A stretch of DNA of 64,000 nucleotides. It comes from Escherichia coli. GTDB lineage: Bacteria; Pseudomonadota; Gammaproteobacteria; Enterobacterales; Enterobacteriaceae. A model generated the notes under the pieces. That model had not been told where the DNA came from and searched no databases. It saw nothing but the letters and a program-made list of their open reading frames with translations. The translations under genes were made by a program, and so were the position numbers. This document shows, piece by piece, positions 1 to 64,000 of the stretch. How positions within the stretch are numbered: the stretch's first letter is position 1; the number at the start of each line of letters is the position of its first letter. The DNA lies in assembly GCF_013315695.1 (NCBI RefSeq), contig NZ_CP054353.1; one strand, written 5' to 3'.

Positions 1-10
1 CTGAACAAAT

Positions 11-47
11 CCCCGGAAGGTTTTTGCCTTCCGGGGATTTTTTATTT
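11..47. terminator. Intrinsic terminator-like hairpin (ccccggaagg/ccttccgggg stem, then T-tract) downstream of yccU
   Basis: Inverted repeat 11-36 followed by attttttatt, read directly from sequence. Confidence 0.55.
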
Positions 48-455
48 GGCCAGGCCCAGGCGAGGGATCTCAATAGCCGGGCAGCGATCCATCACTACAT
101 TTAATCCGGCATCCCGTGCCAGTACTGCCGCTTGCTCATTAATCACCCCCAGTTGCATCCAGAGGGTTTTCGCGCCGATGGCGATCGCTTCCTGCGCTAC
201 GCCCCACGCTGCTTCTGAATTCCGGAAAACATCGACCATATCGACTTTTTCCGGAACGTCTGCCAGCGTGCCATACCCCTGCTGGCCCAGCAGTGTTTTG
301 CCAGCAACTTTTGGCGAAACCGGAATGACGTGATACCCCTGGTCGAGTAGATATTTCATCACGCGATAGCTGGGACGATCGGGTTTGTCGCTTGCCCCCA
401 CCAGCGCAATGGTGTGAGTGGACGTTAAAATGCCTGCAATATCGGTTTCTTTCAT
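42..455 (-). CDS. yccU: CoA-binding domain protein YccU
   Basis: ORF 42..536 trimmed to internal ATG at 453-455 (137 aa) with GGAGG upstream; protein recognised as E. coli YccU. Confidence 0.85.
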
Positions 456-627
456 TATTTCCTCCAGACTGTTTAACAAAGTGTACGACAAAGCCGACAT
501 GCCAACCATGCAGCTAATACGAATGAATGAGAGCAAAAGCGGGAAATATGTCTATATGTTAGTAAGTATGATTAAAGAAAAATTTTGACACATTATTATT
601 CGGGCGGTCTTTTGACAGGAGCTACCT

Positions 628-1290
628 ATGAAAACCGGCATCGTGACCACCTTGATTGCATTATGTTTGCCGGTATCCGTTTTTGCCACCACGTTGCGGC
701 TTTCAACCGATGTCGATCTTCTGGTACTCGACGGTAAAAAGGTTTCCAGCTCTCTGCTGCGCGGTGCGGACAGCATTGAACTGGATAACGGACCGCATCA
801 GTTAGTGTTTCGCGTTGAGAAGACGATTCATCTTTCCAATAGTGAAGAACGGCTGTATATCTCCCCACCGCTGGTGGTCAGTTTTAATACCCAGCTCATC
901 AACCAGGTCAATTTTCGCCTGCCTCGTCTGGAGAATGAGCGGGAAGCTAACCATTTTGATGCCGCGCCGCGCCTTGAATTGTTGGATGGCGATGCGACGC
1001 CGATTCCAGTAAAGCTGGATATTCTCGCCATTACCTCAACGGCAAAAACGATTGATTATGAGGTCGAGGTTGAACGCTATAACAAATCCGCGAAACGCGC
1101 TTCACTACCGCAATTTGCCACGATGATGGCAGATGACAGTACGCTGCTTTCGGGTGTTTCCGAGCTGGATGCTATTCCACCGCAGTCTCAGGTGCTCACA
1201 GAACAACGGCTGAAGTATTGGTTTAAACTGGCTGACCCACAAACGCGAAATACTTTCCTGCAATGGGCGGAAAAACAACCATCTTCCTGA
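628..1290 (+). CDS. yccT: Periplasmic protein YccT (DUF2057), signal peptide present
   Basis: 220-aa ORF with N-terminal signal sequence [20 protein letters not shown]; matches YccT. Confidence 0.85.
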
Positions 1291-1385
1291 GATTTTTGTG
1301 CCTGTGCGCAGGCTTTTTCAGTCTTTCTCTTGCAGCGATAAGTACTTACAGTAATCTGTAGGAAAGTTAACTACGGATGTACATT

Positions 1386-1844
1386 ATGGAACTGACGACT
1401 CGCACTTTACCTTCGCGGAAACATATTGCGCTGGTGGCACACGATCACTGCAAACAAATGCTGATGAGCTGGGTGGAACGGCATCAACCGTTACTGGAGC
1501 AACACGTACTGTATGCAACAGGCACTACCGGTAACTTGATTTCCCGTGCAACCGGCATGAACGTCAACGCGATGTTGAGTGGCCCAATGGGGGGTGACCA
1601 GCAGGTTGGCGCATTGATCTCAGAAGGGAAAATTGATGTATTGATTTTCTTCTGGGACCCACTAAACGCCGTGCCGCACGACCCTGACGTGAAAGCCTTG
1701 CTGCGTCTGGCGACGGTATGGAACATTCCGGTCGCCACCAACGTGGCAACGGCAGACTTCATTATCCAGTCGCCGCATTTCAACGACGCGGTCGATATTC
1801 TGATCCCCGATTATCAGCGTTATCTCGCGGACCGTCTGAAGTAA
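1386..1844 (+). CDS. mgsA: Methylglyoxal synthase
   Basis: 152 aa from ATG 1386 (MELTTRTLP...); recognised MgsA sequence. Confidence 0.92.
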
Positions 1845-1850
1845 TATTGC

Positions 1851-1877
1851 ACAGGTGGCAAACGCCACCTGTTTCTT
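1851..1877 (+). terminator. Intrinsic terminator of mgsA; overlaps 3' end of convergent helD
   Basis: Hairpin acaggtggc-aaac-gccacctgt followed by ttctt. Confidence 0.6.
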
Positions 1878-3930
1878 ACGGTTTTCTCGCCACCGGCACA
1901 TCCAGATTTTTCAGTATTTCGACAAATGGAGAGGGATTCTCTTTGTTAAACAGTGCCCATACCCGATGGCGTGCCCGGGTCAGCGCCACGTACATTAACC
2001 GCCGTTCTTCAGCGTCCGGGAAATCCTCAACCGGTGGCAGTAGCGCCTCTTCCATAATCGACTCCCGCGCCGCAGCCGGAAAACCATCACTCCCCTCCTG
2101 CAAGCCAACGATGATGACGTAATCCGCCTGTTGCCCTTTGCTGGCATGAATGGTCATAAAGTCGATTTGCAACTTCGGCCAGCGTGTTGCCGCTTTTTCC
2201 AGGCTGGCAGCCCTCATGTGATGGTAACGCGCCAGGATCAGAATGCGCTCTTCCGGTTTGGCATAACCAGAGAGCTTATCCAGCAAAGCGTCAAGATGGC
2301 TCTCATCCAATAACGTGACGGCTTTTTTGTCTCCATTGGTTAAGCTGTTTAGCGGCTTTTTCAGCTGGCCTGGGTTCTGCTGAATAAACCGGTTTGCCAC
2401 CTCACCGATACGACTGTTAAAACGGTAAGTCGTGTCTAAATCGCAGCGATCACCTTCACCAAAGTTTTCATGGAAAGCGGTGGTGAGCGACATTTGCGCA
2501 CCGCTGAAGCGATAAATCGCCTGCCAGTCATCACCAACGGCGAACAACGTCGTCTGACTGTTTTGCTTGCGTAATGCCGCTAACAACGCTGCGCGCTGCG
2601 GCGAGATATCCTGAAATTCATCAACCAGAATATGCTTCCACGGGCTGATAAAGCGACCTTTCTCCAGAATCACAATCGCCTGGTGAATAAGGCCCGAAAA
2701 ATCGACAGCGTTTTCTGCCTTCAGCGCACCTTTCCAGGCTTTTAATAACGGAGCCATCAACTTGATACGTTTACTGAACAGATCGCGAATCTCTTCGGGT
2801 GCACTGGCAATCATTTCTGCCTGTGCACCACCGTGCATCCGCATCAGACTTACCCAACGATCGAGGCGTGAGGCAAGACGACGCTGTAATTTTTCATCAT
2901 CCCAGAAGTTACCTGCTGGCACTGACCACTGCATTTCTTCCGTCAGCCATTGCCGCCAGCCCTTCGCCTGCGCTTTCTTTTCGCTGCATTGCTTGCGCCA
3001 CTCAGCAATAAAGAGTTCATGACGGGCAGCGGTATCATTTTCCAGTTTGCTGACTATCGGAACTTTTTTGCTGCCCTGCTGAATAATATGCAGCGCCAGC
3101 GCATGAAACGTGCGTGCGGTAATGTCTTCGGTATGTAGCCGTTCGCGAATACGCTCGTCCATCTCTTCAGCGGCTTTGCGACCAAACGCCAGCAATAAAA
3201 TTTGCTCAGGGAACGCTTCACCACGCGCCAGCAACCAGCCTGCACGGGCCACCAGCACCGATGTTTTTCCGCTTCCTGCACCAGCCAGCACTAACAAAGA
3301 ATGCTCGCCATTAACGACTGCCCGGGCCTGCGCCGGATTCAGCGGTGAAGATTCGACCTGGCGGAAAAAATCCGCATACTCGGTAAGCATGGCTTCGGTA
3401 TACGCCTGATTATGCTGCAACCGAGCGCCTTCAATGTCCTTCAACCAGGCCTGACATTTACGCCACGCCTCACGGCAGTTATCGAATTCTTCCAGTCGGT
3501 TAACCGGCAACGGCAACGCCGACATAGCCTGGCGGATTTGTTGCTGAACGCCAGAGGTTTGCTCACGCGTCAGCCATTTATTTTCTCCGGTGCGCGTGGC
3601 AATTAAATCCAGTTGCTGGCGTAAAACACCAGACGCAATTTCGCTCATCTCGCCACTCCACCGCCGCCAGTGAGCATCAAGATGATGGTAAAAACGCTGC
3701 GTCTCGCCCCATTCGGTACCGTGCAGACGCACCACTTTTTCGCCCGGCAGTACAAATTCCAGCTCGCCCCATACCAGACCGCGCTTACAGTGAATCGCCA
3801 GTAATTGATTGAAAGGAATAAGGTATTCGTGGCGATCGCCGGAGACTTTAATCCCGGCATTGAGGATCACCGCCCGATCGTAAGGGTGCTGTGCCAGACG
3901 TTTTCCAAGCGTTGTCGCTTTCAGTTCCAT
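1876..3930 (-). CDS. helD: DNA helicase IV
   Basis: ORF 1876..4023 trimmed to ATG at 3928-3930 (684 aa, MELKATTLGKRLAQ...); UvrD-like helicase motifs (GSGKT). Confidence 0.92.
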   Translation of the reverse strand: MELKATTLGKRLAQHPYDRAVILNAGIKVSGDRHEYLIPFNQLLAIHCKRGLVWGELEFVLPGEKVVRLHGTEWGETQRFYHHLDAHWRRWSGEMSEIASGVLRQQLDLIATRTGENKWLTREQTSGVQQQIRQAMSALPLPVNRLEEFDNCREAWRKCQAWLKDIEGARLQHNQAYTEAMLTEYADFFRQVESSPLNPAQARAVVNGEHSLLVLAGAGSGKTSVLVARAGWLLARGEAFPEQILLLAFGRKAAEEMDERIRERLHTEDITARTFHALALHIIQQGSKKVPIVSKLENDTAARHELFIAEWRKQCSEKKAQAKGWRQWLTEEMQWSVPAGNFWDDEKLQRRLASRLDRWVSLMRMHGGAQAEMIASAPEEIRDLFSKRIKLMAPLLKAWKGALKAENAVDFSGLIHQAIVILEKGRFISPWKHILVDEFQDISPQRAALLAALRKQNSQTTLFAVGDDWQAIYRFSGAQMSLTTAFHENFGEGDRCDLDTTYRFNSRIGEVANRFIQQNPGQLKKPLNSLTNGDKKAVTLLDESHLDALLDKLSGYAKPEERILILARYHHMRAASLEKAATRWPKLQIDFMTIHASKGQQADYVIIVGLQEGSDGFPAAARESIMEEALLPPVEDFPDAEERRLMYVALTRARHRVWALFNKENPSPFVEILKNLDVPVARKP

Positions 3931-4052
3931 GACTCTGTAGATCCACACGAAATGATTTCTTATCAGTGTAACCGTCAGAGAAAACGTGCTCCAGCCCAAA
4001 AAAACGTTACAATTGCCGCCCATTACTGAAAACCACAGTAAAGCGAGGTTTT

Positions 4053-4499
4053 ATGCGTACCGTTTTGAACATTCTGAACTTTGTGCTTGGCGGATTTGCC
4101 ACCACTCTGGGCTGGCTGTTGGCGACTCTGGTCAGTATTGTGCTGATTTTTACCTTACCGCTGACACGATCCTGCTGGGAGATCACTAAACTGTCTCTGG
4201 TGCCTTATGGCAATGAAGCTATTCATGTCGATGAACTGAACCCGGCTGGCAAAAATGTGCTGCTGAATACTGGCGGTACGGTATTGAATATTTTCTGGCT
4301 GATTTTCTTTGGCTGGTGGTTATGCCTGATGCACATTGCAACGGGCATCGCACAATGTATTTCCATCATTGGCATTCCTGTCGGCATTGCGAACTTTAAA
4401 ATTGCCGCTATTGCACTATGGCCGGTCGGTCGTCGCGTGGTATCGGTAGAAACAGCGCAAGCTGCGCGTGAAGCCAATGCACGTCGTCGTTTTGAATAA
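4053..4499 (+). CDS. yccF: Inner membrane protein YccF
   Basis: 148-aa hydrophobic ORF matching YccF; immediately upstream of yccS. Confidence 0.85.
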   Translation: MRTVLNILNFVLGGFATTLGWLLATLVSIVLIFTLPLTRSCWEITKLSLVPYGNEAIHVDELNPAGKNVLLNTGGTVLNIFWLIFFGWWLCLMHIATGIAQCISIIGIPVGIANFKIAAIALWPVGRRVVSVETAQAAREANARRRFE

Positions 4500-4508
4500 T
4501 CCACTAAT

Positions 4509-6671
4509 ATGGCCTTTATGCTAAGTCCTTTGCTCAAACGCTATACCTGGAACAGCGCCTGGCTGTATTACGCGCGTATTTTTATTGCGCTTTGTGGAAC
4601 CACAGCGTTTCCGTGGTGGCTGGGTGATGTAAAACTGACGATTCCGCTGACGCTGGGGATGGTGGCAGCGGCGCTGACCGATCTCGATGACCGACTGGCG
4701 GGACGTTTGCGTAACCTCATCATTACGCTGTTCTGCTTTTTTATCGCCTCGGCCTCAGTAGAACTGCTGTTTCCCTGGCCCTGGCTATTTGCGATTGGCT
4801 TAACGCTCTCAACCAGCGGCTTCATTTTGCTCGGCGGTCTGGGTCAACGCTATGCAACAATTGCCTTCGGTGCGTTACTGATCGCCATTTACACTATGTT
4901 GGGGACGTCACTGTATGAGCACTGGTATCAGCAGCCGATGTATCTGCTGGCCGGTGCCGTCTGGTACAACGTCCTGACACTTATTGGTCATCTACTGTTC
5001 CCGGTCCGCCCGCTGCAGGACAACCTGGCGCGTTGCTATGAACAACTGGCGCGTTACCTTGAGCTCAAGTCGCGCATGTTTGATCCTGATATTGAAGATG
5101 AAAGCCAGGCACCGTTGTACGATTTGGCTCTCGCCAACGGTCAGCTGATGGCGACATTGAATCAGACGAAACTCTCGCTGCTGACCCGCTTACGTGGCGA
5201 TCGTGGTCAACGGGGAACGCGTCGCACGCTGCATTATTACTTCGTCGCGCAGGATATTCACGAGCGTGCCAGCTCTTCTCATATTCAGTATCAAACATTG
5301 CGTGAACATTTTCGCCACAGCGACGTGCTGTTCCGTTTTCAGCGGCTGATGTCGATGCAGGGCCAGGCGTGCCAGCAACTGTCACGTTGTATTTTGTTGC
5401 GTCAGCCTTATCAACATGATCCGCATTTCGAGCGCGCTTTTACGCATATTGATGCTGCGCTGGAGCGGATGCGCGATAACGGCGCACCTGCCGATTTACT
5501 CAAAACACTGGGATTTTTGCTGAACAATTTACGCGCCATTGATGCCCAACTGGCAACAATTGAATCAGAACAGGCCCAGGCACTGCCCCATAATAATGAC
5601 GAAAATGAGCTCGCTGATGACAGCCCGCACGGATTGAGTGATATCTGGCTGCGTCTTAGCCGTCACTTCACGCCGGAATCCGCCCTCTTCCGTCATGCGG
5701 TAAGAATGTCGCTGGTGTTGTGCTTCGGCTACGCCATCATTCAGATAACCGGAATGCATCACGGGTATTGGATCTTGCTGACAAGTTTGTTTGTCTGCCA
5801 GCCAAACTATAACGCCACGCGCCACCGCCTGAAGTTAAGGATTATTGGGACGCTGGTCGGTATCGCCATTGGCATTCCTGTGCTGTGGTTTGTACCGTCA
5901 CTGGAAGGGCAACTGGTGCTACTGGTTATTACCGGCGTGCTCTTTTTTGCCTTCCGTAACGTGCAATACGCCCATGCAACGATGTTCATCACACTTTTGG
6001 TGCTACTTTGTTTTAACTTGCTGGGTGAAGGTTTTGAAGTGGCGTTACCTCGCGTAATCGATACGCTGATTGGTTGTGCCATTGCGTGGGCGGCGGTGAG
6101 CTACATCTGGCCTGACTGGAAGTTTCGCAATCTGCCGCGCATGCTCGAACGTGCCACCGAGGCCAACTGTCGCTATCTCGATGCCATACTGGAGCAATAC
6201 CATCAGGGGCGTGATAACCGTCTGGCGTATCGTATTGCCCGCCGCGATGCACACAACCGTGATGCCGAACTGGCGTCGGTGGTATCAAATATGTCCAGCG
6301 AGCCGAACGTTACCCCGCAAATTCGCGAGGCCGCGTTTCGGTTGCTGTGCCTTAACCATACGTTTACCAGCTATATCTCAGCCCTCGGTGCTCACCGGGA
6401 GCAGTTAACTAATCCTGAAATTCTGGCGTTTCTTGATGACGCAGTTTGCTATGTTGATGGCGCGTTACATCATCAACCTGCTGATGAAGAACGCGTCAAT
6501 CAGGCATTAGCTGGCCTGAAACAGCGGATGCAGCAACTTGAACCACGGGCAGACAGCAAAGAACCTCTGGTCGTACAACAAGTTGGGTTATTGATTGCAT
6601 TACTGCCAGAGATTGGTCGTCTGCAACGCCAGATTACTCAAGTTCCGCAGGAAACTCCTGTTTCGGCGTAA
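4509..6671 (+). CDS. yccS: Inner membrane protein YccS (putative efflux/FUSC-like family)
   Basis: 720-aa polytopic membrane ORF matching YccS; true start could be the ATG at 4518. Confidence 0.85.
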   Translation: MAFMLSPLLKRYTWNSAWLYYARIFIALCGTTAFPWWLGDVKLTIPLTLGMVAAALTDLDDRLAGRLRNLIITLFCFFIASASVELLFPWPWLFAIGLTLSTSGFILLGGLGQRYATIAFGALLIAIYTMLGTSLYEHWYQQPMYLLAGAVWYNVLTLIGHLLFPVRPLQDNLARCYEQLARYLELKSRMFDPDIEDESQAPLYDLALANGQLMATLNQTKLSLLTRLRGDRGQRGTRRTLHYYFVAQDIHERASSSHIQYQTLREHFRHSDVLFRFQRLMSMQGQACQQLSRCILLRQPYQHDPHFERAFTHIDAALERMRDNGAPADLLKTLGFLLNNLRAIDAQLATIESEQAQALPHNNDENELADDSPHGLSDIWLRLSRHFTPESALFRHAVRMSLVLCFGYAIIQITGMHHGYWILLTSLFVCQPNYNATRHRLKLRIIGTLVGIAIGIPVLWFVPSLEGQLVLLVITGVLFFAFRNVQYAHATMFITLLVLLCFNLLGEGFEVALPRVIDTLIGCAIAWAAVSYIWPDWKFRNLPRMLERATEANCRYLDAILEQYHQGRDNRLAYRIARRDAHNRDAELASVVSNMSSEPNVTPQIREAAFRLLCLNHTFTSYISALGAHREQLTNPEILAFLDDAVCYVDGALHHQPADEERVNQALAGLKQRMQQLEPRADSKEPLVVQQVGLLIALLPEIGRLQRQITQVPQETPVSA

Positions 6672-7263
6672 GAGAGTCAGCCCATTCTGCAAGCTCCTGG
6701 CGGCGTGCCACCGGGAGCGCAGCTTCATGAATGCCGATAATGGCCCCTTCAAGCATAAACAGAATCTTTTCTGTCACCAGACTGTTTTGCTGCCGCAGTC
6801 GCAACCAACACATTTTTGCCCCAAGTATACGTAACGCCCGTACATCCTTAATCCCCACCTCCCCGAGAATCGCTTCCAGATGAAAAGACATATTGGGCAA
6901 ATCTTTCAGTCTTTCCCGGGTATTGCGCGTGCTTTTCTCTTTCAGCGCTGCATCGAGAGAATATTTCGACAGACGCACCAGCTTCAGTTGATTTCGCCAT
7001 AGACTTTCATCAACTCGATAGTAATTGAGGGTAACGGATCGGCCACACTTTTTATATGTCAGCCAGACAGGCGGATGTTTTACACAGTACTGTGCACTTT
7101 GCTCACAAGCCCGAAGATACAACTCACCATCAGAAACCATCGCAAACACCGTGTCGTCAACGGTCAGGCTGTAACTGCCAAACAATGATCGGTATTCAAT
7201 TGTGCCCAACGTTGCCAGGTATTCTTGTGATTTATAGATCCGCTTATAGGAGAGGCTTTTCAT
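6634..7263 (-). CDS. sxy: Competence/CRP-S regulon activator Sxy (TfoX)
   Basis: 209-aa ORF matching E. coli Sxy/TfoX; 3' end overlaps yccS convergently. Confidence 0.9.
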   Translation of the reverse strand: MKSLSYKRIYKSQEYLATLGTIEYRSLFGSYSLTVDDTVFAMVSDGELYLRACEQSAQYCVKHPPVWLTYKKCGRSVTLNYYRVDESLWRNQLKLVRLSKYSLDAALKEKSTRNTRERLKDLPNMSFHLEAILGEVGIKDVRALRILGAKMCWLRLRQQNSLVTEKILFMLEGAIIGIHEAALPVARRQELAEWADSLTPKQEFPAELE

Positions 7264-7439
7264 AAAATTCCTTTTAAAATCATAACATAAAAGAATGATT
7301 CACATTAACGGATCCGTTAACTACGAAAATAGGCAACTTATTCTTAAGGGGCAAGATTAATTTATGTTTTCCCGCCACCAACGACAAAATTTGCGAGGCT
7401 CTTTCCGAAAATAGAGTTGATCTTTGTCGTCACTGGATG

Positions 7440-7459
7440 TACTGTACATTCATACAGTA
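7440..7459. promoter_or_regulatory. LexA operator (SOS box) of sulA
   Basis: tactgtacattcatacagta = CTGT-N8-ACAG palindrome 23 bp upstream of the sulA ATG. Confidence 0.85.
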
Positions 7460-7481
7460 ACTCACAGGGGCTGGATTGATT

Positions 7482-7991
7482 ATGTACACTTCAGGCTATG
7501 CACATCGTTCTTCGTCGTTCTCATCCGCAGCAAGTAAAATTGCGCGTGTCTCTACGGAAAACACTACAGCCGGGCTTATCAGTGAAGTTGTCTATCGCGA
7601 AGATCAGCCCATGATGACGCAACTTCTACTGTTGCCATTGTTACAGCAACTCGGTCAGCAATCGCGCTGGCAACTCTGGTTAACACCGCAACAAAAACTG
7701 AGTCGCGAATGGGTTCAGGCATCTGGGCTACCCTTAACGAAAGTAATGCAGATTAACCAGCTCTCCCCCTGCCACACCGTGGAGTCAATGGTTCGCGCTT
7801 TACGCACGGGCAATTACAGCGTGGTGATCGGTTGGTTGGCAGATGATTTGACTGAAGAAGAGCATGCTGAACTTGTTGATGCGGCAAATGAAGGTAACGC
7901 TATGGGGTTTATTATGCGTCCGGTAAGTGCATCCTCTCACGCCACGAGACAACTTTCCGGGCTAAAAATTCACTCTAATTTGTATCATTAA
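7482..7991 (+). CDS. sulA: SOS cell-division inhibitor SulA
   Basis: 169 aa from ATG 7482 ([11 protein letters not shown]...); recognised SulA; LexA box upstream. Confidence 0.92.
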
Positions 7992-7999
7992 GTAAATTT

Positions 8000-8023
8000 A
8001 GGATTAATCCTGGAACTTTTTTT
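8000..8023 (+). terminator. Probable sulA terminator (short hairpin plus T7 tract)
   Basis: aggattaatcct followed by ggaacttttttt. Confidence 0.45.
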
Positions 8024-8214
8024 GTCGCCCAGCCAATGCTTTCAGTCGTGACTAATTTTCCTTGCGGAGGCTTGTGTGAAGCGGTTTCCGCGATTTTCTT
8101 CTGTAAATTGTCGCTGACAAAAAAGATTAAACGTACCTTATACAAGACTTTTTTTTCATATGCCTGACGGAGTTCACACTTGTAAGTTTTCAACTACGTT
8201 GTAGACTTTACATC

Positions 8215-8347
8215 GCCAGGGGTGCTCGGCATAAGCCGAAGATATCGGTAGAGTTAATATTGAGCAGATCCCCCGGTGAAGGATTTAACCGTGTTATCTC
8301 GTTGGAGATATTCATGGCGTATTTTGGATGATAACGAGGCGCAAAAA
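8215..8347 (+). promoter_or_regulatory. ompA 5' untranslated leader (about 133 nt, stabilising 5' stem-loop; Hfq/MicA target region)
   Basis: Sequence gccaggggtgctcggcataagccg... matches the known ompA mRNA 5' end; long leader before ATG 8348. Confidence 0.75.
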
Positions 8348-9400
8348 ATGAAAAAGACAGCTATCGCGATTGCAGTGGCACTGGCTGGTTTCGCTACCGT
8401 AGCGCAGGCCGCTCCGAAAGATAACACCTGGTACACTGGTGCTAAACTGGGCTGGTCCCAGTACCATGACACTGGTTTTATTCCTAACAATGGTCCGACC
8501 CACGAAAACCAACTGGGTGCAGGTGCTTTTGGTGGTTACCAGGTTAACCCGTATGTTGGCTTTGAAATGGGTTACGACTGGTTAGGTCGTATGCCGTACA
8601 AAGGCGACAACATCAACGGCGCATACAAAGCTCAGGGCGTTCAGCTGACCGCTAAACTGGGTTACCCAATCACTGACGATCTGGACATCTACACTCGTCT
8701 GGGTGGTATGGTATGGCGTGCAGACACCAAGGCTAACGTACCTGGTGGCGCATCTTTTAAAGACCACGACACCGGCGTTTCTCCGGTTTTCGCTGGCGGT
8801 GTTGAGTACGCGATCACTCCTGAAATCGCTACCCGTCTGGAATACCAGTGGACCAACAACATCGGTGACGCACACACCATCGGTACTCGTCCGGACAACG
8901 GCATGCTGAGCCTGGGTGTTTCCTACCGTTTCGGTCAGGGCGAAGCAGCTCCAGTAGTTGCTCCGGCTCCAGCTCCGGCACCGGAAGTACAGACCAAGCA
9001 CTTCACTCTGAAGTCTGACGTTCTGTTCACCTTCAACAAAGCAACCCTGAAACCGGAAGGTCAGGCTGCTCTGGATCAGCTGTACAGCCAGCTGAGCAAC
9101 CTGGATCCGAAAGACGGTTCCGTAGTTGTTCTGGGTTACACTGACCGCATCGGTTCTGACGCTTACAACCAGGGTCTGTCCGAGCGCCGTGCTCAGTCCG
9201 TTGTTGATTACCTGATCTCTAAAGGTATCCCGGCAGACAAAATCTCCGCACGTGGTATGGGCGAATCCAACCCGGTTACTGGCAACACCTGTGACAACGT
9301 GAAACAGCGTGCTGCACTGATCGACTGCCTGGCTCCGGATCGTCGCGTAGAGATCGAAGTTAAAGGCATCAAAGACGTTGTAACTCAGCCGCAGGCTTAA
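8348..9400 (+). CDS. ompA: Outer membrane protein A (non-K-12 loop allele)
   Basis: 350 aa from ATG 8348 ([21 protein letters not shown]...); barrel and OmpA-like C-terminal domain conserved; loop segments differ from K-12 sequence as I recall it. Confidence 0.95.
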
Positions 9401-9413
9401 GTTCTCGTCTGGT

Positions 9414-9446
9414 AAAAAACCCCGCAGCTGCGGGGTTTTTTTTCGC
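9414..9446. terminator. Bidirectional intrinsic terminator between convergent ompA and matP
   Basis: aaaaaaccccgcagctgcggggtttttttt: GC-rich hairpin flanked by A- and T-tracts. Confidence 0.85.
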
Positions 9447-9475
9447 CTTTAGTAAATTGAAGTGACTTTTGACAG

Positions 9476-9928
9476 TTATTCCTTACCCAGCAATGCCTGC
9501 AGATCCTGCTTCAGAGAAGACATTTTATTCGCGTATTTCTCTTTGTTTTCCGCATCTTCAATCAGCTGAACAATCGTTTCAGAAAGCGTTTTACCGCGAC
9601 GCTGCGCAAGACCAGCCAGACGTTGCCAGACAATAAATTCCAGATCGATCGATTTTTTGCGCGTATGCTGGTGTTCCGCATTAAAATGGCGCTTCCGTCT
9701 GGCCCGAATGGTCTGCTTCATGCGATTGACCAGTTCCGGATTCATATGCTTGTCAATCCAGCCATTTACCAGCACGGGTTCATTTTCCAGCGAGAGCAAC
9801 ACATCGACGGCTTCCTGGGCGGCACTGGCTTCTATGTAACGGGTGATTAACTCCCCTTCGCGATACTTCTTCACCAGATACTTCCATTTCCAACCGCTTT
9901 CAAGATTTTCAAGTTGTTGATATTTCAT
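9476..9928 (-). CDS. matP: Ter macrodomain organiser MatP
   Basis: 150-aa ORF matching MatP. Confidence 0.9.
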
Positions 9929-10113
9929 AGCGATCTCAATGTTACCGTGTAACTCTTTACAGAATATCAGCTTTTTAGGCCAGTGAAGAAAAGAATCTCC
10001 ATCCTGTGAGCTTTAACGCCCATGCCAGGAGTATTGTCGGTGCTTTCTACGTGTGCTGCAGTGCCGGTTACGGTATAATCGCGGCTTTGACAACAGACTA
10101 AAAAACATCAACT

Positions 10114-11874
10114 TTGACCATTACGAAACTTGCATGGCGTGACCTGGTTCCTGATACCGATAGCTATCAGGAAATATTTGCTCAGCCACATTTGATTGAC
10201 GAAAACGATCCTTTATTCAGTGATACTCAACCGCGACTGCAATTTGCGCTGGAGCAGTTGCTGCATACGCGAGCATCCTCCTCTTTTATGCTGGCGAAGG
10301 CCCCGGAAGAGTCTGAGTATCTGAATCTTATTGCCGATGCCGCGCGTGCGCTACAAAGCGATGCAGGCCAACTGGTGGGCGGTCACTATGAGGTTTCCGG
10401 GCACACCATCCGTTTACGTAACGCAGTGAGTGCAGATGATAATTTTGCGACTTTAACGCAAGTTGTCGCTGCCGACTGGGTAGAAGCGGAACAACTCTTT
10501 GGCTGCCTGCGCCAGTTTAATGGCGACATTACCCTGCAGCCTGGTCTGGTGCATCAGGCAAATGGCGGTATTCTCATCATCTCTTTGCGTACACTGCTGG
10601 CGCAACCTCTGCTGTGGATGCGGCTGAAAAATATCGTTAACCGCGAGCGTTTTGACTGGGTTGCGTTTGATGAGTCGCGCCCTCTCCCCGTCTCTGTGCC
10701 TTCGATGCCATTGAAGCTGAAAGTCATTCTGGTAGGCGAACGCGAATCATTGGCTGATTTCCAGGAGATGGAACCAGAGCTTTCAGAGCAGGCTATTTAT
10801 AGCGAATTTGAAGATACTCTGCAGATTGTCGATGCGGAGTCAGTAAGCCAGTGGTGTCGCTGGGTAACATTGACCGCAAGACATAATCACTTACCTGCAC
10901 CGGGAGCGGATGCCTGGCCAGTACTTATCCGCGAAGCAGCCCGCTACACCGGTGAACAAGAAACACTTCCGCTTAGCCCGCAGTGGATCCTCCGCCAGTG
11001 TAAAGAGGTCGCCTCCCTGTGCGATGGCGACACCTTCTCCGGCGAGCAGCTAAACTTAATGCTGCAGCAGCGTGAATGGCGTGAAGGTTTCCTCGCTGAA
11101 CGCATGCAGGATGAGATCCTTCAGGAGCAAATCCTGATTGAAACCGAAGGCGAACGCATCGGGCAAATTAACGCCCTTTCGGTCATTGAATTTCCGGGTC
11201 ATCCACGCGCTTTTGGCGAACCTTCTCGCATTAGCTGCGTTGTGCATATTGGCGATGGTGAATTCACCGACATCGAACGCAAAGCGGAGCTTGGCGGCAA
11301 TATCCATGCGAAAGGGATGATGATCATGCAAGCGTTCCTGATGTCGGAACTACAGCTTGAGCAACAGATCCCCTTCTCAGCATCGCTGACATTTGAGCAG
11401 TCATACAGTGAAGTGGATGGCGATAGTGCCTCGATGGCTGAACTCTGCGCCCTGATCAGCGCCCTCGCCGATGTGCCGGTGAATCAGAGTATCGCTATCA
11501 CAGGTTCAGTCGATCAGTTCGGTCGCGCCCAGCCAGTCGGTGGTTTAAATGAGAAAATCGAAGGCTTCTTTGCTATTTGCCAGCAACGTGAGTTAACGGG
11601 GAAACAAGGTGTCATTATCCCCACTGCTAACGTTCGCCATTTAAGTCTTCACAGTGAACTGGTGAAAGCGGTAGAAGAAGGCAAATTCACCATCTGGGCA
11701 GTAGACGATGTGACTGACGCACTGCCGTTATTATTAAATCTGGTGTGGGATGGCGAAGGCCAAACGACGCTGATGCAAACCATCCAGGAACGTATCGCAC
11801 AAGCATCGCAACAGGAAGGACGTCACCGTTTTCCATGGCCATTACGTTGGCTGAACTGGTTTATTCCGAACTGA
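10114..11874 (+). CDS. ycbZ: Lon-like protease YcbZ (LonH)
   Basis: 586-aa ORF with apparent TTG start; Lon protease-like C-terminal domain; matches YcbZ. Confidence 0.85.
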
Positions 11875-11885
11875 TCGGACTTGTT
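11869..11885. promoter_or_regulatory. FadR binding site in fabA promoter
   Basis: aactgatcggacttgtt closely matches the FadR consensus AACTGGTCNGACCTGTT; overlaps the last codons of ycbZ. Confidence 0.7.
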
Positions 11886-11887
11886 CA

Positions 11888-11905
11888 GCGTACACGTGTT
11901 AGCTA
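11888..11905. promoter_or_regulatory. FabR operator in fabA promoter
   Basis: agcgtacacgtgttagct palindromic element, matches the FabR site of fabA as I recall it. Confidence 0.65.
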
Positions 11906-11942
11906 TCCTGCGTGCTTCAATAAAATAAGGCTTACAGAGAAC

Positions 11943-12461
11943 ATGGTAGATAAACGCGAATCCTATACAAAAGAAGACCTTCTTGCCTCTGGTCGCGGTG
12001 AACTGTTTGGCGCTAAAGGCCCGCAATTGCCAGCACCGAACATGCTGATGATGGACCGTGTGGTCAAAATGACCGAAACGGGTGGTAACTTCGACAAAGG
12101 GTATGTTGAAGCAGAGCTGGATATCAATCCGGATCTGTGGTTCTTCGGATGCCACTTTATCGGCGATCCGGTTATGCCGGGATGCCTGGGCCTGGACGCA
12201 ATGTGGCAGCTGGTAGGGTTCTACCTCGGCTGGCTGGGCGGCGAAGGTAAAGGCCGCGCGCTGGGCGTTGGCGAAGTGAAATTCACTGGTCAGGTACTGC
12301 CGACAGCGAAAAAAGTGACCTACCGTATTCACTTTAAACGCATTGTTAATCGTCGTCTGATTATGGGGCTGGCAGATGGCGAAGTGCTGGTTGATGGTCG
12401 TCTGATCTATACCGCCAGCGACCTGAAAGTCGGTCTGTTCCAGGATACGTCTGTCTTCTGA
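11943..12461 (+). CDS. fabA: 3-hydroxydecanoyl-ACP dehydratase/isomerase
   Basis: 172 aa from ATG 11943 ([13 protein letters not shown]...); recognised FabA. Confidence 0.95.
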
Positions 12462-12490
12462 TAATAATCAGACAGAGTATAAAAAGGCGA

Positions 12491-12518
12491 AACCTCCGCA
12501 ATGCGGAGGTTTCTTTTT
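12491..12518. terminator. Bidirectional terminator between convergent fabA and rmf
   Basis: aacctccgcaatgcggaggtt hairpin flanked by aaaaa and tcttttt. Confidence 0.8.
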
Positions 12519-12530
12519 AAAGAGACAGAA

Positions 12531-12698
12531 TCAGGCCATTACTACCCTGTCCGCCATGGCTTCTCGCCAGCCTCCCAGCCATTGTGACCTTTGATTCAGC
12601 GTCTGATAGGGACACATTTCTTTTGAGCGTCCGGCGATGCCGGCCTGATAACCACGTTGATGTGCCCGTTCCAGGCGATCTCGTTTTTGTCTCTTCAT
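12531..12698 (-). CDS. rmf: Ribosome modulation factor
   Basis: Manual translation of minus strand gives MKRQKRDRLERAHQRGYQAGIAGRSKEMCPYQTLNQRSQWLGGWREAMADRVVMA (55 aa); the ORF track shows only an out-of-frame ORF here. Confidence 0.9.
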   Translation of the reverse strand: MKRQKRDRLERAHQRGYQAGIAGRSKEMCPYQTLNQRSQWLGGWREAMADRVVMA

Positions 12699-12894
12699 GC
12701 CTCGTTTCCCTCATACTGGTTTCTGGTGGAAAAGAAAACAGTGATTACTAAATGTGCAATCACAGTTAAGCAATACCGCGAATCATAACTGCCGTCAATG
12801 CGCAAAATTCACGCCACTGTCATATTTGTGAGCTACACGGGCATGTCGGTTGTACAAAAAATGTGAAGAGGAACAACTTTTTCCGCAAGTTAGA

Positions 12895-12932
12895 AACAAA
12901 AAAACCGCCTCAGGCAACATACCGGAGACGGT
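12895..12932 (-). terminator. Probable pqiC terminator
   Basis: Imperfect 12-bp stem (ccgcctcagg/ccggagacgg) with T-tract on minus strand immediately after pqiC stop. Confidence 0.55.
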
Positions 12933-12953
12933 TATATTTACAAATCTTTATGA

Positions 12954-13517
12954 TTACGGTAGACGCTTTATCTCTTGCGCAATAGAAGCGGCTTCCTGAC
13001 TCCAGATACTGGCCAGCACTTTAACCATTTCATCGTAACCATCCTGAGTTTGCATCCCTTCCAGACGGAACGGACGTTTGATCAGTTGTCCCTGGTGGTT
13101 CAACAGCCACTCACCACTGACAATGACCTTGCCATCATAGCGACCGTTAAACTCCGTGACGGTAACATTGAGCGTGTCCTGGGCGCTTCCCAGAGGCTGG
13201 GAGGCAACCACCCAGCCGGGCAGTTGCGTACTCAGGTTGGCAACCAGGGTGTTGCGCAACTGTTGATCCAACGGGCTGGCCCACAAGTTGTTGTTGGCAA
13301 TCACATACTTCACATCACTAGTTTGATAAACCACACCATTCCCCGCCAGATAGTCAGGAACAGCGACCTGCTCTACCCATAACAGGCGATTACCCTGGCT
13401 GGCGGTACTTTGTGTACCGCTCTGCACCACAGGTAACTGGTAATAGTTTTTATTAATTTCGCCGGAGCTGCATCCGGCCAGCCACAGTGCTGCAATCGTC
13501 ACTAGCCACTTTTTCAT
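12954..13517 (-). CDS. pqiC: Lipoprotein PqiC (YmbA), paraquat-inducible MCE pathway
   Basis: 187 aa with lipoprotein signal (LAGCSS lipobox); matches PqiC. Confidence 0.85.
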   Translation of the reverse strand: MKKWLVTIAALWLAGCSSGEINKNYYQLPVVQSGTQSTASQGNRLLWVEQVAVPDYLAGNGVVYQTSDVKYVIANNNLWASPLDQQLRNTLVANLSTQLPGWVVASQPLGSAQDTLNVTVTEFNGRYDGKVIVSGEWLLNHQGQLIKRPFRLEGMQTQDGYDEMVKVLASIWSQEAASIAQEIKRLP

Positions 13518-15154
13518 TGTTTCGCCCTCTTCGGCTCTGGATCTTTTTTGTCCTTCGCTTCAAATACCAGCGCGTTACTCTTCTCGTTGAGCGTTTTCAG
13601 CACCGGTTGCAGTTCTCGCAACACCTGATCAAGTCGCTGCATATCCGCCACCATCTTGTTGTAGGCTGCGGAGCCAGGCTGGAAGCCCTGCATACTGCGA
13701 TTCAATTCACGCAACGTTGACTGCATATCCGTCGGTAACTGCTGCATCGACTGGCTGGCGAGGATCTTGTTCATGCTATCCAGCGTCGTTTGCAGGTTTT
13801 TCATTGTGCGCTGACTTTCAGAAAGCGTACTGGTTGCCTGTTCAATCATCGGATTCAATGGCAGTTTGTTGATCTTATCCAACGCTTCCATCAGTCGTTG
13901 CTGGATTTGCGCCAGACCGCCGCTAACGGTCGGGATAATCTGATAACCATTAAATTCACGAATACCGGTTATTGCAGGCGTATTTGGATAGAAATCGAGA
14001 TCAACATACAGTGCGCCAGTGACCAGGTTTCCGGTTTTCAGCGATCCGCGTAAACCACGTTTCAACAATTCGCCAAGGTGCTCAACAACATCCGCATTTT
14101 CGCCAAGCTGCATTTTCAGCCGCTCTGGCTCGATACGAATCAGTACCGGAATACGGTAATCATCGTTAAATGTCTGACGCATATTCGGCGCAAAGAATGG
14201 CACTTTGCTTACGGTACCCAGGCGAATACCCCGGAATTCTACCGGAGCTCCCGGTTGCAGACCGCGTACCGAATCTTTAAAGAACATCAGATAATCAATG
14301 TGATCGGTGTACAACGAATCCTGAATGCTCTTCTGATCATCATACAAAACGAAAGCTGTTTTCGGTGCCACTGGCTGCCCTAAATCCAGACCTTCCGGCA
14401 CATCAAAGCTGACACCGCCACTAAGCAGCGTTGTCAATGAGCCCATCTCCACACGCATTCCCGCTGACGTCAAATCAACCGCAATGCCACTATCTTTCCA
14501 GAAGCGAACATTGCTGGTCACCAGTCGGTCATAAGGTGCATTGATGAACAGTTGATAGCTGATATTGCGTTTTTGCGTATCGAAGGTGCTGGTTTCAACC
14601 GAACCTACCCGATAGCCACGGAACAGCACGGGATCTCCTGGCGAGAGCTGCCCGGCTTTTTTGCTATCGAGAATCACACGGATACCTTTCGCATCAGGCG
14701 GGGCCAACGGTGGCGAGTCCAGCAAATCGTATTTATCCATTTTGCTGCCTTTTGCGCCTGGCTGCAGTTCGATATAAACCCCAGACAGCAGCGTTCCCAG
14801 GCCGCTAATCCCTTCTCGACCAATCTGCGGTTTCACCACCCAAAAGACGGTATCTTTATGCAGCAATTTTTCCATACCGGAATTCAGCCGCGCTTTGATT
14901 TCAACGTGCGTCAAATCATCAGCCAGTGTGGCGCTTTCAACCACGCCGACGTCAACGCTACGGCTTTTAATGGTGGTTTTACCACCTTCTATTCCTTCCG
15001 CATTCGCGGTGATCAGGGTCACTTCCGGCCCCTGATGGCTGTAATGATAAAAAAGAACCCAGGCCCCAATGAGCGCCGTGACGATAGGAAATATCCACAC
15101 GGGAGACCAGTTCTTCACTTTCTGGATTTTGGCTTCCCCATTATTAGATTCCAT
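13514..15154 (-). CDS. pqiB: MCE-domain protein PqiB
   Basis: ORF trimmed to internal ATG (546 aa, MESNNGEAKIQKV...); three MCE domains; 4-bp overlap with pqiC. Confidence 0.9.
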   Translation of the reverse strand: MESNNGEAKIQKVKNWSPVWIFPIVTALIGAWVLFYHYSHQGPEVTLITANAEGIEGGKTTIKSRSVDVGVVESATLADDLTHVEIKARLNSGMEKLLHKDTVFWVVKPQIGREGISGLGTLLSGVYIELQPGAKGSKMDKYDLLDSPPLAPPDAKGIRVILDSKKAGQLSPGDPVLFRGYRVGSVETSTFDTQKRNISYQLFINAPYDRLVTSNVRFWKDSGIAVDLTSAGMRVEMGSLTTLLSGGVSFDVPEGLDLGQPVAPKTAFVLYDDQKSIQDSLYTDHIDYLMFFKDSVRGLQPGAPVEFRGIRLGTVSKVPFFAPNMRQTFNDDYRIPVLIRIEPERLKMQLGENADVVEHLGELLKRGLRGSLKTGNLVTGALYVDLDFYPNTPAITGIREFNGYQIIPTVSGGLAQIQQRLMEALDKINKLPLNPMIEQATSTLSESQRTMKNLQTTLDSMNKILASQSMQQLPTDMQSTLRELNRSMQGFQPGSAAYNKMVADMQRLDQVLRELQPVLKTLNEKSNALVFEAKDKKDPEPKRAKQ

Positions 15155-15158
15155 ACTG

Positions 15159-16412
15159 TCAGGACTCCTCATGCTCTGATTCAGGTTGACGATCCCACGA
15201 CAAACGCGGGTCAAACGTCATAGCAGAAAACATTGTCATTATGACGACTAAAGCAAACATTAATGCACCCATTGCCGGATAAATACTCATTAAACCTCCC
15301 ATACGCACCAGCGCCGAGAGCACCGCGATAACGAAAACGTCAATCATCGACCAGCGGCCTACAAACTCAACAACTTCATAAATCAAATGCATTCTTTCAC
15401 TGTCGCGCTTGCCATGCCCTTTGGCATCCCAACACAACCACGCTATGGCGATCATCTTTAACGTTGGCACCATAATACTGGCCAGAAAGATAACCGCAGC
15501 GACGGGATAAGATCCTTCGCTCCATAACAGGATGACCCCAGCGAGAATCGTCGATGGCATCTTCGAGCCTAATAAATCCGTCACCATGATGGGCAAAATA
15601 TTAGCCGGAAGGTACAGCATGATGGACGTTACAAGCAGCGCGAGTGTCCACTGCAGGCTGTTTCTACGCCGAACGTACCCTTTAGTACCACAGCGCGGGC
15701 ATACGGGTTCATCAGCAGGAAGGATTGCCGTACAACAGGAGCAAGAACGCAGCCCCTGACGTATCCCCGTGACGCCAGGTTTTAGCGGCTGGCGCAGTTC
15801 TGGCATCGGGGCGATATCGTCCCATAACCAGCGACGATCAACGCACTGAAAGGCGCGCAGTTGCAGGACACAAAATAAACACCAGGGGAGAAAGCTACTG
15901 CCGACACCAATGCTGCCGTAGGCCATCAGTTTAACGAAACTGACCAGCACTCCCGCGAGGAAAATTTCCGCCATTCCCCAGGTTTTGAGTTGAAAAAGCA
16001 CCCGTGCCAGTTGCTCTTTTAAACGGACCGGTAATTCCGCGCGATTCACCAGTAACAGAATGGTTATCAGACAAAACGCGGGAACCAGTTGCACAAACAA
16101 CAGGAAAAAGGTGCCGAGGCTGGCGTAGTCCTCAGAAAAAAGCACGCCGGGAATTTCCAGTAATGTAATTTCACTGGTGACTCCCGCAACGTTCATATTC
16201 ACAAAAGGAAACAAGTTGGACAGCAACAGCATGAACAGTGCAGCCAACGCATAGGCGGTGGGACGCTGCCGAGGGGCATCCCACGCCACGGTTAACGTTG
16301 TGCCACACCGGGGACATGCCGCTTTCTGACCATGCTCAAGGCGCGGTAACGCCACCAGCATGTCACACTGCGAGCACAGGATGTGCTTCGCGGCATGATG
16401 ATGTTCGCACAT
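15159..16412 (-). CDS. pqiA: Paraquat-inducible membrane protein PqiA
   Basis: 417-aa membrane ORF matching PqiA. Confidence 0.9.
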   Translation of the reverse strand: MCEHHHAAKHILCSQCDMLVALPRLEHGQKAACPRCGTTLTVAWDAPRQRPTAYALAALFMLLLSNLFPFVNMNVAGVTSEITLLEIPGVLFSEDYASLGTFFLLFVQLVPAFCLITILLLVNRAELPVRLKEQLARVLFQLKTWGMAEIFLAGVLVSFVKLMAYGSIGVGSSFLPWCLFCVLQLRAFQCVDRRWLWDDIAPMPELRQPLKPGVTGIRQGLRSCSCCTAILPADEPVCPRCGTKGYVRRRNSLQWTLALLVTSIMLYLPANILPIMVTDLLGSKMPSTILAGVILLWSEGSYPVAAVIFLASIMVPTLKMIAIAWLCWDAKGHGKRDSERMHLIYEVVEFVGRWSMIDVFVIAVLSALVRMGGLMSIYPAMGALMFALVVIMTMFSAMTFDPRLSWDRQPESEHEES

Positions 16413-16541
16413 TGGTACTCCTTAATGATGCGCTATTTTACAGATGACGAACAAAGTGTTGGTTTTCATGCCTGATAAACCCAGTTCATCAGGCAATTTT
16501 ACCGTTGTCAGCTGTCTCTGTTTAAATCGACTATTTTGCGA

Positions 16542-18449
16542 TCAGCCACCATTTTTTAACGCTTCAAGATACTCCCAGCGTTCAAAGGCTTGCTCCAGCT
16601 CCTGCTCTGCAGCAGCCATATCAGCGAGCACTTTTTGTGTCTGCTCATGGGGCTGACTGAAGAAGGAAGCATCCGCCACCTGCGTCTGTAGGGCTTCCAG
16701 CTTCGCCTCCAGATCTTCAAGCAATTGCGGTAGCTGCTCCAGTTCGCGCTGCAATTTATAGCTTAGTTTGCTACTGCTGCGTTTTACAGTTTCTGCTTTT
16801 GCCGCGGCGGCTTCTTCGGTTTTTTTCACCGCAGGCTGTTTGAGCGCCACATACTGCTCTTGCTGACCACGGGCATCATGATAACCGCCGACATAACGAC
16901 CAATTTTACCGCCGCCTTCGAAGATCCAGCATTCTGTAACGGTGTTATCGACAAACTGACGATCGTGGCTTACCAGCAATACCGTGCCCTGGTAGCTGTC
17001 GATCAGTTCTTCCAGCAGTTCCAGCGTTTCGACATCAAGATCGTTGGTCGGTTCGTCAAGAATCAATAAGTTGCTTGGTTTGAGGAACAAACGCGCCAGC
17101 AGCAAGCGGTTCCGCTCACCGCCAGAAAGCGCACGTACCGGCGTCATCGCCCGTTTCGGATGGAACAGGAAGTCCTGCAAATAGCCCAATACGTGGCGTG
17201 GCTTGCCGTTAACCATCACCTCTTGCTTACCTTCGGCAAGGTTATCCATCACCGTTTTATCGGGATCCAGTTCCGCACGGTGCTGATCGAAATAAGCCAC
17301 TTCCAGTTTGGTGCCAACGTGAATACGCCCGCTGTCCGCCTGAAGCTGACCGAGCATCAGTTTCAGCAGCGTGGTTTTGCCGCACCCATTCGGGCCAATC
17401 AGGGCAATTTTGTCGCCACGTAGAACCTGGGCAGAAAAATCTTTCACCAGTTGCTTACCGTCAACCTGGTAGCAAACGTCTTCCATTTCGAAAACGATCT
17501 TTCCGGAGCGGCTGGCTTCTTCCACCTGCATCTTTGCCGTCCCCATGACCTCACGGCGCTGGCTACGTTCACGGCGCATTGCTTTCAGGGCGCGTACGCG
17601 GCCTTCATTACGGGTACGGCGCGCTTTGATCCCCTGGCGGATCCACACCTCTTCCTGCGCCAGTTTGCGATCGAACTCGGCATTTTGTAATTCTTCCACG
17701 CGCAGGGCTTCTTCTTTTTCCAGCAGGTACTGGTCGTAATTCCCTGGATAGGTCACCAGCTTGCCGCGATCGAGATCAACAATGCGCGTCGCCATATTGC
17801 GGATAAACGAACGGTCGTGGGAAATGAAAATAATTGTCCCATTGAAGGTTTTGAGGAACCCTTCCAGCCAGTCGATGGTTTCAATATCCAGGTGGTTAGT
17901 CGGTTCGTCGAGCAGCAATACGCGCGGATTGCTCACCAGCGCGCGTCCCAATGCCGCTTTACGCAACCAGCCGCCGGAAAGCGACGACAGCGCAACATTA
18001 GGATCTAATCCCAGTTGCGCCAGCACTTCGTTGATGCGGTTTTCCAGCTGCCACAGGTTGTGGTGATCCAGCTGTTCCTGAACCTTCGCCAGTTCGTTGA
18101 GATTTTTCTCGCTCGGGTCGTTCATCACCAGGCGCGAAATATCGTGATAGCGTTTCAGGTATTCCGCTTGTTCTTCAATGCCTTCGGCAACGAAATCATA
18201 AACGCTACCCTCAACGTTACGCGGCGGATCCTGTTGCAGACGAGCGACAATCAAATCTTGCTCGTAAATAATGCGACCGTCATCCAGCGCCTGTTCACGG
18301 TTGAGGATCTTCATTAACGTCGATTTGCCTGCGCCGTTACGACCTACCAGACAAACACGTTCGTTATCTTCGATATGCAGTTCTGCGTTATCGAGAAGCG
18401 GCGCGTCGCTGAACGACAGCCATGCGCCATGCATACTGATTAATGACAT
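16542..18449 (-). CDS. uup: ABC-F family ATPase Uup
   Basis: 635 aa with two ABC ATPase cassettes (Walker A GRNGAGKST / GPNGCGKTT); matches Uup. Confidence 0.9.
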   Translation of the reverse strand: MSLISMHGAWLSFSDAPLLDNAELHIEDNERVCLVGRNGAGKSTLMKILNREQALDDGRIIYEQDLIVARLQQDPPRNVEGSVYDFVAEGIEEQAEYLKRYHDISRLVMNDPSEKNLNELAKVQEQLDHHNLWQLENRINEVLAQLGLDPNVALSSLSGGWLRKAALGRALVSNPRVLLLDEPTNHLDIETIDWLEGFLKTFNGTIIFISHDRSFIRNMATRIVDLDRGKLVTYPGNYDQYLLEKEEALRVEELQNAEFDRKLAQEEVWIRQGIKARRTRNEGRVRALKAMRRERSQRREVMGTAKMQVEEASRSGKIVFEMEDVCYQVDGKQLVKDFSAQVLRGDKIALIGPNGCGKTTLLKLMLGQLQADSGRIHVGTKLEVAYFDQHRAELDPDKTVMDNLAEGKQEVMVNGKPRHVLGYLQDFLFHPKRAMTPVRALSGGERNRLLLARLFLKPSNLLILDEPTNDLDVETLELLEELIDSYQGTVLLVSHDRQFVDNTVTECWIFEGGGKIGRYVGGYHDARGQQEQYVALKQPAVKKTEEAAAAKAETVKRSSSKLSYKLQRELEQLPQLLEDLEAKLEALQTQVADASFFSQPHEQTQKVLADMAAAEQELEQAFERWEYLEALKNGG

Positions 18450-18460
18450 TACTATTCCTT

Positions 18461-20569
18461 TCAGGCTGCGGTAATCAGCCAGCAGTTGTGGATCTGGCGG
18501 TTACGGGCGAAATCCTGGGAGAGCGTTTTTTGCGTAATTTCTTGTGCTTTCAGTCCCAGTTTCGCCAGGCCGTCGAGATCCATACGGAAGCCGCGTTTGT
18601 TGTTCGAGAACATGATCGTTCCACCTGCACGCAGCAGACGTTTCAAATCTTTCATCAGCGCCAGATGATCGCGCTGAACATCAAACGCATCTTCCATTCG
18701 TTTTGAGTTAGAGAAGGTTGGCGGATCGATAAAGATCAGATCGAACTGTTCATTTGCCTCACGCAGCCACGCCAGGCAATCGGCCTGAATCAGGCGATGC
18801 GCACGCCCGGTTAGGCCATTCAGACGCAGGTTGCGTTCTGCCCACTCCAGATAAGTACGCGACATATCCACGGTGATGGTGCTGCGTGCACCGCCTAATC
18901 CCGCGTGCACGGTGGCGCTGCCGGTATAAGAGAACAGGTTGAGGAAATCTTTGCCTTTGCTCATCTGACCGAGCATACGACGGGCGATACGGTGATCGAG
19001 GAACAGACCGGTATCGAGGTAATCCGTCAGGTTCACCCACAAGTGAGCGTTATATTCGGTGACTTCGAGAAACTCGCCCTTCTCGCCCAGTTTCTGGTAC
19101 TGATTTTTGCCCTTCTGGCGTTCACGGGTTTTCAGCACCAGTTTGTTTGGCGCAATCCCCAGTACCGAAATGGTTGCAGCGATAATATCGAACAGACGCT
19201 GACGCGCTTTGTGCGCATCAATAGTTTTTGGCGGCGCATACTCCTGCACCACCACCCAGTCGGCATAACGATCAACGGCAACGTTATATTCCGGCAGATC
19301 GGCGTCATACAGGCGGTAACATTCAATCCCTTCCTGGCGAGCCCACTTCTCGAATTTTTTGAGGTTCTTACGCAGGCGGTTAGCGTAGTCTTCCGCTACC
19401 ATCGCCGGTTTGCTGTCTGGTGTGCTTTCGGCAACATGGTAGTTTTTCTGTACGCAGTCCAGCGGGCCGTTTTTCGCCTTGTACTGTTTGTCTGCACGCA
19501 GCTGCAGGCAGCTGAGCAGATCCGGCGAGGCACTAAACAAAGAGAGATTCCAGCCACCGAACTGGTTTTTCATGATTCGGCCCAGCAGACTATGCAGCGC
19601 AATCAGCGCCGGTTCGCTGTCCAGACGTTCACCGTATGGCGGGTTGCTCAACACTGTACCGTACGGCCCTTTCGGCAGCGGATTGGTCAGTTGCGCGACA
19701 TCTTTCACCTCAAAGGTGATCAGTTCACCAATCCCCGCAAGACGGGCGTTAGTGCGCGCACGTTGAATCACACGTGCGTCACTGTCCGAACCGTAGAAAT
19801 GGGAGCTATACTCCGCCAGGCCTTTACGGGCACGAGTTTGCGCTTCCGCTTTCACTTCCTGCCAGATAGCTTCATCATGCTGCGCCCAGCCGCTAAAGCC
19901 CCAACGCCCACGGTGCAAGCCCGGTGCGCGGTCGGTCGCCAGCATCGCCGCTTCAATCAGCAACGTACCAGAACCACACATTGGATCGAGCAGCGGTGTT
20001 CCTGGCTGCCAGCCGGATCGCATAACAATCGCGGCTGCCAGGGTTTCTTTGATCGGCGCAATACCAGCACGATCGCGATAGCCACGCAGATGTAAACCAT
20101 CACCACTGAGATCAAGGGCAATACTGGCGGTTTCTTTATGCAGCCAGACGTTAACGCGGATATCCGGCGCATCGCGATCAACATTTGGACGCGGCAGATT
20201 TTTCCGCGTGAAAGCATCGACGATCGCGTCTTTCACTTTCATCGCACCGTACTGACTGTTGCGTATGGTGTCATTCAAACCACTGAAGTGGACAGCGAAG
20301 GTCGCGCCAGGATTAAACATCTCTGTCCAGTTGATCGCCTGAACACCGAGATAGAGGTCTAAATCGCTGTAAACCTTACACTCGCCCAGCGGCAACATAA
20401 TACGCGAGGCCAGGCGGCTCCACATCAGGCTCTGGTAAACAAGCCGTGTGTCGCCCTTGAAATGGACCCCACCCTGAACCACCTGGCATTCAACGGCCCC
20501 CAGGTTTTCCAGTTCAGTTTTTAACAGCTCTTCCAGCCCACGGGCCGTACTGGCAAACAGAGAATTCAT
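18461..20569 (-). CDS. rlmL: 23S rRNA m2G2445/m7G2069 methyltransferase RlmKL
   Basis: 702-aa ORF matching RlmL (YcbY). Confidence 0.9.
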
Positions 20570-20666
20570 ATCGTCACTTTTACTCTAAGAAAATTGTTGC
20601 GCATTATAGCTAATAAGCGCGTCATGTCATAAAGTTGAGGGCTTATTTTCATTTGAGGACCGCACC

Positions 20667-21776
20667 GTGGCGACATTAACCCGGCTTTTTATTCATCCTG
20701 TTAAATCGATGCGCGGCATTGGTCTTACACATGCTCTGGCAGATGTCAGTGGTCTGGCCTTCGATCGCATCTTTATGATCACGGAACCTGACGGTACGTT
20801 TATTACTGCTCGCCAGTTTCCCCAGATGGTACGGTTTATTCCTTCACCTGTGCATGATGGCTTGCATCTCACCGCACCAGATGGCAGTAGTGCATATGTT
20901 CGTTTTGCTGATTTCGCCACACAAGACGCACCAACCGAAGTTTGGGGCACACATTTTACCGCGCGAATTGCGCCAGACGCGATCAACAAATGGCTAAGTG
21001 GATTTTTCTCCCGCGAAGTGCAATTACGCTGGGTGGGGCCACAAATGACCCGGCGCGTGAAACGCCACAACACTGTACCCCTGTCATTTGCTGATGGTTA
21101 TCCTTACCTTCTTGCTAACGAGGCCTCGTTACGTGATCTCCAACAACGTTGTCCGGCCAGTGTAAAAATGGAGCAATTCCGCCCCAATCTGGTGGTTTCC
21201 GGTGCATCGGCCTGGGAAGAAGATAGCTGGAAAGTGATTCGCATTGGTGATGTCGTGTTTGATGTGGTTAAGCCTTGTAGCCGCTGTATTTTCACCACCG
21301 TCAGCCCAGAAAAAGGGCAAAAACATCCGGCAGGCGAACCATTAAAAACGCTGCAATCTTTCCGTACTGCCCAGGATAACGGCGATGTCGATTTTGGTCA
21401 GAATTTAATTGCCCGTAATAGCGGCGTGATTCGCGTTGGCGATGAGGTGGAAATTCTGGCAACGGCTCCAGCTAAAATTTACGGCGCAGGTGCCGCCGAT
21501 GATACTGCCAACATCACGCAACAACCGGACGCAAACGTAGATATTGACTGGCAGGGACAGGCATTTCGTGGAAATAACCAACAGGTGCTGCTGGAGCAAT
21601 TAGAAAATCAGGGAATTCGTATCCCTTATTCTTGCCGCGCGGGCATTTGTGGAAGTTGCCGTGTTCAGCTTTTAGAAGGCGAAGTCACGCCGCTGAAAAA
21701 ATCAGCAATGGGTGATGATGGCACTATTCTTTGCTGTAGTTGTGTACCGAAGACTGCACTTAAGCTGACGCGTTAA
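20667..21776 (+). CDS. ycbX: MOSC-domain protein YcbX with C-terminal 2Fe-2S ferredoxin-like domain
   Basis: 369 aa; C-terminal cysteine cluster [11 protein letters not shown]...CCSC; matches YcbX. Confidence 0.85.
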
Positions 21777-33210: not shown

Positions 33211-34002
33211 ATGGCAACGCCAGTGAAGAAGTGGTTATTGCGCGTTGCCCCCTGGTTTTTACCGGTGGGCATCGTGGCGGTGTGGCAACTGGCCTCCTCG
33301 GTTGGCTGGCTATCGACGCGTATTTTGCCCTCACCGGAAGGAGTGGTGATGGCGTTCTGGACGCTCTCTGCCAGCGGCGAATTGTGGCAGCATCTGGCGA
33401 TCAGCTCCTGGCGGGCGTTGATTGGCTTTTCAATTGGCGGATCGCTGGGCTTGATTCTGGGACTGATTAGCGGGCTGTCGCACTGGGGAGAACGGCTGCT
33501 GGATACCTCCATTCAGATGTTGCGCAACGTGCCGCATCTGGCGCTGATCCCGCTGGTGATTTTGTGGTTTGGCATTGATGAATCCGCAAAAATCTTTCTG
33601 GTGGCGCTCGGTACGCTATTCCCCATTTATATCAACACCTGGCATGGCATCCGTAATATCGACCGTGGGCTGGTGGAGATGGCACGTAGCTATGGATTAT
33701 CCGGCATACCGCTGTTTATCCATGTGATCCTGCCTGGTGCCCTGCCCTCAATTATGGTCGGTGTGCGTTTTGCTTTGGGCCTGATGTGGCTGACGCTGAT
33801 CGTTGCCGAAACTATTTCTGCCAATTCCGGCATTGGTTATCTGGCGATGAATGCGCGGGAGTTTCTGCAAACGGACGTGGTGGTAGTCGCTATTATTCTT
33901 TACGCCCTGCTCGGCAAACTTGCTGACGTCAGCGCGCAGCTGTTAGAGCGTCTCTGGTTGCGCTGGAACCCGGCTTATCATTTGAAGGAGGCCACGGTAT
34001 GA
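33211..34002 (+). CDS. ssuC: Aliphatic sulfonate ABC transporter permease SsuC
   Basis: 263-aa membrane protein from ATG 33211. Confidence 0.9.
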
Positions 34003-34766
34003 ATACTGCTCGTCTGAACCAGGGCACACCATTGTTGCTCAATGCAGTAAGCAAACATTACGCGGAAAATACCGTCCTGAACCAACTGGATTTACATATT
34101 CCGGCAGGTCAGTTTGTGGCGGTGGTGGGCCGCAGCGGTGGTGGCAAAAGTACCCTGCTGCGCCTGCTGGCAGGTCTGGAAACGCCAACCGCAGGCGACG
34201 TGTTAGCGGGCACCACACCGCTGGCTGAGATTCAGGATGATACGCGAATGATGTTTCAGGACGCGCGTCTGCTGCCGTGGAAATCGGTGATTGATAACGT
34301 TGGGTTAGGCCTTAAAGGCCAGTGGCGCGATGCGGCGCGTCAGGCTCTGGCTGCGGTAGGACTGGAGAATCGCGCGGGGGAATGGCCTGCCGCACTTTCT
34401 GGCGGGCAGAAACAACGTGTGGCGCTGGCAAGGGCGCTGATTCATCGACCGGGTTTATTGTTACTTGATGAACCACTCGGTGCGCTGGACGCTTTAACGC
34501 GACTCGAGATGCAGGATTTGATTGTGTCGCTTTGGCAGAAGCACGGTTTTACCGTTTTGCTGGTGACGCATGATGTGAGCGAAGCGGTAGCAATGGCTGA
34601 CCGGGTGTTGTTAATTGAAGAGGGAAAAATTGGTCTGGATTTAACAGTGGATATCCCCCGTCCGCGTCGGTTAGGGTCGGTACGATTAGCAGAGCTGGAA
34701 GCGGAAGTATTGCAGCGGGTGATGAAGCGTGGTGAATCTGAAACTCGCCTGAGAAAACAGGGGTAA
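33999..34766 (+). CDS. ssuB: Aliphatic sulfonate ABC transporter ATP-binding protein SsuB
   Basis: 255 aa; Walker [13 protein letters not shown] signature [12 protein letters not shown] overlap with ssuC. Confidence 0.9.
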
Positions 34767-34808
34767 ATTCTCCAAATGGCGGCGCTATTGCCGCCATTCG
34801 GTTATTTA

Positions 34809-37421
34809 TTAAGCCAGTGCTTTGGTTATCTTCTCGTACAGATCGCCAGAGAGATTTTCCAGCCCTTTCAACTGCTCCAGCGCCGCGCGCATTTTCTCCT
34901 GACGTTTGGCATCGTAACGTTTCAGGCGAATCAGCGGCTCAATCAGGCGCGATGCCACCTGCGGGTTACGGCTGTTGAGGTCGGTAAGCATTTCCACAAG
35001 GAACTGATAACCGCTGCCATCTTCGGCATGGAACGCTGCCGGGTTGCTGCCCGCAAACGCGCCAATCAACGAACGAATGCGGTTCGGGTTGCTCATGGTA
35101 AATGAGCGATGCTGCAACAGACCGCGCACCGTCTCCAGCACATTCGCCGCCGGGCTGGTGGCTTGCAGGATAAACCATTTATCCATCACCAGACCGTCCA
35201 GATGCCACTTATCGTCGTATTCCTGCATCAGCGCATCACGGCATGGCAGTTGTGCGGCAACCGCCGCAGAAAGCGCCGCCAGCGCATCGGTCATATTGTT
35301 CGCTTCGTGGAACTGCTTGCTCACCAGCACGTCAGCCAGATGCGTTTCACCAAAAGCAAGGAAGCGCAGGCAGGCATTACGCAGAGTGCGTTTCGCAATA
35401 TCTTCATGCTCAACACGGTACTCGCTCTGGTAATTCGCGTTGTAAATAGCCAGCAGCTCATCCGCCAGTTCAGTCGCCAGAGTACGAGTGAGTGCTTCGC
35501 GTACTTCGGCAATAGCAATCGGGTCGATGATATCGAACAGTTCAGCCATTTCATTGACAGAAGGCAGCGTCAGGATTTCTGCCGCCAGCGCCGGATCAAT
35601 CTTCTCATCGAGCAGCACCGCGCGGAAAGCGTCAGCCACATGCACCGGCAGAGACAGCGGCTGCCCTTGCTGATGACGGGCGACGTTTAGCTTGATGTAG
35701 GTTGCCAGCAGGCTTTGCGCCGCATCCCAACGGGAGAAATCATTACGCGCATGACGCATCAGGAAGGTCAGTTGCTGATCGCTCCACTTATATTCCAGTT
35801 TCACTGGCGCAGAGAATTCGCACAGCAGCGCAGGCACCGGCTGGAAGTAGACATTATCAAAGACAAAGGTCTGTTCCGCCTGAGTGACGTTTAGCACGGA
35901 ATTCACCGGATGACCGCCTTTCTGCAACGGGATCACTTTGCCTTCGTTATCATACAATTCGATTGCAAACGGAATATGCAGCGGTTGTTTTTCTGCCTGA
36001 TCCGGCGTAGCTGGCGTGCGCTGGCTGATGGTCAGGGTGTACTGCTCGGTTTCCGGATTATAGTCGTCTTTGACGGTCACAACCGGCGTACCGGACTGGC
36101 TGTACCAACGGCGGAAATGAGAGAGATCGACATTCGACGCATCTTCCATCGCCTGAACAAAGTCGTCGCAGGTTGCCGCGCTGCCATCATGGCGCTCGAA
36201 ATAGAGCTGCATCCCTTTCTGGAAGTTTTCTTCGCCCAGCAGGGTGTGGATCATGCGAATCACTTCCGCGCCCTTCTCGTAAACGGTCAGGGTGTAGAAG
36301 TTGTTCATCTCAATGACCATATCCGGGCGGATCGGGTGCGCCATCGGGCTGGCGTCTTCCGCAAACTGCAATCCGCGCATGGTGCGCACGTTGTTGATAC
36401 GGTTTACCGCGCGAGAACCAAGGTCAGAGCTGAACTCCTGATCGCGGAAGACGGTTAAACCTTCTTTCAGGCTGAGCTGGAACCAGTCGCGGCAGGTCAC
36501 TCGGTTACCGGTCCAGTTATGGAAATATTCATGGCCGATAACGCGTTCAATATCGAGGTAATCTTTGTCGGTGGCGGTATCGGTGCGGGCCAGCACATAT
36601 TTGGAGTTAAAGATATTCAGCCCCTTATTCTCCATTGCGCCCATATTGAAGAAATCCACCGCGACGATCATATAGATGTCGAGGTCATACTCCAGGCCGA
36701 AGCGCTCTTCATCCCATTTCATGGAGTTTTTCAGCGAGGTCATCGCCCACGGCGCACGATCAAGGTTGCCGCGAACGACGTACAGCTCCAGCGCAACTTC
36801 GCGACCAGAACGCGTGGTGAAGGTGTCGCGCAGCACGTCGAAGTCGCCTGCCACCAGCGCAAACAAGTAGCACGGTTTAGGGAACGGGTCCTGCCACTGT
36901 ACCCAGTGACGTCCGTTTTCCAGTTCGCCTTGCGCAACGCGGTTACCGTTGGAAAGCAGGAAGGGATATTGGGTTTTATCGGCAATAATTTTGGTGGTAA
37001 AACGCGCCAGCACGTCCGGGCGGTCGAGATAATACGTAATATGGCGGAAACCTTCGGCTTCACACTGGGTGCAAAGCGCATCGCCTGACTGATAAAGCCC
37101 TTCCAGCGCGGTATTCGTCGCCGGGCTAATTTCATTAACGATCTTAAGCGTAAAACGCTCCGGCAAATTACTGATGACCAGTGCGCCCTCTTCTTCTTTC
37201 CAGGCGGTCCACGGCTCATCATTAATATGAACAGAAACCAGTTTAAGATCTTCGCCATCAAGACGAAGCGGAGCATCTGATGCACCATGACGGACAGCCT
37301 GGCTGACCGCGGTAACGACCGTCTTTTGCGCGTCCAGGTCAAAGGTCAAGTCAATATCAGTAATCTGGTAATCCGGCGCACGATAATCGTGACGGTATTT
37401 GGCTTGTGGCTGTTGAGTCAT
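34809..37421 (-). CDS. pepN: Aminopeptidase N
   Basis: 870 aa M1 metallopeptidase (HEYFHNWTGNRVT zinc motif). Confidence 0.95.
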   Translation of the reverse strand: MTQQPQAKYRHDYRAPDYQITDIDLTFDLDAQKTVVTAVSQAVRHGASDAPLRLDGEDLKLVSVHINDEPWTAWKEEEGALVISNLPERFTLKIVNEISPATNTALEGLYQSGDALCTQCEAEGFRHITYYLDRPDVLARFTTKIIADKTQYPFLLSNGNRVAQGELENGRHWVQWQDPFPKPCYLFALVAGDFDVLRDTFTTRSGREVALELYVVRGNLDRAPWAMTSLKNSMKWDEERFGLEYDLDIYMIVAVDFFNMGAMENKGLNIFNSKYVLARTDTATDKDYLDIERVIGHEYFHNWTGNRVTCRDWFQLSLKEGLTVFRDQEFSSDLGSRAVNRINNVRTMRGLQFAEDASPMAHPIRPDMVIEMNNFYTLTVYEKGAEVIRMIHTLLGEENFQKGMQLYFERHDGSAATCDDFVQAMEDASNVDLSHFRRWYSQSGTPVVTVKDDYNPETEQYTLTISQRTPATPDQAEKQPLHIPFAIELYDNEGKVIPLQKGGHPVNSVLNVTQAEQTFVFDNVYFQPVPALLCEFSAPVKLEYKWSDQQLTFLMRHARNDFSRWDAAQSLLATYIKLNVARHQQGQPLSLPVHVADAFRAVLLDEKIDPALAAEILTLPSVNEMAELFDIIDPIAIAEVREALTRTLATELADELLAIYNANYQSEYRVEHEDIAKRTLRNACLRFLAFGETHLADVLVSKQFHEANNMTDALAALSAAVAAQLPCRDALMQEYDDKWHLDGLVMDKWFILQATSPAANVLETVRGLLQHRSFTMSNPNRIRSLIGAFAGSNPAAFHAEDGSGYQFLVEMLTDLNSRNPQVASRLIEPLIRLKRYDAKRQEKMRAALEQLKGLENLSGDLYEKITKALA

Positions 37422-37639
37422 AAATAACCTTTAGCATCTTTTATAGAGTCTGGTGTTCAGTCTATTCCTGTTGCGTAAATCGCGCTATGCAGAATCTTCA
37501 TCTTTTCAGGTACAAACGCCTTTATTGCTACATTTTTATAACATACACCGCGTAATGCCATCGACCAGAAAGGTGGCATATGGTGTGATCGGGGTTCAAT
37601 AAATTGCGAAACAAGGTATACTCCAGCAGTTCCTGAAGA

Positions 37640-37657
37640 TGTTTATTGTACTAAACG
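37640..37657. promoter_or_regulatory. NadR operator (NAD box) upstream of pncB
   Basis: tgtttattgtactaaaca = perfect TGTTTA-N6-TAAACA inverted repeat 30 bp upstream of pncB ATG. Confidence 0.8.
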
Positions 37658-37686
37658 CTCCTGTACGAGGACGCTACTGCGCACCT

Positions 37687-38889
37687 ATGACACAATTCGC
37701 TTCTCCTGTTCTGCACTCGTTGCTGGATACAGATGCTTATAAGTTGCATATGCAGCAAGCCGTGTTTCATCACTATTACGATGTGCATGTCGCGGCGGAG
37801 TTTCGTTGCCGAGGTGACGATCTGCTGGGTATTTATGCCGATGCTATTCGTGAACAGGTTCAGGCGATGCAGCACCTGCGCCTGCAGGATGATGAATATC
37901 AGTGGCTCTCTGCCCTGCCTTTCTTTCAGGCCGACTATCTTAACTGGTTACGCGAGTTCCGCTTTAACCCGGAACAAGTCACCGTATCCAACGATAATGG
38001 CAAGCTGGATATTCGTTTAAGCGGCCCGTGGCGTGAAGTCATCCTCTGGGAAGTTCCTTTGCTGGCGGTTATCAGTGAAATGGTACATCGCTATCGCTCA
38101 CCGCAGACCGACGTTGCGCAAGCCCTCGACACGCTGGAAAGCAAATTAGTCGACTTCTCGGCATTAACCGCCGGTCTTGATATGTCGCGCTTCCATCTGA
38201 TGGATTTTGGCACCCGCCGCCGTTTTTCTCGCGAAGTACAAGAAACCATCGTTAAGCGTCTGCAACAGGAATCCTGGTTCGTGGGCACCAGCAACTATGA
38301 TCTGGCGCGCCGGCTTTCCCTCACGCCGATGGGAACACAGGCACACGAATGGTTCCAGGCGCATCAGCAAATCAGCCCGGATCTAGCCAACAGCCAGCGA
38401 GCTGCACTTGCTGCCTGGCTGGAAGAATATCCCGACCAACTTGGCATTGCATTAACCGACTGCATCACTATGGATGCTTTCCTGCGTGATTTCGGTGTCG
38501 AGTTCGCCAGTCGCTATCAGGGCCTGCGTCATGACTCTGGCGACCCGGTTGAATGGGGTGAAAAAGCCATTGCACATTATGAGAAGCTGGGAATTGATCC
38601 ACAGAGTAAAACGCTGGTTTTCTCTGACAATCTGGATTTACGCAAAGCGGTTGAGCTATACCGCCATTTCTCTTCCCGCGTGCAATTAAGTTTTGGTATT
38701 GGGACTCGCCTGACCTGCGATATCCCCCAGGTAAAACCCCTGAATATTGTCATTAAGTTGGTTGAGTGTAACGGTAAACCGGTGGCGAAACTTTCTGACA
38801 GCCCTGGCAAAACTATCTGCCACGATAAAGCGTTTGTTCGGGCACTGCGCAAAGCATTCGACCTTCCGCATATTAAAAAAGCCAGTTAA
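37687..38889 (+). CDS. pncB: Nicotinate phosphoribosyltransferase
   Basis: 400 aa from internal ATG 37687 ([14 protein letters not shown]...). Confidence 0.92.
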
Positions 38890-39056
38890 TATCATCAGGG
38901 AGCTAATCGGCTCCCTTTTTTACCTTTAATTCCGAAATCTTTCGCTGCATTTGCGAATTCTGCTTGTCTGATTGCAGATGCCAGGTAACATAGGTATCCC
39001 CCCATTTACGGGTGGACAAGTGTTTATTTTTTCCGACTATTAACAGAGAGAATATT

Positions 39057-40457
39057 ATGAGCGTTGTGCCTGTAGCCGACGTACTCCAGGGCCGCGTAGC
39101 CGTTGACAGCGAAGTCACCGTGCGCGGATGGGTACGTACCCGCCGAGATTCAAAAGCTGGCATCTCCTTCCTCGCCGTTTATGACGGTTCCTGCTTTGAT
39201 CCTGTACAGGCTGTCATCAATAATTCTCTGCCCAATTACAATGAAGACGTCCTGCGTCTGACCACCGGCTGCTCGGTCATTGTGACGGGTAAAGTCGTGG
39301 CGTCGCCGGGCCAGGGGCAACAATTTGAAATTCAGGCCAGCAAGGTTGAAGTTGCTGGTTGGGTTGAAGATCCAGACACTTACCCGATGGCGGCAAAACG
39401 CCACAGCATTGAGTATCTGCGTGAAGTCGCTCACCTGCGTCCGCGCACAAACCTGATTGGTGCCGTCGCGCGCGTTCGCCATACGCTGGCGCAGGCGCTG
39501 CATCGCTTCTTTAACGAGCAGGGATTCTTCTGGGTTTCAACGCCACTGATTACTGCGTCTGATACCGAAGGGGCTGGCGAAATGTTCCGCGTTTCTACGC
39601 TGGATCTGGAAAACCTGCCGCGTAACGATCAGGGCAAAGTGGATTTCGACAAAGACTTCTTTGGTAAAGAGTCTTTCCTGACCGTATCTGGCCAGTTGAA
39701 CGGCGAAACCTACGCTTGCGCATTATCCAAAATTTATACCTTCGGCCCGACTTTCCGTGCTGAAAACTCCAACACCAGCCGTCACCTGGCGGAATTCTGG
39801 ATGCTGGAGCCGGAAGTGGCGTTTGCTAACCTGAACGATATCGCGGGTCTGGCTGAAGCCATGCTGAAATATGTCTTCAAAGCGGTTCTCGAAGAACGCG
39901 CTGACGACATGAAATTCTTCGCTGAACGCGTAGATAAAGATGCCGTTTCACGTCTGGAACGCTTCATTGAAGCCGATTTTGCGCAGGTGGATTACACCGA
40001 CGCAGTGACCATTCTCGAAAACTGCGGCAGGAAGTTTGAAAACCCTGTTTACTGGGGCGTTGATCTCTCTTCTGAGCATGAGCGTTATCTGGCGGAAGAA
40101 CACTTTAAAGCACCGGTAGTGGTTAAAAACTATCCGAAAGATATTAAAGCGTTCTATATGCGCCTTAACGAAGACGGTAAAACCGTTGCGGCTATGGACG
40201 TTCTGGCTCCGGGCATCGGTGAGATCATTGGTGGCTCTCAGCGTGAAGAACGCCTGGACGTGCTGGACGAGCGTATGCTGGAAATGGGCCTGAATAAAGA
40301 AGATTACTGGTGGTATCGCGATCTGCGTCGCTACGGTACTGTTCCGCATTCAGGTTTCGGTCTTGGTTTTGAACGCCTGATTGCTTACGTAACTGGTGTG
40401 CAAAACGTGCGTGATGTGATTCCGTTCCCACGTACTCCGCGTAACGCCAGCTTCTAA
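39057..40457 (+). CDS. asnS: Asparagine--tRNA ligase
   Basis: 466 aa from ATG 39057 ([13 protein letters not shown]...); class II aaRS. Confidence 0.95.
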
Positions 40458-40470
40458 TTTAGCGTCTTCA

Positions 40471-40498
40471 AGAGCCAGCGCCCGCTGGCTCTTTTTTT
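40471..40498 (+). terminator. asnS intrinsic terminator
   Basis: agagccagcgcccgctggctct hairpin followed by T7. Confidence 0.8.
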
Positions 40499-40608
40499 AT
40501 CCTTTCTGTCAAGTTATCTGTTTGTTAAGTCAAGCAATCTATTTGCAACCCCGCCATAACGATCATCCTGTTACGGAATATTACACTGCAACATTTGCGC
40601 ACAAAAAA

Positions 40609-40640
40609 TAATCCGCATTCTTATTGCGGATTAGTTTTTT
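40609..40640 (+). terminator. Second, orphan terminator-like hairpin in asnS-ompF intergenic region
   Basis: taatccgca-ttcttat-tgcggatta (9-bp perfect stem) followed by gttttttc and preceded by aaaaaa. Confidence 0.55.
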
Positions 40641-40849
40641 CTTAGCTGATAGCACAATTTTCATACTATTTTTTGGCGTTCTGGATGTCTGAACGAGGAT
40701 TTAGTGCCAGGTCGATAAAGTTTCCATCAGAAACAAAATTTCCTTTTAGTTAATTTAAATATAAGGAAATCATATAAATAGATAAAAATTGCTGTAAATA
40801 TCATCACGCTTCTATGGAAATATGACGGTGTTCACAAAGTTCCTTAAAT

Positions 40850-40910
40850 TTTACTTTTAGTTACATATTTTTTCTTTTTGAAACCAAATCTTTATCTTTG
40901 TAGCACTTTC
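40850..40910 (+). promoter_or_regulatory. OmpR binding sites F1-F2-F3 of the ompF promoter
   Basis: ttacttttagttacatattt / tttctttttgaaaccaaatc / tttatctttgtagcactttc tandem 20-bp elements match known ompF OmpR boxes. Confidence 0.7.
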
Positions 40911-40949
40911 ACGGTAGCGAAACGTTAGTTTGAATGGAAAGATGCCTGC

Positions 40950-41058
40950 AGACACATAAAGACACCAAACTCTCATCAATAGTTCCGTAAATTTTTATTG
41001 ACAGAACTTATTGACGGCAGTGGCAGGTGTCATAAAAAAACCATGAGGGTAATAAATA
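40950..41058 (+). promoter_or_regulatory. ompF 5' UTR (about 110 nt; includes MicF sRNA pairing region around RBS)
   Basis: Position inferred from OmpR box spacing; RBS gagggt before ATG 41059. Confidence 0.55.
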
Positions 41059-42132
41059 ATGATGAAGCGCAATATTCTGGCAGTGATCGTCCCTGCTCTG
41101 TTAGTAGCAGGTACTGCAAACGCTGCAGAAATCTATAACAAAGATGGCAACAAAGTAGATCTGTACGGTAAAGCTGTCGGTCTGCATTATTTTTCTAAAG
41201 ACAATGGTGTAAACAGTTACGGCGGAAACGGCGACAAAACTTATGCCCGTCTTGGTTTTAAAGGGGAAACACAAATCAATTCCGATCTGACCGGCTACGG
41301 TCAGTGGGAATATAACTTCCAGGGTAACAACTCTGAAGGCGCTGATGCCCAGAAAGGTAACAAAACTCGTCTGGCATTCGCAGGTCTGAAATTCGCTGAT
41401 GCGGGTTCTATCGACTACGGTCGTAACTACGGTGTGGTTTACGACGCACTGGGTTACACCGATATGCTGCCTGAGTTCGGCGGTGACACGGCATACAGCG
41501 ATGACTTCTTCGTTGGTCGTGTAGGCGGCGTTGCTACCTATCGTAACTCCAACTTCTTCGGTCTGGTTGACGGCCTGAACTTTGCCGTTCAGTACTTGGG
41601 CAAAAACGAACGTGCTGGTATTCCTGAGCGTTCCAACGGCGACGGCGTCGGTGGCTCTATCAGCTACGAATTCGAAGGCTTTGGTATCGTAGGTGCTTAC
41701 GGTGCAGCAGACCGTACCGACGCCCAGGAAGCCGAATTCCGCGGTCAGGGTAAAAAAGCTGAACAGTGGGCAACTGGTCTGAAGTATGACGCGAACAACA
41801 TCTACCTGGCAGCGAACTACGGTGAAACCCGTAACGCTACGCCAATTGAAGGCGGCTTCGCCAACAAAACGCAAGACGTTCTGTTAGTTGCGCAATACCA
41901 GTTCGATTTCGGTCTGCGTCCGTCCATCGCTTACACCAAATCTAAAGCGAAAGACGTAGAAGGTATCGGTGATGTTGATCTGGTGAACTACTTTGAAGTG
42001 GGCGCAACCTACTACTTCAACAAAAACATGTCCACCTATGTTGACTACATCATCAACCAGATCGATTCTGACAACAAACTGGGCGTAGGTTCAGACGACA
42101 CCGTTGCTGTGGGTATCGTTTACCAGTTCTAA
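41059..42132 (+). CDS. ompF: Outer membrane porin OmpF (non-K-12 loop allele)
   Basis: 357-aa precursor with signal peptide [22 protein letters not shown] and C-terminal ...GIVYQF; barrel segments match OmpF, loops differ from K-12 as I recall it. Confidence 0.93.
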
Positions 42133-42161
42133 TAGCACACCTCTTTGTTAAATGCCGAAAA

Positions 42162-42188
42162 AACAGGACGTTGGTCCTGTTTTTTTTA
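42162..42188 (+). terminator. ompF intrinsic terminator
   Basis: aacaggacgttggtcctgtt hairpin followed by T8. Confidence 0.85.
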
Positions 42189-42316
42189 TGCCTTCCAGAG
42201 CAATCTCACGTCTTGCAAAAACAGCCTGCGTTTTCATCAGTAATAGTTGGAATTTTGTAAATCTCCCGTTACCCTGATAGCGGACTTCCCTTCTGTAACC
42301 ATAATGGAACCTCGTC

Positions 42317-43507
42317 ATGTTTGAGAACATTACCGCCGCTCCTGCCGACCCGATTCTGGGCCTGGCCGATCTGTTTCGTGCCGATGAACGTCCCGGCAAA
42401 ATTAACCTCGGGATTGGTGTCTATAAAGATGAGACGGGCAAAACCCCGGTACTGACCAGCGTGAAAAAGGCTGAACAGTATTTGCTCGAAAATGAAACCA
42501 CCAAAAATTACCTCGGCATTGACGGCATCCCTGAATTTGGTCGCTGCACTCAGGAACTGCTGTTTGGTAAAGGTAGCGCCCTGATCAATGACAAACGTGC
42601 TCGCACGGCACAGACTCCGGGTGGCACTGGCGCACTACGCGTGGCTGCCGATTTCCTGGCAAAAAATACCAGCGTTAAGCGTGTGTGGGTGAGCAACCCA
42701 AGCTGGCCGAACCATAAAAGCGTCTTTAACTCTGCAGGTCTGGAAGTTCGTGAATACGCTTATTATGATGCAGAAAATCACACCCTTGACTTCGATGCAC
42801 TGATTAACAGCCTGAACGAAGCTCAGGCTGGCGACGTAGTGCTGTTCCATGGCTGCTGCCATAACCCAACCGGTATCGACCCTACGCTGGAACAATGGCA
42901 GACACTGGCACAACTTTCCGTTGAGAAAGGCTGGTTACCGCTGTTTGACTTCGCTTACCAGGGGTTTGCCCGTGGTCTGGAAGAAGATGCTGAAGGACTG
43001 CGCGCTTTCGCGGCTATGCATAAAGAGCTGATTGTTGCAAGTTCCTACTCTAAAAACTTTGGCCTGTACAACGAGCGTGTTGGCGCTTGTACTCTGGTTG
43101 CTGCTGACAGTGAGACCGTTGATCGCGCATTCAGCCAAATGAAAGCGGCGATTCGCGCTAACTACTCTAACCCACCAGCACACGGCGCTTCTGTTGTTGC
43201 CACCATCCTGAGCAACGATGCGTTACGTGCGATTTGGGAACAAGAGCTGACTGATATGCGCCAGCGTATTCAGCGTATGCGTCAGTTGTTCGTCAATACG
43301 CTGCAGGAAAAAGGCGCAAACCGCGACTTCAGCTTTATCATCAAACAGAACGGCATGTTCTCCTTCAGTGGCCTGACAAAAGAACAAGTGCTGCGTCTGC
43401 GCGAAGAGTTTGGCGTGTATGCTGTTGCTTCTGGTCGTGTGAACGTAGCCGGGATGACACCAGATAACATGGCTCCGCTGTGCGAAGCGATTGTGGCAGT
43501 GCTGTAA
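42317..43507 (+). CDS. aspC: Aspartate aminotransferase
   Basis: 396 aa ([20 protein letters not shown]...), PLP-dependent aminotransferase. Confidence 0.95.
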
Positions 43508-43522
43508 GCGTTAAAAACAATG

Positions 43523-43549
43523 AAGCCCGCTTAAAAAGCGGGCTTTTTT
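43523..43549. terminator. Bidirectional terminator between convergent aspC and ycbL
   Basis: aagcccgctt-aaaa-agcgggctt hairpin flanked by A/T tracts. Confidence 0.8.
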
Positions 43550-43557
43550 ATGCGCCT

Positions 43558-44205
43558 TTACCAGACGGGCATTTCGTCTTGCAGGAAGGGATTATGCAGG
43601 CGCTCATAACCAAGTGTGGATAATGGTCCGTGACCCGGAATAAATGTCACGTCATCCCCCAGTGGCAGCAATTTATCTTTGATTGAAGAAATCAGTTGAT
43701 TATGATCGCCACGCGGGAAGTCACTGCGCCCTACTCCACCTTTGAAAATAACGTCGCCAGAAATCAGCAGCCTTGCCCGCTCATCAAAAAACACGACATG
43801 ACCCGGCGTATGCCCAGGGCAATGTAACACCTGTAAAGTCACATTCCCTATGCTGATGGTATCGCCTTCGTTCAGCCAACGATCTGGCGTCAGCGGCTGG
43901 CACTCTTCCAGACCAAACATACGACTTTGCGCAGGCAAGCCTTGCAGCCAGAACTCATCTTCTTTTTCCGGGCCAAAAACCGGCACGCCGTAATGTTGCG
44001 CCAGTTCCGCCGCTGCGCCAACGTGGTCCAGATGACCATGAGTCAGCAGGATCTGCATCAGTGTCAGGCCGCTGGCATCAACTTCCTGTTTGATTTTTTC
44101 CGCATCGCCGCCAGGATCGACCAGTGCGGCCAGACGGGTTTGTTCACACCAGATCAATGAACAGTTCTGGGAGAATGCGGTGACCGGAATAATACGATAG
44201 TTCAT
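43558..44205 (-). CDS. ycbL: Metallo-beta-lactamase fold hydrolase YcbL (glyoxalase II-like, GloC)
   Basis: 215 aa with THGHLDH metal-binding motif. Confidence 0.85.
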
Positions 44206-44231
44206 ACTGCCCCTGTTTCGTTAAGCGATTA

Positions 44232-44780
44232 CTACCAGTGCCGTGCTGGCCCGGTATCAATATGCACAAAGTTACTACGTGGGTAATATCCTACACCACC
44301 TGCGCGCATAGATAACGCGGCTTTGCGAATATTGCTTAACGCGATACCTTCAATATGGAAATCCATCGCCTGCCCTTTCGTGTGATAGCTTTTCTTCGCT
44401 ACTCCACGGCTGCGGGCGCGTAGTTCATTGTTGGTATCAATGGAACGATAACCGGAAATGAGTTGCACCGGTTTGCGGGTACCTAATAACCCTTGCAGGC
44501 GATACAACTGATCGAACAATCCTGGGTCGATGGACTTTATTTTGTTCGCGCGGTAATCGCGGAAAAAATGGTTAAGTTTTGCCAATTCTTCCTGAATATA
44601 GCCTCTGCCATCGAAAAACTCCGCTTTGATTGACTCTCCGGTATGAAGATTATTGAGTGTCAAAATGCGCGGGCGTGGGGTAGAGAGTGTTGCAAACGCA
44701 GGGGTCGGCAGGATGGCGGCACCGAGTGCAACGCCACCAAGCGCCAGCAGTTTGCGGCGATTAGCGTCGAATTTGTCCAT
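44232..44780 (-). CDS. mepK: Peptidoglycan L,D-endopeptidase MepK (YcbK), Tat signal
   Basis: 182 aa from internal ATG (MDKFDANRRKLLALGG... twin-arginine motif). Confidence 0.85.
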   Translation of the reverse strand: MDKFDANRRKLLALGGVALGAAILPTPAFATLSTPRPRILTLNNLHTGESIKAEFFDGRGYIQEELAKLNHFFRDYRANKIKSIDPGLFDQLYRLQGLLGTRKPVQLISGYRSIDTNNELRARSRGVAKKSYHTKGQAMDFHIEGIALSNIRKAALSMRAGGVGYYPRSNFVHIDTGPARHW

Positions 44781-44960
44781 GATAATCAAGTCTACAGGTC
44801 AATGTTATCGTTTATATGCACTTCTGGCGCACAAGAGGCACCTTAACCGTCAGTAAAGCTGACGTCAAGATGACTCAACCCCAGCAGTGACGGGGGCTGC
44901 AGAGAATCGCCCCCGATCATGCTAATTATTACGACAACTGATTTCCCCGAACTGCTTCAT

Positions 44961-46808
44961 TTACCTGATTAATTGTTCCGCTTTCGATACGATTTGCGAG
45001 CTGGATCGCGCAGGCAGATCATAATTGTAAATATCTGTACGATACTGGGTACGACCATCTGCACCAACAAAGGCCGTCAGGTAGTAGAGATTCACCGGAA
45101 TCGACTGCCGAATATTGACGTAACGCGTATCGCCCTGCTTCAGCGCATCAGAAATACGTTTGTCATTCCATCCTGCATCCTGCAACAGCATATTCGCCAG
45201 ATCGGAAGCTTTATTCACTCGTACACAGCCTGAGCTCAATGCGCGTGTATCACGTTTGAACAGATTGTGGTTCGGCGTGTCATGCAAATAAATGGCCTCT
45301 GAACTCGGCATATTGAATTTATAGCGCCCCAGCGAGTTCCGTGGGCCTGGAGCCTGCTGGAAGCGAAACGGTAAATTCGAGGCCGTGATTGTAGACCAGT
45401 CAACCTGCCATGGGTCAATCGCTTCTCTGTTGTTCCAGCCGCGCATCACCGTATAGCCATGGCTTTCGAGATACCCAGGATCATTGCGCACTTTCGGCAG
45501 AATATCTTTGCGTGCCAGAGTTGGTGGTACGTTCCACGGCGGGTTTACCACTACGTTGTTAAGTGCACTGCTCATCATCGGCGTTTTGCGATCGGGGCGA
45601 CCGACAATGACTCGCGAATCCAGCACCTGATTGCCGTTCTGATAGTAGACCAGCGAATAGGCTGGAATGTTAACCATGATCCCGGTAGAAAGCTCTGTTG
45701 GCAGCAAGCGCAATCGCTGGATGTTGAGTGCCAACACGCCAGCACGTTGGGCGGGCGTTACGTTTAACCAGTCACGCGTTGCCGGGCCAATAGCACCATC
45801 TGCCCCCAATCCTTGCCATGCCTGAAAACGTTTAACGGCTTCCACCAGTTCATTATCGTAGGCGGCACGAACGGCAGGCGCAGGTTTACTACGAGACGTC
45901 GTTTGCTTGTCCATCGGCTTAGTTTCTGCTGTTTCAACAGTAACAGCGGATGGGCTGACTACCGTGTCAGTTGGCGTGTCATCGCCAGGTAGCGTAATTT
46001 TCGGCCCCCCGTCCAACATGCCTGTGCGTTGCAATATTTCGCGCAACGCCGGTACGTCGTTACTCCACTGCCCTGGGCGCAACGTTGCTTTGCCGGTCAG
46101 TTGGGGCCACGGTTTGGTGTCACTGAGTAAGGCCAGTAACGATTCATGCATCGCTGCATATTGCGGATGCTGCGGTGCCAGACCTGCAACAAACGTCGGC
46201 AATTGACCTTTATCCAGCGCCAGCTGCCATTGGTTAATCACCGAAAGCGGCGGCGTTGAAAGCGCATAAGGTTTACTGCTATATAGCCAGCGAGTGCCTT
46301 TGACCGGAATATTTGCAATGAAATGGAGATAGCCCATCATCGCATCAGAGAGCACGACGTCGCGTGCCATCCCGTTAACACCAGGATCGGTCAGTAACTC
46401 TACCCATTTATTAAACTGCGGCTGGAAACCGGCAATCGCCACTTCTGCCAGCTGTTGCTGGAAGGCTTTAACAGCATCACGGTTTTCCCACATGGGTTGC
46501 ATATCGCGTGCGGCATACAACAGTTGAAGCTGGTTAAGATAAACCGGCTTATAGCCTGCAGGTAATTGAGATTCGATTTGCGTGCGGGCTTTTTCTGCCG
46601 CACCTTCAGGCAATGGCTGGATCCCCGCCATTATTGCCGTGGCCTGCGCCTGCGGCAGTGCCTCGCCCTGTTCGCTGACAGCCACCGGGCTGTCGCCAGG
46701 GATTACTTCAGGCTCATCGGCCTGCGCATTGAACAGTGGAGCGAATGTTACGGCCACGCACAAACTGATTGCCGACAGCCGACGACCACACATCATATTA
46801 AGCAACAT
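44961..46808 (-). CDS. ldtD: L,D-transpeptidase LdtD (YcbB)
   Basis: 615 aa with YkuD-type catalytic region (...LSSGCVRV). Confidence 0.9.
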
Positions 46809-47030
46809 CCCTTGCCCCCTGTTTTTATCATACTCTGAATAGCCAGGCTGTTATTTTACGACTTGCCTGTACAACGCCAATACTCACGAAAGTATGACGA
46901 GCAAGCCTGTTACTCATCAGGCTTATCTTCAGTATATAAACGCCGATACGTTTTTACATAACCTAATGTAAAGAAGTTTAAAGAAAAGCGCGCCAGAATG
47001 TGGCACTTTTTTAGTGCAGAAACGGAGTTT

Positions 47031-47062
47031 TCAGAAACAGGAAAGGCGGCATCGCTGCCGCC
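47031..47062 (-). terminator. Probable mukB terminator
   Basis: ggcggcatcgctgccgcc hairpin immediately after mukB stop with T-rich tract on minus strand. Confidence 0.55.
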
Positions 47063-47068
47063 TCAATC

Positions 47069-50000
47069 TTAGCTCGCCTGGGAAGGCGCTTCGTCAGTTC
47101 CTGGAAGTGTTTCAGGGAGTTGCGGTGCAAAGCCACGCAGGCCGACGACGTGAACGTGTTCGGTATTCTGGAAGACTTTACGTACCAGTTTATAGGTGGT
47201 GCCTTTTTCCGGACTGATATTTTCCGGCGCTGCGATGATGAGCTGCATTTGCAAACGCTCACACAATTCAAACAGCGTGGCGATGGAACGAGCATCCAGT
47301 CGCGCTGCTTCATCAAGGAACAGCAGACGGCAAGGAGAGATATCTTTACCGCGCAAGCGGCGAGATTCATCTTCCCAACTCTGTACCACCATCACCAGAA
47401 TCGACATACCGGTACCAATAGCCTCACCGGTCGACAATGCACCAGACTCCGCGCGCAACCAGCCATCGGAACCACGGTTAACCTCAACTTCCATTTCCAG
47501 ATAGTTGCGGTAATCCAGCAGTTCTTCGCCAATGGTCTGCGGCGTGCGTTGCCCCATATCAATCTGCGGATTAAGACGCTGATACAGTTTCGCCAGCGCT
47601 TCTGAGAAGGTCAGACGGTTGCTGTTAAACAGATCCTGATGTTGCTCATGCTGTTCAGAGAGCACATCCAGCAGCATGGCGTGCGTTTCACGCACGTTCA
47701 CGTTGAGACGCACGCTGTTCACCTGGCCAAACGATACGCTCTGCAAGCCCTGGTTGAGCATACGGATACGGTTCTGCTCGCGCTGAATGGTTTTGCGAAT
47801 AATGTTCGCCACGCTGCGGGAACTGATCGCCAGTTTCTGTTCGCGGGAGGTTAACTCTTCGGTCAGACGGCTAAGTTCGATCTCCATCTGTTCGATAGCT
47901 TCCACCGGATCATCGGTACGAATAATATCCTGACGAATACGTTCACGCAGATGCTGATAAACCGCCACGAAGAACTGAATTTTACGTTCCGGACGTTTTG
48001 GATCTTCCGACATACGCAGCACGTCGCGCAGATGTTCGTTATCCGCCACCGCCAGACGCAGCGCACCTAACGCCTTATCCGACATGGAACGCAAATCATC
48101 AGCGGAGAGATAAGCCAGCTCACGACGGTGTAAGCGGCGCTCAACGCCGTTATCTTTCACCATGCGCATGACTGCACACCAGCCCGCTTTCGCGGTCACT
48201 ACCTGCTCGCGCATCTCAAAGTAATCCCGCTCCAGCTTGCGCAGTTTGCGGGTCAGGTTGTCCATCTCTGCTTCGCAGAAGGTAAGCGCTTTTTCCAGTT
48301 GATTGCGGCGTGAACGGTTATTGCTCAGTTGCGCGTGCAACTCGTCACGGCGAATACGCGCCCGCTCTTCTGCCCCGCTATCAGCACGCACGCCGATATC
48401 CTGCAATTCACGTTGCAGATCGTTGAGTAGCTCTTTTTTGGTGTCGTAAGAACTTTTCAGCGAAGCCAGCACCTGGTTGTACTGACTCAACTGCGCTGCG
48501 TGTCCGCGCAACGCTTCACGCGCGCGGGTACGCTCCGCTTCCGCCTGTTCCAGACGTTCACGCAGTTTTTCGTTGAGATCGCTGTTACCGCTAAGCATTT
48601 CTGCCGAGTCAGAGTAGCTAAAGTGCGCACGACGCTGCACCACTTCCGTCAGGGCAAACGCCTGCTGACGGGCATCGCGCTGCATCTGCTGAGAGTACGC
48701 GTAATCTTCTTTTAATTGTTCGAACTGTTCCGGGTCACTCTGCAATACCGAAACGATCGGTTCCAGTTTCGCCAGTTGATTACCGAACTGCTGAACAAAA
48801 CGCGCGGCTTCCTGGGCTTCATCCAGACGTTCGCGGATTTCATCGACGCGATCCGCCAGGCTGTCATCAGCCAACAAGTTGAGACGCGGCAGAATGCGGT
48901 TCAGCGCCGTAACACCCTCTTTCGCCTGCTCAAACTGAATACGCTGCTGCTGGTTATCATTTTCATGATTACTCAACGCCCGCTCCAGTTCGACGCGACG
49001 GCTGTTCAGTTGACGGATTTCGGCTTCCGGATCAGACTCAAACGCCACCGCCAGGTGGCTGCCGATAAAGCGGCTGAACGCCTGATGCAGACGCTGGGTT
49101 TTCTGTACATCAAAGGAGAGCGTGGCGAAGCGTTCGGAAAGCACTTCACGCTCGGCATGGAGGCTTTCAATACGGCTTTCACGCGCAGCACGACCAAACA
49201 GCGGCACTTCCGGGAAACGTGAATAACGCCACTGACGATCGGCGATTTTCACCACCACCGCTTTTTCCAGCTCATCAACGCTGAACACGCTGTCATCGAA
49301 TGACTGCGGATCCCCTTCGATCAGATAGAGATCTTCCGGGCAATCGGTCAAGCCTTCCAGGTGTTCGGTTACCTGTGACAGATCTGGCACCACGATGGCG
49401 TGGCGTGACGGGCCATACAGCGCTGAGAAGTACGGCGCATCTTCCAGGCTAACGTCGTCATAAATTTCTGACAGCAGCACGCCGCCAAAACGCTCCGCCA
49501 GCGCATTCAGACGCTGGTCTTCAGAACCACCTGGCTGGCTTAAACGTTCGATCTCTTCATCGACGGCGTTTTTGCGCGCGCCTACTTCATCGCGTTCAAC
49601 AATGGCTTCGCGCTCACGCTCCAGCAACTGTTGCAGATATTCGGTGACATCCTGGCTGGAGGAGAACTCTTCGCCGCACTGTTCGCTCAACTGGTTGAGA
49701 CTGTTTTGCGCAGCCAGCCAAACCGGCGCACGCCGCATCAAACTCTGAATGCGAGACTGCAGCTGTTCCTGCTCCTGGCGCAGTGTCATCCGCTCTTCAC
49801 GGGCGTTAGACACGCTATCGGAAAGAGAGGCAATGCGTGCTTCCAGCTCCTGATGCAGAGCTTCCAGCTCGTCAATGTCAAAATTCTTGCCCTGACGTTT
49901 GCAGAAATCTGCCAGCAGACGCTCAGCTTCTTGCTGCTCACGCAGACGCTGTTCCAGTTCGCTTAAGCGCATCCGCAACGGCTGAACCTGCTCTGCCAGG

Positions 50001-51529
50001 TGACGCTGATCGACCCCTTCGCGCAATAGTTCGCGAGCGACATCCCACGCCTCGTTACGCGCCAGCGGGCCGTTGATTGCCACCACCAGCTGATAAGCCT
50101 GCTCAAACTGGCTGTGCGCGGTTTGCGCCATGCTCATTTTCTGCTCAAGAGAGAGCATTTTTTCGGTCGCTTCCAGCTCTTTCGCCTGGAAGGTTTCCAG
50201 CCATTCGGCGGCGCTGTCGGCGGTTAAGTCCGGCAGATGGCACAGTTCTTTGGCACGATTAAGCGCAGCAATCGCCTGGTTATACTGGATCGCGCGCGTT
50301 TGCTGGACGTCCAGCGCCTGCTGGTAGTCAGCAAGCTGGCTTTTCAGCTCGTCCACTTCCAGTTCGGCAGCTTCCGCACGAGCCTCGTTCTCTTCCTGGC
50401 GTTCGATGGCTTCTGCCACCACTTCGTTTTGCTCTTCCAGACGGATCTGCAGCTCATCGAGATCCGCTTCGTAGCGTTCGATCTTCTCCTGCTGACGCAG
50501 TGCGGTTTGCACCAGGTTCAGGTGATCGCTGGCCGCCTGATAATCTGCTTCCAGATCGCCTTCGGCACCGTTGTGCTCTGCCAGCTCACGCGCCATATCG
50601 ACGTGTTTGTAATGCTCAGCCGCCAGTTGCTGACGCGAAGTGTGTAGCTCGCGACGAAACTCCAGGGCTTTGTCGAGATGGACACGGCGCTCGTTGGCGT
50701 GACGCATGTAGTCCGCCGCCACGTAGTTGGTGGCTTCGCTAATCAGATGCTTAAACAGGTCGCGGTCCGACTGGGTGACACGAATCGCTTCCAGCGTCAT
50801 GCGGTTTTCGCGCAGCGCCGCTTCCATGTCCTGGAACGCTTTCCGCACGCCGCTGTTTTCCGGCAACAGGTAGTCGCGCAGAGAGCGCGTAATGGCGCTG
50901 GAGATCCCGCCGTACAGCGAAGCTTCGATCAGACGATAGAATTTACTACGGTCAGACGCTGAGCGCAGACGACGCGCGATGATGCCCAGATCGAACATCA
51001 GCGAGTGGTAATCGGTAATGGAGTTGAACTGTTTAAACTGCACGCCTTCCATCGCCTCGAGCTTGTCTTTCAGCTCGTTAAGCGGCAGCACGCGCGCCTG
51101 ACGTTCGCTCAGGGTTTCGGTCACCAGTTGTGTCGGCTGCACCGACATCGGTAAACCCTGAATGGCAAACGGTTTGATATCCACTTTACGATCGCGTCCG
51201 GCAACCTGTTGCAGACGCACACCGACCACCACGCGCTGGTGGCGCGAGTTAATGGTGTCGAGCATCGAATAACAGACACCCGCTTTCAGCTTACCGTGCA
51301 GACCTTTATCGCGCGAACCGCTGGTGGCCCCGGCTTCCGTGGTGTTACGGAAATGCAGCAGGGTCAGGTCGGGGATCAGCGCCGTAACGAACGCCGCCAT
51401 GGTGGTGGATTTACCCGCCCCGTTACCGCCAGAAAGCGTCGTGACCAGCTCGTCAAGGTCAAAAGTTCGGGCAAAAAAGCCGTTCCAGTTAATCAGCGTC
51501 AGTGAGCGAAATTTACCGCGTTCAATCAT
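47069..51529 (-). CDS. mukB: Chromosome partition protein MukB (SMC-like condensin)
   Basis: 1486 aa, Walker [10 protein letters not shown], long coiled coils. Confidence 0.95.
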
Positions 51530-52233
51530 TATTCTTCCTCTCCGCTATCTGGCTGATTCTCTTCGGTTTCATCGTTGAGTTGCAGATGATTTTCAATCGG
51601 CATTGCTTCGCCATCACGAATCAGGCGACGCTGTGCTTCACGGGGATCGTCGCCAGCACGCACATCGGCTCCGAAGCGGAACACCGATTCGGTAATGCGG
51701 AACTTGCTGCTGTCGTGGCCCATAAACCACACCATACCCAAACGACGCAGACGGTTGAGCGAAGAACGTACTTTCTCCTGCAACTTCTGGCGGTCAACGT
51801 CTGAACCGGTTGAACGGTTGTTCACCAGTTTCAGCAGTTTCGCTTCATCGGCCAGGGTGAGCAGTTCGTCGTACAGTTCCTGCTGGGTGAAAATCCCCTC
51901 GTTCGCCAGCCGTTCCGGGCTGAGATAGAGATAACAGAGGATTTTCCCGACCATCATATCCAGTTCCGACAAGACGGAACGCGGGATAAGAGTGGTGGAA
52001 CGTGGGCGTAAATAGAAGAACCCTTCCGGTGCGCGAATAAGCTCAACGTTATAACGCGCGTAAAACTCTTCCAGATATTCCTGAAAATCCATCAGGAATG
52101 CATGATTATCCAGTTCGTCGAGGCCAATATGGCGGCCTGAACGTAAGGCGCTATCCAGCGCCGGAAATAACGGATTCGCCAGCGCCTGCGCCAGCTTAAC
52201 CGGCATCACTTGTTCAATATTTGTCGATGACAT
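51529..52233 (-). CDS. mukE: Chromosome partition protein MukE
   Basis: 234 aa from internal ATG ([14 protein letters not shown]...); acidic C-terminus; overlaps mukF 3' end and mukB start. Confidence 0.88.
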
Positions 52234-53536
52234 GCGCCTGTACCTTGGCTCCGTAATCATTAATCGGCTGCCATTTCGCTGGCAGTCCGGTGAAATCTGC
52301 TTGCGCTACGCCAAGACGTACCGCCTGATCAATAACAATGCGCGCAACGTCAAAGTGACGTGCACGCGGATACTGTGACAGATATTCGCGTACCACCAGA
52401 CCAAGATCCAGCGGCACTTGTCTGGTTTTGTACACGGCAAGTTGTTCTTCAATGATCGCCGCCAGCTGTTCGCGGATCTCGTTAAACTCTTCGTACTCCA
52501 GATCCTCAGGAAGTTCCCCAGTCACTTCTTCATCGCGCAGTGCCATCTCTTCGTCACGCATATCCAGCAGACGATCGGCATTGGCATAAGTTAGCGCCCA
52601 CGGCTCATCAAAATAGGTTTGTACCGACTGACGTAACCGCTGAGCAAAGACGCGGTTTTTATCCATATCGATTGCGGTACGGATAAATTTGTGTACGTGG
52701 CGGTCGTAGCCAATCCACAAGTCGATGGATTGCTGGCCCCAACTGATAATACGGTCAAGTTTGCTCTGCAGATCGAACACCAGACGATCGACAAAATGCA
52801 GATCGTCATGGGTCATCGTCGCATCCTGAATGCGCAACAGATTAGCCTGCAATTTGTCGCCTGCCGCTTCCAGCGTATCCTGCAATTCACGCAGCGTTCC
52901 GGAAGTTTCCGAAAGCAACAATTCACAGCTGGAGATCGCCGCCCGCCAGTCTTTGTTCAGCAACTGGGCGATATCGTCCTTCACCTGCTGCTGCTGTTCG
53001 TCCATCAGACGTTGCGTCAGGTCGATACTGTCGAAAATTTCTGCTACCGAATATTTCAGTGGCGCATAAACATTACGGTGCCAGTGAAATTCATCACCGC
53101 CCTCTTCGGCGGCATCTGCCGCGCGTTTGAGCTCACCCGCCACAATCGACAACTGCATAGAAAGGCGCAGCGTAGAAAACTCGCGCTGACGGATGTAATA
53201 GTCAGTAATGCCGATGCCGAGCGGCGTCAGACGGTAAATTGCGTTCCCTTCCGCCTGCTCGCTGGTAAAGCGGTTCAGCAGACGTTGACGCACCATGTCG
53301 TTGATCGCGTTGTTGGCACGCACGCCGATGGTTTCGCTGGTTTGCTCAAACGCATCACTCACATGGCGGAATGCATCCACCAGCTCGCCTTCACTCATCT
53401 CACCATCCAGACGCTCTCCGTTCAGCGTGGCAACCGCCAGCAGAAAAGAGAGTCGGTCTACCGGCAGCGAGATGGAGAAGTCATTTTTTCTGGCCCAGGC
53501 AACCAGTTCGGGGACTGTCTGGGAAAATTCACTCAT
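52214..53536 (-). CDS. mukF: Chromosome partition protein MukF (kleisin)
   Basis: 440-aa ORF matching MukF. Confidence 0.92.
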
Positions 53537-54318
53537 ACTTTATCCTTGCTCTGCGGTTTGCGCGCGGTGACATGAATATAACGCCCCAGGGTAATATACG
53601 GTTCCTGACGGCAATAACGCGTTTCTAATTCAAGTAATGCTTCATAGCAGTCGCGCTGCTGGTGCTTCTCGCGCAGATAATCATGAAACACACGAACGCC
53701 TGTCTTACCCATAATTTGCCAACCAGCTTCTTCCAGCCACAGATAAACCTGCGCCGGGTCGCGTGGATAATCTGGCGAAAGCGTCCGTTTTTTCTTTTTC
53801 GGCATTCCCGCCTGCACGTAATCAAAATTCCCGGCGACCATGTTATGCATCAGCAAGCCGTGCGCATTGTAGAACATTAACGACAACACGCCGCCTGGAC
53901 GCAACACTGACCACAGGGTCTGTAATACGCTGCGGGGATCGGCCACCCACTCGAGCACCGCATGGAACAATATCAGATCAACGGGCGTTTCCAAATGCGA
54001 AGCAACATCCTGAGCGGCGCAATGTATAAATTGCATGTTGTCGCTCACACCTTTTGCTTCTGCCGCCTGTTTTGCGCGGTCGATCATCTGCGCAGAAAGA
54101 TCGCATAAAATGACCTGATGCCCGCGCTCAGCCATTTTGATTGCGGTCTGCCCTTCTCCACCGCCAGCATCCAGCACACGCAGTTTTTGCGGGCCCATTT
54201 CCGCCAGCACGCGATCGAGATCCTGCCACAGAATAGCCTGTCGAAGCTGCCCTTTGGTGGTGCCGTAAATGTTACGGGAAAACTTTTCCGCAATATCATC
54301 AAAATTGCGATCCTGCAT
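53533..54318 (-). CDS. cmoM: SAM-dependent methyltransferase CmoM (SmtA)
   Basis: 261 aa from internal ATG ([13 protein letters not shown]...); Rossmann methyltransferase motif [13 protein letters not shown] overlap with mukF. Confidence 0.88.
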
Positions 54319-54453
54319 TGCTTTCTCCACCGGTTGGCTAAGACGTTTTCTGATAAAGACGCTATTTTGTCACAGCCACGGCGAGAATGAACCCGTCTGG
54401 TGTAATATCGCTGGCGATCCCTTGCTATATGGTTAAAAAAGGAACCAGAAAGG

Positions 54454-55233
54454 ATGCTTTTTACACTGAAAAAAGTGATTGGCAATATGTTGCTGCCACT
54501 TCCGCTGATGTTGTTGATTATTGGCGCTGGCCTGGCGCTGCTGTGGTTTAGCCGTTTTCAAAAAACCGGGAAGATTTTTATTAGCATTGGGTGGCTGGCG
54601 CTCTTGTTATTGAGTTTGCAACCGGTAGCCGACCGCCTGCTGCGTCCCATCGAAAGCACCTATCCGACATGGAATAATTCGCAAAAAGTGGACTATATCG
54701 TGGTGCTCGGAGGCGGTTATACCTGGAACCCACAGTGGGCACCGAGTTCGAATTTAATCAATAACAGTCTGCCACGCCTGAATGAAGGTATTCGCTTATG
54801 GCGCGAAAATCCGGGATCAAAACTGATCTTCACGGGAGGCGTAGCAAAAACCAATACGGTGAGTACAGCGGAAGTAGGTGCCAGAGTTGCGCAATCGCTG
54901 GGCGTACCGCGCGAGCAAATTATCACCCTGGATTTGCCAAAAGATACCGAAGAAGAAGCTGCGGCAGTGAAACAGGCGATTGGTGACGCACCTTTCCTGC
55001 TGGTGACATCTGCGTCTCATTTGCCGCGGGCGATGATCTTTTTTCAGCAGGAAGGGTTAAATCCGCTACCAGCCCCGGCGAATCAGTTGGCCATCGACTC
55101 GCCGCTTAACCCGTGGGAACGGGCAATCCCTTCTCCGGTCTGGTTGATGCATAGCGATCGTGTTGGCTATGAAACGCTTGGCCGCATCTGGCAGTGGCTA
55201 AAAGGTTCGTCAGGCGAGCCACGGCAAGAGTGA
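54454..55233 (+). CDS. elyC: Envelope biogenesis factor ElyC (YcbC), DUF218
   Basis: 259-aa ORF with N-terminal TM segment; matches ElyC. Confidence 0.85.
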   Translation: MLFTLKKVIGNMLLPLPLMLLIIGAGLALLWFSRFQKTGKIFISIGWLALLLLSLQPVADRLLRPIESTYPTWNNSQKVDYIVVLGGGYTWNPQWAPSSNLINNSLPRLNEGIRLWRENPGSKLIFTGGVAKTNTVSTAEVGARVAQSLGVPREQIITLDLPKDTEEEAAAVKQAIGDAPFLLVTSASHLPRAMIFFQQEGLNPLPAPANQLAIDSPLNPWERAIPSPVWLMHSDRVGYETLGRIWQWLKGSSGEPRQE

Positions 55234-56103
55234 TTTTGATGCCAGATCGAAGTTACGCCGACTAAATCGTCCGGTGTTGACCAGTTGCGCAACTTCATCC
55301 CATAACACATACAACCAACGCCGCCAGATGAACGACTCCGCCACTGGCGCGCGTTGCAGGTAACTCCAGAGCAAATCTTCCGCCAGAGAATTATCCATTA
55401 GTCGGAACAGTTCGTATTCTCGCGGTGCCCAAAGCATTAGTCCCGGTCCGACCATCGCCAGTAACTGATCGCTGCGCGAATCTTTCAGCATGCTGCGTAA
55501 ACAGAAGTTACCGTGAATCAGTACACAATTGTCGTTAAAGCCTTCAAATAATGCCGGGAGACATTCGCGAGTGCGAAACAGGATCCGCTTATCCTGCATC
55601 GTCAGACCGGTGTTATTGAACTGATTGAGCGTGGTCCATAGCACTTCAACATGTTGCCGGTACCATGAGGGCCAGAAATTTTCCTGAGTATTGTCGACCG
55701 CGCCGACGCAACCACGACTGTCCTGACGGTGCCAGGCCAGTAAGGCTTCAACGATTTGATCTTTGAGTTGTTCCCAGCGTTCTGGTGTTCGGGCTGGTGC
55801 CTCCACCGAAACACCACGCATTCGCTCCAGTAGCAGGACATCGGGGCCGGGGTGTTCTTCATGCGTCATCACACCATAAATAGTCGGCATACGGACAGTC
55901 CCACTTCTTGCCAGCATGGTGGTTTTCCATGCCAGTTGTCGGGCTTTTCCGGGCGCACTAAAGCTTCTTGCCATTAACGGCATTGGGTTTCCCTGGCTGT
56001 CATACAAAGCCCACAACGCCGTATCCGCTTTTTCATTGACGCACTCAATACGACTGAGTTTTTCGCCCAGTAAATGGCTTAATTCGGCACGCAGCTGTTC
56101 CAT
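55210..56103 (-). CDS. ycbJ: Putative kinase-fold protein YcbJ
   Basis: 297-aa ORF matching YcbJ. Confidence 0.82.
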   Translation of the reverse strand: MEQLRAELSHLLGEKLSRIECVNEKADTALWALYDSQGNPMPLMARSFSAPGKARQLAWKTTMLARSGTVRMPTIYGVMTHEEHPGPDVLLLERMRGVSVEAPARTPERWEQLKDQIVEALLAWHRQDSRGCVGAVDNTQENFWPSWYRQHVEVLWTTLNQFNNTGLTMQDKRILFRTRECLPALFEGFNDNCVLIHGNFCLRSMLKDSRSDQLLAMVGPGLMLWAPREYELFRLMDNSLAEDLLWSYLQRAPVAESFIWRRWLYVLWDEVAQLVNTGRFSRRNFDLASKSLLPWLA

Positions 56104-56256
56104 TCAGATTACCCTCATAAAAGCTACTGCTTTCATAATGAGCGCCAATATAAAAGATGTCACCTGAATGAGATCAATTGTTGAAAAGAAAAATTGAGGA
56201 AAATCGTAACGGTACGACACTCCTCCCAAAATTGGCTGGAGTGTCGTGAAGTGAAA

Positions 56257-57182
<926 letters not shown>

Positions 57183-57233
57183 AGTTCCTCCAGATGGATC
57201 GGGTTATGAATGCATAAATCTTATCATAATCAT

Positions 57234-58466
57234 TTATGCGACGGGGTCTATTTCCCAGCCGGTGCGGCAATCAGTAAAGAGGCCTTGCGGGCAGCGTCCT
57301 AATGTCACCCGCGTTGCCTGCTGCCAGTTAGCGAAATCAGTAATCGCCTGACGTAACCCTTTTTGCAGCGTTGTCGTTGGTTTAATACCTTCCTGTAACC
57401 ACAGAGAGATAACTTCAAGGATGCCTGTCTGGCGATGCATTTTGGCATCCATTCGCCCAACTAATTGCCCACGATGTAATAACGGCAGAACAAAATAGCC
57501 ATACTGGCGTTTCGGCGCTGGGGTATAGCACTCCAGCCGGTAGCTAAAATCAAAAAGCTGCTCTGCGCGTTTGCGATCCCAGACAACAGGATCAAAAGGC
57601 GAAAGTACCGCGCTGTGCGTTGCAGTGAGCTTTCCGGCGAGCGCACGCTCGAGTAGCGGCAGCAAATCAGCATGCAGCCAAAGATTGCCCAATTTTTCAA
57701 CATGCACAGCAATGATTTGCTGCTGTTCAGCCCTCGCTTCGCGCCAAGCCGCCAGTGCCGGACGTTTCAGCCGATAGTAATCTGCCAGCCACTGTTCGCG
57801 GAATATGCCCAGGCTACGCGCACTGTTATCCAGCATGATGATTTCTGCTTCTGTTTGCGAAACGAGATCGCGCTCATCATCCCAGTCAGGCATGACACGG
57901 TGGGTTAAATCATAAACGCGCTGGAAGTTGCGCCGTTCAATCACCATCACCTTTCCGGCAGTAAATAAACCTTCCAGATGCCGTTTATGCGGCTTCCATT
58001 CCCACCAGCCGCTTGCACCTTTACGAGAATGCTCGAAATCGGCTGAACGTACCGGCCCCTTATCATGAATATGCTGAATTAACTGTGCAATTTCCGCCGC
58101 ATGTTCCTGCATCCAGGCGTCTTTGTATTTCCAGCCCATTTTTTCAGGTGCCAGCATGCGGTGGCGAATAAGACGAAAGTCGCTACGCGGCATAAAGCAG
58201 GCTTCATGCGCCCAGTATTCCATTAATTCGCCACGCGCCAGAGACTCATCCAGCCACTGGGCAGGATAATTTCCCAGACGACTGAAAAGCACCAGATATG
58301 GGCTACGGGCAACAATATTAATGGTATCGATTTGCAGCAAGGACATGCGGGAGATCGTTGCCGGAATATCCTCCAACGACGCTCGACGGCGGGGTTTGTT
58401 TAACAGGCCTTGCGCGGCGAGGTGAAGATTACGCGCATCAGCAAGAGAGAGGTGCGGCAGCGACAT
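57234..58466 (-). CDS. ycaQ: Winged-helix DNA glycosylase family protein YcaQ
   Basis: 410-aa ORF matching YcaQ. Confidence 0.85.
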   Translation of the reverse strand: MSLPHLSLADARNLHLAAQGLLNKPRRRASLEDIPATISRMSLLQIDTINIVARSPYLVLFSRLGNYPAQWLDESLARGELMEYWAHEACFMPRSDFRLIRHRMLAPEKMGWKYKDAWMQEHAAEIAQLIQHIHDKGPVRSADFEHSRKGASGWWEWKPHKRHLEGLFTAGKVMVIERRNFQRVYDLTHRVMPDWDDERDLVSQTEAEIIMLDNSARSLGIFREQWLADYYRLKRPALAAWREARAEQQQIIAVHVEKLGNLWLHADLLPLLERALAGKLTATHSAVLSPFDPVVWDRKRAEQLFDFSYRLECYTPAPKRQYGYFVLPLLHRGQLVGRMDAKMHRQTGILEVISLWLQEGIKPTTTLQKGLRQAITDFANWQQATRVTLGRCPQGLFTDCRTGWEIDPVA

Positions 58467-58502
58467 TCATGACTCCATCAATCGAACGCTGCCGCGGCGT
58501 AA

Positions 58503-59489
58503 CTAGTTGCCAGAAGCCAGCGAGGTTAGTTGCGCAAGCAGTTTCGCTGGTTCATCACCTGAAAGCTGTGCGTCTACAGGCAAATACCACCAATTTTCTT
58601 CTGCAAAGGCCCGGCATTTCACCGCATCTTTTTCAGTCATTACCAGCGTTTGCCCAGCGCTGACCAACGCGCTGACATCCGCATGATTCAAAGACTGATG
58701 ATCGGCCAGCGGTACACATTTTTCCGGTTGTACGCCACACATCTTCAGCGTGGCAAAAAAGCGCGGCGGATGACCAATCCCTGCCATCGCCACCACATGT
58801 TCAAGCTGAGCAACGTCACAACGCGTACCGGTACGTAAATTCACCGCCTGACCCGGCAGCAGATGCATGGGGATTTCACCGCTGCGGGGGACACCACCGT
58901 TGACGATTACCGCATCAACGGACTTTAAGCGCCCCGCTCGCTCACGCATTGGCCCCGCCGGCAACCACCAGCCATTGCCAAAGCGACGCACACCATCAAT
59001 AACGACAATTTCCACATCACGCGCCAGACGGTAATGCTGTAAACCGTCGTCGGTTACGATGATCTGCACATCAGGGTGTTGCGCCAGAATGGCTTTTATC
59101 GCATCAGAACGCACGGGAGAAACCGCAACAGGCGCATCAGTGCGTTGATAAATCAACACAGGTTCATCACCCGCCTGTGCTGTGGTGGTATCTGCCGACA
59201 ATAACAGCGGATAAGATTCAGCCTTACCACCATATCCCCGCGATACGACCCCCACGCGAATACCGCGCTGTTGCAACTGTTCCACCAGCCAGACAACGAC
59301 CGGGGTTTTTCCGTTGCCGCCTGCGGTGAGATTACCAACCACGACAACCGGTACGGGGGCACGCCAGGCGCGCTTCAGTTTTAGTTTATAGCAAAGACGG
59401 ATCGCGCCACTCACCAGGCCATACAACCAGGAGAGTGGCAGCAATAGCCGCCACAAAGGGGATTCACCAGACCAGATTTTTTCGATCAT
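58503..59489 (-). CDS. lpxK: Tetraacyldisaccharide 4'-kinase
   Basis: 328 aa, P-loop [12 protein letters not shown]. Confidence 0.92.

Positions 59490-64000: not shown

Follow-up and report, generated by a model that had tools for sequence, protein, structure and literature searches.

What do yccF and yccS do, and do they do it together? The two genes lie side by side in the 64,000-nucleotide stretch of Escherichia coli DNA that was analysed here (contig NZ_CP054353.1; the window), and a preliminary description had called them a conserved membrane-protein pair of poorly defined function. The latter judgement is still correct. A full-text literature search found no paper in which yccF, yccS or yhfK, the yccS paralogue, is given a function. 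Mentions of yccS and yccF are confined to gene lists, i.e., a dye-uptake screen, a SNP classifier, ChIP tables and SOS lists, and the existing annotation of YccS reads "putative transporter". At the level of family and fold, however, a function of YccS, anion efflux of the FUSC/ALMT type, can be inferred. The view that we favour, and hold to be rather probable as a whole, combines three elements: yccF and yccS form a co-transcribed unit of the core genome, YccS is an ALMT-like anion-efflux channel, and YccF is an unrelated protein whose juxtaposition with YccS is specific to Enterobacterales.

As such, this is an ordinary, already known y-gene locus. Its genes are genuine and belong to the E. 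coli core genome: of the 5426 complete E. coli genomes, 5425 carry the 4-kb yccF-yccS region at ≥90% identity, and the annotated order there is helD(-), yccF, yccS, sxy(-) and sulA. This annotation agrees with the position between helD and sxy that had been described. The identities of the two genes (148 and 720 residues) and the gap of 9 nt between them (4500-4508) were likewise borne out by the ORF listing, the Pfam and NCBIfam matches and the annotation (Table 1); RefSeq PGAP makes the same call for yccS. A defence or phage origin was rejected, as the region has no PADLOC or PHROGs matches. Its repeats are short chance matches only.

Table 1. Features of the yccF-yccS locus in window coordinates; residue numbers of YccS refer to the 720-residue reading frame.
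Feature	Position	Strand	Basis
helD	1876..3930	-	annotation transferred to window coordinates
helD-yccF divergent intergenic region; must hold the yccFS promoter	3931..4052	.	helD annotation and sequence
Shine-Dalgarno-like GAGG, 4 nt before the yccF ATG	4045..4048	+	read from sequence
yccF CDS, ATG start, 148 aa; small inner-membrane protein	4053..4499	+	ORF listing, Pfam/NCBIfam matches, AF2 model
YccF repeat 1 (residues 2-61)	4056..4235	+	hhalign of repeat 1 with repeat 2; two stretches of PF03733
YccF repeat 2 (residues 75-134), with family motif IIGIPxG	4275..4454	+	hhalign
yccF-yccS junction; first ATG after 9 nt, conserved ATG after 18 nt	4500..4517	+	sequence, locus comparison
yccS CDS, longest ORF, ATG start, 720 aa; probable true start 4518 (717 aa)	4509..6671	+	ORF listing, NCBIfam, start comparison
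YccS N-terminal half (residues 1-375): six TM at about 16-163, helical cytosolic domain 167-350, FUSC-like PF12805	4509..5633	+	
R66 codon; N-half counterpart of R444	4704..4706	+	hhalign of N with C half
YccS C-terminal half (residues 376-720): six TM at 392-532, six cytosolic helices 538-711, FUSC_2 PF13515, ALMT-like	5634..6668	+	
R444 codon; aligns with the ALMT TM3 arginine, invariant in 97 members	5838..5840	+	alignment
R515 codon; aligns with the ALMT TM6 arginine, >90% conserved	6051..6053	+	alignment
Overlap (38 nt) of the convergent coding 3' ends of yccS and sxy (sxy, 6634..7263, -)	6634..6671	.	ORF listing

The two genes are co-transcribed, and the operon that had been presumed from their arrangement can be accepted. 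A yccFS operon convergent with sxy had already been described from RNA-seq (Conway et al. 2014; PMC4161252), most of 78 Enterobacterales loci from several families have a gap of about 7-26 nt between the genes, and a sequence scan saw no terminator-like site between yccF and yccS. The junction has no Shine-Dalgarno-like sequence ahead of the E. coli yccS. Because yccS thus lacks such a sequence of its own, its translation is likely coupled to that of yccF.

The 720-residue call stands as the longest open reading frame, but neither this length nor the 9-nt gap probably reflects the true start. Among the 78 loci, Escherichia and most Citrobacter alone have the first ATG (4509); C. youngae ATCC 29220 has AAG at this position. 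The second ATG (4518, MLSP...) is the start that is conserved across these loci, and YccS of Salmonella and E. fergusonii is annotated at 717 residues. Judged from this comparison, yccS probably starts at 4518, which yields 717 residues and a gap of 18 nt after yccF.

A consensus scan of the helD-yccF intergenic region found no strong sigma-70 promoter there; a weak -10-like TACAAT is seen at 4008-4013. A yccF::lacZ fusion displayed weak and FNR-independent activity (PMC1802558). Control of yccF by FNR was rejected: helD contains the published ChIP site (window 3800-3823), whose effect on the yccF promoter was marginal (PMC1802558). Membership in the LexA/SOS regulon was dismissed as well, because there is no LexA box near yccF, the sole match in the window with at most three mismatches being at 7440-7459 upstream of sulA, and because yccF mRNA is not induced by ciprofloxacin (log2 fold change 0.05 to -1.05; PMC11002266). 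For CRP and CRP-S, motif counts within and around yccFS are at chance level, and such sites were discarded. In ETEC a CRP ChIP peak lies within yccS, without a motif.

By its profile matches YccS is a member of the FUSC/ArAE-ALMT superfamily and an inner-membrane protein. It scores 1258.5 bits against TIGR01666 (the YccS family; cutoff 470.75) and 1161.5 bits against TIGR01667 (the YccS/YhfK subfamily; cutoff 467.8), the matches covering residues 11-709. The Pfam matches are PF12805 (E 1.7e-115, residues 69-348), PF13515 (E 8.6e-29, residues 408-528) and PF04632 (E 1.9e-9). A scan of the genome collection with a 26-sequence YccS alignment returned Enterobacterales only. Structure prediction and remote-homology search, which had been recommended for YccS, yielded a confident AlphaFold (AF2) model (pLDDT 94.2, pTM 0.93) and ALMTs as relatives, both by Foldseek and by profile. 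The topology of the model is six TM segments and seven helices, then six TM segments and six helices. A simple BLAST of one half against the other found nothing; a profile comparison was needed, and hhalign aligned the N with the C half over 186 columns (probability 94%, E 1.2e-7). This comparison shows that YccS arose by internal duplication of a unit that consists of six TM segments and a helical cytosolic domain.

The solved relatives of YccS are all from plants. The ten top hits of Foldseek in the PDB were without exception ALMT1, ALMT9 or ALMT12 (probability 1.0), with TM-scores of 0.46-0.58, normalised to target length, over 363-393 columns, i.e., about one half of YccS. No other significant solved relative was found in that search, which leaves the ALMT/QUAC channels (AtALMT1, 7VOJ/7VQ3; AtALMT9, 8HIW; GmALMT12, 7W6K). 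The YccS family profile recognises GmALMT12 with an E-value of 1e-9 and AtALMT1 and AtALMT9 with about 2e-7, always in the TM domain of the C half; PF13515 corresponds there to TM2-TM6 of ALMT, the pore-forming part. Common to YccS and the ALMTs are six TM segments followed by a cytosolic domain of six helices, the PF13515 core, the arginines in TM3 and TM6, and a P-x-W motif after TM6. An alignment of 97 YccS family sequences (22-61% identity) shows R399, W421, T437, R444, G447 and G451 without any substitution, and R515, P535 and W537 conserved at more than 90%. The C half accordingly has both pore arginines of the ALMTs, whereas the N half retains only R66; hhalign of the two halves offers no N-half counterpart of R515. 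In ALMTs the arginines coordinate malate in the pore (bioRxiv 10.64898/2026.03.10.710584). ALMTs are homodimers of a single repeat, whereas YccS has two diverged repeats in one chain, the N-terminal one of which, unlike ALMTs, has lost the TM6 arginine. Sequence identity is only 12-16%, and gating by aluminium, GABA or malate is not implied.

How might such a protein work? A single YccS chain probably reproduces the two-subunit architecture of the ALMTs, with a central pore between its two TM domains. The pTM of the whole chain indicates that the two halves are confidently packed in the model; the pseudo-dimeric pore itself we infer from topology, pTM and alignment, not from the model coordinates. 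It would be lined by R444 and R515 of the C half and R66 of the N half. Most likely, YccS would export an organic anion of the di- or tricarboxylate or aromatic-carboxylate kind in channel mode, driven by the inside-negative membrane potential. It would act without partners at the inner membrane, since no gene for a membrane-fusion or outer-membrane component is found beside yccS in the loci examined, its E. coli neighbours being helD, yccF, sxy and sulA. The missing TM6 arginine of the N half, however, counts against this picture; it would make the pore asymmetric, perhaps with a behaviour unlike that of ALMTs.

A bacterial channel of this type has been proposed. Rv2571c of Mycobacterium tuberculosis, a FUSC protein with a single repeat, has been described as an ALMT-like export channel for alpha-ketoglutarate, and its TM6 arginine is essential (bioRxiv 10.64898/2026.03.10.710584). 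With YccS it shares the FUSC domain, the predicted ALMT-like fold and the absence of pump partners. Unlike YccS, it has one repeat, is predicted to be a homodimer and lacks the TM3 arginine. By analogy, Rv2571c may serve as a functional precedent for the export of metabolite anions by a bacterial FUSC member.

YccF is a very conserved small membrane protein that is unrelated to YccS. It matches PF03733 in two stretches (E 8.5e-28, 97.2 bits, cutoff 27) and the NCBIfam equivalog NF008739 with 298 bits (cutoff 213). The two repeats align with each other over 60 columns (hhalign; probability 99.6%, E 4.6e-25), which shows YccF to be a tandem duplication of a unit of about 60 residues; a single-repeat homologue of 57 residues exists in Eubacterium eligens. 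In the AF2 model (pLDDT 90.8) each repeat is predicted as a long helix, the IIGIP turn, a short helix and a beta strand, and the whole would pack as a four-helix bundle. No solved structural relative was found for YccF.

The pairing of the two proteins is restricted to one order. In Enterobacterales, yccF and yccS are adjacent in 78 of 81 loci and in all ten enterobacterial metagenome loci (88 of 91 enterobacterial loci overall). Outside this order, YccS is not a neighbour at any of about 92 YccF loci, and none of eight YccS loci in other lineages, four non-enterobacterial contigs among them, has yccF beside it. On three Vibrio replicons helD directly adjoins yccS with no yccF between them, and on one of these yccF is found 130 kb away. 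Further, Photorhabdus (two loci), a Morganellaceae-like contig of 62% identity and Superficieibacter have yccS beside helD and sxy but no yccF there. YccF homologues have no recurrent neighbour: 141 flanking ORFs contain 153 Pfam families with three members per family at most. Co-localisation across distant lineages, the mark of a conserved two-gene module, is thus not seen. The pairing is an Enterobacterales-specific juxtaposition, not an ancient two-component system. In Enterococcus gilvus and E. raffinosus, yccF converges with a TfoX-family gene, a layout as in E. coli but without yccS. A linkage of YccF with TfoX/Sxy was nevertheless dismissed as chance, because an HMM search of the about 92 non-enterobacterial YccF loci found TfoX in that one lineage only. 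Linkage with M23 peptidases (Vibrio sp. HDW18, Parabacteroides, Phocaeicola; 3 of 141 flanking ORFs) is equally unconvincing.

Pumps of the same superfamily suggest other readings of both proteins. AaeB (YhcP; AaeXAB, p-hydroxybenzoate efflux) and MdtO are ArAE proteins (TC 2.A.85) with the same twofold layout of six TM segments and a cytosolic domain as YccS; they are encoded together with a membrane-fusion protein (MdtP being the outer-membrane factor), which yccS is not. They are regarded as efflux pumps that work with these partners, not as channels, and this counts against a YccS channel. In front of the pump genes stands aaeX, the gene of a small membrane protein, which superficially recalls yccF. 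YccS could therefore be imagined as an AaeB-like, PMF-coupled secondary pump for aromatic carboxylic acids. It shares the two-repeat architecture and the Pfam FUSC domains with ArAE proteins, its family is annotated as a putative transporter, YdhK and other E. coli relatives are listed by TCDB under ArAE 2.A.85, and NCBIfam detects a weak similarity to MdtO (E 1.8e-5), which at 23.5 bits against a cutoff of 821 is marginal. Yet the sole solved homologues are channels, a recent report (bioRxiv 10.64898/2026.03.10.710584) describes a bacterial FUSC protein as one too, and yccS has no linked gene for a membrane-fusion or outer-membrane protein. We regard a pump as possible but doubtful. YccF, in turn, might serve YccS as a dedicated subunit with an accessory or regulatory role in a two-component transporter, in concept like AaeX ahead of aaeAB. 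Co-transcription, co-orientation and the suggested translational coupling would fit this idea, as would a conservation of YccF across Enterobacterales (69-99% identity) that exceeds that of YccS (63-99%). The tight spacing kept in most enterobacterial families even points to selection for the juxtaposition, which is hard to square with an independent YccF. Against such a subunit stand the lack of co-localisation outside Enterobacterales, the unlinked genes on one Vibrio replicon, the persistence of yccS without yccF, and the absence of any recurrent neighbour of YccF homologues. AaeX, moreover, is not of the YccF family; PF03733 is the only Pfam match of YccF. We consider an accessory role rather unlikely.

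A further alternative disregards the proteins altogether. The overlap of yccS and sxy leaves no room for separate terminators, and the sequence scan saw no terminator-like site after yccS. In all but three of 81 Enterobacterales loci the 3' ends of the two genes overlap by 4-120 nt or are less than 70 nt apart. Mutual read-through of the convergent operons seen by RNA-seq (PMC4161252) might thus constitute an excludon that helps to keep the competence co-activator Sxy low, the membrane proteins being incidental; sxy-yccS is indeed listed among convergent excludons (PMC12288877). However, strong purifying selection acts on YccF and YccS, and both come from large families that also occur without sxy; they must therefore have functions of their own. 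A role as an excludon would be additional, not alternative, and that it is the point of the locus appears quite improbable. An ALMT-like channel next to an unrelated YccF remains our preferred reading.

E. coli has a second protein of this kind. YhfK (696 residues), a YccS paralogue of the TIGR01667 subfamily, is equally uncharacterised and only 25-32% identical to YccS over parts of the sequence. Its gene, on the same strand as crp, begins 50 bp downstream of it and is not accompanied by a yccF-like gene. Each paralogue therefore lies beside one partner of the CRP-Sxy switch, yccS abutting sxy and yhfK abutting crp. In the patent literature, yhfK is said to be a glutamate-export gene. That, if this placement is no coincidence, the family is tied to cAMP or competence physiology, e.g., as an efflux channel for cAMP or for a nucleotide-derived or catabolite anion with a dosage that tracks the regulators, is a speculation to which we give hardly any credence.

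New here are the fold of YccS, the fold of YccF and the lineage-specific nature of their pairing. The vague label of a putative transporter can be replaced by a specific hypothesis, namely that YccS is a single-chain ALMT-like channel with R66, R444 and R515 as candidate pore residues; YccF would not be its obligatory partner. Beyond the general problem of uncharacterised y-genes in E. coli the locus matters little. If, however, YccS or YhfK exports a central metabolite, as is reported for Rv2571c, the family would be of interest for metabolic overflow, acid stress and strain engineering.

The two open reading frames that the preliminary description had placed next to each other between helD and sxy are indeed yccF and yccS, and their coordinates hold exactly. 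For YccF, the NCBIfam equivalog model gives 298 bits, the cutoff being 213, and two stretches of the protein match Pfam PF03733. The TIGR01666 'YccS' model gives YccS 1258 bits (cutoff 471), and the Pfam families PF12805, PF13515 and PF04632 are matched as well. In view of these family profiles, they are not chance ORFs. Of 5426 complete E. coli genomes, 5425 contain the 4-kb yccF-yccS region at ≥90% identity, and the annotated order there is helD(-), yccF, yccS, sxy(-), sulA, ompA; the window thus belongs to the E. coli chromosome, and the two genes were named correctly. The pair was already known among the y-genes of E. coli. To call it functionally poorly defined was appropriate: our literature search turned up no publication in which yccF, yccS or the yccS paralogue yhfK is given a function, and mentions are incidental. 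yccS is one of the knockouts that affect carbocyanine dye accumulation and appears on a machine-learning SNP list for meropenem. Neither YccF nor YccS matches the defence or phage libraries.

Features of the yccF-yccS locus (window positions, or residues of YccS)
Feature	Position	Strand	Remark	Source
helD, longest ORF	1876-4023	-	715 aa; RefSeq: 684 aa, start at 3930	
FNR site AGTAATTGATTGAAAGGAATAAGG	3800-3823		within helD CDS, ~230 nt upstream of yccF	ChIP-chip, Grainger et al. 2007
yccF CDS	4053..4499	+	148 aa ORF	
yccS CDS, longest ORF	4509..6671	+	720 aa; 9 nt after yccF	
yccS/sxy 3' overlap	6634-6671	convergent	yccS stop 38 nt within sxy CDS	
sxy CDS	6634..7263	-	convergent to yccS	
LexA box TACTGTACATTCATACAGTA	7440-7459		upstream of sulA	motif scan
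YccS N-half	residues ~16-163; 167-350		six TM helices; seven cytosolic helices	AlphaFold2 model
YccS C-half	residues 392-532; 538-711		six TM helices; six cytosolic helices	AlphaFold2 model

The proposed two-gene operon is corroborated: a sequence scan of the locus revealed no terminator-like site between yccF and yccS or after yccS, and a 'yccFS operon' converging with sxy has been described (Conway et al. 2014, PMC4161252). In the 78 Enterobacterales loci that contain both genes, the gap between them is mostly 7-26 nt, in three ~90-170 nt. GAGG is found 4 nt 5' of the yccF ATG. No SD-like sequence precedes E. coli yccS, which makes it plausible that its translation is coupled to that of yccF. 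Across the 78 loci, the first ATG of the 720-aa yccS ORF is confined to Escherichia and most Citrobacter; the second one, at 4518 (MLSP...), is the start common to other genera and yields a YccS of 717 aa and a gap of 18 nt, as annotated in Salmonella and E. fergusonii. With the 5' extension of its longest ORF, helD would be separated from yccF by just 29 nt, and the annotated shorter start thus appears more plausible. At the other end, with three exceptions among 81 Enterobacterales loci, the 3' ends of yccS and sxy either share 4-120 nt or are separated by <70 nt, and sxy-yccS is listed among the published convergent excludons (PMC12288877).

As to regulation, the FNR site has a marginal effect on the weak yccF promoter and little on either promoter (Grainger et al. 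2007, PMC1802558). The SOS link, which the preliminary description had proposed to check because of the flanking sulA, was not borne out. The sole LexA box nearby is that of sulA; a scan of all 64 kb that allowed up to 3 mismatches gave no other match, chance expectation being none, and yccF figures on an SOS gene list yet is not induced by ciprofloxacin (PMC11002266). LexA control of yccF was, therefore, rejected. In ETEC, a CRP ChIP peak lies inside yccS, but without a motif, and the counts of CRP and CRP-S motifs around yccFS are at chance level. yhfK follows crp on the same strand at a distance of 50 bp (L187:4501-7274, the crp-yhfK locus), and yccS reaches into the 3' end of sxy; each of the two E. 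coli paralogues of the family thus adjoins one partner of the CRP-Sxy pair. This placement may be a coincidence; the yccS-sxy adjacency is specific to Enterobacterales. The only Rfam match in the window at the gathering threshold is the PyrD leader (RF02373, 97.9 bits; 23494-23567, minus strand).

YccF consists of two tandem ~60-aa units (hhalign probability 99.6%, E 4.6e-25) and carries the family motif IIGIPxG. Its AlphaFold2 model is confident (pLDDT 90.8): a long helix, a short helix and a beta strand occur twice, followed by a basic C-terminal helix. Across Enterobacterales it is better conserved than YccS. The family is widespread, being detected by tblastn in Alpha- and Gammaproteobacteria, Actinomycetota, Bacteroidota and Bacillota. 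Eubacterium (Lachnospira) eligens has a single-repeat YccF of 57 aa (L092:4001-4174), which implies a dimer of the ~60-aa repeat as the family's functional unit. Beyond the picture of a highly conserved membrane protein of four helices, small and internally duplicated, there is no lead to the mechanism of YccF.

Could YccF be a subunit of YccS? Within Enterobacterales the two genes go together: 78 of the 81 genome loci, and all ten enterobacterial metagenome loci, share the order mgsA-helD(-)-yccF-yccS-sxy(-)-sulA. yccS is kept without yccF, the absence referring to the locus only, in two Photorhabdus loci (L077, L080), in Superficieibacter electus (L031) and in a Morganellaceae-like contig of 62% identity (L188); there yccS adjoins helD. 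In S. electus, ~2.3 kb are also inserted between yccS and sxy. Outside Enterobacterales, however, the link vanishes. A profile search of the flanks of ~92 YccF loci (14 chromid/plasmid records, 8 viral contigs and 70 metagenome contigs) detected no YccS-like neighbour, nor did any neighbour family recur (153 Pfam families in 141 flanking ORFs, at most 3 members each). Near four YccS representatives of 42-49% identity there is neither yccF nor a TfoX gene. In three Vibrio replicons (L191:1165-5635, L192, L193) a yccS ortholog (43-44% identity) adjoins helD divergently, while yccF and sxy are absent from the locus; V. campbellii also keeps mgsA beside helD, and in Vibrio sp. HDW18 yccF lies 130 kb from yccS on one replicon. 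The pairing being limited to Enterobacterales, the subunit idea is weakened. The Vibrio arrangement indicates that mgsA-helD|yccS is the older synteny and that yccF, inserted between helD and yccS, and sxy, downstream, came later, as features of Enterobacterales. The divergent Vibrio pair consists of the DNA helicase IV gene and a putative transporter gene.

Some other neighbours of yccF deserve mention. An M23/DD-metallopeptidase gene adjoins it in Vibrio sp. HDW18 (L086:3998-5873), where a bactofilin gene comes next, and in the Bacteroidales genera Parabacteroides and Phocaeicola (L089:2699-4369; L097); at 3 of 141 flanking ORFs, this points no more than faintly to the cell envelope. On megaplasmids of Enterococcus gilvus and E. 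raffinosus (L090:4001-4923, L098:4001-4947), the YccF gene converges with an 84-aa TfoX/Sxy-family gene, only a 56-aa ORF lying between, which resembles the E. coli yccF...sxy layout. Not being seen in ~90 other YccF loci, this linkage is probably due to chance.

Among 1.84 billion cluster representatives, YccS has 5535 relatives (E ≤ 1e-3), and the best 150 of these are all nearer to YccS than to YhfK. The AlphaFold2 model, built from a 97-sequence alignment (22-61% identity), is very confident (pLDDT 94.2, pTM 0.93), with lower confidence in the linker between the halves. Profile-profile alignment of the two halves (probability 94%, E 1.2e-7, 186 columns) supports an internal duplication. 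In a Foldseek search of the PDB, the top ten matches are all plant ALMT anion channels (GmALMT12/QUAC1, AtALMT1, AtALMT9), each with probability 1.0 and an alignment that covers about half of YccS; there was no other significant PDB match. The family profile finds the same proteins through the C-half TM domain (E 1.1e-9 for GmALMT12, ~2e-7 for AtALMT1 and AtALMT9). We are highly confident of this assignment of family and fold. AaeAB or MdtNOP type ArAE systems have a linked membrane-fusion or outer-membrane gene; yccS, in contrast, has none among its E. coli neighbours.

An ALMT subunit comprises 6 TM segments plus 6 helices and works as a homodimer with a central pore, the pore-forming part, TM2-TM6, being spanned by PF13515. 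YccS, with six TM helices and a helical cytosolic part in each half, is thus most readily interpreted as an asymmetric pseudo-dimer of ALMT architecture in a single chain. The invariant family residues R399, W421, T437, R444, G447 and G451 are all in the C half. R444 and R515 align with the TM3 and TM6 arginines that reportedly coordinate malate in the ALMT pore (bioRxiv 10.64898/2026.03.10.710584); in the N half, R66 corresponds to the TM3 arginine, and the TM6 one has no counterpart. YccS would accordingly mediate efflux of anions, i.e., organic acids, through an ALMT-like pseudo-dimeric pore, which we rate, with some reserve, as its likeliest mechanism. A precedent for metabolite-anion efflux by a bacterial relative is Rv2571c of M. 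tuberculosis, a proposed alpha-ketoglutarate export channel (bioRxiv 10.64898/2026.03.10.710584), which has a single repeat, whereas YccS has two in one chain.

Follow-up and report, generated by a model that had tools for sequence, protein, structure and literature searches.

The convergent genes yccS and sxy of Escherichia coli, each of which ends inside the other, raise the question of whether their overlap serves to restrain expression of Sxy or is simply a consequence of the close packing of two gene ends. The locus lies within a contiguous stretch of 64,000 nucleotides, referred to here as the window, and its features are collected in Table 1. The placement of the yccS stop 38 bp inside the 3' end of sxy, as given in an earlier note on this DNA, is exact by both the open reading frame list and the sequence. 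Within the overlap, codon positions 1, 2 and 3 of yccS face positions 1, 3 and 2 of sxy, with the yccS stop sitting within sxy codons L198-T199 (cTTAcg) and the sxy stop within yccS codons I-T (aTTAct). Both coding sequences, with an identical 38-bp overlap, are annotated by RefSeq/PGAP for K-12 MG1655, for isolate AF3, which matches the window at 100% identity, and for a strain at 91% identity. Of 5426 complete E. coli genomes, 5425 contain the yccS/sxy region.

Table 1. Coordinates of genes and sequence elements at the yccS/sxy junction (positions in the window)
Feature	Position	Strand	Description	Source or further detail
yccF	4053..4499	+	first gene of the yccF-yccS operon, transcribed towards sxy	RefSeq annotation
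yccS CDS	4509..6671	+	720 aa, YccS/FUSC-family putative transporter	stop TAA 6669-6671
sxy (tfoX) CDS	6634..7263	-	209 aa, CRP-S coactivator	stop TAA, read 6636 to 6634
Tail-to-tail CDS overlap yccS/sxy	6634..6671	both	38 bp, phase (123:132)	
GC-rich stem-loop without U tract	6693..6718	+	inside sxy codons 182-191	candidate yccFS mRNA 3'-end element
C-rich, G-poor tract	6799..6878	+	32 C, 9 G	candidate Rho-utilisation region 3' of the stem-loop on the yccS-sense strand

An annotation artefact was considered as the source of the overlap and rejected, both stops being the first in-frame stops of conserved orthologues. Both yccS and sxy are genuine coding genes, with Pfam domains (TfoX_N and TfoX_C in Sxy; FUSC-like and FUSC_2 in YccS), RefSeq annotation and orthologues across the Enterobacterales. 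The overlap encodes only the extremities of the two proteins. TfoX_C ends at Sxy residue 194 and the overlap-encoded residues 198-209 form a variable tail, while the Pfam matches in YccS stop near residue 685, leaving the final 12 codons beyond any domain.

Such an arrangement is not unusual. Lillo & Krakauer (2007; PMC2174442) counted 58 convergent coding overlaps in E. coli and found the (123:132) phase to be the most frequent among convergent overlaps of at least 5 nt (49%), with stop-codon mutation as the accepted origin of the class. In the first 50 kb of the window, two of the seven convergent pairs overlap, yccS/sxy and, by 4 bp, zapC/ycbX. Like other members of the class, yccS/sxy consists of two real opposite-strand genes sharing their 3' ends in the commonest phase, with comparative data showing that the stops have shifted in both genes; it differs only in length, 38 bp against a modal 4 bp. 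The pair is thus an ordinary convergent overlap, and it is already present in the reference annotation.

Comparison across the order shows how readily the junction changes. The synteny ycbZ-matP-ompA-sulA-sxy><yccS-yccF-helD is conserved, and the length of the overlap varies: 38 bp in Escherichia (41 in E. albertii), 14 in Salmonella, 11, 23, 32 and 47 in Citrobacter, 35 in Intestinirhabdus and in Pseudenterobacter, 44 in Enterobacter and Lelliottia, 20 in Leclercia, 26 in Tatumella and 4 in both Yokenella and bacterium ESL0689. One contig has a 2-nt gap between the genes rather than an overlap, so that the junction in Enterobacteriaceae and Erwiniaceae ranges from this gap to 47 bp of overlap. 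The Yersiniaceae have a spacer instead, of 36 nt in Yersinia ruckeri and 44 nt in Chimaeribacter. Between genera the stops of both genes move, but the conserved ends of the proteins (Sxy ...RRQELxxW, YccS ...LLPEIxRLQ) keep their register. Judging from these alignments, the overlap arose by a shift of stop codons and not by the creation of a new gene. Conservation at the junction also reaches its minimum in the overlap, whose mean pairwise identity is 0.52 versus 0.63-0.72 in the flanks, and nothing therefore suggests selection on a pairing element within it. Such lability and lack of constraint speak against the overlap as such having a sequence-specific antisense function.

Since each stop codon lies inside the other gene, full-length yccS and sxy mRNAs are necessarily complementary. 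The earlier note's statement that transcription of each gene must enter the other is, for full-length mRNAs, borne out by geometry. Overlap of the transcripts has also been reported before: an RNA-seq meta-analysis (NAR 2025, PMC12288877, Table 1) includes sxy-yccS in its list of 165 convergent excludons, present in at least 50% of 58 MG1655 transcriptomes. The yccF-yccS operon is also named by Conway et al. (2014; PMC4161252).

A further claim, that the arrangement leaves no room for terminators, holds in part. There is no intergenic space, but a conserved stem-loop begins 22 nt past the yccS stop, inside sxy, and is followed by a C-rich tract. A scan for intrinsic terminators (a hairpin with a U tract) found 6, against 5.0 expected by chance, and none at the junction. 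The element at 6693-6718 has the GC-rich stem-loop of an intrinsic terminator but not the 7-8 nt U-rich tract that should follow the stem immediately; the sequence found there is GCAGCTTCATG on the + strand and TTGCAGAATGG on the - strand. It does have the features of the stem-loops that protect Rho-dependent 3' ends, being stable, free of a U tract and near a stop codon, with C exceeding G downstream. The C-rich tract lies above the 95th percentile of windows antisense to coding sequence, and C exceeds G at the same place in all 12 species compared. Window positions 6693-6718 correspond to about 1,021,680-1,021,710 on the K-12 minus strand. In the Term-seq data tabulated by Adams et al. (2021), no 3' end is listed between K-12 positions 1,020,120 and 1,026,525, and none for yccS, sxy or the interval 1,021,5xx-1,021,8xx; weak expression of the two genes is the probable reason.

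The stem-loop has the sequence GCTCCTGGCGG-CGTG-CCACCGGGAGC, forming 8+2 bp in E. coli and a perfect 11 bp in Salmonella and C. koseri. Its core has a folding energy of -17.2 kcal/mol, reaching -22.5 kcal/mol in a context of 40-48 nt, and only 1 of 190 background blocks is equally stable. In all 19 sequences it folds better than synonymous recodings of the same stretch, of which (1000 for each comparison) 0-2.4% were as stable. The sxy codons that form the stem are correspondingly frozen. L183 (CTC), P184 (CCG), R188 (CGC) and E190 (GAG) are each written with one and the same codon in all 12 species, a behaviour seen at just 9 of the 73 invariant degenerate columns of sxy, while the loop codon R187 uses four different codons. 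Among 67 windows along the gene, the one holding the stem-loop has the lowest synonymous entropy (permutation p about 0.002). Dual coding was rejected as the cause, YccS ending at 6671, and at most about 9 nt later in other genera, which is well short of 6693. Elsewhere in the gene, a second cluster of frozen synonymous sites occupies sxy codons 6-14.

Pairing is maintained across the alignment, with 92.7% of partner cells paired in register versus 39-54% when the partners are slid, and one stem pair shows the series G-C to G.U to A-U. The stem is nearly invariant, and true covariation is accordingly thin (two pairs changed on both sides, a result equalled by 8-11 of 500 shuffles). Of three genera held out, two retain the stem-loop, and in its position Yokenella carries another palindrome; ESL0689 and contig L030, like Yokenella, have a weak stem-loop or none. 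The Yersiniaceae with a spacer between the genes have a hairpin in that spacer and none in sxy, and the sxy gene of Plesiomonas, which has no yccS neighbour, contains no comparable hairpin. The hairpin can fold on either strand, and pair counts (153 versus 146 of 165) do not tell the two apart. By folding energy the core favours the yccS sense in 14 of 17 sequences, although this advantage is small and the sequences are related. An Rfam scan of positions 4000-9500 at E-values up to 1 gave no relevant match and none at or near 6600-6900, and no description of the stem-loop was found in the literature. Another hairpin, 3' of the sxy stop within yccS (CTCTGG pairing with CCAGAG in the fold), was dropped as a candidate, its codons varying freely between species on visual inspection of the alignment.

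The stem-loop at 6693-6718 is, on these sequence features, most likely the 3'-end element of the yccFS mRNA. The explanation that we favour, with a probability of roughly 0.6, is that the overlap is an ordinary product of stop-codon drift, that the yccFS 3'-end signal lies inside the sxy frame and that overlap between the RNAs is a side effect. The two genes would have met at their 3' ends since before the Enterobacteriaceae/Erwiniaceae split, with drift of stop codons in two weakly constrained C-terminal tails creating and repeatedly resizing the overlap. With the intergenic spacer gone, the signal that forms the 3' end of the yccF-yccS mRNA, comprising on this view the stem-loop and then the C-rich, G-poor tract, would lie within the sxy reading frame. 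RNA polymerase transcribing yccFS would pass the yccS stop, and the RNA beyond it would be untranslated. We infer that transcription is then ended by Rho or by collision with a polymerase coming from sxy, and that exonucleases trim the RNA back to the stem-loop, which would be used on the yccFS strand. Every yccFS mRNA would then include a stretch of about 85 nt or more complementary to the 3' end of sxy (6634-6718), while at least 38 nt of each full-length sxy mRNA would be complementary to yccS. Such complementarity is taken here to be a consequence of gene packing, and a role in regulating Sxy to be hypothetical; negligible antisense effects are assumed in this account rather than shown by it.

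Several alternatives to this account were weighed. The overlap itself might be under selection, for genome compaction or for locking yccS and sxy together, and it, or a near-abutment, is indeed kept in all sampled Enterobacteriaceae and Erwiniaceae, with the relative reading frame mostly retained (overlap lengths of 2 mod 3). Yet a constant frame is expected merely from a lack of indels in two coding sequences, and the frame relation is lost in the 4-bp overlaps of Yokenella and ESL0689. With the length free to move between a 2-nt gap and 47 bp, the encoded tails variable and outside the domains, and conservation at its minimum just here, we consider selection of this kind extremely improbable. 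A regulatory convergent excludon, in which yccFS transcription into sxy lowers Sxy and helps to keep the competence genes off, could act by polymerase collision or by formation of an RNA duplex and its cleavage by RNase III, and the effect could also run in reverse. The complementarity that it needs is obligatory from the overlap, the pair is listed in PMC12288877, three families of Enterobacterales keep the two 3' ends close together, and mscL-arfA provides a worked convergent precedent in E. coli (PMC10070815). The listing nevertheless says little, because transcripts overlap at 276 of 370 (75%) convergent E. coli operons, by a mean of 286 nt, and convergent excludons were not validated by the p19 dsRNA data in the ExcludonFinder study (PMC12288877). 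Moreover, the shared segment is the part of the junction that is conserved least, the Yersiniaceae keep a spacer with its own hairpin, and the literature located on Sxy describes control at other layers: CRP-S autoregulation of sxy in E. coli (PMC4595672) and 5' RNA structure with purine-dependent translation for H. influenzae sxy (PMC2248739, PMC3739930). A literature search combining sxy with antisense brought up no work on such control of the E. coli gene, and a search on 'yccS' alone gave nothing but unrelated acronyms. Regulation by this route seems to us distinctly unlikely.

Somewhat less unlikely, though still doubtful, is that the stem-loop serves sxy or acts as DNA and lies close to the yccS stop by coincidence. 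It could slow ribosomes, influence sxy mRNA decay, bind an RNA-binding protein or be a palindromic protein-binding site. The hairpin does form in both senses and lies in the sxy reading frame, the frozen stem sites might also be kept by a function of sxy mRNA or by a site acting at the DNA level, and the frozen codons 6-14 show that other RNA-level constraints operate in sxy. However, in sxy mRNA the hairpin is translated, 18 codons before the stop, and ribosomes would unwind it. The greater stability of the core in the yccS sense and the C-rich tract that follows on the yccS-sense strand also point away from sxy, as does the distribution of the element: lineages with a hairpin in a spacer between the genes have none in sxy, and the sxy gene of Plesiomonas, with no yccS beside it, has nothing comparable. 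It is also conceivable, but very unlikely, that the stem-loop is a collision-positioning or termination element common to both genes and that yccFS transcription is a hard-wired brake on Sxy, the regulator of competence. Termination of sxy transcription at the stem-loop would give an mRNA without a stop codon, since the stem-loop lies upstream of the sxy stop. If this were true, yccFS transcription would stop sxy polymerases at 6693-6718, 18 codons short of the end of the gene, and the product of the non-stop message would be tagged and destroyed, providing a mechanistic and conserved version of the idea of antisense interference.

A yccFS 3'-end element within sxy has precedents in E. coli. 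End-forming signals are embedded in the convergent gene in 21 of the 58 convergent overlaps (PMC2174442), and stem-loops without U tracts mark and protect Rho-dependent mRNA 3' ends, with rut sites just downstream (PMC6061677). The present stem-loop resembles those of Dar & Sorek (2018; PMC6061677) in being stable and GC-rich, soon after a stop, without a U tract and with C exceeding G downstream; it differs in being a 3'-end candidate predicted from sequence and in lying in the coding sequence of the convergent gene, where it constrains synonymous sites. It is also like the bidirectional terminator elements (Ju et al. 2019; Wang et al., bioRxiv 10.1101/2022.10.23.513370), stem-loops that position polymerase collisions at convergent pairs, in being a palindromic stem-loop at a convergent junction that can fold in both transcripts and does not resemble an intrinsic terminator. 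Unlike these, it is situated 5' of the sxy stop, inside the coding sequence. With respect to convergent excludons (PMC12288877; Conway et al. 2014, PMC4161252), sxy-yccS is itself listed and its operons are described as converging, whereas the mutual exclusion, RNase III processing and phenotype are candidate features for this pair. In mscL-arfA, likewise a convergent pair whose 3' transcript overlap is proposed to couple expression, the coupling is experimentally supported (PMC10070815), whereas for yccS/sxy it is hypothetical.

The overlap as first described is of little consequence in itself, being annotated already and having its transcript overlap in a published list. What the present analysis adds is that the overlap is labile and unconstrained, and that a conserved stem-loop lies inside sxy beside the yccS stop. 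If confirmed as the 3'-end element of the yccFS mRNA, the stem-loop would be a clean case of a transcript-end signal constraining the synonymous sites of a convergent gene, and synonymous changes that break the stem would offer a precise handle on the effect of convergent transcription on Sxy.

The tail-to-tail overlap of yccS and sxy (tfoX) is exact by ORF coordinates and is the same in RefSeq, so the 38 bp given in the earlier note were correct. The RefSeq annotations of K-12 MG1655, E. coli isolate AF3 (NZ_OZ547117.1) and one 91%-identical strain carry the identical overlap; the tested stretch of the window is 100% identical to AF3, and the region is found in 5425 of 5426 complete E. coli genomes. 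The yccS stop codon, TAA, falls within sxy codons L198-T199 and the sxy stop within yccS codons I-T, with yccS codon positions 1, 2 and 3 lying opposite sxy positions 1, 3 and 2. An overlap of this kind is nothing unusual, and this one was already known. E. coli has 58 convergent overlaps, this phase (123:132) is the commonest among those of at least 5 nt (49%), and stop-codon mutation has been proposed as their source (Lillo & Krakauer, PMC2174442). Two of the seven convergent pairs in the first 50 kb of the window overlap, the other being zapC/ycbX, where ycbX (+, end 21776) and zapC (-, end 21773) share the 4 bp at 21773-21776. The zapC-ycbX pair is likewise among the published excludons, neighbouring opposed genes with overlapping transcripts (PMC12288877).

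Features of the yccS/sxy junction (positions in the window, or in the fetched locus for relatives bearing an L number)
Feature	Position	Strand or arrangement	Detail
yccS	4509-6671	+	ORF list and sequence
sxy	7263-6634	-	ORF list and sequence
yccS/sxy overlap	6634-6671	tail to tail	38 bp; ORF list and sequence
Stem-loop	6693-6718	+	GCTCCTGGCGG CGTG CCACCGGGAGC; junction alignment, 19 Enterobacteriaceae
C-rich, G-poor tract	6799-6878	+ (yccS sense, antisense to sxy)	32 C, 9 G
Escherichia			overlap 38 bp (E. albertii 41)
Salmonella			overlap 14 bp
Citrobacter			overlaps 11, 23, 32, 47 bp
Intestinirhabdus			overlap 35 bp
Enterobacter, Lelliottia			overlap 44 bp
Pseudenterobacter			overlap 35 bp
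Leclercia			overlap 20 bp
Yokenella			overlap 4 bp
Enterobacteriaceae bacterium ESL0689			overlap 4 bp
Tatumella			overlap 26 bp
One further contig			2-nt gap, no overlap
Tatumella (L029) inverted repeat	about 3990-4020	in sxy, sxy sense	TCTGGCCAGCACC AGGA AGTGCTGGCCAGA
Yersinia ruckeri (L033) spacer	4131-4166		36 nt, filled by hairpin
Chimaeribacter (L032) spacer	4128-4171		44 nt, filled by hairpin GGGTAGCCGGC...GCCGGCTACCC

The gene order ycbZ-matP-ompA-sulA-sxy><yccS-yccF-helD is kept across Enterobacterales while the length of the junction varies; Plesiomonas has sxy without a neighbouring yccS. Stops shift in both genes, and the conserved protein ends of Sxy and YccS remain in register. 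In protein terms the overlap corresponds to residues 198-209 of Sxy and 709-720 of YccS, beyond the Pfam matches of either protein (TfoX_C reaches residue 194, the FUSC matches reach about 685). Among 12 species, mean pairwise nucleotide identity rises from 0.52 in the overlap to 0.63-0.72 in its flanks and 0.86-0.90 in the arms of a stem-loop within sxy. The overlap, with the lowest identity, a wandering length and moving stops in tails outside the Pfam matches, is thus under less constraint than any other part of the junction. This is consistent with stop-codon drift in dispensable tails and speaks against an antisense pairing element being conserved within the overlap. The hairpin-filled spacers of Chimaeribacter and Yersinia ruckeri may represent an ancestral or alternative layout.

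Three annotations in this material deserve comment. The label of a metagenomic bin, 'uncultured Raoultella sp.' (L021), looks doubtful, since its junction (23-bp overlap and tails) matches the one in Citrobacter braakii exactly and differs very little from that of C. portucalensis. The 276-bp contig NZ_VLXZ01000190.1 (L024; coverage about 1.1) matches E. coli sxy at 99% identity and is most likely E. coli contamination of the assembly it belongs to, which is labelled Alkalicoccobacillus porphyridii. The mechanical ORF of helD (1876-4023, -) reaches 93 nt further upstream than the annotated start (3930), and the extension looks like 5'-region read-through, not coding sequence.

The earlier note also saw no room for terminators. 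This holds for intergenic space and, on scanning, for canonical intrinsic terminators, but it overlooked the conserved stem-loop embedded in sxy. This inverted repeat starts 22 nt past the yccS stop, within sxy codons 182-191 (ALPVARRQEL), and is nearly invariant in the aligned junctions of 19 Enterobacteriaceae. Across 12 species with Sxy identities of about 58-100%, L183 (CTC), P184 (CCG), R188 (CGC) and E190 (GAG) are never encoded otherwise, while the loop codon R187 takes four different forms; of all 73 degenerate columns that are invariant in sxy, only 9 are of this single-codon kind. Synonymous entropy is lowest here among 67 windows (permutation p about 0.002, assuming exchangeable codon columns in a small, phylogenetically structured sample). 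In 19/19 sequences the fold is stabler than those of 1000 alternative synonymous codings of its peptide, of which 0-2.4% are equally stable. Pairs form in 92.7% of cells, and sliding the 3' partners lowers this to 39-54%. One stem pair in Lelliottia belongs to a G-C to G.U to A-U series, and an equally stable 40-nt hairpin (-22.5 kcal/mol) occurs in only one of the 190 antisense-of-CDS blocks of 200 nt in this window. These observations are evidence for an RNA- or DNA-level element that is not a by-product of the protein sequence. It has no match in Rfam, and we found no earlier description of it in the literature.

The stem-loop is missing or weak in three lineages. In three genera fetched later as a check, it is retained in Pseudenterobacter, retained in shorter form in Leclercia, and lost in Yokenella, where another palindrome, of 8 bp, occupies the site. 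The Tatumella repeat forms a perfect 13-bp stem (-26.4 kcal/mol) about 73 nt past the yccS stop, and its sequence is unrelated to that of the Enterobacteriaceae stem-loop. In the two Yersiniaceae the hairpin lies in the spacer, and sxy itself has none.

An intrinsic terminator is ruled out, since a U tract is missing on both sides. The stem-loop could instead serve sxy or function as a DNA site, and the paired cells, 153/165 in the yccS sense and 146/165 in the sxy sense, leave the strand undecided. Such a role is nevertheless unlikely: the stem sits in the translated part of the sxy mRNA and is untranslated in the yccS transcript, which favours the yccS sense, and the core is stabler in that sense in 14 of 17 sequences (mean difference 1.9 kcal/mol). 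The C-rich tract about 80 nt downstream, which ranks beyond the 95th percentile when set against antisense-of-CDS windows of the region and has C exceeding G in 12/12 species, also favours yccS-sense use. A stem-loop lacking a U tract and followed by a C-rich tract matches the Rho-dependent 3' ends of Dar & Sorek, where a stable U-tract-less stem-loop shields the mRNA from PNPase and RNase II and the rut region lies just downstream (PMC6061677). The element also resembles the stem-loops of bidirectional terminators, which position polymerase collisions at convergent pairs.

The earlier note further proposed that obligatory transcript overlap allows yccS transcription to interfere with sxy. The transcript overlap stands: the geometry makes full-length yccS and sxy mRNAs complementary, and the overlap is real and already catalogued, sxy-yccS being among 165 convergent excludons in at least 50% of 58 MG1655 transcriptomes (ExcludonFinder, PMC12288877). 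This listing tells little about function, since 276 of 370 convergent operons have overlapping 3' ends, by 286 nt on average (Conway et al., PMC4161252). Conservation gives regulatory interference no support, the literature search found no paper connecting yccS transcription with Sxy, and we regard such interference as unlikely. Sxy is reportedly subject to Lon proteolysis (Jaskolska and Gerdes, 2015). The papers found on Sxy control concern layers other than convergent yccS transcription. CRP-S autoregulation of E. coli sxy is cited in PMC4595672, and H. influenzae sxy is governed by 5' RNA structure and purine-dependent translation (PMC2248739, PMC3739930). A second frozen synonymous cluster lies at the 5' end of E. 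coli sxy (about 7222-7248, -), where Y6 TAT, I9 ATC, Y10 TAT and E14 GAA each have one codon in 12/12 species; it could reflect a constraint on initiation or a structure in the 5' part of the mRNA, and may be likened to the 5' constraint known in H. influenzae (PMC2248739).

For K-12 positions 1,020,120-1,026,525, coordinates derived via an ompA anchor and not taken from the reference record, Adams et al. (2021) list no 3' end in their Term-seq tables. A terminator embedded in the partner's coding sequence has been described for 21 of the 58 E. coli convergent overlaps (PMC2174442). The best explanation, to which we give a probability of about 0.6, is a neutral, drifting coding overlap combined with a yccFS 3'-end element inside sxy. 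The overlap would drift through shifts of the stop codons, and the stem-loop within the sxy coding sequence would supply the 3' end of the yccFS mRNA.

Follow-up and report, generated by a model that had tools for sequence, protein, structure and literature searches.

A conserved palindrome over the transcription start site of Escherichia coli sxy as a possible operator

The sulA-sxy spacer and the sxy start site

We analysed a 64-kb stretch of Escherichia coli DNA (64,000 nucleotides from contig NZ_CP054353.1 of RefSeq assembly GCF_013315695.1; hereafter the window) in which yccS (4509-6671, + strand, as annotated) is followed by sxy, or tfoX (6634-7263, − strand), and then by sulA (from 7482, + strand) and ompA. 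The sxy and sulA genes were assigned from their open reading frames and the K-12 annotation. We observed that sxy and yccS are convergent and that their 3′ ends share 38 bp (6634-6671), as they do in the annotation of K-12. sulA and sxy are divergent and separated by a spacer of 218 bp. Reading in the sxy direction (− strand), this spacer contains a −35 hexamer TTGCCC (7349-7354) and, 17 bp further on, a −10 hexamer TATTTT (7326-7331), a combination given as the predicted sxy promoter in a genomic SELEX study of RNAP-sigma70, in which the polymerase alone bound the sulA-sxy spacer (PMC3946193). The same study predicted a promoter in the sulA direction, TTAACT-16-TATTCT (7316-7344, + strand), whose −35 coincides with the end of the palindrome described below, and flagged H-NS for the spacer. 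A simple promoter scan called no sxy promoter; TTGCCC and TATTTT score under its threshold. The Shine-Dalgarno sequence of sxy, AAGGA (7269-7273, − strand), lies 5 nt upstream of the ATG (7263-7261).

The known CRP-S site of Psxy was located in the window from its published half-sites (PMC6728893) at 7389-7410 (− strand), centred at 7399.5; on the + strand, its proximal half-site TGCGA occupies 7392-7396 and its distal half-site TTCCG 7403-7407. Autoactivation of Psxy by Sxy through this site is documented in E. coli (PMC6728893), and the genetics of Psxy are Class-I-like, with AR1 required and AR2 dispensable. Of the two premises on sxy control in an earlier note on this locus, the CRP autoregulation is the one documented for E. 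coli; the tight post-transcriptional limit on Sxy expression comes from H. influenzae and V. cholerae. On the far side of the CRP-S site, we observed that the block AAAGATCAAC (7416-7425, sxy direction) is invariant across the 30 aligned loci described below. Its opposite strand forms the sulA −35 (TTGATC) and it adjoins the CRP-S site, so that the control regions of sulA and sxy stand back to back within ~30 bp. The sulA LexA box (7440-7459) reads TACTGTACATTCATACAGTA and differs from the K-12 box, TACTGTACATCCATACAGTA, by a single base (C to T) in the central spacer, a variant found in several Escherichia lineages.

Downstream of the −10 hexamer, and separated from it by 5 variable bases, lies a perfect 16-bp palindrome, TTAACGGATCCGTTAA (7305-7320, − strand). 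Identity with its own reverse complement bore out the perfect symmetry claimed in the earlier note; the maximum half-length is 8 and symmetry ends there. Its placement 42-57 bp upstream of the sxy ATG, in the divergent sulA-sxy region, also held, and the Shine-Dalgarno sequence falls outside it. The Dam site that had been pointed out is present as well: a GATC (7311-7314) within TTAACGGATCCGTTAA forms the dyad centre and recurs in 27 of the 30 loci, so that it is common and not universal. A lone perfect 16-mer is weak evidence, since the window holds four, where Markov-1 simulations give 1.16 on average. Two of these four lie inside long open reading frames, namely TAACGAGGCCTCGTTA (21116-21131) and GCCCAACGCGTTGGGC (24115-24130). 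The former has TAACG/CGTTA arms as in the sxy element, around a centre of 6 bp and not 4 bp, a likeness that is probably due to chance. Another of the four, a perfect 20-bp palindrome, AACCCCGCAGCTGCGGGGTT (9418-9437), is placed 18 bp past the ompA stop and is presumably the stem of the ompA terminator. Allowing up to 3 mismatches, no related copy of the sxy dyad was found elsewhere in the 64-kb window. What sets the sxy palindrome beyond chance is its conservation within E. coli and across genera.

Two K-12 datasets place the sxy transcription start site (TSS) inside the palindrome. Cappable-seq gives a + strand TSS at 1,020,306 in U00096.2 with a score of 58.6, which corresponds to window position 7318 (− strand), the A that is the third palindrome base, and to an mRNA beginning 5′-AACGGAUCCGUUAAUG; this placement rests on an offset between U00096.2 and U00096.3 that we take to be 777 from the ompA coordinates. 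SMRT-Cappable-seq gives a forward TSS for b0959 at 1,021,082 in U00096.3, which is window position 7319, the second palindrome base, if the coordinate is 1-based; the ompA TSS in the same table (1,020,186) agrees with the known 133-nt ompA leader. The sxy ATG is at 1,021,138 in NC_000913.3, which puts the start 55-56 nt before the ATG and 7-8 nt past the −10, and the 100 bp before the ATG are the same in the window and in K-12. Relative to this start, the palindrome spans about −2 to +14, with the dyad centre at ~+6.5. Since the TSS falls at its second or third base, the palindrome is not a mid-leader hairpin. Its description as part of the sxy leader thus gives way to an overlap with the start site, and a TSS downstream of it, the outcome named beforehand as speaking against the element, was not what the data showed.

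From the mapped TSS, the CRP-S site is centred at −81.5, a distance that fits the Class-I-like behaviour of Psxy. Sinha & Redfield (PMC3330819) mention a different, unpublished start, at a G located 115 bp upstream of the ATG. The K-12 Cappable-seq data contain no + strand TSS at this G, and from it the CRP-S centre would be at ~−21.5, a poor fit to Class-I-like activation. On these two grounds we treat it as an unconfirmed or minor upstream start.

We also observed features nearer the sxy ATG. Cappable-seq contains a weak second TSS (1,020,352 in U00096.2, score 3.4) near 7272, 9 nt before the ATG, and the leader carries a TATGAT hexamer (7279-7284, − strand) that matches the −10 consensus at 5 of 6 positions and lies exactly 7 nt before this weak start. 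The TGATTT block containing part of TATGAT is invariant save one substitution in Pseudenterobacter. Together, the hexamer and the weak TSS could mark either a place where sigma-70 pauses or a minor promoter whose sxy mRNA would be almost leaderless. In Escherichia, the leader further contains a 7-codon uORF (7258-7282, − strand; ATG ATT TTA AAA GGA ATT TTA TGA), the stop of which overlaps the sxy ATG (ATGA). The uORF is shortened to ATG ATT TAA in Salmonella and Citrobacter and its ATG is replaced by TTG in some Enterobacter-group taxa, and because of this truncation and start loss it is probably not conserved as a coding unit.

Conservation of the dyad across enterobacterial loci

Of 5421 complete E. 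coli genomes, 5241 carry the same 42-bp sequence around the element. For the wider comparison, we assembled orthologous sulA-sxy-yccS loci from Escherichia (with E. albertii, E. fergusonii and the cryptic clades), Salmonella, ~12 Citrobacter, Intestinirhabdus, Enterobacter, Lelliottia, Leclercia, Yokenella, Pseudenterobacter and three more distant lineages. The sources were a Sxy-based genome scan, protein look-ups for eight genera (including Salmonella), and four distant Sxy loci with one added. All 30 loci share a common layout of CRP-S site, −35 (TTGCnn), 17 bp, −10 (TATKTT), a gap of 4-6 bp and the 16-mer, which lies ~40 nt before the ATG throughout.

The information profile of alignment A3 and the 30-locus table delimit a 14-bp core, TAACGGATCCGTTA (7306-7319, − strand), that is conserved to the same degree as the −10 hexamer. 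Columns 19-32 of the alignment carry 1.2-2.0 bits, with the exception of column 30, compared to 0.1-0.9 bits in the flanks at columns 16-18 and 33. The conservation footprint is thus symmetric around the dyad and falls sharply at both ends. A check of other enterobacterial sxy leaders had been proposed in the earlier note; in the loci compared here the core is near-invariant across genera. The GGA, as well as T2 and A15, are present in 30 of 30 loci, and CGGATCCG forms a near-invariant core in the same set. Variation is found at position 13 (T/C/G), position 11 (C/T) and, less so, position 4 (A in 22 of 24), and the right half is weaker than the left at positions 11 and 13. The symmetric pairs are complete (8/8) in Escherichia and one Enterobacter and number 7/8 in nine other loci; an alternative perfect 16-mer, CTAACGGATCCGTTAG, occurs in an Enterobacter. 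In many Citrobacter, the right half-site is degenerate and 4-6 of the 8 pairs remain symmetric. At pair 1/16, Escherichia has T-A, as against C-G in the Enterobacter/Lelliottia clade.

The element also persists where the surrounding sequence does not. A metagenomic locus with 49% Sxy identity has TTAGCGGATCCGTTAA (15/16) in an unrelated spacer and leader, and in Leclercia and Yokenella the element is likewise kept amid scrambled surroundings. Enterobacteriaceae bacterium ESL0689, with 47% Sxy identity, carries TTAGTGGAACCACTAA at exactly the same spacing. There, pairs 4/13 (A-T to G-C) and 5/12 (C-G to T-A) are altered on both arms, the GATC is gone, and the dyad has grown to 20 bp, 2 bp further upstream. 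An equivalent dyad is absent from Tatumella and from a locus with 44% Sxy identity, and the matches listed from a metagenome DNA-pattern scan for variant dyads included an unrelated repeated locus and random hits. Its retention across enterobacterial genera suggests that the dyad is a control element, and the evidence as a whole supports a functional, dyad-symmetric cis-element on the sxy start.

Readings as RNA structure, start-site sequence or methylation switch

We considered whether the element could act in the RNA, which is the main rival to the operator favoured below and which we regard as possible, though less likely than not. It would then be a 5′-terminal element, a short stem-loop (U)AACG-GAUC-CGUU(A) essentially without unpaired 5′ nucleotides, and the hairpin, or a protein or sRNA reading the invariant CGGA, would control either mRNA decay (through RppH / RNase E 5′-end sensing) or translation. 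The conserved block does begin at most 1 nt from the mapped TSS, and the stem falls within the ~2 nt of the 5′ end expected of a 5′-terminal stem (mRNA 5′-AACGGAUCCGUU). Its four transcribed pairs are intact in 17 of 30 loci. ESL0689 compensates two stem pairs (A-U to G-C and C-G to U-A), a classic signature of RNA pairing, and sense-strand G.U intermediates at pairs 4/13 and 6/11 are found in at least three lineages (C. rodentium, the locus with 49% Sxy identity and several Citrobacter). The GGA is invariant, and in most taxa a second GGA occurs at the Shine-Dalgarno sequence 44 nt downstream (AAGGA in most loci, GGUGA in the Enterobacter/Lelliottia group); a GGA in a short hairpin together with a GGA at the Shine-Dalgarno sequence is a CsrA-like arrangement, and literature searches returned no paper linking sxy to CsrA. 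Sinha & Redfield refer, without detail, to 'regions of strong base pairing' upstream of E. coli sxy (PMC3330819). The stem is, however, energetically marginal. Folding from a mapped start, which the earlier note had proposed, gave only −1.6 kcal/mol for the hairpin (−3.2 for the full 16-mer), leader z-scores ranged from −1.2 to +1.7 and were no better than those of shuffles, and RNAalifold placed 0 consensus pairs in the leader. Paired cells amounted to 83.3%, compared to 83.0% in column shuffles, and the sole covarying pair in alignment A3 is 1/16, which lies upstream of +1. Moreover, 13 of 30 loci have a disrupted hairpin, 10 of 24 distinct sequences cannot form pair 4/13 although the bases around it are conserved, and, with +1 at the A, nothing in the transcript can pair with the invariant A15. 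The Shine-Dalgarno sequence, ~40 nt away from the hairpin, is not sequestered. In the abstract of their 2015 paper, Jaskolska and Gerdes reportedly described CRP-S autoregulation and degradation of Sxy by Lon and found no translational control of sxy, which also argues against this reading. Other RNA features were tried and rejected. Long-range pairing of the leader with codons 7-9 (GUUGCC/GGCAAC, GGAUCCGUU/AGCGGAUCU), predicted for E. coli, is not kept in other genera, shows no covariation and scores under its shuffles. No terminator-like site of the kind needed for an intrinsic terminator or attenuator was found across 7200-7520, and the single Rfam match, to a snoRNA (E = 0.09, under the gathering threshold), is a chance one.

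Alternatively, the promoter may need no dedicated regulator at all. The block would then be conserved as the start site and first transcribed bases of a weak promoter that depends on its activator, where it would act on TSS choice or escape, and its palindromic form would be a by-product of a GGATCC core that is complementary to itself. The step from T(−1) to A(+1) is a standard pyrimidine-purine start, the block adjoins the −10 with a fixed gap of 4-6 bp in 30 of 30 loci, a perfect 16-mer is statistically unremarkable in 64 kb, and the binding of the spacer by RNAP-sigma70 alone in genomic SELEX (PMC3946193) is consistent with this view. We nevertheless consider it unlikely: RNA polymerase has no known sequence-specific requirement reaching +13, the variable part is the discriminator (−10 to +1) while +1 to +13 is invariant, and neither a dyad-symmetric footprint nor the concerted change of both arms in ESL0689 would be expected of an asymmetric initiation signal. 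Less probable still is a Dam-methylation switch, in which the GATC at +5 to +8 would make Psxy sensitive to methylation or SeqA, so that sxy transcription would be coupled to replication or to a factor that blocks methylation. The GATC does sit at the dyad centre in 27/30 loci, and the sulA −35 and sxy codons 8-9 contain further GATCs close by. It is replaced, however, in two Citrobacter (GAGC) and in ESL0689 (GAAC) with the rest of the dyad kept, and the conserved stretch reaches well past it. In addition, neither sxy nor sulA is among the genes given in the main text (Table 1) of a report on 66 sites with changing methylation (PMC5155068), and our literature searches returned no paper linking sxy to GATC or Dam.

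A possible operator and its counterparts

The reading that we favour, tentatively and at somewhat less than an even chance, is that the palindrome is an operator for a putative dimeric DNA-binding regulator, positioned over the sxy start. It would be the Escherichia version of a 14-16-bp dyad cis-element just 3′ of a sigma-70 promoter, with TTGCCC-17-TATTTT activated by CRP-Sxy from −81.5. The putative regulator on the dyad would block open-complex formation or promoter escape, and the self-activating sxy loop would stay off until a signal frees the regulator. The sequence, the TSS position, the fixed promoter geometry and the symmetric footprint are observations; from them we infer the binding of a protein, repression and the nature of the signal.

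Several observations argue for an operator. What is kept is the identity of the sequence and not merely its complementarity, and the symmetric footprint takes in bases at or before +1. The core is invariant even where the RNA stem is broken, as in the C. freundii complex, Lelliottia and Pseudenterobacter, where pair 4/13 is A.C or A.G and the core is unchanged, and the stem itself is energetically marginal and without statistical support. The position is the classical one for a repressor of a CRP-activated promoter, and the element combines a dyad in the range of 12-20 bp, overlap with the core promoter and TSS, and conserved half-sites with symmetric boundaries. Of the two roles suggested in the earlier note, a site for a dimeric protein therefore fits better than an mRNA leader hairpin, which found little support. 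A natural condition that induces E. coli sxy has yet to be described (PMC3330819), in line with a repressor that keeps the gene off. Against an operator, the promoter is not silent in K-12, where the sxy TSS has a Cappable-seq score of 58.6, compared to 3.4 for its weak neighbour; there is no second copy of the motif in the 64-kb window, the right half-site is degenerate in many Citrobacter, and the ESL0689 compensation and G.T intermediates suit RNA pairing. The GATC of the dyad is not among the variably methylated sites in the main text of the methylation report (PMC5155068), which thus gives no sign of stable occupancy in LB.

We also looked for a binder among known regulators. To our knowledge, no E. 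coli regulator has a TAACG-GATC-CGTTA motif. In a comparison by eye, none of the RcdA box and the CRP, FNR, LexA, PurR/LacI-type, SlyA/MarR-type and Fur motifs fits the dyad. In the literature on SELEX and ChIP-exo together with sxy, RcdA was the only regulator found, and no ChIP-exo target was linked to the gene; RcdA binds the sulA-sxy spacer in genomic SELEX, but we rejected it as the binder of the dyad, because its TTGTnnACA box bears no relation to the palindrome and its footprint is on the sulA side, upstream of the gene or within it. The exact 16-mer did not occur in the literature searched. In our own comparison, GTTAATGTGAATCATTCTT (7290-7308, − strand), which overlaps the right arm, matches the Fur-box consensus at 14 of 19 positions, and at 12 of 19 in Salmonella.

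Known control of sxy includes Lon proteolysis beside CRP-S/Sxy autoactivation. E. coli possesses a complete Sxy-inducible DNA-uptake regulon, yet a natural condition that turns sxy on has not been found (PMC3330819). A repressor on the dyad, if true, would explain why sxy is essentially off under all laboratory conditions tried. It is conceivable, though less likely than not, that such a putative repressor holds sxy off in Escherichia, Salmonella, Citrobacter and Enterobacter and that its ligand or signal is the missing inducer of the CRP-S regulon. A conserved cis-element on the sxy start offers a concrete handle on the missing competence input in enteric bacteria; if it is merely start-site sequence or a weak 5′ hairpin, it amounts to a minor annotation of one promoter.

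Compared to known systems, the sxy dyad differs from the CRP and CRP-S sites of the competence regulon, one of which is part of the same promoter and also dyad-like. The palindrome lies 81.5 bp downstream of the genuine CRP-S site, and a CRP site in its place was rejected, as only 2 of 11 positions per half match the 22-bp CRP consensus when this is centred on the dyad (own comparison). The 5′-UTR stems of sxy/tfoX in H. influenzae (PMC2248739) and V. cholerae belong to the orthologous gene and are leader structures proposed to limit Sxy, and an analogous stem was suggested for E. coli sxy by Sinha & Redfield (PMC3330819). The stems of those two species are long structures that join the leader to the Shine-Dalgarno or coding region, and compensatory mutants have proven them. 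The E. coli sxy hairpin, by contrast, comprises 4-6 bp at the very start of the mRNA, is separated by ~40 nt from the Shine-Dalgarno sequence and has no alifold support; it neither sequesters the Shine-Dalgarno sequence or start codon nor shows covariation, as a translation-limiting stem of the H. influenzae type would.

The hp1 hairpin of ompA mRNA is a 5′-terminal stabilising stem-loop, and a stem at the 5′ end blocks 5′-end-dependent decay. The sxy stem resembles it in beginning at, or at most 1 nt from, +1. Compared to characterised protective hairpins, it is far weaker (−1.6 kcal/mol), and many taxa have a broken stem although their sequence is kept. With lac O1 and LacI, the sxy dyad shares a length of 14-20 bp, a centre a few bases past +1 at a CRP-activated sigma-70 promoter, and one half-site that is better conserved than the other. 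It differs from lac O1 in that its regulator is only putative, its motif is not known to match that of any E. coli regulator, and neither auxiliary operators nor regulon copies were found in the 64-kb window. In conclusion, the sxy dyad is a new example in a familiar class of cis-elements.

Follow-up and report, generated by a model that had tools for sequence, protein, structure and literature searches.

The window, a stretch of 64,000 nucleotides of Escherichia coli DNA, carries at positions 7440-7459 what its sequence identifies as the known textbook LexA site of the cell-division inhibitor gene sulA, a real but ordinary element. We consider it very likely that this is a canonical, functional sulA SOS operator and that its T at box position 11 (T11), where C stands in K-12, is a common allele, probably the ancestral one, under which repression is most likely unchanged or very slightly tighter. 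Across complete E. coli genomes T11 is a common standing polymorphism, neither a private mutation nor a sequencing error, and the sulA operator as a whole is multi-allelic in this species.

The sulA operator and its promoter context

Direct reading of the window gives the letters TACTGTACATTCATACAGTA at 7440-7459, and tactgtacattcatacagta is located at exactly these coordinates on the + strand. The box lies in the sxy-sulA intergenic region of about 218-219 bp, within the gene order yccS-sxy-sulA-ompA-matP (Table 1), and the sulA start codon at 7482 follows 22 nt past the end of the box, while across 44 orthologues the gap between box and ATG is 20-21 nt. The first-pass annotation had named the element the sulA LexA box, which is borne out by the downstream ORF: it encodes SulA and is annotated as sulA in the identical RefSeq genomes.

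Table 1 Features of the sulA locus in the window, with the basis of each assignment.
Feature	Position	Strand	Basis
LexA operator (SOS box) of sulA, allele C8/T11, TACTGTACATTCATACAGTA	7440..7459	.	orthology to the K-12 box; sole consensus-like site in the window
Variant base T (K-12: C), box position 11, central part without LexA contact	7450	+	alignment and allele counts
Putative -35 hexamer TTGATC of the sulA promoter	7417..7422	+	conserved hexamer and spacing
Putative -10 hexamer TACTGT, the left half of the LexA box	7440..7445	+	spacing and cross-genus conservation
sulA coding sequence (SOS-induced cell division inhibitor, 169 aa)	7482..7991	+	ORF and RefSeq annotation of 100%-identical genomes
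yccS	4509-6671	+	ORF list and RefSeq annotation of 100%-identical genomes
sxy/tfoX	6634-7263	-	ORF list and RefSeq annotation of 100%-identical genomes
ompA	8348-9400	+	ORF list and RefSeq annotation of 100%-identical genomes
matP	9476-9928	-	ORF list and RefSeq annotation of 100%-identical genomes

The gammaproteobacterial LexA operator follows the consensus TACTG(TA)5CAGTA, and the sulA box differs from the 20-mer TACTGTATATATATACAGTA by three mismatches. No other site in the whole 64-kb window comes within three mismatches of this consensus, and 100 dinucleotide-preserving shuffles yielded 0 such sites. An SOS box requires two inverted CTG/CAG motifs exactly ten base pairs apart (PMC5999292), a spacing found here in CTGTACATTCATACAG (CTGT-N8-ACAG) at 7442-7457; the bare CTGT-N8-ACAG pattern is not significant alone, because 47 of the 100 shuffles contained it at least once. 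For a graded measure we used the heterology index (HI), calculated from a matrix of our own build on the LexA boxes of PMC3009722 Table 4, which is not the Lewis/Fernandez de Henestrosa matrix. Scanning every 20-mer of the window with the symmetrised matrix of 17 published boxes (sulA left out) gave an HI of 6.41 for the sulA site, inside the range of 1.7-11.7 spanned by the 17 training boxes, versus 14.37 for the runner-up. A second LexA site was not found in the window, where no other 20-mer had an HI below 14 and CTGT-N8-ACAG occurred a single time, at the sulA box. An Rfam search of the window likewise returned no regulatory RNA near the box, the sole family above its gathering score being a distant and ordinary PyrD leader (RF02373, 97.9 bits, window 23494-23567, - strand) upstream of pyrD.

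Alignment with E. coli K-12 substr. GM4792 gives TACTGTACATCCATACAGTA as the orthologous K-12 operator, located at the same locus and the same place relative to sulA and sharing 19/20 bases with the window's box. Inside the box, C to T at position 11 (window 7450) is the sole difference and leaves both CTGT/ACAG half-sites untouched, as the first-pass annotation had suspected. The K-12 sequence that it had given agrees with both the GM4792 alignment and PMC3009722 Table 4, and since the two operators are not identical, the one outcome it had named as refuting the variant does not apply. Outside the box, the upstream intergenic region holds three more SNPs (window/K-12): 7375 C/T, 7415 A/G, which sits 2 nt upstream of the putative -35 hexamer, and 7428 C/T, which falls inside the promoter spacer; the putative -35 and -10 hexamers themselves are the same in both strains. 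The sulA gene shows 6 nucleotide differences from K-12 and its product one substitution, S92N. The K-12 sulA (sfiA) allele is a measured LexA operator in a strongly UV-induced promoter (PMC5999292, PMC3009722), and it is for this allele that LexA binding and LexA/RecA-dependent induction are established (PMC5999292, PMC3009722, PMC9505508).

The box overlaps the putative -10 hexamer just upstream of sulA, a damage-inducible gene, and that hexamer is likely formed by the left box half itself. A simple sigma-70 promoter scan did not report the sulA promoter, because TACTGT fits TATAAT at just 3/6 positions, so the assignment rests on the arrangement TTGATC-17 nt-TACTGT, which was kept in 43/43 sulA loci of other genera holding upstream sequence, while the letters of the spacer diverge. 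From this geometry we infer that sulA transcription starts near A7452, which would place the variant base at about -2. In LexA-dependent bistable genes, a group that includes sulA, the SOS boxes overlap the transcription start site where it is known (PMC8072944).

On this arrangement, LexA would sit as a dimer on the 20-bp imperfect palindrome, one monomer per CTGT/ACAG half-site, and because the box overlaps the putative -10 hexamer and start site, bound LexA would exclude RNA polymerase. Upon DNA damage, RecA* would stimulate LexA self-cleavage, freeing the operator and leaving the sulA promoter active, and the SulA then made would block FtsZ polymerisation and ring formation. This block of FtsZ persists until Lon degrades SulA. 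Nothing suggests that the T11 allele works by a mechanism other than this one, which is established for K-12.

Operator alleles within E. coli and in related genera

Our sample comprised 5,426 complete E. coli genomes, 5,425 of which hold the region, the remaining one being without any match to it. Alleles were typed by megablast with box-centred 41-mers at word size 28, queries that are allele-specific because every 28-base seed must cover box positions 4-18 exactly. In this way 5,335 of the 5,425 genomes were typed, and about 90 were left untyped. The K-12 type, C8/C11, was found in 3,881 genomes (including O157:H7, O111 and K-12) and the window's box, C8/T11, in 843 (including O25b:H4-ST131 strains and Nissle), which gives the window's exact allele a share of about 16% among the complete genomes. 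Beyond these two there are at least three further alleles, namely T8/C11 (498 genomes), T8/T11 (42 genomes with K-12-like flanks, including E2348/69, and 68 with IAI39-like flanks) and T8/C11/T12 (3 genomes). Overall, T stands at position 11 in 953 of the 5,335 typed genomes (17.9%). The K-12-type sulA 41-mer was additionally found at 4 plasmid places, which are possibly reporter constructs or plasmid-borne chromosomal segments.

These counts also dispose of a sequencing or assembly error in the window as the source of the difference at position 11, an explanation that has nothing in its favour beyond the single-base size of the difference and that we rejected as having practically no chance of being correct. 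The identical 41-mer occurs in 843 independent complete genomes, and the 25-kb surrounding stretch is 100% identical in several independent assemblies, the first 25 kb of the window being fully identical to strains MSB1_4I, AF3 and MS 21-1. The element is a textbook one and hundreds of public genomes share this allele, so the variant carries little weight alone. Yet PsulA reporters and LexA-box matrices rest on the K-12 sequence, and 1,454 of the 5,335 typed genomes (about 28%) have another sulA operator.

The haplotype around the box was also compared with that of the nearest genomes. For window positions 1-25000, the phylogroup F strains IAI39 and CE10 are closest after the three identical genomes, at 99.3%; their sulA promoter haplotype is T8/T11 with the flanks CACCGGATG and ACCCACAGGGCT, unlike the window's, which matches that of ST131 and Nissle genomes. 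An F-like stretch of 25 kb with an ST131/Nissle-type sulA promoter suggests local mosaicism around sulA.

Beyond E. coli, we scanned one genome per species for CTGTANATNNATACAGTAACTCA, a pattern in which the flank AACTCA was obligatory and only box positions 1, 2, 8, 11 and 12 could vary; conservation of the other box positions in the matches is therefore uninformative, as it was imposed by the search. The scan returned 48 loci, 44 of them with a sulA homologue immediately downstream, and the other four (three Pseudomonas and Phaseolibacter) were excluded as not being sulA loci. No E. fergusonii, Salmonella or E. coli species representative was among the matches of this one-genome-per-species scan, so the outgroup set is incomplete with respect to E. 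fergusonii and Salmonella. The E. coli species representative was missed though both main E. coli alleles fit the pattern, and there may be gaps in the collection or in its indexing for this pattern.

Among the 44 orthologous operators of other Enterobacterales, position 8 is divided between C (23) and T (21), position 11 shows C (25), T (14), G (4) or A (1), and position 12 is C in 44/44. These counts point to weak constraint at position 11, where all four bases occur. The window's exact 20-mer was present in 9 of the 44 loci, comprising seven Rahnella, Citrobacter amalonaticus S646 and Enterobacter sp. JUb54, in each case at the same place upstream of sulA. However, the flanks and sulA coding sequences of these genomes are just 58-82% identical to the window, which indicates that the identity at position 11 with those genera is convergent or retained and does not reflect recent common descent.

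Closer to E. coli, E. albertii and three divergent non-coli Escherichia loci, whose sulA genes are 89-92% identical to the window's, have T at positions 8 and 11 in all cases, and the phylogroup F reference strains IAI39 and CE10 carry T11 as well. The presence of T11 in these lineages makes it the parsimonious ancestral state in Escherichia, so T is probably the older state at position 11 and the C of K-12 the derived one. This polarity is an argument from parsimony on few outgroups, and it weakens at greater depth because position 11 is homoplastic and most Citrobacter have C11.

Predicted consequences of the operator alleles

LexA contacts residues 14-18 of the operator half-site (crystal structure, as summarised in PMC5999292), and position 11, like its symmetry mate position 10, lies at the centre of the box and outside these contacted residues. 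The HI of the K-12 and window alleles was estimated with four versions of our matrix, a small one of 17-18 sites in which every position is taken to contribute independently of the others. With all 18 sites the values were 4.22 for K-12 and 4.22 for the window in the raw version and 5.91 and 5.27 after symmetrisation; with sulA left out they were 6.05 and 5.72 (raw) and 7.30 and 6.41 (symmetrised). The window allele is thus equal to K-12 or 0.3-0.9 units lower, and the effect of T11 on LexA predicted from these estimates is most likely no change or a marginally tighter operator. T11 would then probably be a near-neutral spacer polymorphism. A small effect is conceivable, since Culyba et al. 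(PMC5999292), who varied positions 14 and 15 only, observed that changing one operator position can shift the LexA off-rate over a wide range.

T11 might instead be a functional tuning allele, in which the A+T-richer central spacer slows LexA dissociation, an idea that we regard as improbable. Its physiological extension, a raised damage threshold or delayed SulA filamentation in the carriers, including ExPEC ST131 and the ST73-type strain Nissle, seems to us similarly doubtful. Consistent with tuning are the HI estimates, which lie 0.3-0.9 units nearer the consensus in 3/4 matrix versions, the character of sulA as a 'late', slowly dissociating promoter whose timing is set by the LexA off-rate (PMC5999292), and the distribution of the T11 allele, which is lineage-structured and not made up of scattered singletons. 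However, lineage structure is expected of every neutral SNP when a species is clonal, the raw HI is unchanged (4.22 vs 4.22), and position 11 both lies outside the contacted residues 14-18 and accommodates all four bases in orthologous operators, which argues for weak constraint. The near-neutral reading thus remains the one we prefer for position 11.

A functional effect of an SOS-box SNP does have a precedent in the yebG box of Salmonella Typhimurium, where ATCC 14028 and ST4/74 likewise differ by a natural single-base intraspecies polymorphism (PMC8072944). There the HI goes from 7.03 to 4.98, a shift of about 2 units, and allele swapping altered the fraction of ON cells (PMC8072944), whereas the estimated shift for the sulA position-11 SNP is 0-0.9 units. 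A second analogous case, the T-to-C change in the ydjM LexA site of E. coli/Shigella (PMC3444427), is likewise a lineage-associated LexA-box SNP that emerged from genome comparison; it concerns a different gene, and a link to pathogenicity was proposed in PMC3444427 without testing, while we claim none for sulA. Our literature search for a described sulA operator polymorphism gave only these two analogous cases, and the T-allele 20-mer had no match in the searchable literature, in which the K-12 20-mer does occur, in two papers.

The same operator carries a second polymorphism, C/T at box position 8 (window 7447); at least 611 of the complete E. coli genomes have a T8 allele (498 + 42 + 68 + 3). 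T occupies this position in 16/18 published LexA boxes, and replacing the C8 of K-12 by T8 lowers the HI estimate by 2.4-4.1 units, which makes the position-8 alleles better candidates for a regulatory difference than those at position 11; judged by these scores, the polymorphism at position 8 is probably the more consequential of the two. C and T at positions 8 and 11 occur in all four possible pairings, pointing to recurrent mutation or recombination. The alleles at positions 8, 11 and 12 each amount to a change of C to T in the central box, and T is the consensus base at 8 and 12. It is conceivable, if unlikely, that these several alleles make the sulA operator a tuning point, setting lineage-specific LexA off-rates and hence filamentation thresholds or timing. 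We are equally hesitant about reading the T11 of ST131/ST73-type strains as one step of such a tuning series, in which the position-8 alleles would be predicted to have the larger effect. If operator alleles do alter LexA off-rates, they would offer a natural series for testing operator strength against the timing of division arrest, with position 8 the likeliest place to find an effect.

T11 could also matter for the promoter rather than for LexA, by altering the choice of start site or the strength of the derepressed promoter. The box does overlap the putative -10 hexamer (7440-7445) and the start region, with the 17-nt spacing kept in 43/43 loci, and the adjacent position 12 is C in 44/44 orthologous operators despite the consensus T, suggesting that a constraint other than LexA binding acts next to position 11, such as a start context with a pyrimidine at -1 and a purine at +1. 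Against this, C, T, G and A all occur at position 11, which argues against importance for the promoter, and the start site near A7452 is itself putative. We therefore consider a promoter role of T11 very unlikely, and a near-neutral change within the LexA spacer is still the favoured interpretation. Position 12 itself (window 7451) was C in 44/44 orthologues though left free in the scan and though the LexA consensus has T, and T was found there in just 3 E. coli genomes. A promoter constraint, C(-1)A(+1) at the putative start, is a possible explanation of this C.

Other variants at and around the locus

Two further strains carry larger changes at the sulA promoter region. E. coli ZH142 (NZ_CM125651.1) has lost 5 bp between the direct repeats TGTAC/TGTAC at the place orthologous to window 7437-7446, which converts GGATGTACTGTACATCC to GGATGTACATCC and takes away the left CTGT half-site and the putative -10 hexamer. 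As judged from these letters, the deletion should abolish LexA binding and normal sulA promoter function. E. coli NH-21 (NZ_CP148034.1) has an IS1 insertion between sxy and sulA, upstream of the sulA promoter, at a place that corresponds to about window 7404. Downstream of sulA, the ompA gene of the window comprises 1,053 nt (350 aa) versus 1,041 nt (346 aa) in K-12, and the surface-loop regions differ, which looks like the known kind of OmpA allelic variation.

Follow-up and report, generated by a model that had tools for sequence, protein, structure and literature searches.

An ompA gene assigned to the OmpA-long class (outer-loop pattern III, C-terminal pattern beta) in an Escherichia coli chromosome of non-K-12 type

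Introduction

Two isoforms of the outer membrane protein OmpA, OmpA-short and OmpA-long, are defined by the length of loop 3, and both barrels have been solved with isoform-specific nanobodies (Commun Biol 2025, PMC12259851). In that work the nanobody Nb01 bound OmpA-short only and Nb39 bound OmpA-long only, with extensive contacts to loop 3. A paper published in Nature in 2026 treats the sequence KSNVYGKN ("loop 3a") and a 12-residue "loop 3b" peptide as separate antigens. In the nomenclature of Liao 2017, outer-loop pattern III is characterized by P25, DNI66–68, a long loop 3 ending in KD and an H at the variable loop-4 site, and C-terminal pattern beta by A175, T203 and G251 (mature K-12 numbering). 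The OmpA of strain K-12 is the (I, alpha) allele, an OmpA-short represented by PDB entries 1BXW, 1QJP and 9FZC. Liao 2022 lists eight alleles for which there were at least 10 isolates, and the combination (III, beta) is not one of them. The ompA2 allele of Power et al. 2006, which is pattern II in Liao 2017, lowers bacteriophage sensitivity according to the title of that paper as it stands in the reference list of Liao 2017. A mosaic, recombination-driven evolution of loops 1–3 of E. coli ompA has already been published (preprint).

We describe here the ompA gene present in the window, a stretch of 64,000 nucleotides of E. coli DNA (contig NZ_CP054353.1). The original prediction, made from the letters of the sequence alone, presented this gene as an OmpA loop variant with an insertion in loop 3 and suggested a non-K-12 background.

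Results

The ompA gene and its flanking signals

The ORF listing and the translation showed an intact reading frame of 350 codons plus stop, starting with an ATG at position 8348 and ending with a TAA at position 9400. In the NCBIfam search the product matched the equivalog NF008071 "porin OmpA" with 674.3 bits (cutoff 277), and residues 1–350 were covered. The Pfam search located the barrel domain PF01389 at residues 23–199 (E = 1.2e-79) and the domain PF00691 at residues 226–321 (E = 8.7e-24). When structure chains were compared, the solved OmpA C-terminal domains 2mqe and 4erh matched the C-terminal domain of the window protein. The features of the locus are the following:

8134–8347, plus strand: upstream region with the ompA 5' UTR and promoter, identical to K-12 (nucleotide comparison)
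8348–9400, plus strand: ompA coding sequence, assigned to the OmpA-long allele of pattern III and beta (ORF call, translation, NCBIfam NF008071)
8348–8410, plus strand: signal peptide of 21 residues, identical to K-12 (alignment with K-12)
8411–8935, plus strand: eight-stranded beta-barrel, precursor residues 22–196 (PF01389; identity of 9fzd_A over 22–195)
8477–8788, plus strand: divergent mosaic segment, codons 44–147, loops 1–3 (nucleotide comparison with K-12)
8483–8485, plus strand: loop 1 variant codon, P46 of the precursor and position 25 of the mature protein, N in K-12 (alignment; Liao 2017, Table 3A, position 25)
8606–8614, plus strand: loop 2 variant codons, DNI at precursor residues 87–89 and mature residues 66–68, SVE in K-12 (alignment; Liao 2017)
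8732–8764, plus strand: loop 3 variant of 11 residues, precursor residues 129–139, SNVYGKN in K-12 (alignment; Liao 2017)
8855–8902, plus strand: loop 4 of 16 residues, identical to K-12, with H at the H/N site and G154 kept (alignment; definitions of Liao 2017)
8945–8989, plus strand: Pro-rich hinge of 15 residues, identical to K-12, with A at mature position 175 (alignment)
9023–9310, plus strand: C-terminal OmpA-like peptidoglycan-associated domain, residues 226–321 (PF00691)
9029–9031, plus strand: codon ACC, T228 of the precursor and mature K-12 position 203, where K-12 has AAC for N (alignment)
9411–9446, no strand assigned: intrinsic terminator hairpin between the convergent genes ompA and matP (folding)

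The neighbours of ompA were sulA (7476–7991, plus strand) and matP (9476–9928, minus strand), followed by sxy and ycbZ. The order sulA, ompA, matP was the same in K-12 and in the strain MSB1_4I, the K-12 order being read in reverse. The nucleotide comparison showed zero differences from K-12 in the 214 nt directly 5' of the gene, and within 360 nt the only mismatches were at positions 8076, 8096 and 8133. The ompA leader is approximately 133 nt long. On the other side of the gene, folding revealed a terminator hairpin, CCCCGC-AGCT-GCGGGG, at 9420–9435, with an A-run and a T-run on either side (MFE of −21.1 kcal/mol, z = −4.3). A scan of positions 8000–9500 with consensus promoters and terminators gave nothing above the expectation from shuffled sequence and missed the ompA terminator as well. 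The ompA of the window is an intact gene, in its usual place and with its usual flanking signals.

The terminator, lying in the 9401–9475 spacer between ompA and matP, differed from that of K-12 at several bases. The hairpin loop was GCAGCTGC in the window and GCTGCTGC in K-12, a change which makes the stem-loop perfectly palindromic, and the A-run preceding the hairpin was GGTAAAAAACCCC as compared to GGTAGAAAAACCCC in K-12. The interval 9400–9499 held six of the differences from K-12 that were seen in a 5.4-kb comparison. Sub-threshold Rfam matches to Leu_leader and istR, observed on both strands over the hairpin when positions 6500–11,000 were scanned with a permissive E-value, were taken as chance.

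Comparison with the K-12 protein and gene

Global alignment with the OmpA of MG1655 (b0957, NC_000913) showed eight substitutions and a length difference of four residues. The features of the K-12 allele, N25, SVE66–68, SNVYGKN and N203, were all absent from the window protein. The loop differences named in the original prediction were all recovered: FIPNNG (residues 44–49) in place of FINNNG in loop 1, which corresponds to N25P; a loop 2 (residues 85–94) different from KGSVENGAYK, through SVE66–68DNI; and in loop 3 a stretch of 17 residues, four more than TKSNVYGKNHDTG in K-12, with S108A, Y111P, the additional GASF and N114D. Identity to K-12 OmpA on proper alignment, by which the prediction proposed to be judged, was therefore not observed. 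It had in addition described the barrel, the hinge and the periplasmic domain as unchanged. At the protein level this was correct for the non-loop barrel and for the hinge, but the periplasmic domain carries N203T, the sole replacement outside the loops. The signal peptide and loop 4 were also identical to those of K-12, so that the two proteins share, from the same locus, everything except the tips of loops 1–3 and residue 203 of the C-terminal domain.

At the DNA level the two genes were separated by 37 substitutions and one length difference of 12 nt, the extra nucleotides of loop 3 being placed by alignment at 8746–8757. Thirty of the 37 substitutions fell within the 312 nt from 8477 to 8788 (binomial p = 6e-11), as did 14 of the 20 purely silent codon differences (p = 3e-4). 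This segment was 10.0% divergent from K-12, not counting the 12-nt difference, compared to 0–1.1% for the remaining part of ompA. The clustering of differences in the loop 1–3 segment far exceeds chance. By the Nei–Gojobori method the loop codons showed a dS of 0.48 and a dN of 0.10, values that come from approximately 35 synonymous sites only; dS was 0.06 and dN 0 in the non-loop barrel, and 0.04 and 0.003, respectively, in the C-terminal part.

Allele class and closest relatives

Mature position 25 in loop 1 was P, mature positions 66–68 in loop 2 were DNI, and loop 3 at residues 129–139 was of the long type with 11 residues, four more than SNVYGKN, all as in pattern III. The loops 1–3 of ompA2, as described in Liao 2017, are the same as those of the window. 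This pattern II allele has N at the H/N site of loop 4, whereas the window has H (GDAHTIG) and corresponds to pattern III. In the C-terminal half, A200, T228 and G276 of the precursor are A175, T203 and G251 of pattern beta. Using the criteria of Liao 2017 we assign the allele to (III, beta), an OmpA-long isoform, which settles the allele class that the original prediction had left to be determined by alignment. The H/N site is called "position 149" in Liao 2017 and is mature residue 151 by direct count (8873–8875, precursor H176, GDA-H-TIG), so that the numbering discrepancy lies in the literature and not in the sequence.

The closest solved structure was the OmpA-long barrel in complex with Nb39 (PDB 9FZD). 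Its chain 9fzd_A was identical to the window protein over residues 22–195, all four loops included; the construct is the barrel alone with an N-terminal cloning residue, and the identity covers the barrel only. The "loop 3b" peptide of the 2026 Nature paper has the loop-3 sequence of the window. The OmpA of Shigella flexneri, a receptor of phage Sf6, has DNI in loop 2 and shares its loops 1–3 with E. coli UMNK88 (preprint); its loops 1 and 3 are probably identical to those of the window. A possible identity with the published Shigella dysenteriae OmpA was dropped, as strain Sd197 has SVE in loop 2 (preprint). The ompA allele of the window is common and already known: it has a name, its structure has been solved and its phenotypes have been studied.

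Frequency of the allele and strain background

At least 1000 contigs of the protein collection carried exactly this 350-residue protein, whose entry there is "MULTISPECIES: porin OmpA [Enterobacteriaceae]"; its accession in MSB1_4I was WP_000750418.1. Of 5426 complete E. coli genomes, 2060 (38%) gave a full-length match to a 65-nt loop-3 probe which has no 28-mer in common with the short allele. This fits the published frequencies of the long loop, 39.7% in Liao 2017 and 43% by PCR in Power 2006, the latter as quoted in Liao 2017. Over the whole gene, 1022 genomes were at least 99% identical to the window, and at least five, those of the five best rows, were 100% identical.

An ompA match was obtained in 5425 of the 5426 genomes. 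The total number of matches was 5428, five of them on records labelled as plasmids, and a single genome was without a match. These cases may reflect plasmids that carry chromosomal fragments, replicons that were mis-assigned, or a strain devoid of ompA.

Positions 1–25,000 of the window were 100% identical to E. coli MSB1_4I, isolated from a human rectal swab in Australia. Four more genomes, also listed at 100.0% but with bit scores slightly below, were near-identical; the next ones, among them IAI39 and CE10, were at 99.3%. Only 174 of the 5426 genomes reached 99% identity over these 25,000 positions. The non-K-12 background that the original prediction had read from ompA and ompF agrees with this: the exact colinearity with MSB1_4I extended over window positions 1–30,396, and ompF (41,059–42,132, plus strand) encodes 357 residues compared to 362 in MG1655 (b0929, 1089 nt).

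The colinearity with MSB1_4I was broken at position 30,397. A copy of IS1A at 29,629–30,397 interrupts elfD, a fimbrial chaperone gene, in the window as in MSB1_4I. Exactly at the outer end of the IS1A (30,396/30,397), the window lacked 999 bp present in MSB1_4I, corresponding to the ssuE–elfA spacer, elfA and a 5' piece of elfD. The junction was found in one piece in none of the complete E. coli genomes of the collection. The difference looks like an IS1-adjacent deletion which took away the gene for the major subunit of the Elf/Ycb fimbriae, and is unrelated to ompA.

Loop forms in related species

The loops were then located in a scan of one genome per species using the conserved flanks of loop 3. 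At least 120 loci were found and 99 full ompA genes were extracted; the sample was without E. fergusonii and other Escherichia species. Among the loci listed, DNI in loop 2 and a loop 3 (13 residues) with the motif xNVPGGxSxKD were both present in E. albertii, in Escherichia sp. E1V33 and in two divergent species representatives labelled E. coli. The same combination was seen in S. enterica arizonae and diarizonae, in several Citrobacter (among them C. amalonaticus and C. sedlakii) and in a Leclercia. In Silvania a related 13-residue loop 3 was observed, with DNI confirmed in one of two genomes. The P of loop 1 was common to the window, to E1V33 and to both Salmonella subspecies, and C. amalonaticus and C. 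sedlakii had the 11-residue loop 3 of the window without change. Of the 100 OmpA sequences parsed, within the loci listed, only that of K-12 associated SVE with SNVYGKN; SVE alone was also seen in one Buttiauxella MAG.

The two closest Escherichia relatives (the pair L004/L105) each differed from the window in detail. The OmpA of E1V33 has DNI, ANVPGGPSFKD and the P of loop 1, and that of E. albertii has DNI and the 11-residue loop 3 of the window type, but a D in loop 1 (IDNNG). Both differ from the window by N203 and by a few barrel substitutions. Two rarer loop-3 forms of E. coli, AHNNVTG(E/V)SEKN (pattern V) and SNVPGGVSTKD, were the resident forms in divergent Escherichia, Escherichia sp. 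MOD1-EC7003 (L095) and E. coli SCPM-O-B-8794 (L016), respectively, an indication that several loop-3 variants of E. coli are common to more than one species.

The divergence of the 312-nt segment of the window was the following:

Against Escherichia sp. E1V33: 1.6%
Against E. albertii: 3.2%
Against Citrobacter (amalonaticus, sedlakii): about 6%
Against Salmonella: 7–9%
Against K-12: 10.0% and a 12-nt gap

The K-12 segment itself was 9–12% divergent from these Escherichia, Salmonella and Citrobacter relatives. On the 3' side of the segment, the window differed from K-12 by 1.1%, from E. albertii by 3.3% and from Salmonella by about 10%.

Discussion

The ompA of the window is very probably the chromosomal gene of a non-K-12 E. 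coli that carries a common, natural OmpA-long allele of pattern III and beta. Since the loop motifs recur in related species and the segment is nearer to other Escherichia than to K-12, the long loop looks ancestral-like and vertically inherited, and the short-loop segment of K-12 looks like a derived outlier, a polarity deduced from sequence comparison. The loop-3 "insertion" of the original prediction thus stands as a four-residue excess over K-12, but it is an insertion only relative to K-12, the outgroups pointing to the long loop as the ancestral-like state. A fuller scenario would have the long loops ancestral to Escherichia, Salmonella and Citrobacter, the K-12 segment of about 310 nt being of divergent origin, and phages and antibodies exerting a frequency-dependent selection that keeps both forms at approximately 40:60 in E. 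coli; we would give this scenario an even chance. If true, the ancestral position of the long loop contradicts Liao 2017, in which pattern (III, alpha) was considered as "newly emerged" relative to (I, alpha) on the basis of the genome similarity of strains.

A recent horizontal import of the loop segment from another genus, for example Citrobacter or Salmonella, would explain the identical 11-residue loop 3 of C. amalonaticus and C. sedlakii, and would be in line with the published local mosaic recombination in ompA and with the MULTISPECIES label of the exact protein. It appears improbable, as a recently imported segment would be nearly identical to that of one donor, whereas the observed distance of the segment grows with phylogenetic distance (1.6–3.2%, then about 6%, then 7–9%), in the same order as in the remaining part of the gene, which is the expectation from vertical descent. 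Exchange of the segment between E. coli lineages is likely. With K-12 taken as the reference, the natural reading would be that of a recent extension of loop 3 in the window lineage from an ancestral K-12 form, and the speculation of Liao 2017 goes in this direction. We regard this as very unlikely given the recurrence of xNVPGGxSxKD with DNI from E. albertii and E1V33 to the Salmonella subspecies, Citrobacter and Leclercia, the restriction of SVE with SNVYGKN to K-12 among the parsed sequences of the loci listed, a dS of the segment too high for a recent event, and the presence of the long form in more than a third of the complete E. coli genomes. That the gene would really be the K-12 allele, altered by a sequencing or assembly artefact or compared to an erroneous K-12 sequence (the original prediction was made without database searches), is hardly credible in view of the alignment with b0957, of the same 1053 nt in five independent complete genomes and at least 99% identity in the 1022 genomes mentioned above, and of a crystal structure of the same barrel.

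The preferred reading, a natural OmpA-long allele, has consequences that concern the cell surface. The product is a normal OmpA: a Sec signal peptide precedes an eight-stranded barrel bearing four outward loops, and a Pro-rich hinge leads to the periplasmic peptidoglycan-associated domain. The allele alters only the tips of loops 1–3 (P25, DNI66–68 and the long loop 3) and, through N203T, one residue of the C-terminal domain. Conservation of the barrel, of the regulatory region and of the periplasmic fold leads us to infer that the housekeeping role, anchoring of the outer membrane via the periplasmic domain and a small pore, would be unchanged. Residue 203, a catalogued polymorphism, has been reported to track differences in hydrophobicity and biofilm between N and T. 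The surface epitope, on the other hand, would differ for the receptor-binding proteins of phages, for colicins, for antibodies and for nanobodies, and other groups have demonstrated such an effect on recognition in experiments with sets of loops that are identical or very similar.

The role of the loops as determinants of phage and colicin recognition, to which the original prediction referred, is well supported in the literature. OmpA is a receptor of colicins U and L (preprint), the mutations conferring phage or colicin resistance are mostly in loops 2 and 3, and in Shigella the "NI" residues of the loop-2 DNI influence the entry of Sf6 (preprint). G154D blocks F conjugation and some phages; the alignment showed that G154 is retained in the window. 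In a study in which eight natural variants of OmpA were compared in isogenic MG1655 strains, phages with a type-1 Gp38 infected all eight, whereas those with a type-2 Gp38 infected variants 1, 3 and 4 only, a pattern ascribed by the authors to loop 2a combined with loop 3a or 3b. Loop 2a is presumably the SVE form, since E89 is placed in loop 2 of the type-2-sensitive variants, and the DNI/long allele of the window is predicted to be refractory to the narrow type-2 Gp38 phages. From the identity with the 9FZD barrel, the window protein is likewise predicted to be bound by Nb39 and not by Nb01. An O-antigen or a capsule may mask OmpA.

The practical value of the finding is limited to typing. 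Reagents against OmpA-long, such as Nb39 and anti-loop-3b antibodies, are predicted to recognize the OmpA of this strain, and recognition by reagents for the K-12-type SVE/short loops and by narrow-host-range Gp38 phages is predicted to be poor. This bears on phage-therapy matching, on diagnostics and on OmpA-based vaccines. The consequences of the allele class are already established, and the window yields no new biology beyond a non-K-12 chromosome. The loop segment is an example of the mosaic evolution by local recombination already published for the porin loops of E. coli. In this gene the set of loops would be the ancestral-like one of Escherichia, Salmonella and Citrobacter, and the short loops of K-12 lie on a segment of about 310 nt that is approximately 10% divergent from all those sampled. 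For users who take K-12 as the default, the small corrective is that the odd segment would be that of K-12.

Follow-up and report, generated by a model that had tools for sequence, protein, structure and literature searches.

The fabA promoter of Escherichia coli: a FadR operator overlapping the stop codon of ycbZ and an adjacent putative FabR operator

The promoter of fabA is among the best-characterised in E. coli. FadR is placed over its −40 region, and FabR at a site that overlaps the −10 region (PMC3462791). Three transcription starts were described for the gene by Xu et al. 2020, of which S1 is activated by FadR, S2 is repressed by FabR, and S3 is induced by acid (PMC7083825). S3 is dependent on CpxR, and 203 nt separate it from the fabA ATG downstream. 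The DNase I footprint of CpxR covers −287 to −255 relative to the same ATG, with the CpxR box GTAGAagaagGCAAA at −272 to −258 (PMC7083825). The 17-bp consensus for FadR has been given as aaCTGGTCnGACC(T/A)Gtt (quoted from PMC9329746), and the core motif for FabR in Salmonella as ACAnnTGTnnnnT (PMC4804515). In gel shift experiments, wild-type FadR retards the 56-nt probe fabA-F, whereas its W60G mutant does not (PMC4259882). An RNA-seq operon map of strain K-12 defines a ycbZ-fabA operon, and Conway et al. find in addition that transcripts of rmf can end before or within ycbZ-fabA, to which they are antisense (PMC4161252).

Two other systems are closely related. The promoter of E. coli fabB has the two operators in the same order and with the same one-base spacer, in the near-identical composite GGCTGATCGGACTTGTT-C-GGCGTACAAGTGTACGCT (probe, PMC4259882), although it belongs to a different gene. 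In Vibrio, FadR binds the palindrome in front of fabA and activates the gene (PMC5733061). The arrangement of these elements at one E. coli fabA locus, and in particular the overlap of the FadR box with the end of the upstream gene, is described here.

The window is a 64-kb stretch of an E. coli chromosome, to which all coordinates refer. The 1.2 kb around the operators (11400–12600) has a match in 5425 of 5426 complete E. coli genomes. It is 100% identical to record NZ_OZ547117.1, which agrees with the window gene for gene, with coinciding gene coordinates. The one remaining complete genome has no match to 11400–12600, and a copy of the ycbZ-fabA-rmf region is also present on four plasmid records. 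The region is organized as follows.

9476–9928, − strand: matP (ORF list and RefSeq annotation).
10114–11874, + strand: ycbZ, 586 aa with a TTG start (ORF list and RefSeq annotation of the identical record).
11943–12461, + strand: fabA, 172 aa, a full FabA domain protein.
12489–12513, both strands: terminator-like hairpin with an 11-bp stem (terminator scan).
12531–12698, − strand: rmf (ORF list and RefSeq annotation).
12954–13517, − strand: pqiC (ORF list and RefSeq annotation).

YcbZ has a LonB-like AAA domain and a Lon protease C-terminal domain (Pfam AAA_32 and Lon_C). The 3′ end of its gene reads ...ATT CCG AAC TGA, with the TGA stop at 11872–11874, and is separated from fabA by 68 bp. 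The frame of fabA remains open for 66 codons 5′ of the ATG, giving a 238-aa ORF from a GTG at 11745 to 12461. This extension runs through both operators and overlaps the 3′ end of ycbZ in another frame, and is probably due to chance. An Rfam scan of the whole window finds nothing at ycbZ-fabA; the only match above the gathering score is a PyrD leader RNA (RF02373, 97.9 bits) at 23494–23567 on the − strand, upstream of pyrD.

The locus was compared with the FadR-activated, FabR-repressed fabA promoter of E. coli K-12 (locus L002). The operators are identical, the gap between ycbZ and fabA is equally 68 bp in MG1655, the sequence of the published probe is shared, and there are no differences in the control region. 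The surrounding genes differ by a few percent from most E. coli genomes, K-12 among them. Residue 171 of FabA (codon 12453–12455) is Val here and Ala in K-12 (A171V), the sole difference among the 172 residues. The published results on FadR binding (PMC4259882), co-transcription (PMC4161252), and the CpxR site and its start (PMC7083825) come from the K-12 literature on identical sequence, and this strain would be expected to act like K-12 at fabA.

The control elements assigned to the region upstream of fabA are listed below, from 5′ to 3′.

11671–11685, + strand: CpxR box GTAGAagaagGCAAA, its published position mapped to the window, inside ycbZ.
11729–11740, + strand: −10-like hexamer TATTAT at 11729–11734, read from the sequence, and S3 start at about 11740, the mapping being approximate; inside ycbZ.
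11869–11885, + strand: FadR operator AACTGATCGGACTTGTT, 17 bp, exact match.
11881–11886, + strand: putative weak −35 hexamer TTGTTC (3/6), overlapping the right half of the FadR box.
11887–11904, + strand: putative FabR operator, the imperfect 18-bp palindrome AGCGTACACGTGTTAGCT, proposed from a palindrome search, the core motif and the fabB composite.
11904–11909, + strand: putative −10 hexamer TATCCT (TAnnnT), from the alignment described below and consistent with PMC3462791.

The first-pass annotation had placed the FadR site at 11869–11885, beginning within the last two codons of ycbZ, and direct reading of the sequence confirms this. The first six nucleotides of the box are the codon AAC for Asn586 of YcbZ followed by the TGA stop. 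AACTGATCGGACTTGTT is unique in the 64-kb window even when three mismatches are allowed (0.20 matches expected by chance), and it fits the consensus at 15 of 17 positions. The box has a non-consensus CTGATC half-site, which is also found in the fabB box. Window positions 11860–11915 are identical to the FadR-shifted probe fabA-F (PMC4259882), so that comparison with published binding data, which the annotation had proposed as a check, supports its identification of the site.

The palindrome is positioned somewhat differently from what was originally proposed. It begins 1 bp after the FadR box and 13 nt after the ycbZ stop, and is entirely intergenic, so that the earlier statement that both operators begin inside ycbZ is correct for the six nucleotides of the FadR box and not for the putative FabR site. 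A palindrome is indeed present where one had been described, at 11889–11905 and 3 bp after the box. Its true span is 11887–11904, however, with a 1-bp spacer, and the earlier interval corresponds to the inner part of the palindrome plus one extra base. The two arms are at 11887–11897 and 11894–11904, with 0.03 matches expected by chance for AGCGTACACGTGTTAGCT. The Salmonella core motif fits positions 11892–11904, in agreement with the assignment of this element to FabR.

The putative promoter hexamers are interleaved with the operators. The TTG at 11881–11883 is invariant among the 23 genera aligned, and a conserved TAnnnT is located 17 bp downstream of it. The palindrome occupies this 17-bp spacer and reaches the first base of the −10 hexamer. 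A start is predicted near 11916 from the conserved −10 hexamer, and the center of the FadR box (11877) is 39–40 nt upstream of this predicted position. A consensus promoter scan calls no strong σ70 promoter at the operators, which is unsurprising where transcription depends on an activator and the −35 hexamer matches at 3/6 positions.

These observations are best explained if the core of the fabA promoter is located at 11869–11905, with read-through from ycbZ passing over it, a reading to which we assign a probability of about 0.96. The FadR dimer would bind the 17-bp box roughly 40 bp 5′ of the start, overlapping the weak −35 hexamer, and activate transcription. Long-chain acyl-CoA would release FadR. 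FabR would repress fabA by binding the palindrome, which takes up the −35/−10 spacer.

The control region of fabA was described in the first-pass annotation as compressed against ycbZ, which understates the overlap. The published CpxR footprint corresponds to 11656–11688 when its offsets from the ATG are mapped to the window. The CpxR box, the footprint and S3 are all located inside ycbZ, and the control region therefore extends more than 200 nt into this gene. As with the FadR box, the control elements of one gene are here contained in, or run into, the 3′ end of the co-directional gene before it. The overlap amounts to only 6 nt for the FadR box, whereas the CpxR box is about 190 nt inside the ORF.

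The terminator scan finds no terminator-like site between ycbZ and fabA. As ycbZ lacks a terminator of its own, transcripts from ycbZ and from promoters inside it cross both operators into fabA. This is what the annotation had claimed for read-through, and the RNA-seq evidence that it had asked for is already available in the published ycbZ-fabA operon (PMC4161252). Transcription initiated at the ycbZ promoter or at the CpxR-dependent S3 would traverse the two operators. The only terminator-like site on the + strand after ycbZ is the hairpin at 12489–12513, between the convergent genes fabA and rmf. Transcripts of ycbZ-fabA would end at this hairpin, which could serve both fabA and rmf.

The operator region is highly conserved within the species. 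The 60-bp block 11860–11919 is identical in 5384 of the 5425 E. coli genomes, although identity to the window over the surrounding 1.2 kb is only 95–99% in 5235 of these. A phylogenetic footprint was obtained by aligning the sequences that precede fabA in 23 genera. Invariant columns cover the core of the FadR box, the TTG at 11881–11883, the palindrome arms, and the TAnnnT at 11904–11909, and 23 of the 26 are found in 11873–11909.

The position of the ycbZ stop codon relative to the box was examined in fabA loci from 80 species of Enterobacterales, Pasteurellaceae and Vibrio, each species being represented once. A homologue of ycbZ immediately precedes fabA on the same strand in 77 of the 80. 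A box was taken as intact with three or fewer mismatches. The loci are distributed as follows.

45 loci: intact box whose positions 4–6 form the TGA of ycbZ, as in E. coli.
9 loci: intact box, with the stop 1–21 nt upstream; mainly Morganellaceae.
12 loci: stop in the same place and box degenerate, often with TGA changed to TAA; mostly Erwiniaceae.
5 loci: a shared earlier in-frame stop; Pectobacteriaceae.
6 loci: other arrangements; mainly Pasteurellaceae, plus one Photorhabdus and one Vibrio.
3 loci: no ycbZ match upstream, one of them being a truncated contig.

The class of 45 contains all the sampled Enterobacteriaceae, together with Budvicia, Hafnia, Edwardsiella, Serratia, Yersinia, Rahnella, Rouxiella, two Pantoea, one Enterobacterales MAG, and Vibrio penaeicida. 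The identity of YcbZ to the E. coli protein ranges from 96% down to 39% in this class. The last codon of YcbZ is NNC, for Asn, Gly or Ser depending on box positions 1–3, and the TGA of the box supplies the stop. A palindrome resembling the FabR site, with at most four mismatches, is present in 71 of the 77 loci. The overlap is conserved across species as well as across E. coli genomes, and is thus old and stable. In the Morganellaceae the stop is 9–21 nt upstream of an intact box. A reading in which ycbZ of Photorhabdus runs on through both operators was rejected, as tblastn alignments can extend across in-frame stops. The deep synteny of ycbZ and fabA hints that YcbZ, an uncharacterised Lon-like protein, may have a lipid-related role.

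A second palindrome, CTGGT-NNN-ACCAG, was observed in 24 of the 77 loci (including L030, L032, L033, L035 and L044). It is encoded by the C-terminal N-W-F-N-Q of YcbZ, roughly 82–90 nt 5′ of the fabA ATG. Its center is 15 bp upstream of that of the FadR box, and the two 17-mers overlap by 2 nt. The Pectobacteriaceae keep this palindrome even though it is downstream of their premature ycbZ stop and their main box is degenerate. Judged from sequence, this may be a FadR-type site that adds to the main box or replaces it. The equivalent position in E. coli (11857–11867) is not palindromic, and the upstream palindrome is therefore not part of the feature in the window.

Several other explanations of the conserved block were considered. 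The block could be conserved only as coding sequence for the C-terminus of YcbZ, its likeness to operators being incidental. Six bases of the FadR box are indeed coding, and the C-terminal motif R-W-L-N-W-F just upstream is conserved. However, 31 of the 37 bases are non-coding, the invariant columns continue to 11909, 35 nt beyond the stop, and the three codons before the final AAC vary freely among genera while the box is constant. Moreover, the same composite is found upstream of fabB, and FadR binds the identical probe. The codon variation and the invariant columns past the stop effectively refute this explanation. Alternatively, the palindrome, or an inverted repeat at 11850–11889, could be a terminator or attenuator of ycbZ that blocks read-through into fabA, and an RNA stem, GCUGAAC/GUUCAGC, does enclose the ycbZ stop codon. 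The predicted fold of 11850–11945, however, is no better than that of shuffled sequences (z = −1.74; 9 of 200 fold as well) and is without a U-tract, and the scan gave no terminator-like site there. The stem arms are also unconserved, for example in Enterobacter and Kluyvera, and RNA-seq shows a ycbZ-fabA operon (PMC4161252). This explanation was rejected on the terminator scan and the RNA fold, and is highly improbable.

Two further proposals accept the operators and give the overlap itself a function. Bound FadR or FabR might act as a roadblock that also gates read-through from ycbZ and S3, making the overlap a regulatory device. The geometry permits this, as every upstream transcript must cross both sites, and the arrangement is anciently conserved. 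Promoter function accounts for the conservation more simply, however, and a strong effect is argued against, so that we consider such a role unlikely. The other proposal is that the six shared bases are an ancient and selectively maintained case of dual coding, predating the split of Enterobacterales and Vibrionales, which fixes the length and the last residue of YcbZ and couples ycbZ to fabA in transcription. The TGA of the ycbZ homologue in V. penaeicida (L078) is at the same box position as in E. coli, while in two other Vibrio (L080 and L082) the ORF ends two codons earlier, with a TAG that directly precedes the box. At fabB the neighboring upstream gene is presumably divergent, so that the box there would hold the end of no ORF. 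In that case, ycbZ alone does not account for the A in the stop codon at fabA. The sharing of six bases follows from the 68-bp distance and the common direction of ycbZ and fabA, and dual coding under selection appears doubtful to us. If it were true, occupancy by FadR or FabR might modulate read-through besides initiation.

We therefore return to the fabA promoter core as the preferred reading. The overlap is confirmed, and the layout of the fabA promoter is real and evolutionarily old. The feature itself is ordinary: the FadR and FabR operators of fabA, its promoters, and the co-transcription of ycbZ and fabA have all been published, and nothing changes for E. coli. New here are the footprint across 23 genera and the shared register of the ycbZ stop within the operator (45 of 77 loci), a small comparative footnote. 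This register is a tidy case of an operator constraining the C-terminus of a neighboring protein, by a mechanism that is not new. For the biology of the organism, transcripts initiated upstream reach fabA and so bypass the promoter controlled by FadR and FabR. Regulation of fabA, an essential gene, will be impaired if the 3′ end of ycbZ is deleted or tagged.

Follow-up and report, generated by a model that had tools for sequence, protein, structure and literature searches.

A Conserved, Imperfect NAD Box in the Initially Transcribed Region of Escherichia coli pncB

Introduction

Is the inverted repeat in front of Escherichia coli pncB the site through which NadR represses this gene, and how closely does it follow the NadR consensus? 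The NadR operator is a palindrome of 18 bp, TGTTTA-N6-TAAACA, and NAD acts as the co-repressor (PMC2330245, PMC2330246). For Salmonella and E. coli, NadR has been named as the repressor of pncB, nadB, nadA, and pnuC, and the promoters tested in the same EMSA study of 2025 were those of nadB and nadA-pnuC only (PMC12421817). The pncB gene has been placed in the NadR regulon of several, not all, enterobacterial genomes (PMC5343134). Relief of pncB repression in nadR mutants or under NAD shortage is likewise stated in the introductory literature (PMC12421817, PMC5343134). NadR control of pncB is thus already known biology, and the questions here concerned the exact site, its sequence, its position in the promoter and its history.

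The pncB Locus and Its NAD Box

The analyzed stretch of 64,000 nucleotides (64 kb; hereafter the window, to which coordinates refer) is E. coli chromosome with the gene order ssuEADCB–pepN–pncB–asnS–ompF. The pncB gene, encoding a nicotinate phosphoribosyltransferase of 400 aa, is located on the plus strand at 37687–38889 according to the RefSeq start, and pepN is annotated in RefSeq on the minus strand at 34809–37421; a spacer of 265 bp separates the two genes. The product of the gene downstream of the repeat contained the Pfam domains NAPRTase_N (E = 3e-38) and NAPRTase (E = 6e-94), which together with the RefSeq annotation confirmed the earlier identification as pncB. A 279-bp pepN–pncB stretch matched many E. 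coli genomes with 100% identity, its identity reached 99% or more in 5401 of 5425 genomes, and the 50 nt around the box were identical in at least 5408 of these 5425 genomes.

A NAD-box-like sequence of 18 bp, TGTTTATTGTACTAAACG, was found at exactly 37640–37657 (no strand assigned), where an earlier note on this DNA had seen an inverted repeat upstream of pncB. From its last base (37657) to the A of the pncB ATG (37687) the distance is 30 nt, as given in that note. The repeat had also been called a perfect TGTTTA-N6-TAAACA, and this part has to be withdrawn: 11 of the 12 specified bases match the consensus, the final base had been misread as A where it is G, and the window contained no perfect match. 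The mismatch is at the outer end of the right arm (37657), and the complementary arms comprise only GTTTA/TAAAC (5 + 5 bp), the outer T/G pair being non-complementary. The pncB box of E. coli K-12 carries the same G, which indicated that the perfect palindrome was a reading error rather than a strain variant. With up to one mismatch allowed, 37640–37657 was the sole match in the window, and no second NAD box with fewer than four mismatches was found near pncB in 37400–37800.

The comparison with the nadA and nadB sites that had been proposed for this locus was carried out. In E. coli K-12, the nadA box TGTTTAGCATATAAAACA has one mismatch (L001 496–513), and nadB has the perfect box TGTTTAGTAAATTAAACA and, 74 bp further upstream, another site that deviates at two bases. 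The pncB box therefore matches the consensus as well as the nadA box does. The nadB and nadA-pnuC operators of E. coli and Salmonella share with the pncB box the consensus, the regulator NadR, co-repression by NAD and a place in the NAD-supply pathway. They differ in detail: the pncB box deviates at the outermost right-arm base, whereas the nadB box is perfect and the nadA box has its own single mismatch, and pncB has a single site in contrast to nadB with its second, weaker box.

The regulator is present throughout the species, as nadR was detected in 5424 of 5426 complete E. coli genomes. The K-12 NadR protein consists of an HTH_3 domain (residues 7–59) followed by the NMNAT (NMN adenylyltransferase) domain and the AAA_28 kinase domain. 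No autoregulatory box with three or fewer mismatches was found upstream of E. coli nadR or inside the gene in the stretch examined, which reached ~415 bp upstream. In the E. coli collection, four copies of the pncB leader and three copies of nadR occurred on plasmid-labelled records of "complete" assemblies; these records are probably mislabelled or chimeric replicons.

Conservation of the Box among Enterobacteriaceae

The species sample consisted of the best 80 pncB loci, each from a different Enterobacteriaceae species, with 82–98% protein identity; Yersinia, Serratia, Pectobacterium, and Proteus were outside these best 80 loci. The sequence TGTTTA-N6-TAAACG occurred 28–29 nt before the ATG in 54 of the best 80 loci, representing ~20 genera. 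In the alignment of the 54 box-bearing species with the window, 16 of the 18 box columns were invariant and the other two were conserved in at least 90%. All 12 specified positions, the non-consensus G37657 included, were invariant in the 54 species, and the N6 spacer was nearly always the same. The 14 nt directly 5′ of the box (37626–37639) were highly variable in the same alignment. The four-fold degenerate sites of pncB served as a neutral reference: only 2 of 94 were invariant in these sequences, and on average their identity to the window was 0.44. Judged from these alignments, the pncB box is under strong purifying selection.

The alignment also bears on the start of the gene. An in-frame ATG at 37639–37641, directly 5′ of the NAD box, was considered as the pncB start and rejected on the grounds of conservation, spacing and the RefSeq annotation, which places the start at 37687. 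Translation from ATG 37639 lengthens the mechanical ORF from 400 to 416 aa. The A of this ATG was kept in fewer than 20% of the box-bearing species, and the variants with a 28-nt spacing between box and ATG shift it out of frame; ATG 37639 is therefore not a real start. ORF callers could nevertheless mis-annotate the pncB start at this position.

The enterobacterial NadR regulon reconstructed by Gerasimova and Gelfand in 2005 reportedly includes a pncB site. The site of the reconstructed regulon (PMC5343134) has the same gene and the same regulator as the box described here, and nothing substantive is different. The presence of the box in 54 of 80 loci agrees with pncB being under NadR in only some enterobacterial genomes (PMC5343134). 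The consensus match, the conservation, the presence of NadR in the species and the regulon membership in the literature argue for the repression of pncB by NadR, as had been suggested from the repeat itself. We consider it very likely that 37640–37657 is the NadR operator of the E. coli pncB promoter, and we infer that NadR binds at this exact site.

Position of the Box in the Promoter and Proposed Repression

A single pncB TSS in K-12 is listed in Table S1 of Kim et al. (2012; PMC3415461), at 989637 (−) of NC_000913.2, with 180 reads and a 5′ UTR of 58 nt. The published 51-mer of this TSS mapped exactly to 37579–37629 of the window; it ends at 37629, and the pncB TSS is thus G37629 on the plus strand. 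Upstream of it, the −10 hexamer TATACT (37617–37622, plus strand) ends 6 nt before the TSS and was invariant in the box-bearing loci. It was also kept by the 26 box-lacking species, with the exceptions of L068, which has a TATACTT-like change, and L030, in which the −10 was outside the stretch examined. A −35-like TTCAAT (37595–37600, plus strand), placed from the TSS and the −10 hexamer, has 3 of the 6 consensus bases, is separated from the −10 by 16 bp and belongs to a conserved block. A consensus promoter scan of 37400–37720 called no sigma-70 promoter.

With the TSS at 37629, the NAD box occupies +12 to +29 with its centre at +20.5. It is thus contained in the 58-nt pncB 5′ leader (37629–37686, plus strand), in the initially transcribed region 3′ of the −10 and off the −35/−10 elements.

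A conserved block, TGTGATCGGGGTTCAAT (37584–37600), was observed 5′ of and overlapping the −35 region. It was kept in the deep-branching box-lacking species and replaced in the Klebsiella/Raoultella/Trabulsiella clade. A CRP site in the TGTGATC…TTCAA part of this block (37584–37599) was considered and rejected: its left half is CRP-like, but its right half matches only 2 of 5, and a centre at ~−37.5 fits no standard activator position.

The location of the pncB box 3′ of the TSS differs from that of the nadA box, which lies at ~−54 to −37 relative to the only listed nadA TSS, itself weakly supported by 5 reads (PMC3415461). This difference was counted against the reading of the pncB box as a NadR operator. 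It also indicates that operator geometry is not uniform in the regulon.

A familiar case of an inverted repeat just inside the transcribed sequence, at which a dimeric helix-turn-helix repressor hinders RNA polymerase, is lac O1. The centre of lac O1 is at ~+11, whereas that of the pncB NAD box is further downstream at +20.5, and the two systems differ in repressor family and effector.

An operator at +12 to +29 points to interference with the polymerase rather than to occlusion of the −35/−10 elements. At high NAD levels, NadR with its co-repressor NAD would bind the inverted repeat through the N-terminal helix-turn-helix domain. The site would abut the downstream edge of the RNA polymerase open complex, and bound NadR would impede open-complex formation or promoter escape, a steric mechanism that we infer from the position of the box. 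NadR–NAD on the pncB box thus probably blocks RNA polymerase, and the outcome would be less synthesis of nicotinate phosphoribosyltransferase. When NAD falls, NadR would leave and pncB would be transcribed from the TATACT promoter. ATP competes with NAD, and in Salmonella c-di-GMP also releases NadR.

Other Possible Roles of the Conserved 18 bp

The spacer of the box is conserved beyond what a degenerate N6 requires, and this was counted against a pure NadR-operator account. It raises the possibility that the 18-mer serves mainly in another DNA-level role, for example as an element of the divergent pepN promoter, its likeness to a NAD box being secondary. The reverse complement of 37645–37650 is TACAAT, a good −10 hexamer, and a minus-strand TSS is listed 7 nt downstream of it at window position 37637 (Table S1; PMC3415461). 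However, this TSS had 5 reads against 180 for pncB, it would mean a pepN leader of 216 nt, and stronger pepN starts exist at 37528 and nearer to pepN. The best-supported pepN TSS was 37528 with 12 reads, and further pepN starts were at 37452 and 37421, the last of which would be leaderless. Moreover, the 12 consensus positions were conserved as tightly as the nearly invariant spacer, and the box-lacking species have no TACAAT there, yet pepN is still adjacent. We regard a main role in the pepN promoter as improbable; the divergent −10 is at most a side effect, which NadR would also occlude.

On the minus strand at 37528–37545, a strongly conserved sequence (CATTTTTATAACAT on the plus strand) was observed, which corresponds to the −10 region TATAAA of the pepN TSS at 37528.

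The location of the box within the 58-nt 5′ UTR, next to a conserved leader block with GAGGA, allows a role at the RNA level to be considered, in which the transcribed repeat would form a GUUUA/UAAAC hairpin affecting mRNA stability or translation. The predicted fold speaks against it. The pncB leader showed no significant RNA structure and folded no better than shuffled sequences (MFE −11.7 kcal/mol, z = −0.02), and the box hairpin was absent from both the MFE and the centroid structures. The GUUUA/UAAAC stem would be weak, with 5 bp that are A/U-rich, and a candidate UCCU/AGGA stem was broken in most species (CTCCC for CTCCT) with no compensatory change. An action through RNA structure therefore appears still less probable than a role in pepN transcription. 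Across the whole window, the only Rfam match at the gathering threshold was the PyrD leader (RF02373, 97.9 bits) at 23494–23567 on the minus strand.

The number of sites alone was not significant: 0.17 sites with up to one mismatch were expected per 64-kb window, and 17 of 100 shuffles reached one. Scaled to the 265-bp pepN–pncB spacer, the expectation was ~7e-4. The idea of a functionless, chance near-palindrome in an AT-rich spacer, which the shuffles leave room for, is the least probable of all and is effectively refuted in these comparisons by conservation, as the site occurs in precisely the 265-bp spacer in which NadR would be expected to bind and is invariant across ~20 genera in which the neighbouring bases and synonymous sites have diverged.

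The Leader Block, the Fixed G and the Origin of the Box

Why the box of a NadR operator should keep an off-consensus base in every box-bearing species is suggested by the sequence that it overlaps. A leader block, AAACGCTCC…GAGGA (37653–37671, plus strand), was conserved in the 54 box-bearing and the 26 box-lacking loci. The right arm of the box overlaps with this block, which includes the non-consensus G37657. In the 26 box-lacking loci it was present with small variations in a few, typically as GATGGAAACGCTCCTGTGAGAGGATGC. The GAGGA at 37667–37671 is Shine-Dalgarno-like, and its distance of 15 nt to the ATG is unusually long. AAACG, the last 5 of the 18 box bases, was conserved in the box-lacking species too. 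This indicated that AAACG is held by something besides NadR, and that part of the conservation of the box is not due to NadR.

The presence of the box was mapped on a midpoint-rooted NJ tree of pncB alone, a single gene. The deepest branches lacked the box and comprised Enterobacter sp. Ag1, Mangrovibacter, Atlantibacter, Siccibacter, Franconibacter, Pseudescherichia, and Superficieibacter. The second box-lacking group was the Klebsiella/Raoultella/Trabulsiella clade. The box-bearing taxa made up the rest of the tree, from Kosakonia and Phytobacter through Enterobacter, Citrobacter, and Salmonella to Escherichia. This pattern tentatively fits a single gain of the box beside an older leader block. 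The leader of the Klebsiella clade resembles the deep-branch type, and we tentatively propose that this clade either branched before the gain or was misplaced in the single-gene tree.

Two box-lacking lineages had related sequences further upstream. Enterobacter sp. Ag1 (L076) had no box in the leader and a perfect box, TGTTTAGTACTCTAAACA (1304–1321), 179 nt before the pncB ATG. Its upstream region was rearranged and without pepN, and the box was located just after an unrelated ORF of 406 aa in the place of pepN. This tentatively suggests site turnover, and the operator may have been relocated.

The Klebsiella, Raoultella, and Trabulsiella loci (L048, L052, L053, L055, L058, L059, L061, L033, and L039) had a common TGTTCAATATATTAAACT. 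This sequence has two mismatches to the NAD box and lies ~136–139 nt before the pncB ATG, which is roughly the place of the pepN −10 region in E. coli. The sequence could represent a NadR site of low strength, or no more than the pepN promoter.

We therefore consider, as a possibility that falls a little short of probable, that the pncB box was a lineage-specific acquisition and not ancestral. The left arm and the spacer would have been created beside a GGAAACGCTCC…GAGGA block, which would have supplied most of the right arm and would permanently fix the G. The gain would have taken place in the leader of an ancestor shared by Escherichia, Salmonella, Citrobacter, Enterobacter, Kluyvera, and Kosakonia. 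The box-lacking lineages would then be without NadR control of pncB or would have the box elsewhere, and the perfect box of Enterobacter sp. Ag1, ~150 bp further upstream, would be such a case.

Significance

That NadR controls pncB as part of NAD homeostasis is already known for E. coli and Salmonella, and the present result matters little beyond a correct annotation, in which the box is imperfect and not a perfect palindrome. The additions are modest: the placement of the box at +12 to +29, a wider survey of species, and an explanation of the fixed base, in which an older leader element overlaps the box and would hold the single off-consensus base in place. If the box was a lineage-specific acquisition, the fixed mismatch may tune the repression of salvage to a lower strength than that of de novo synthesis. 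The pncB box would then be a small example of a new operator assembled from existing sequence, and of why some natural operators stay imperfect.

What the first reader, a model, noticed from the sequence alone, without database searches (positions are those of the whole stretch)
40499..40640. Orphan terminator-like hairpin and paired direct repeats between asnS and ompF
About 110 bp downstream of the asnS terminator there is a second strong intrinsic-terminator structure: a 9-bp perfect stem (taatccgca/tgcggatta) with a 7-nt loop, followed by gtttttt and preceded by an A-tract. Between the two terminators lie two 17-bp direct repeats (gtcaagttatctgtttg at 40508-40524 and gtcaagcaatctatttg at 40529-40545, 14/17 identical, 21 bp centre to centre). 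This could be the 3' end of a short unannotated transcript, a backup terminator insulating the ompF regulatory region, or a regulator-binding array; I know of no named feature here.
Basis: seen in the sequence. Interest (0 to 1): 0.4.

Follow-up and report, generated by a model that had tools for sequence, protein, structure and literature searches.

The report
Polymorphic terminator-like hairpin beside ompF's F4 operator
Between the E. coli genes asnS and ompF there is a real terminator-shaped DNA palindrome, but it is young, variable among strains and shows no mapped RNA ends, so it is an ordinary, probably minor transcription stop and not a new regulatory device.

Summary
The hairpin (40609-40633) and the two 17-bp repeats (40508-24, 40529-45) are exactly as described.

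The hairpin is symmetric: an A-run on one side and a T-run on the other give it terminator anatomy on both strands. It lies about 10 bp from the OmpR F4 operator of ompF (about 40570-40599), which sits between the repeats and the hairpin.

It is confined to Escherichia. The asnS terminator is kept, with compensated stems, in 27 of 27 taxa. The second hairpin is seen only in E. coli and, on the minus strand only, in E. albertii. Only 36% of 5,426 E. coli genomes carry the perfect stem, about 5% have lost the hairpin, and there is no covariation on either strand. A published Term-seq list shows no 3' end there.

Published Cappable-seq data place a strong opposite-strand start at 40571, inside F4. 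With a Term-seq 3' end at 40398, this implies a roughly 174-nt RNA antisense to the asnS 3' end. That RNA contains both repeats and may be the old candidate 'C0240'.

The repeat cores (xTCAA, 20-21 bp apart) recur in five or six genera.

Best reading: a lineage-specific, dispensable bidirectional terminator or insulator. Confidence is moderate and interest low.

The parts
39057..40457 (+). asnS coding sequence (asparagine--tRNA ligase)
   Evidence: ORF list; RefSeq annotation under the BLAST match.
40470..40499 (+). asnS intrinsic terminator: 10-bp G+C-rich stem, 4-nt loop, T-run
   Evidence: -17.8 kcal/mol, z -4.55. Present in 27 of 27 Enterobacterales taxa with different, compensated stem sequences.
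40508..40524 (.). Direct repeat 1 (gtcaagttatctgtttg). On the minus strand it is +48 to +64 of the opposite-strand RNA.
   Evidence: The GTCAA core recurs at the same offset from the asnS terminator in other genera.
40529..40545 (.). Direct repeat 2 (gtcaagcaatctatttg), 14 of 17 identical to repeat 1 at a 21-bp offset. It is +27 to +43 of the opposite-strand RNA.
40570..40599 (.). OmpR F4 distal operator of ompF (gttacggaatattacactgcaacatttgcg), about -380 to -350 from the ompF start
   Evidence: Position inferred. The ompF start is at window 40950. F4 is '260 bp upstream of F1-F2-F3' (PMC3050692). The -380/-350 limits are from my own memory of Huang, Schieberl and Igo 1994. The CTGTTAC..ATTTC block is conserved in long-spacer genera.
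40577..40585 (-). Extended -10-like element TGTAATATT of the opposite-strand promoter, inside F4
   Evidence: Read from the sequence. It sits 6-7 nt upstream of the Cappable-seq start site.
40398..40571 (-). Inferred opposite-strand RNA of about 174 nt, from the start at 40571 to the 3' end at 40398. It contains both repeats and is antisense to the asnS terminator and the last 60 nt of asnS. It may be 'C0240'.
   Evidence: Cappable-seq start 986694(+) in U00096.2, score 74.5. Term-seq 3' end 987644(+) in U00096.3. The coordinate offset of 777 was checked against ompF and asnS coordinates. Array detection of an opposite-strand RNA between ompF and asnS. That the two ends belong to one RNA is inference.
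40602..40608 (.). A-run (AAAAAAT on +), which is the U-run of the hairpin on the minus strand. It is conserved across genera.
   Evidence: The conservation may reflect the edge of the F4 OmpR site and not termination (inference).
40609..40633 (.). The hairpin: 9-bp perfect inverted repeat with a 7-nt loop, terminator-like on both strands. The 5' arm (on +) is polymorphic; the loop and 3' arm are fixed.
40634..40641 (+). GTTTTTTC tail, the U-run for the + strand. It is fixed in E. coli and degraded in every other genus.
40648..40659 (.). Conserved block GATAGCACAATT (function unknown)
   Evidence: Nearly invariant in 12 Enterobacteriaceae spacers.
40675..40693 (.). Conserved block GGCGTTCTGGATGTCTGAA (function unknown)
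40753..40784 (.). Conserved block ATTTAAATATAAGGAAATCATATAAATAGATA, about -197 to -166 of ompF; possibly the IHF site
   Evidence: Conserved in long- and short-spacer genera. The IHF assignment is from memory only and was not verified.
40850..40911 (+). OmpR sites F1-F3 (-100 to -40 of ompF)
   Evidence: Sequence. OmpR ChIP-exo peak at 986373-986432 in U00096.2, centred at -87.5.
40950..40950 (+). ompF transcription start (110-nt 5' UTR)
   Evidence: Start site 986315(-) in NC_000913.2, converted to window coordinates.

Best explanation
The hairpin is a young, Escherichia-specific palindrome with A- and T-runs on its two sides. It most likely acts as a modest bidirectional intrinsic terminator or insulator at the outer edge of the ompF distal control module, right next to the OmpR F4 operator.

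On the window + strand it would stop the small amount of asnS transcription that escapes the strong asnS terminator, before that transcription enters the IHF/F1-F3/promoter region of ompF. On the window minus strand it would stop weak leftward transcripts that arise in the AT-rich ompF control region, before they run over F4 and the strong opposite-strand promoter embedded in F4.

It is not the 3' end of a conserved small RNA, and it is dispensable. Many strains carry weakened alleles and about 5% have lost the hairpin.

The two direct repeats are a separate feature. They are the E. coli form of a bipartite xTCAA...xTCAA motif, 20-21 bp apart, that follows the asnS terminator in several genera. 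In E. coli they lie in the transcribed 5' part of the opposite-strand RNA that starts at 40571.

Shown: the anatomy, the position relative to F4, the phylogenetic distribution, the polymorphism, and the published start and 3' end. Inferred: that termination actually occurs at the hairpin, and the insulator role.
For: - Canonical terminator anatomy on both strands, beyond chance.
- Hairpin-only energies are -11.9 (+) and -10.8 (-) kcal/mol for the window allele. In MG1655 an A-to-C change adds a C-G pair, giving -21 kcal/mol with the flanks.
- Other perfect 9-bp stems in the window include the asnS and ompF terminators.
- The minus-strand hairpin stays at or below -10 kcal/mol in alleles V1 and V2 (74% of E. 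coli) and at -8.0 in E. albertii. There, three transitions give G.U pairs on the minus strand but mismatches on the + strand.
- The + strand hairpin stays at or below -9.7 kcal/mol in V1 and V3 (55%).
- Weak minus-strand start sites exist upstream of the hairpin, at window 40640, 40892 and 40920.
- Salmonella has a different orphan hairpin with a T-run in the same spacer, a hint that a second stop here arises repeatedly.
Against: - No 3' end is listed at the hairpin on either strand in the Term-seq tables of Adams et al. 2021. Those tables also lack the asnS terminator, so their sensitivity is limited.
- There is no covariation. Paired cells are 84.8% (+) and 87.9% (-), no better than shuffled controls at 85.2% and 86.4%.
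- All variation is in one arm, while the loop and the other arm are invariant.
- Only 36% of E. coli genomes have the perfect stem, and 4.7% carry an allele with essentially no hairpin.
- The structure is absent in Salmonella, Citrobacter, Klebsiella, Enterobacter, Cronobacter and others, although the sequence block is homologous.
- The asnS terminator is strong, so there is little read-through to stop.
- Known minus-strand starts upstream of the hairpin are weak. The strong one lies downstream of it.
Confidence: 0.4

Rival explanations
1. Incidental palindrome. The element under constraint is the DNA sequence of the right half and its flanks (GCACAAAAAAT ... TTCTTATTGCGGATTAG), as part of the ompF distal control block or of the upstream region of the opposite-strand promoter. 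The hairpin then sits at -38 to -62 of the start at 40571. The left arm merely drifted, or was copied by template switching within a quasi-palindrome, into complementarity in some E. coli lineages. Hairpin formation itself would have no function.
For: - The loop and 3' arm are invariant in E. coli and E. albertii and nearly so in Salmonella, Citrobacter and Phytobacter. The TTATTGCG core persists in Leclercia, Kluyvera and two Enterobacter lineages, where no hairpin can form.
- All polymorphism is in the 5' arm, with four common alleles.
- No covariation and no mapped 3' end.
- The homologous block exists in all long-spacer genera together with F4.
Against: - A perfect 9-10-bp stem flanked by six A and six T is a very specific outcome for drift.
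- The K-12 lineage has a further change that lengthens the stem.
- No protein or promoter function could be assigned to the conserved half.
- OmpR ChIP-exo reports only the F1-F3 peak.
Confidence: 0.33
2. Palindromic operator. The 9-7-9 inverted repeat is the binding site of a dimeric transcription factor that acts on ompF, or on the opposite-strand promoter 50 bp away.
For: The repeat has dyad symmetry with arms two helical turns apart, centre to centre. It lies inside a regulatory region next to F4 and is centred at about -50 of the strong minus-strand start.
Against: - One half-site varies at three positions at high frequency within E. coli, while the other is fixed.
- The symmetry is absent in other genera.
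- There is no second copy in the genome.
- I recognised no known consensus. This was by eye and from memory, not a database test.
Confidence: 0.1
3. The hairpin is the terminator of a discrete small RNA or small-ORF transcript. On the minus strand this could start at the promoter-like site 40798-40769, giving an RNA of about 155 nt that might be 'C0240'. On the + strand it could start after the asnS terminator.
For: - A promoter-like site (TTTACA, 18 nt, TATGAT; 10 of 12 matches) lies on the minus strand about 150 nt upstream of the hairpin.
- Arrays detected an opposite-strand RNA, described as a putative small ORF, between ompF and asnS.
- The minus-strand hairpin is the better preserved of the two.
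Against: - Cappable-seq lists no start between window 40892 and 40640 on that strand.
- One promoter-like hit is fewer than the 2.4 expected by chance.
- Rfam gives nothing above noise.
- The minus-strand ORF through the hairpin is 27 aa in the window but 18 aa in MG1655.
- No + strand promoter-like site lies between the two hairpins.
- The strong opposite-strand start lies downstream of the hairpin, so that RNA does not end there.
Confidence: 0.12

Closest known systems
Bidirectional intrinsic (Rho-independent) terminators, meaning a hairpin flanked by an A-run and a U-run, as described genome-wide in E. coli by full-length RNA profiling (named from my own knowledge of Ju, Li and Liu 2019)
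   Same: Short stem-loop with an A-run on the 5' side and a T-run on the 3' side, so the complement is also a hairpin followed by a U-run. It lies in an intergenic region between transcription running in opposite directions.
   Different: It does not sit at the meeting point of two well-expressed convergent genes, because asnS has its own terminator 110 bp upstream. No 3' ends have been mapped. It is not conserved and is polymorphic. The stem is only 44% G+C.
The neighbouring asnS terminator (40470-40499), used as an internal control for a functional terminator
   Same: Same anatomy class and the same spacer.
   Different: The asnS terminator is present in 27 of 27 taxa with compensatory stem changes, and its stem is invariant within E. 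coli. The second hairpin is found in Escherichia only, varies in one arm, and has no compensatory changes.
OmpR F4 distal operator and the F4 to F1-F3 repression loop of ompF
   Same: The hairpin lies within 10 bp of F4. The homologous sequence block occurs together with F4 in the long-spacer Enterobacteriaceae and is missing from short-spacer genera such as Yersinia, which lack F4.
   Different: The hairpin lies outside the reported F4 site. Neither the hairpin arms nor the repeats resemble the OmpR half-site, judged by eye. ChIP-exo reports only the F1-F3 peak.
'C0240' (Tjaden et al. 2002), which is candidate 62 of Stead et al. 2011: an opposite-strand transcript between ompF and asnS
   Same: Same spacer and the same strand as the strong start at 40571 and the 3' end at 40398.
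   Different: I could not obtain the coordinates of C0240, so the identity is unproven. That RNA, as reconstructed here, begins downstream of the hairpin and contains the repeats. The hairpin is not its terminator.

Membership tests
Intrinsic (Rho-independent) terminator | Stable stem-loop (stem of about 5-14 bp, loop of 3-8 nt) | tested here: met
   9-bp perfect stem with a 7-nt loop. Hairpin-only energy is -11.9 (+) and -10.8 (-) kcal/mol. z about -3.8 against shuffles.
Intrinsic (Rho-independent) terminator | U-rich tract immediately 3' of the stem | tested here: met
   GUUUUUUC on the + strand and UUUUUUGU on the minus strand in the window. In MG1655 the minus-strand tail is GUUUUUGC.
Intrinsic (Rho-independent) terminator | RNA 3' ends map to the U-tract in vivo | tested here: inconclusive
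   No 3' end between MG1655 987300 and 987599 on either strand in the Term-seq tables of Adams et al. 2021. Those tables also omit the asnS terminator.
Intrinsic (Rho-independent) terminator | Lies at the end of a defined transcription unit | tested here: inconclusive
   On the + strand it is 110 bp beyond the real asnS terminator, with no promoter-like site in between. On the minus strand only weak start sites lie upstream (scores 2.0-2.7, plus a suspect one at 40951), and the strong start lies downstream.
Intrinsic (Rho-independent) terminator | Pairing maintained in evolution (compensatory change), as in the adjacent asnS terminator | tested here: not met
   No pair changes on both sides on the + strand, and one cell does on the minus strand. 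Percent paired equals the shuffled controls. The structure is absent outside Escherichia.
Bidirectional terminator between convergent transcripts | Symmetric hairpin with an A-run on the 5' side and a U-run on the 3' side | tested here: met
Bidirectional terminator between convergent transcripts | Convergent transcripts whose 3' ends overlap at the hairpin | tested here: not met
   The only mapped opposite-strand 3' end is at window 40398, inside asnS, and none is at the hairpin. asnS ends at its own terminator.
Small RNA gene (hairpin as its terminator) | Own promoter or start site at sRNA distance upstream of the hairpin, plus a conserved RNA or a family match | tested here: not met
   No Cappable-seq start between window 40892 and 40640 on the minus strand. 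The best Rfam hits score 22 bits or less against gathering thresholds of 41-376. No conserved structure.
OmpR operator (F4 extension or additional site) | OmpR-type 10-bp half-sites in phase, and OmpR occupancy | not testable with these tools
   ChIP-exo lists only the F1-F3 peak. Half-site resemblance of the conserved A-run (TTTTTGTGC/TTTTTGTAC on the minus strand) was judged only by eye.
Repetitive extragenic palindromes (REP/BIME and similar) | Many copies per genome | tested here: not met
   Median of one place per genome, in 5,424 of 5,426 genomes.

The most novel reading that the evidence does not exclude
F4, the strong opposite-strand promoter embedded in it, and the adjacent hairpin may form one OmpR-sensitive module. 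RNA polymerase at the promoter for the 40571 start and OmpR-P at F4 would compete for the same DNA. Osmolarity would then set both ompF repression and the output of a roughly 174-nt RNA antisense to the 3' end and terminator of asnS. The hairpin would protect this switch from incoming transcription on both strands. The xTCAA repeats would be a conserved protein- or RNA-level element of that antisense RNA region. The allelic series of the hairpin would tune this in different E. coli lineages.
Probability: 0.1. Interest if true: 0.55.

Novelty: new member of a known kind. Interest (0 to 1): 0.25.

Why it matters
If the hairpin does terminate, it adds one unannotated, lineage-specific insulator to a textbook regulatory region. 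That is a small correction to the map.

Two by-products are more useful. First, a strong opposite-strand promoter appears to sit inside the OmpR F4 operator and to drive an unannotated RNA antisense to the asnS 3' end. That bears on how F4-mediated repression of ompF is read. Second, the hairpin's left arm carries four common alleles. These give a natural allelic series, with predicted hairpin energies from -12 to 0 kcal/mol, for testing whether the structure matters. This spacer is already used for host-source typing of E. coli.

Tried and rejected
- **Rfam.** A permissive search of 40300-41200 gave only noise: 22 bits or less, E of 1.2 or more.
- **Small protein.** The minus-strand ORF through the hairpin (27 aa) is cut to 18 aa in MG1655. 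The 13-codon ORF at the 5' end of the opposite-strand RNA appears absent in E. albertii, judged by eye. I rejected a coding role.
- **Repeated element.** There is one copy per genome.
- **Covariation.** I tested both strands and found none. The minus-strand bias seen in E. albertii and Phytobacter is therefore only suggestive.
- **Repeats as minus-strand -35 elements.** The TTGACT and TTGACA hexamers have no -10 at a workable spacing (by eye).
- **Regulator for the repeats.** Pho-box, TorR-box, PhoP, ArcA, IHF and CytR resemblances are all partial and recalled from memory. I claim none.
- **Minus-strand start at 40951.** This Cappable-seq signal (score 22.9) abuts the ompF +1 on the other strand and has no -10. 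I treated it as a probable artefact of the very abundant ompF mRNA.
- **Literature not obtainable.** Tjaden 2002, Huang 1994, Slauch 1991 and Thomason 2015 were not held. The supplements of four other transcriptome papers were empty or uninformative. The Cappable-seq table for the MG1655 minus strand (window + strand) was cut off, so + strand starts in the spacer remain unknown.

Full report
**Locus and coordinates**

The window is E. coli. It is 100% identical to strain AR_0077 and 98% identical to K-12 MG1655 across the asnS-ompF spacer. asnS (39057-40457) and ompF (41059-42132) both read on the + strand and are separated by 601 bp.

Window position w corresponds to MG1655 (NC_000913.3) coordinate 1028042 - w, and the window minus strand is the MG1655 plus strand. 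I checked this on the asnS stop codon. I also checked it on the sequence printed with a Term-seq entry and on the published ompF start site. That start, 986315 in the older numbering (offset 777), falls at window 40950 with a 110-nt leader.

Yes. The hairpin TAATCCGCA / 7 nt / TGCGGATTA occupies 40609-40633, preceded by CACAAAAAA and followed by GTTTTTTC. It folds at about -14 kcal/mol on either strand with z about -3.8, and none of 200 shuffles fold as well. The consensus scan calls it terminator-like on both strands.

Perfect 9-bp stems occur at 11 places in the 64-kb window (20 raw hits, against 2.7 in resampled sequence), among them the asnS and ompF terminators.

The two 17-mers at 40508-24 and 40529-45 match at 14 of 17 positions with a 21-bp offset. 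A pair of this quality arises in 3.6% of resampled spacers, and the window holds six such pairs against 1.3 expected. The repeats are real but only modestly beyond chance on their own.

**What lies around it**

- F1-F3 occupy 40850-40911 (-100 to -40). This fits the OmpR ChIP-exo peak centred at -87.5.
- F4 is described as a weak OmpR-P site 260 bp upstream of F1-F2-F3 that loops to them to repress ompF, and as absent in Yersinia (PMC3050692).
- The limits -380 to -350 are from my memory of Huang, Schieberl and Igo 1994, which I could not open.

On that placement the hairpin is at -342 to -318 and the repeats at -443 to -406 of ompF.

**Transcription of the opposite strand**

- Stead et al. 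2011 report a transcript on the strand opposite to ompF and asnS in this spacer. They call it candidate 62 and equate it with 'C0240' of Tjaden et al. 2002.
- The Cappable-seq start-site table of Ettwiller et al. 2016 lists starts on the MG1655 plus strand. In window minus-strand coordinates these are 40951 (score 22.9), 40920 (2.0), 40892 (2.3), 40640 (2.7), 40571 (74.5), 40554 (1.9) and 40521 (1.6).
- The strong start at 40571 is an A lying 6-7 nt downstream of TGTAATATT, an extended -10-like element inside F4.
- The only Term-seq 3' end near here in Adams et al. 2021 is 987644(+), which is window 40398 on the minus strand, inside asnS.

Together these imply an RNA of about 174 nt (40571 to 40398). 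It carries both direct repeats at +27 to +64 and is antisense to the asnS terminator and the last 60 nt of asnS. That the two ends belong to one molecule, and that it is C0240, are inferences.

The hairpin lies at -38 to -62 of this start, so it is not this RNA's terminator. The start at 40951 abuts the ompF +1 on the other strand and has no -10. I regard it as a likely artefact of the abundant ompF mRNA.

**Comparative evidence**

I fetched asnS loci from 80 species and four more Enterobacteriaceae. The asnS-porin arrangement is kept throughout Enterobacterales.

The spacer comes in two sizes. It is about 600 bp in Enterobacteriaceae and about 300 bp in Pantoea, Erwinia, Pectobacterium, Brenneria, Serratia and Yersinia. 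In the short form, a conserved block (ATTAAATATAAGAAATTCATATAGATA) lies between the asnS stop codon and the asnS terminator. In E. coli the same block is at 40753-40784, so the extra roughly 300 bp is specific to the long form. That extra segment holds the relocated terminator, the repeats, F4, the hairpin and two further conserved blocks.

An alignment of 12 long spacers shows conserved islands at:
- the asnS terminator;
- CAACCCC;
- F4;
- GCACAAAAAATAA...TTATTGCGGATTAG;
- ATAGCACAAT;
- GGC.TC.GGA.G.C.AAA.

The hairpin region is therefore homologous across genera, but the ability to pair is not.

| Taxon | Standard pairs out of 9, + / - strand |
|---|---|
| E. coli | 9 / 9 |
| E. albertii | 6 / 9 |
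| Citrobacter | 8 / 7 |
| Phytobacter | 7 / 8 |
| Leclercia | 5 / 7 |
| Pseudocitrobacter, Kluyvera, three Enterobacter lineages | 2-4 / 1-6 |

Folding confirms a strong hairpin only in E. coli and a moderate one on the minus strand in E. albertii.

A uniform terminator scan of 27 taxa finds the asnS terminator in all 27, with different, compensated stems. It finds the second hairpin only in E. coli (both strands) and E. albertii (minus strand only), plus a weak 5-bp relic in Phytobacter.

A formal count on 11 alignable sequences shows no covariation. On the + strand 84.8% of cells pair, against 85.2% in shuffles. On the minus strand 87.9% pair, against 86.4% (91 of 500 shuffles reach the observed value). 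The apparent minus-strand bias is therefore suggestive only. In E. albertii it rests on three transitions that give G.U pairs on the minus strand and mismatches on the + strand.

The A-run 5' of the hairpin is well conserved, while the + strand T-run is not. However, the A-run abuts F4 and may be part of the OmpR site. Read on the minus strand it is TTTTTGTGC or TTTTTGTAC. This is my inference by eye.

**Variation within E. coli**

In eight Escherichia sequences every difference in the hairpin falls in the + strand 5' arm, and the loop, 3' arm and T-run are identical. Exact 30-nt searches of 5,426 complete genomes, with hairpin-only energies, give the following.

| Allele (5' arm) | Genomes | Share | Energy, + / - strand (kcal/mol) |
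|---|---|---|---|
| TAATCCGCA (perfect) | 1,950 | 36% | -11.9 / -10.8 |
| TAACCCGCA | 2,038 | 38% | -7.9 / -10.2 |
| TAATCTGCA | 1,038 | 19% | -9.7 / -4.6 |
| TAACCTGGA | 254 | 4.7% | -1.6 / 0 |

For comparison, E. albertii gives -2.5 / -8.0, Salmonella -3.9 / -5.0 and Citrobacter -3.1 / -2.3. A good minus-strand hairpin is thus present in 74% of E. coli and a good + strand hairpin in 55%. Neither is universal, and about 5% have none. This contrasts sharply with the invariant stem of the asnS terminator 110 bp away.

**The repeats**

Outside Escherichia the 17-mers are not conserved as such, but their cores are. GTCAA occurs in 6 of 11 spacer segments, against 0.6 expected.

A pair of xTCA(A/G) words 20-21 bp apart follows the asnS terminator in Escherichia, Leclercia, two unnamed Enterobacter lineages and two Klebsiella species. 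In Klebsiella and Pseudocitrobacter a further xTCAA lies 16 bp downstream. The sequence between the cores has diverged, so this looks like constraint on a bipartite motif.

I could not assign a binding protein. The resemblances to Pho, Tor, PhoP, ArcA, IHF and CytR sites are partial and come from memory. In E. coli the motif is also transcribed, within the opposite-strand RNA.

**Interpretation**

- The anatomy argues that the palindrome can terminate transcription in either direction.
- The evolutionary and population data argue that it is recent, dispensable and not maintained as an RNA structure.
- Its conserved half may be constrained at the DNA level.

I therefore rank a lineage-specific, modest bidirectional terminator or insulator at the edge of the ompF distal module first (0.40). 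An incidental palindrome within a conserved DNA element is a close second (0.33). A discrete small-RNA terminator (0.12) and a palindromic operator (0.10) follow.

'Backup terminator' is possible but unproven. 'Binding array' for the repeats gains some comparative support.

Nothing is annotated here in RefSeq, and Rfam has no family for it.

**Verdict**

This is an ordinary, unannotated member of a known class of structure, of low interest in itself. The more interesting item is collateral: a strong, unannotated antisense promoter embedded in the F4 operator.

Noticed in passing
window 40398-40585, minus strand: Published Cappable-seq data give a strong start site (score 74.5) at 40571, inside the OmpR F4 operator, preceded by TGTAATATT. 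With the Term-seq 3' end at 40398, this implies an unannotated RNA of about 174 nt antisense to the asnS terminator and 3' coding end. OmpR-P at F4 and RNA polymerase at this promoter would occupy the same DNA.
   Followed up: partly
window 40458-41058; loci L002-L024, L034, L071, L088-L091: The asnS-ompF spacer has two forms: about 600 bp in Enterobacteriaceae and about 300 bp in Pantoea, Erwinia, Pectobacterium, Serratia and Yersinia. In the short form the asnS terminator lies between a conserved block (E. coli 40753-40784) and the OmpR F1-F3 sites. In the long form the terminator sits next to asnS, and about 300 bp including F4 lie in between.
   Followed up: partly
window 40648-40659 and 40675-40693: Two short blocks, GATAGCACAATT and GGCGTTCTGGATGTCTGAA, are conserved across a dozen Enterobacteriaceae genera in otherwise diverged spacer. 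Their function is unknown. The first resembles the TAGCAC core of OmpR site F3, judged by eye.
   Followed up: no
window 40609-40617: The + strand 5' arm of the hairpin is a polymorphism hot spot, with four common alleles among 5,426 E. coli genomes, while the loop and other arm are fixed. The asnS-ompF spacer is used elsewhere as a host- and niche-informative SNP marker (PMC5007776).
   Followed up: yes
L088 4153-4170 (Salmonella enterica asnS-ompF spacer, positions 252-269): Salmonella lacks the E. coli hairpin but has a different orphan hairpin with a T-run (AATGGCTTGCCTGCCATT TTTTT) about 100 bp further towards ompF. It is also flanked by A on its 5' side.
   Followed up: partly
L024 5402-6187 (Superficieibacter electus): The spacer is 786 bp and holds two asnS-type terminator hairpins (GCCAGCT...GCTGGCT), at spacer positions 4-31 and 203-224. 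This suggests a local duplication or insertion.
   Followed up: no
window 40951, minus strand: A Cappable-seq start (score 22.9) lies on the strand opposite ompF, one base from the ompF +1, with no recognisable -10. It may be an artefact of the very abundant ompF mRNA or a divergent start.
   Followed up: no
window 40727-40807, minus strand: A 26-codon ORF encodes a hydrophobic peptide with a basic tail (MMIFTAIFIYLYDFLIFKLTKRKFCF). It overlaps the conserved block at 40753-40784 and the only promoter-like hit on that strand. In E. albertii the frame looks interrupted, judged by eye.
   Followed up: no
L090 1864-2325 (Klebsiella variicola): An AsnC/Lrp-type regulator gene sits immediately upstream of asnS in Klebsiella variicola. 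It is absent at that place in E. coli.
   Followed up: no

Follow-up and report, generated by a model that had tools for sequence, protein, structure and literature searches.

The ompF gene in the DNA studied here (the window, a stretch of 64,000 nucleotides from the Escherichia coli contig NZ_CP054353.1, assembly GCF_013315695.1) carries in its middle a block of 674 bp that departs strongly from the K-12 allele, set between gene ends that are identical to K-12. Sharp borders, identical gene ends and a high silent divergence are together the mark of an old class of alleles exchanged by intragenic recombination. It is highly probable that the mosaic gene of the window arose in this way, with a benefit on the receptor side that we infer from what has been published on OmpF as a receptor. 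Judged from its sequence, the gene is very likely an intact and functional chromosomal ompF of the CE10-type allele class, one of the few deep classes of OmpF in E. coli. The features of the gene and its surroundings are as follows.

40458..41058, plus strand: intergenic and regulatory region between asnS and ompF; 16 differences from K-12, which is ordinary within-species divergence.
41059..42132, plus strand: ompF, 357-aa precursor, CE10-type allele (WP_000977905.1); identified by its open reading frame, NCBIfam, the PDB match and identity with MS 21-1.
41059..41124, plus strand: signal peptide, codons 1 to 22; the same as K-12 in protein and in DNA.
41178..41851, plus strand: divergent mosaic block, 674 bp; 87 substitutions, a 3-nt insertion and an 18-nt deletion relative to K-12 in a position-by-position comparison.
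41854..42132, plus strand: 3' third of ompF, with strands 12 to 16, L7 and L8; DNA 100% identical to K-12, EDL933 and STEC276.
42158..42187, plus strand: terminator-like hairpin 3' of ompF (CAGGAC-GTTG-GTCCTG, then T8), read from the sequence.

OmpF proteins form trimeric, cation-preferring diffusion channels, and their synthesis is regulated by OmpR and micF. That the gene at 41059..42132 (plus strand, ATG start, 357 codons in the list of open reading frames) encodes an OmpF had been proposed in a sequence-only reading of the window, and the identification was borne out. The protein scored 751.9 bits against the NCBIfam equivalog 'porin OmpF' (NF007446; cut-off, 583), and its best match among solved structures was the K-12 OmpF precursor (362 aa, PDB 3hw9), to which it aligned from end to end with 92% protein identity over the full length. 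The Pfam general porin family (PF00267) was found precomputed for the identical cluster representative of the protein. An AlphaFold2 model, built with 67 homologues and of moderate confidence (mean pLDDT 77.6), predicts a 16-strand barrel with the series of strands expected for OmpF, in which a long L3 folds into the pore; the limits of strands and loops used below come from this model. The gene order, asnS-ompF-aspC on one strand, matches K-12 and MS 21-1, and 3' of aspC the genes gloC, mepK, ldtD and mukB lie on the opposite strand, in the K-12 order. The spacer between aspC and gloC (43508..43557) is 50 bp long in the window and in MS 21-1, and 221 bp in K-12 and STEC276; this presence/absence difference of about 170 bp may be a REP-type repeat element.

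E. coli genomes have several related porins, and most genomes gave a second, short match to our query. One might therefore suspect that the gene is a paralogue, or that the block came by gene conversion from a paralogous or mobile porin (phoE, ompC, or the prophage nmpC/lc/ompD type). We find this extremely improbable. On the window protein the PhoE and OmpC models reached only 486 and 465 bits, each under its own cut-off, as against 752 bits for the OmpF equivalog; the synteny is that of ompF; and the block is 87–89% identical to other ompF alleles and at most 69% identical to phage porins. The plasmid collection held no true plasmid copy of the block, the matches there being K-type ompF on chromosome-sized records. 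On the same figures a phage or plasmid vector for the block was rejected. It should be noted that the rejection of a paralogous or mobile origin concerns the entire block; very short conversion tracts within single loops may exist.

Around the gene, Rfam gave no family match (in the asnS-ompF intergenic region or near ompF), and promoter-like sites, as picked by a simple consensus scan, were not more frequent than in shuffled sequence. Scans of this kind missed both the OmpR-dependent ompF promoter and the ompF terminator. The hairpin at 42158..42187 probably went unlisted because runs of A and T lengthen its stem. The ompF leader has a run of A residues at 41034..41040, 19 bases 5' of the start codon, that is A7 in the window and in ST648, and A8 in K-12, ST131 and 18KM2445. 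Upstream, the mechanically called asnS reading frame (39012..40457) begins with GTG, 15 codons before the annotated start (MSVVPVADV...); annotated asnS is 1401 bases long in K-12 and MS 21-1. An antisense reading frame of 257 aa (41101..41874), wholly within ompF, has no support and is regarded as a by-product of the codon pattern of the sense strand.

The mosaic is plain at the DNA level. ompF is 90.5% identical to K-12 over its whole length and 87% identical in the block; the neighbouring genes and flanks differ from K-12 by about 2%, in keeping with the earlier statement that this is not a K-12 strain. Within the gene, the 108 alignment positions that differ all lie inside 41178..41851, and there are no differences from K-12 in 41034..41177 or in 41852..42169 (binomial p = 1e-48 for the clustering). 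The first 119 and the last 281 bases of the gene are ordinary E. coli sequence. From the alleles of K-12, ST131 and EDL933 alike, the block is about 13% divergent.

At the protein level, the window OmpF differs from that of MG1655 (K-12) by 20 substitutions, one additional residue in L4 and six fewer in L6, which together make the precursor 357 rather than 362 residues long. The segments concerned are these.

41197..41229, plus strand: L1, residues 47 to 57, with G48D and E51V, and with M60K just past the loop at the top of strand 2 (alignment and model).
41323..41361, plus strand: L2, residues 89 to 101, with T99K (alignment and model).
41392..41412, plus strand: periplasmic turn region, residues 112 to 118, with Y112F, V115A and F118I (alignment and model).
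41422..41529, plus strand: constriction loop L3, residues 122 to 157, protein as in K-12 with 9 silent differences (Sd = 9, Nd = 0, dS = 0.47).
41599..41643, plus strand: L4, residues 181 to 195, AGIPE in place of DTAR, one residue being inserted (alignment).
41713..41754, plus strand: L5, residues 219 to 232, six substitutions relative to K-12 NLQEAQPLGN (alignment).
41848..41853, plus strand: L6 remnant, residues 264 to 265, EG; K-12 is six residues (TNKFTN) longer (alignment and model).

The amino acid changes are concentrated in the surface loops, as the sequence-only reading had held; this was confirmed by alignment with K-12 and mapping onto the model. Extracellular loops L1, L2, L4, L5 and L6 hold 22 of the 27 differing alignment columns (2, 1, 5, 6 and 8, respectively). 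Put another way, 22 of 61 variable-loop columns differ, as against 5 of the 280 other mature columns (Fisher p = 4e-14). The four loop segments quoted in that reading are all present in the protein and all unlike K-12. Also as it had stated, the signal peptide and the C-terminus match K-12: the former is unchanged, as are L3, L7, L8, the pore-lining residues and the whole protein beyond residue 265. All charges not in the variable loops are carried by the residues found in K-12, and the residues in the region of K16, R42, R82, R132, D113 and E117 are the same in the two proteins. The five changes outside the loops are M60K, at the outer end of strand 2; Y112F, V115A and F118I, in the periplasmic turn; and Y204F, at the periplasmic end of a strand.

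The further claim that change was restricted to the loops holds for most of the protein differences, and fails on two counts. Four of the non-loop changes, all conservative, are on the periplasmic side, and 51 codon differences, all within the block, are purely synonymous and spread over the barrel strands and L3. The nucleotide divergence is not loop-restricted, and most of the substitutions are silent and lie in the barrel strands and L3.

The loop changes alter the charge of the outer face, which we estimate, by summing the individual charge changes, to be roughly two units more negative than in K-12. In L4, R167 of K-12 is aligned with Glu in the window protein. R167S and R168S are among the OmpF mutations that raise permeability (PMC4690030, Table 1), and the change from a positive to a negative residue here may alter the pore mouth slightly.

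The silent sites give an age to the block. In pairwise Nei-Gojobori comparisons of the window with K-12 (omega being dN/dS), the whole block has a dS of 0.535 and an omega of 0.10. Its strands and turns have a dS of 0.40 and an omega of 0.04, and L3 (dS 0.47) has an omega of 0. The variable loops have a saturated dS of 1.19 and, from this pairwise comparison only, an omega of 0.16. For the same pair of genomes, dS in nearby genes is 0.050 (asnS), 0.067 (aspC) and 0.065 (pncB), and between E. coli and E. albertii it is 0.38–0.54 in asnS and aspC. As dS is 0.40–0.54 in the block and 0.05–0.07 in the flanks, the block has about eight times the age of the sequence around it, and its divergence is at the level seen between species. 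Purifying selection has acted across the block except at the loop tips. Even in the loops the pairwise dN/dS is below 1, and the comparison of window and K-12 gives no direct evidence of positive selection.

These values bear on the explanation first offered for the gene, read as recent diversifying selection that altered the loops of a K-12-like ompF by point mutation and left the rest unchanged. The loop concentration of the protein differences (22 of 27 columns) is what one would expect from such a process. Earlier genome scans also placed ompF among the genes under positive selection, as cited in the passages available from Chen et al. (bioRxiv 10.1101/2021.09.21.461324). Against it stand the silent codon differences over strands and L3 (dS 0.40–0.47, eight times the level of the flanks), the sharp borders of the block together with the identical gene ends, and the loop omega of 0.16. 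A bimodal distribution of identity with almost no intermediates, described below, tells against it as well. We consider this account very unlikely, and its claim of loop-specific change in a K-12-like gene gives way to that of a 674-bp block of old divergence. As an ultimate cause, selection by agents that bind the cell surface is reasonable; proximately, the differences stem from the old, recombined allele class.

The lineages that carry the allele, which it had been suggested to look up, were found. WP_000977905.1 is annotated in MS 21-1, ST648, HS-02, 18KM2445 and CE10, and carriers of the class include lineages of phylogroup F, such as CE10 and ST648. Of 5426 complete E. coli genomes, 486 (about 9%) have the block at an identity of at least 99%, 1 at 95–99%, 11 at 90–95% and 4924 at 80–90%. 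The distribution is sharply bimodal. In the genome of E. coli DFL.5 (NZ_CP104843.1) a window-type ompF allele is interrupted by IS1 and annotated as two porin fragments; from its sequence the strain would be a natural OmpF knockout in the CE10-type class.

A handful of genomes were compared base by base, and two of them bear on exchange. Between 18KM2445 and the window, each flank shows a divergence of 1.7%, and the block a single differing base (0.15%); a nearly identical block in differing flanks indicates a recent transfer of the block between backgrounds. In STEC276, ompF (locus L087, 6001..7089) is identical to the window over the equivalent of 41034..41294, L1 included, and K-12-like from there on. 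The breakpoint of this chimera lies between the window equivalents of 41271 and 41295.

Porin loops are known to be weakly constrained. The allele could then simply be old, with loops that tolerate change, and could have spread by drift and ordinary recombination rather than by selection from phages, colicins or immunity; an omega below 1 in every partition agrees with such a neutral history. Four observations suggest otherwise. Backgrounds that are 1.7% apart in their flanks share a block that is nearly the same (0.15%). The classes are discrete and occur side by side at intermediate frequency, 9% for the one in the window. Chimeras show loop modules being recombined, and L5 and L6, both changed, are among the regions to which phage binding has been mapped. 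Since these are suggestive only, we call the neutral history unlikely, and retain the old allele class, exchanged by recombination and favored on the receptor side, as the preferred reading.

Where the block came from was asked of other species. A donor scan with one genome per bacterial species gave at least 80 OmpF loci (E. fergusonii, E. marmotae and E. ruysiae were not among the matches under those names). Among the enterobacterial matches listed, none was nearer to the block, over its whole length or in each loop region, than other E. coli alleles. The nearest of them were those alleles (87–89%), followed by the SCPM-O-B-8794 record (86%) and E. albertii (84.6%). That record (NZ_JAATUR010000002.1) is labelled E. 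coli, and has a silent divergence from E. coli of 0.32–0.46 in asnS and aspC, like that of E. albertii; despite its label, it probably represents a separate Escherichia species, to go by these genes. The named members of the 90% protein cluster that were read are all E. coli, with other species absent.

In a silent-site tree of 170 non-loop codons the block forms a long branch, with the other E. coli alleles as its sister group. The silent-site distance from the block to those alleles is 0.40; among themselves they differ by 0.04–0.07, and K-12 ompF is 0.33 from the ompF of SCPM-O-B-8794. The outgroups also polarize the change in L6. The short form is common to the window, E. albertii, SCPM-O-B-8794 and Citrobacter, which makes TNKFTN of K-12 an insertion and the derived state. 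The sequence-only reading was thus right that the precursor is 5 residues shorter than that of K-12, and had the polarity reversed, as it is the six extra L6 residues of K-12 that are derived. LKFADAGSI, the turn sequence, is also that of SCPM-O-B-8794 and is the usual state of Escherichia and Citrobacter. L4 in its AGIPE form turned up in none of the other species compared.

These results leave room for two histories of the block: an ancient balanced polymorphism of E. coli, or an import from an unsampled Escherichia-like lineage. We put this forward tentatively, as a possibility on the doubtful side. It is raised because the distance of the block from every other E. coli allele (0.40) exceeds that of K-12 ompF from the ompF of another Escherichia species (0.33), because its L4 version is absent from the species compared, and because the collections searched held no donor and no phage or plasmid copy. 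If the block has been held inside E. coli since about the radiation of the genus, then long-term frequency-dependent selection on a receptor for phages and colicins would be at work.

In sum, the events very probably ran as follows. The central 674 bases split from K-12-type sequence about as long ago as the Escherichia species split from one another. Purifying selection then kept the strands, L3 and the pore-lining charges, and let only silent changes through in them, as the exposed tips of five loops (L1, L2, L4, L5 and L6) underwent replacement or a change of length in either direction. By homologous recombination within the gene, the block, or parts of it, is carried between E. coli backgrounds. 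The outcome, if published work on OmpF as a receptor is a guide, would be an altered outer face toward the phages, colicins and antibodies that bind OmpF, with channel function kept. Binding of phage K20 has been mapped to L5, L6 and L7 of OmpF (published work, one source being the passages available from Chen et al.), and entry of colicin E5 needs OmpF. In the literature searched, we found no paper that tests the phenotype of the CE10-type allele.

Because L1, L2, L4, L5 and L6 differ, what has been learned from OmpF of K-12 may not hold for strains of this kind, be it in the use of the protein as a phage receptor, colicin entry, antibody epitopes or the docking of antibiotics near R167/R168. 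This has a bearing on the prediction of host range in phage therapy and on OmpF-based vaccines. Beyond annotation the importance is small, and the gene stands as a clean textbook case of an old allele inside a young gene. The window holds a second gene for a surface protein, ompA (8348..9400, plus strand, 350 aa), with a loop segment of 14 residues that presumably differs from K-12 OmpA and that we take to mark a non-K-12-type allele.

Among known systems, the closest are the strains that share the protein. OmpF of E. coli O7:K1 CE10, ST648 and MS 21-1 has the same accession as that of the window, WP_000977905.1, with no protein difference. In MS 21-1 the ompF DNA is 100% identical and the surrounding 13 kb hold 4 differences, by which measure the window is from an E. 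coli close to MS 21-1. CE10 is 99.3% identical to the window over 49 kb. A segment elsewhere in the window (29632..30396) gave no megablast alignment to CE10, with both its sides 99.3% identical. The equivalent place in CE10, between ssuE and elfD, holds the gene of the fimbrial subunit ElfA, and elfA of the window is probably a divergent allele.

K-12 OmpF (P02931; PDB 2omf, 3hw9) has in common with the window the gene, its synteny, the signal peptide, the barrel, L3, L7, L8 and the C-terminus. It differs by the 20 substitutions, the residue more in L4 and the six fewer in L6 of the window protein, and the Glu of the latter at R167.

Modular surface loops have been documented in OmpC, where isolates differ in L4 and L5 and show these loops in many combinations, and where loop polymorphism determines recognition by CdiA-EC536 and by phage (Beck et al., 2016; PMC5056734). 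In the CdiA-EC536 system all OmpF variants tested served as co-receptor, and variation of OmpF was immaterial there (PMC5056734).

For OmpF itself, the mosaic evolution of porins described by Chen et al., who also treat fhuA, lamB, ompA and ompC, is the same phenomenon as that in the window; the passages searched cover protein trees and loop patterns. In their account the barrels are conserved, the apices of the loops are hypervariable and recombination is local; they distinguish five major OmpF groups and compare modelled OmpF of MG1655, SE15, ATCC 8739, E2348/69 and CE10. One variable region of OmpF is placed by them on the inner face of the barrel, and, as far as those passages go, it corresponds to the Y112F/V115A/F118I cluster of the window. 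The phenomenon and the allele class are thus already known, CE10 OmpF having been part of a published study of mosaic porins. To these the present analysis adds the exact borders of the block, the dating by silent sites, the frequency in 5426 genomes and the negative donor search.
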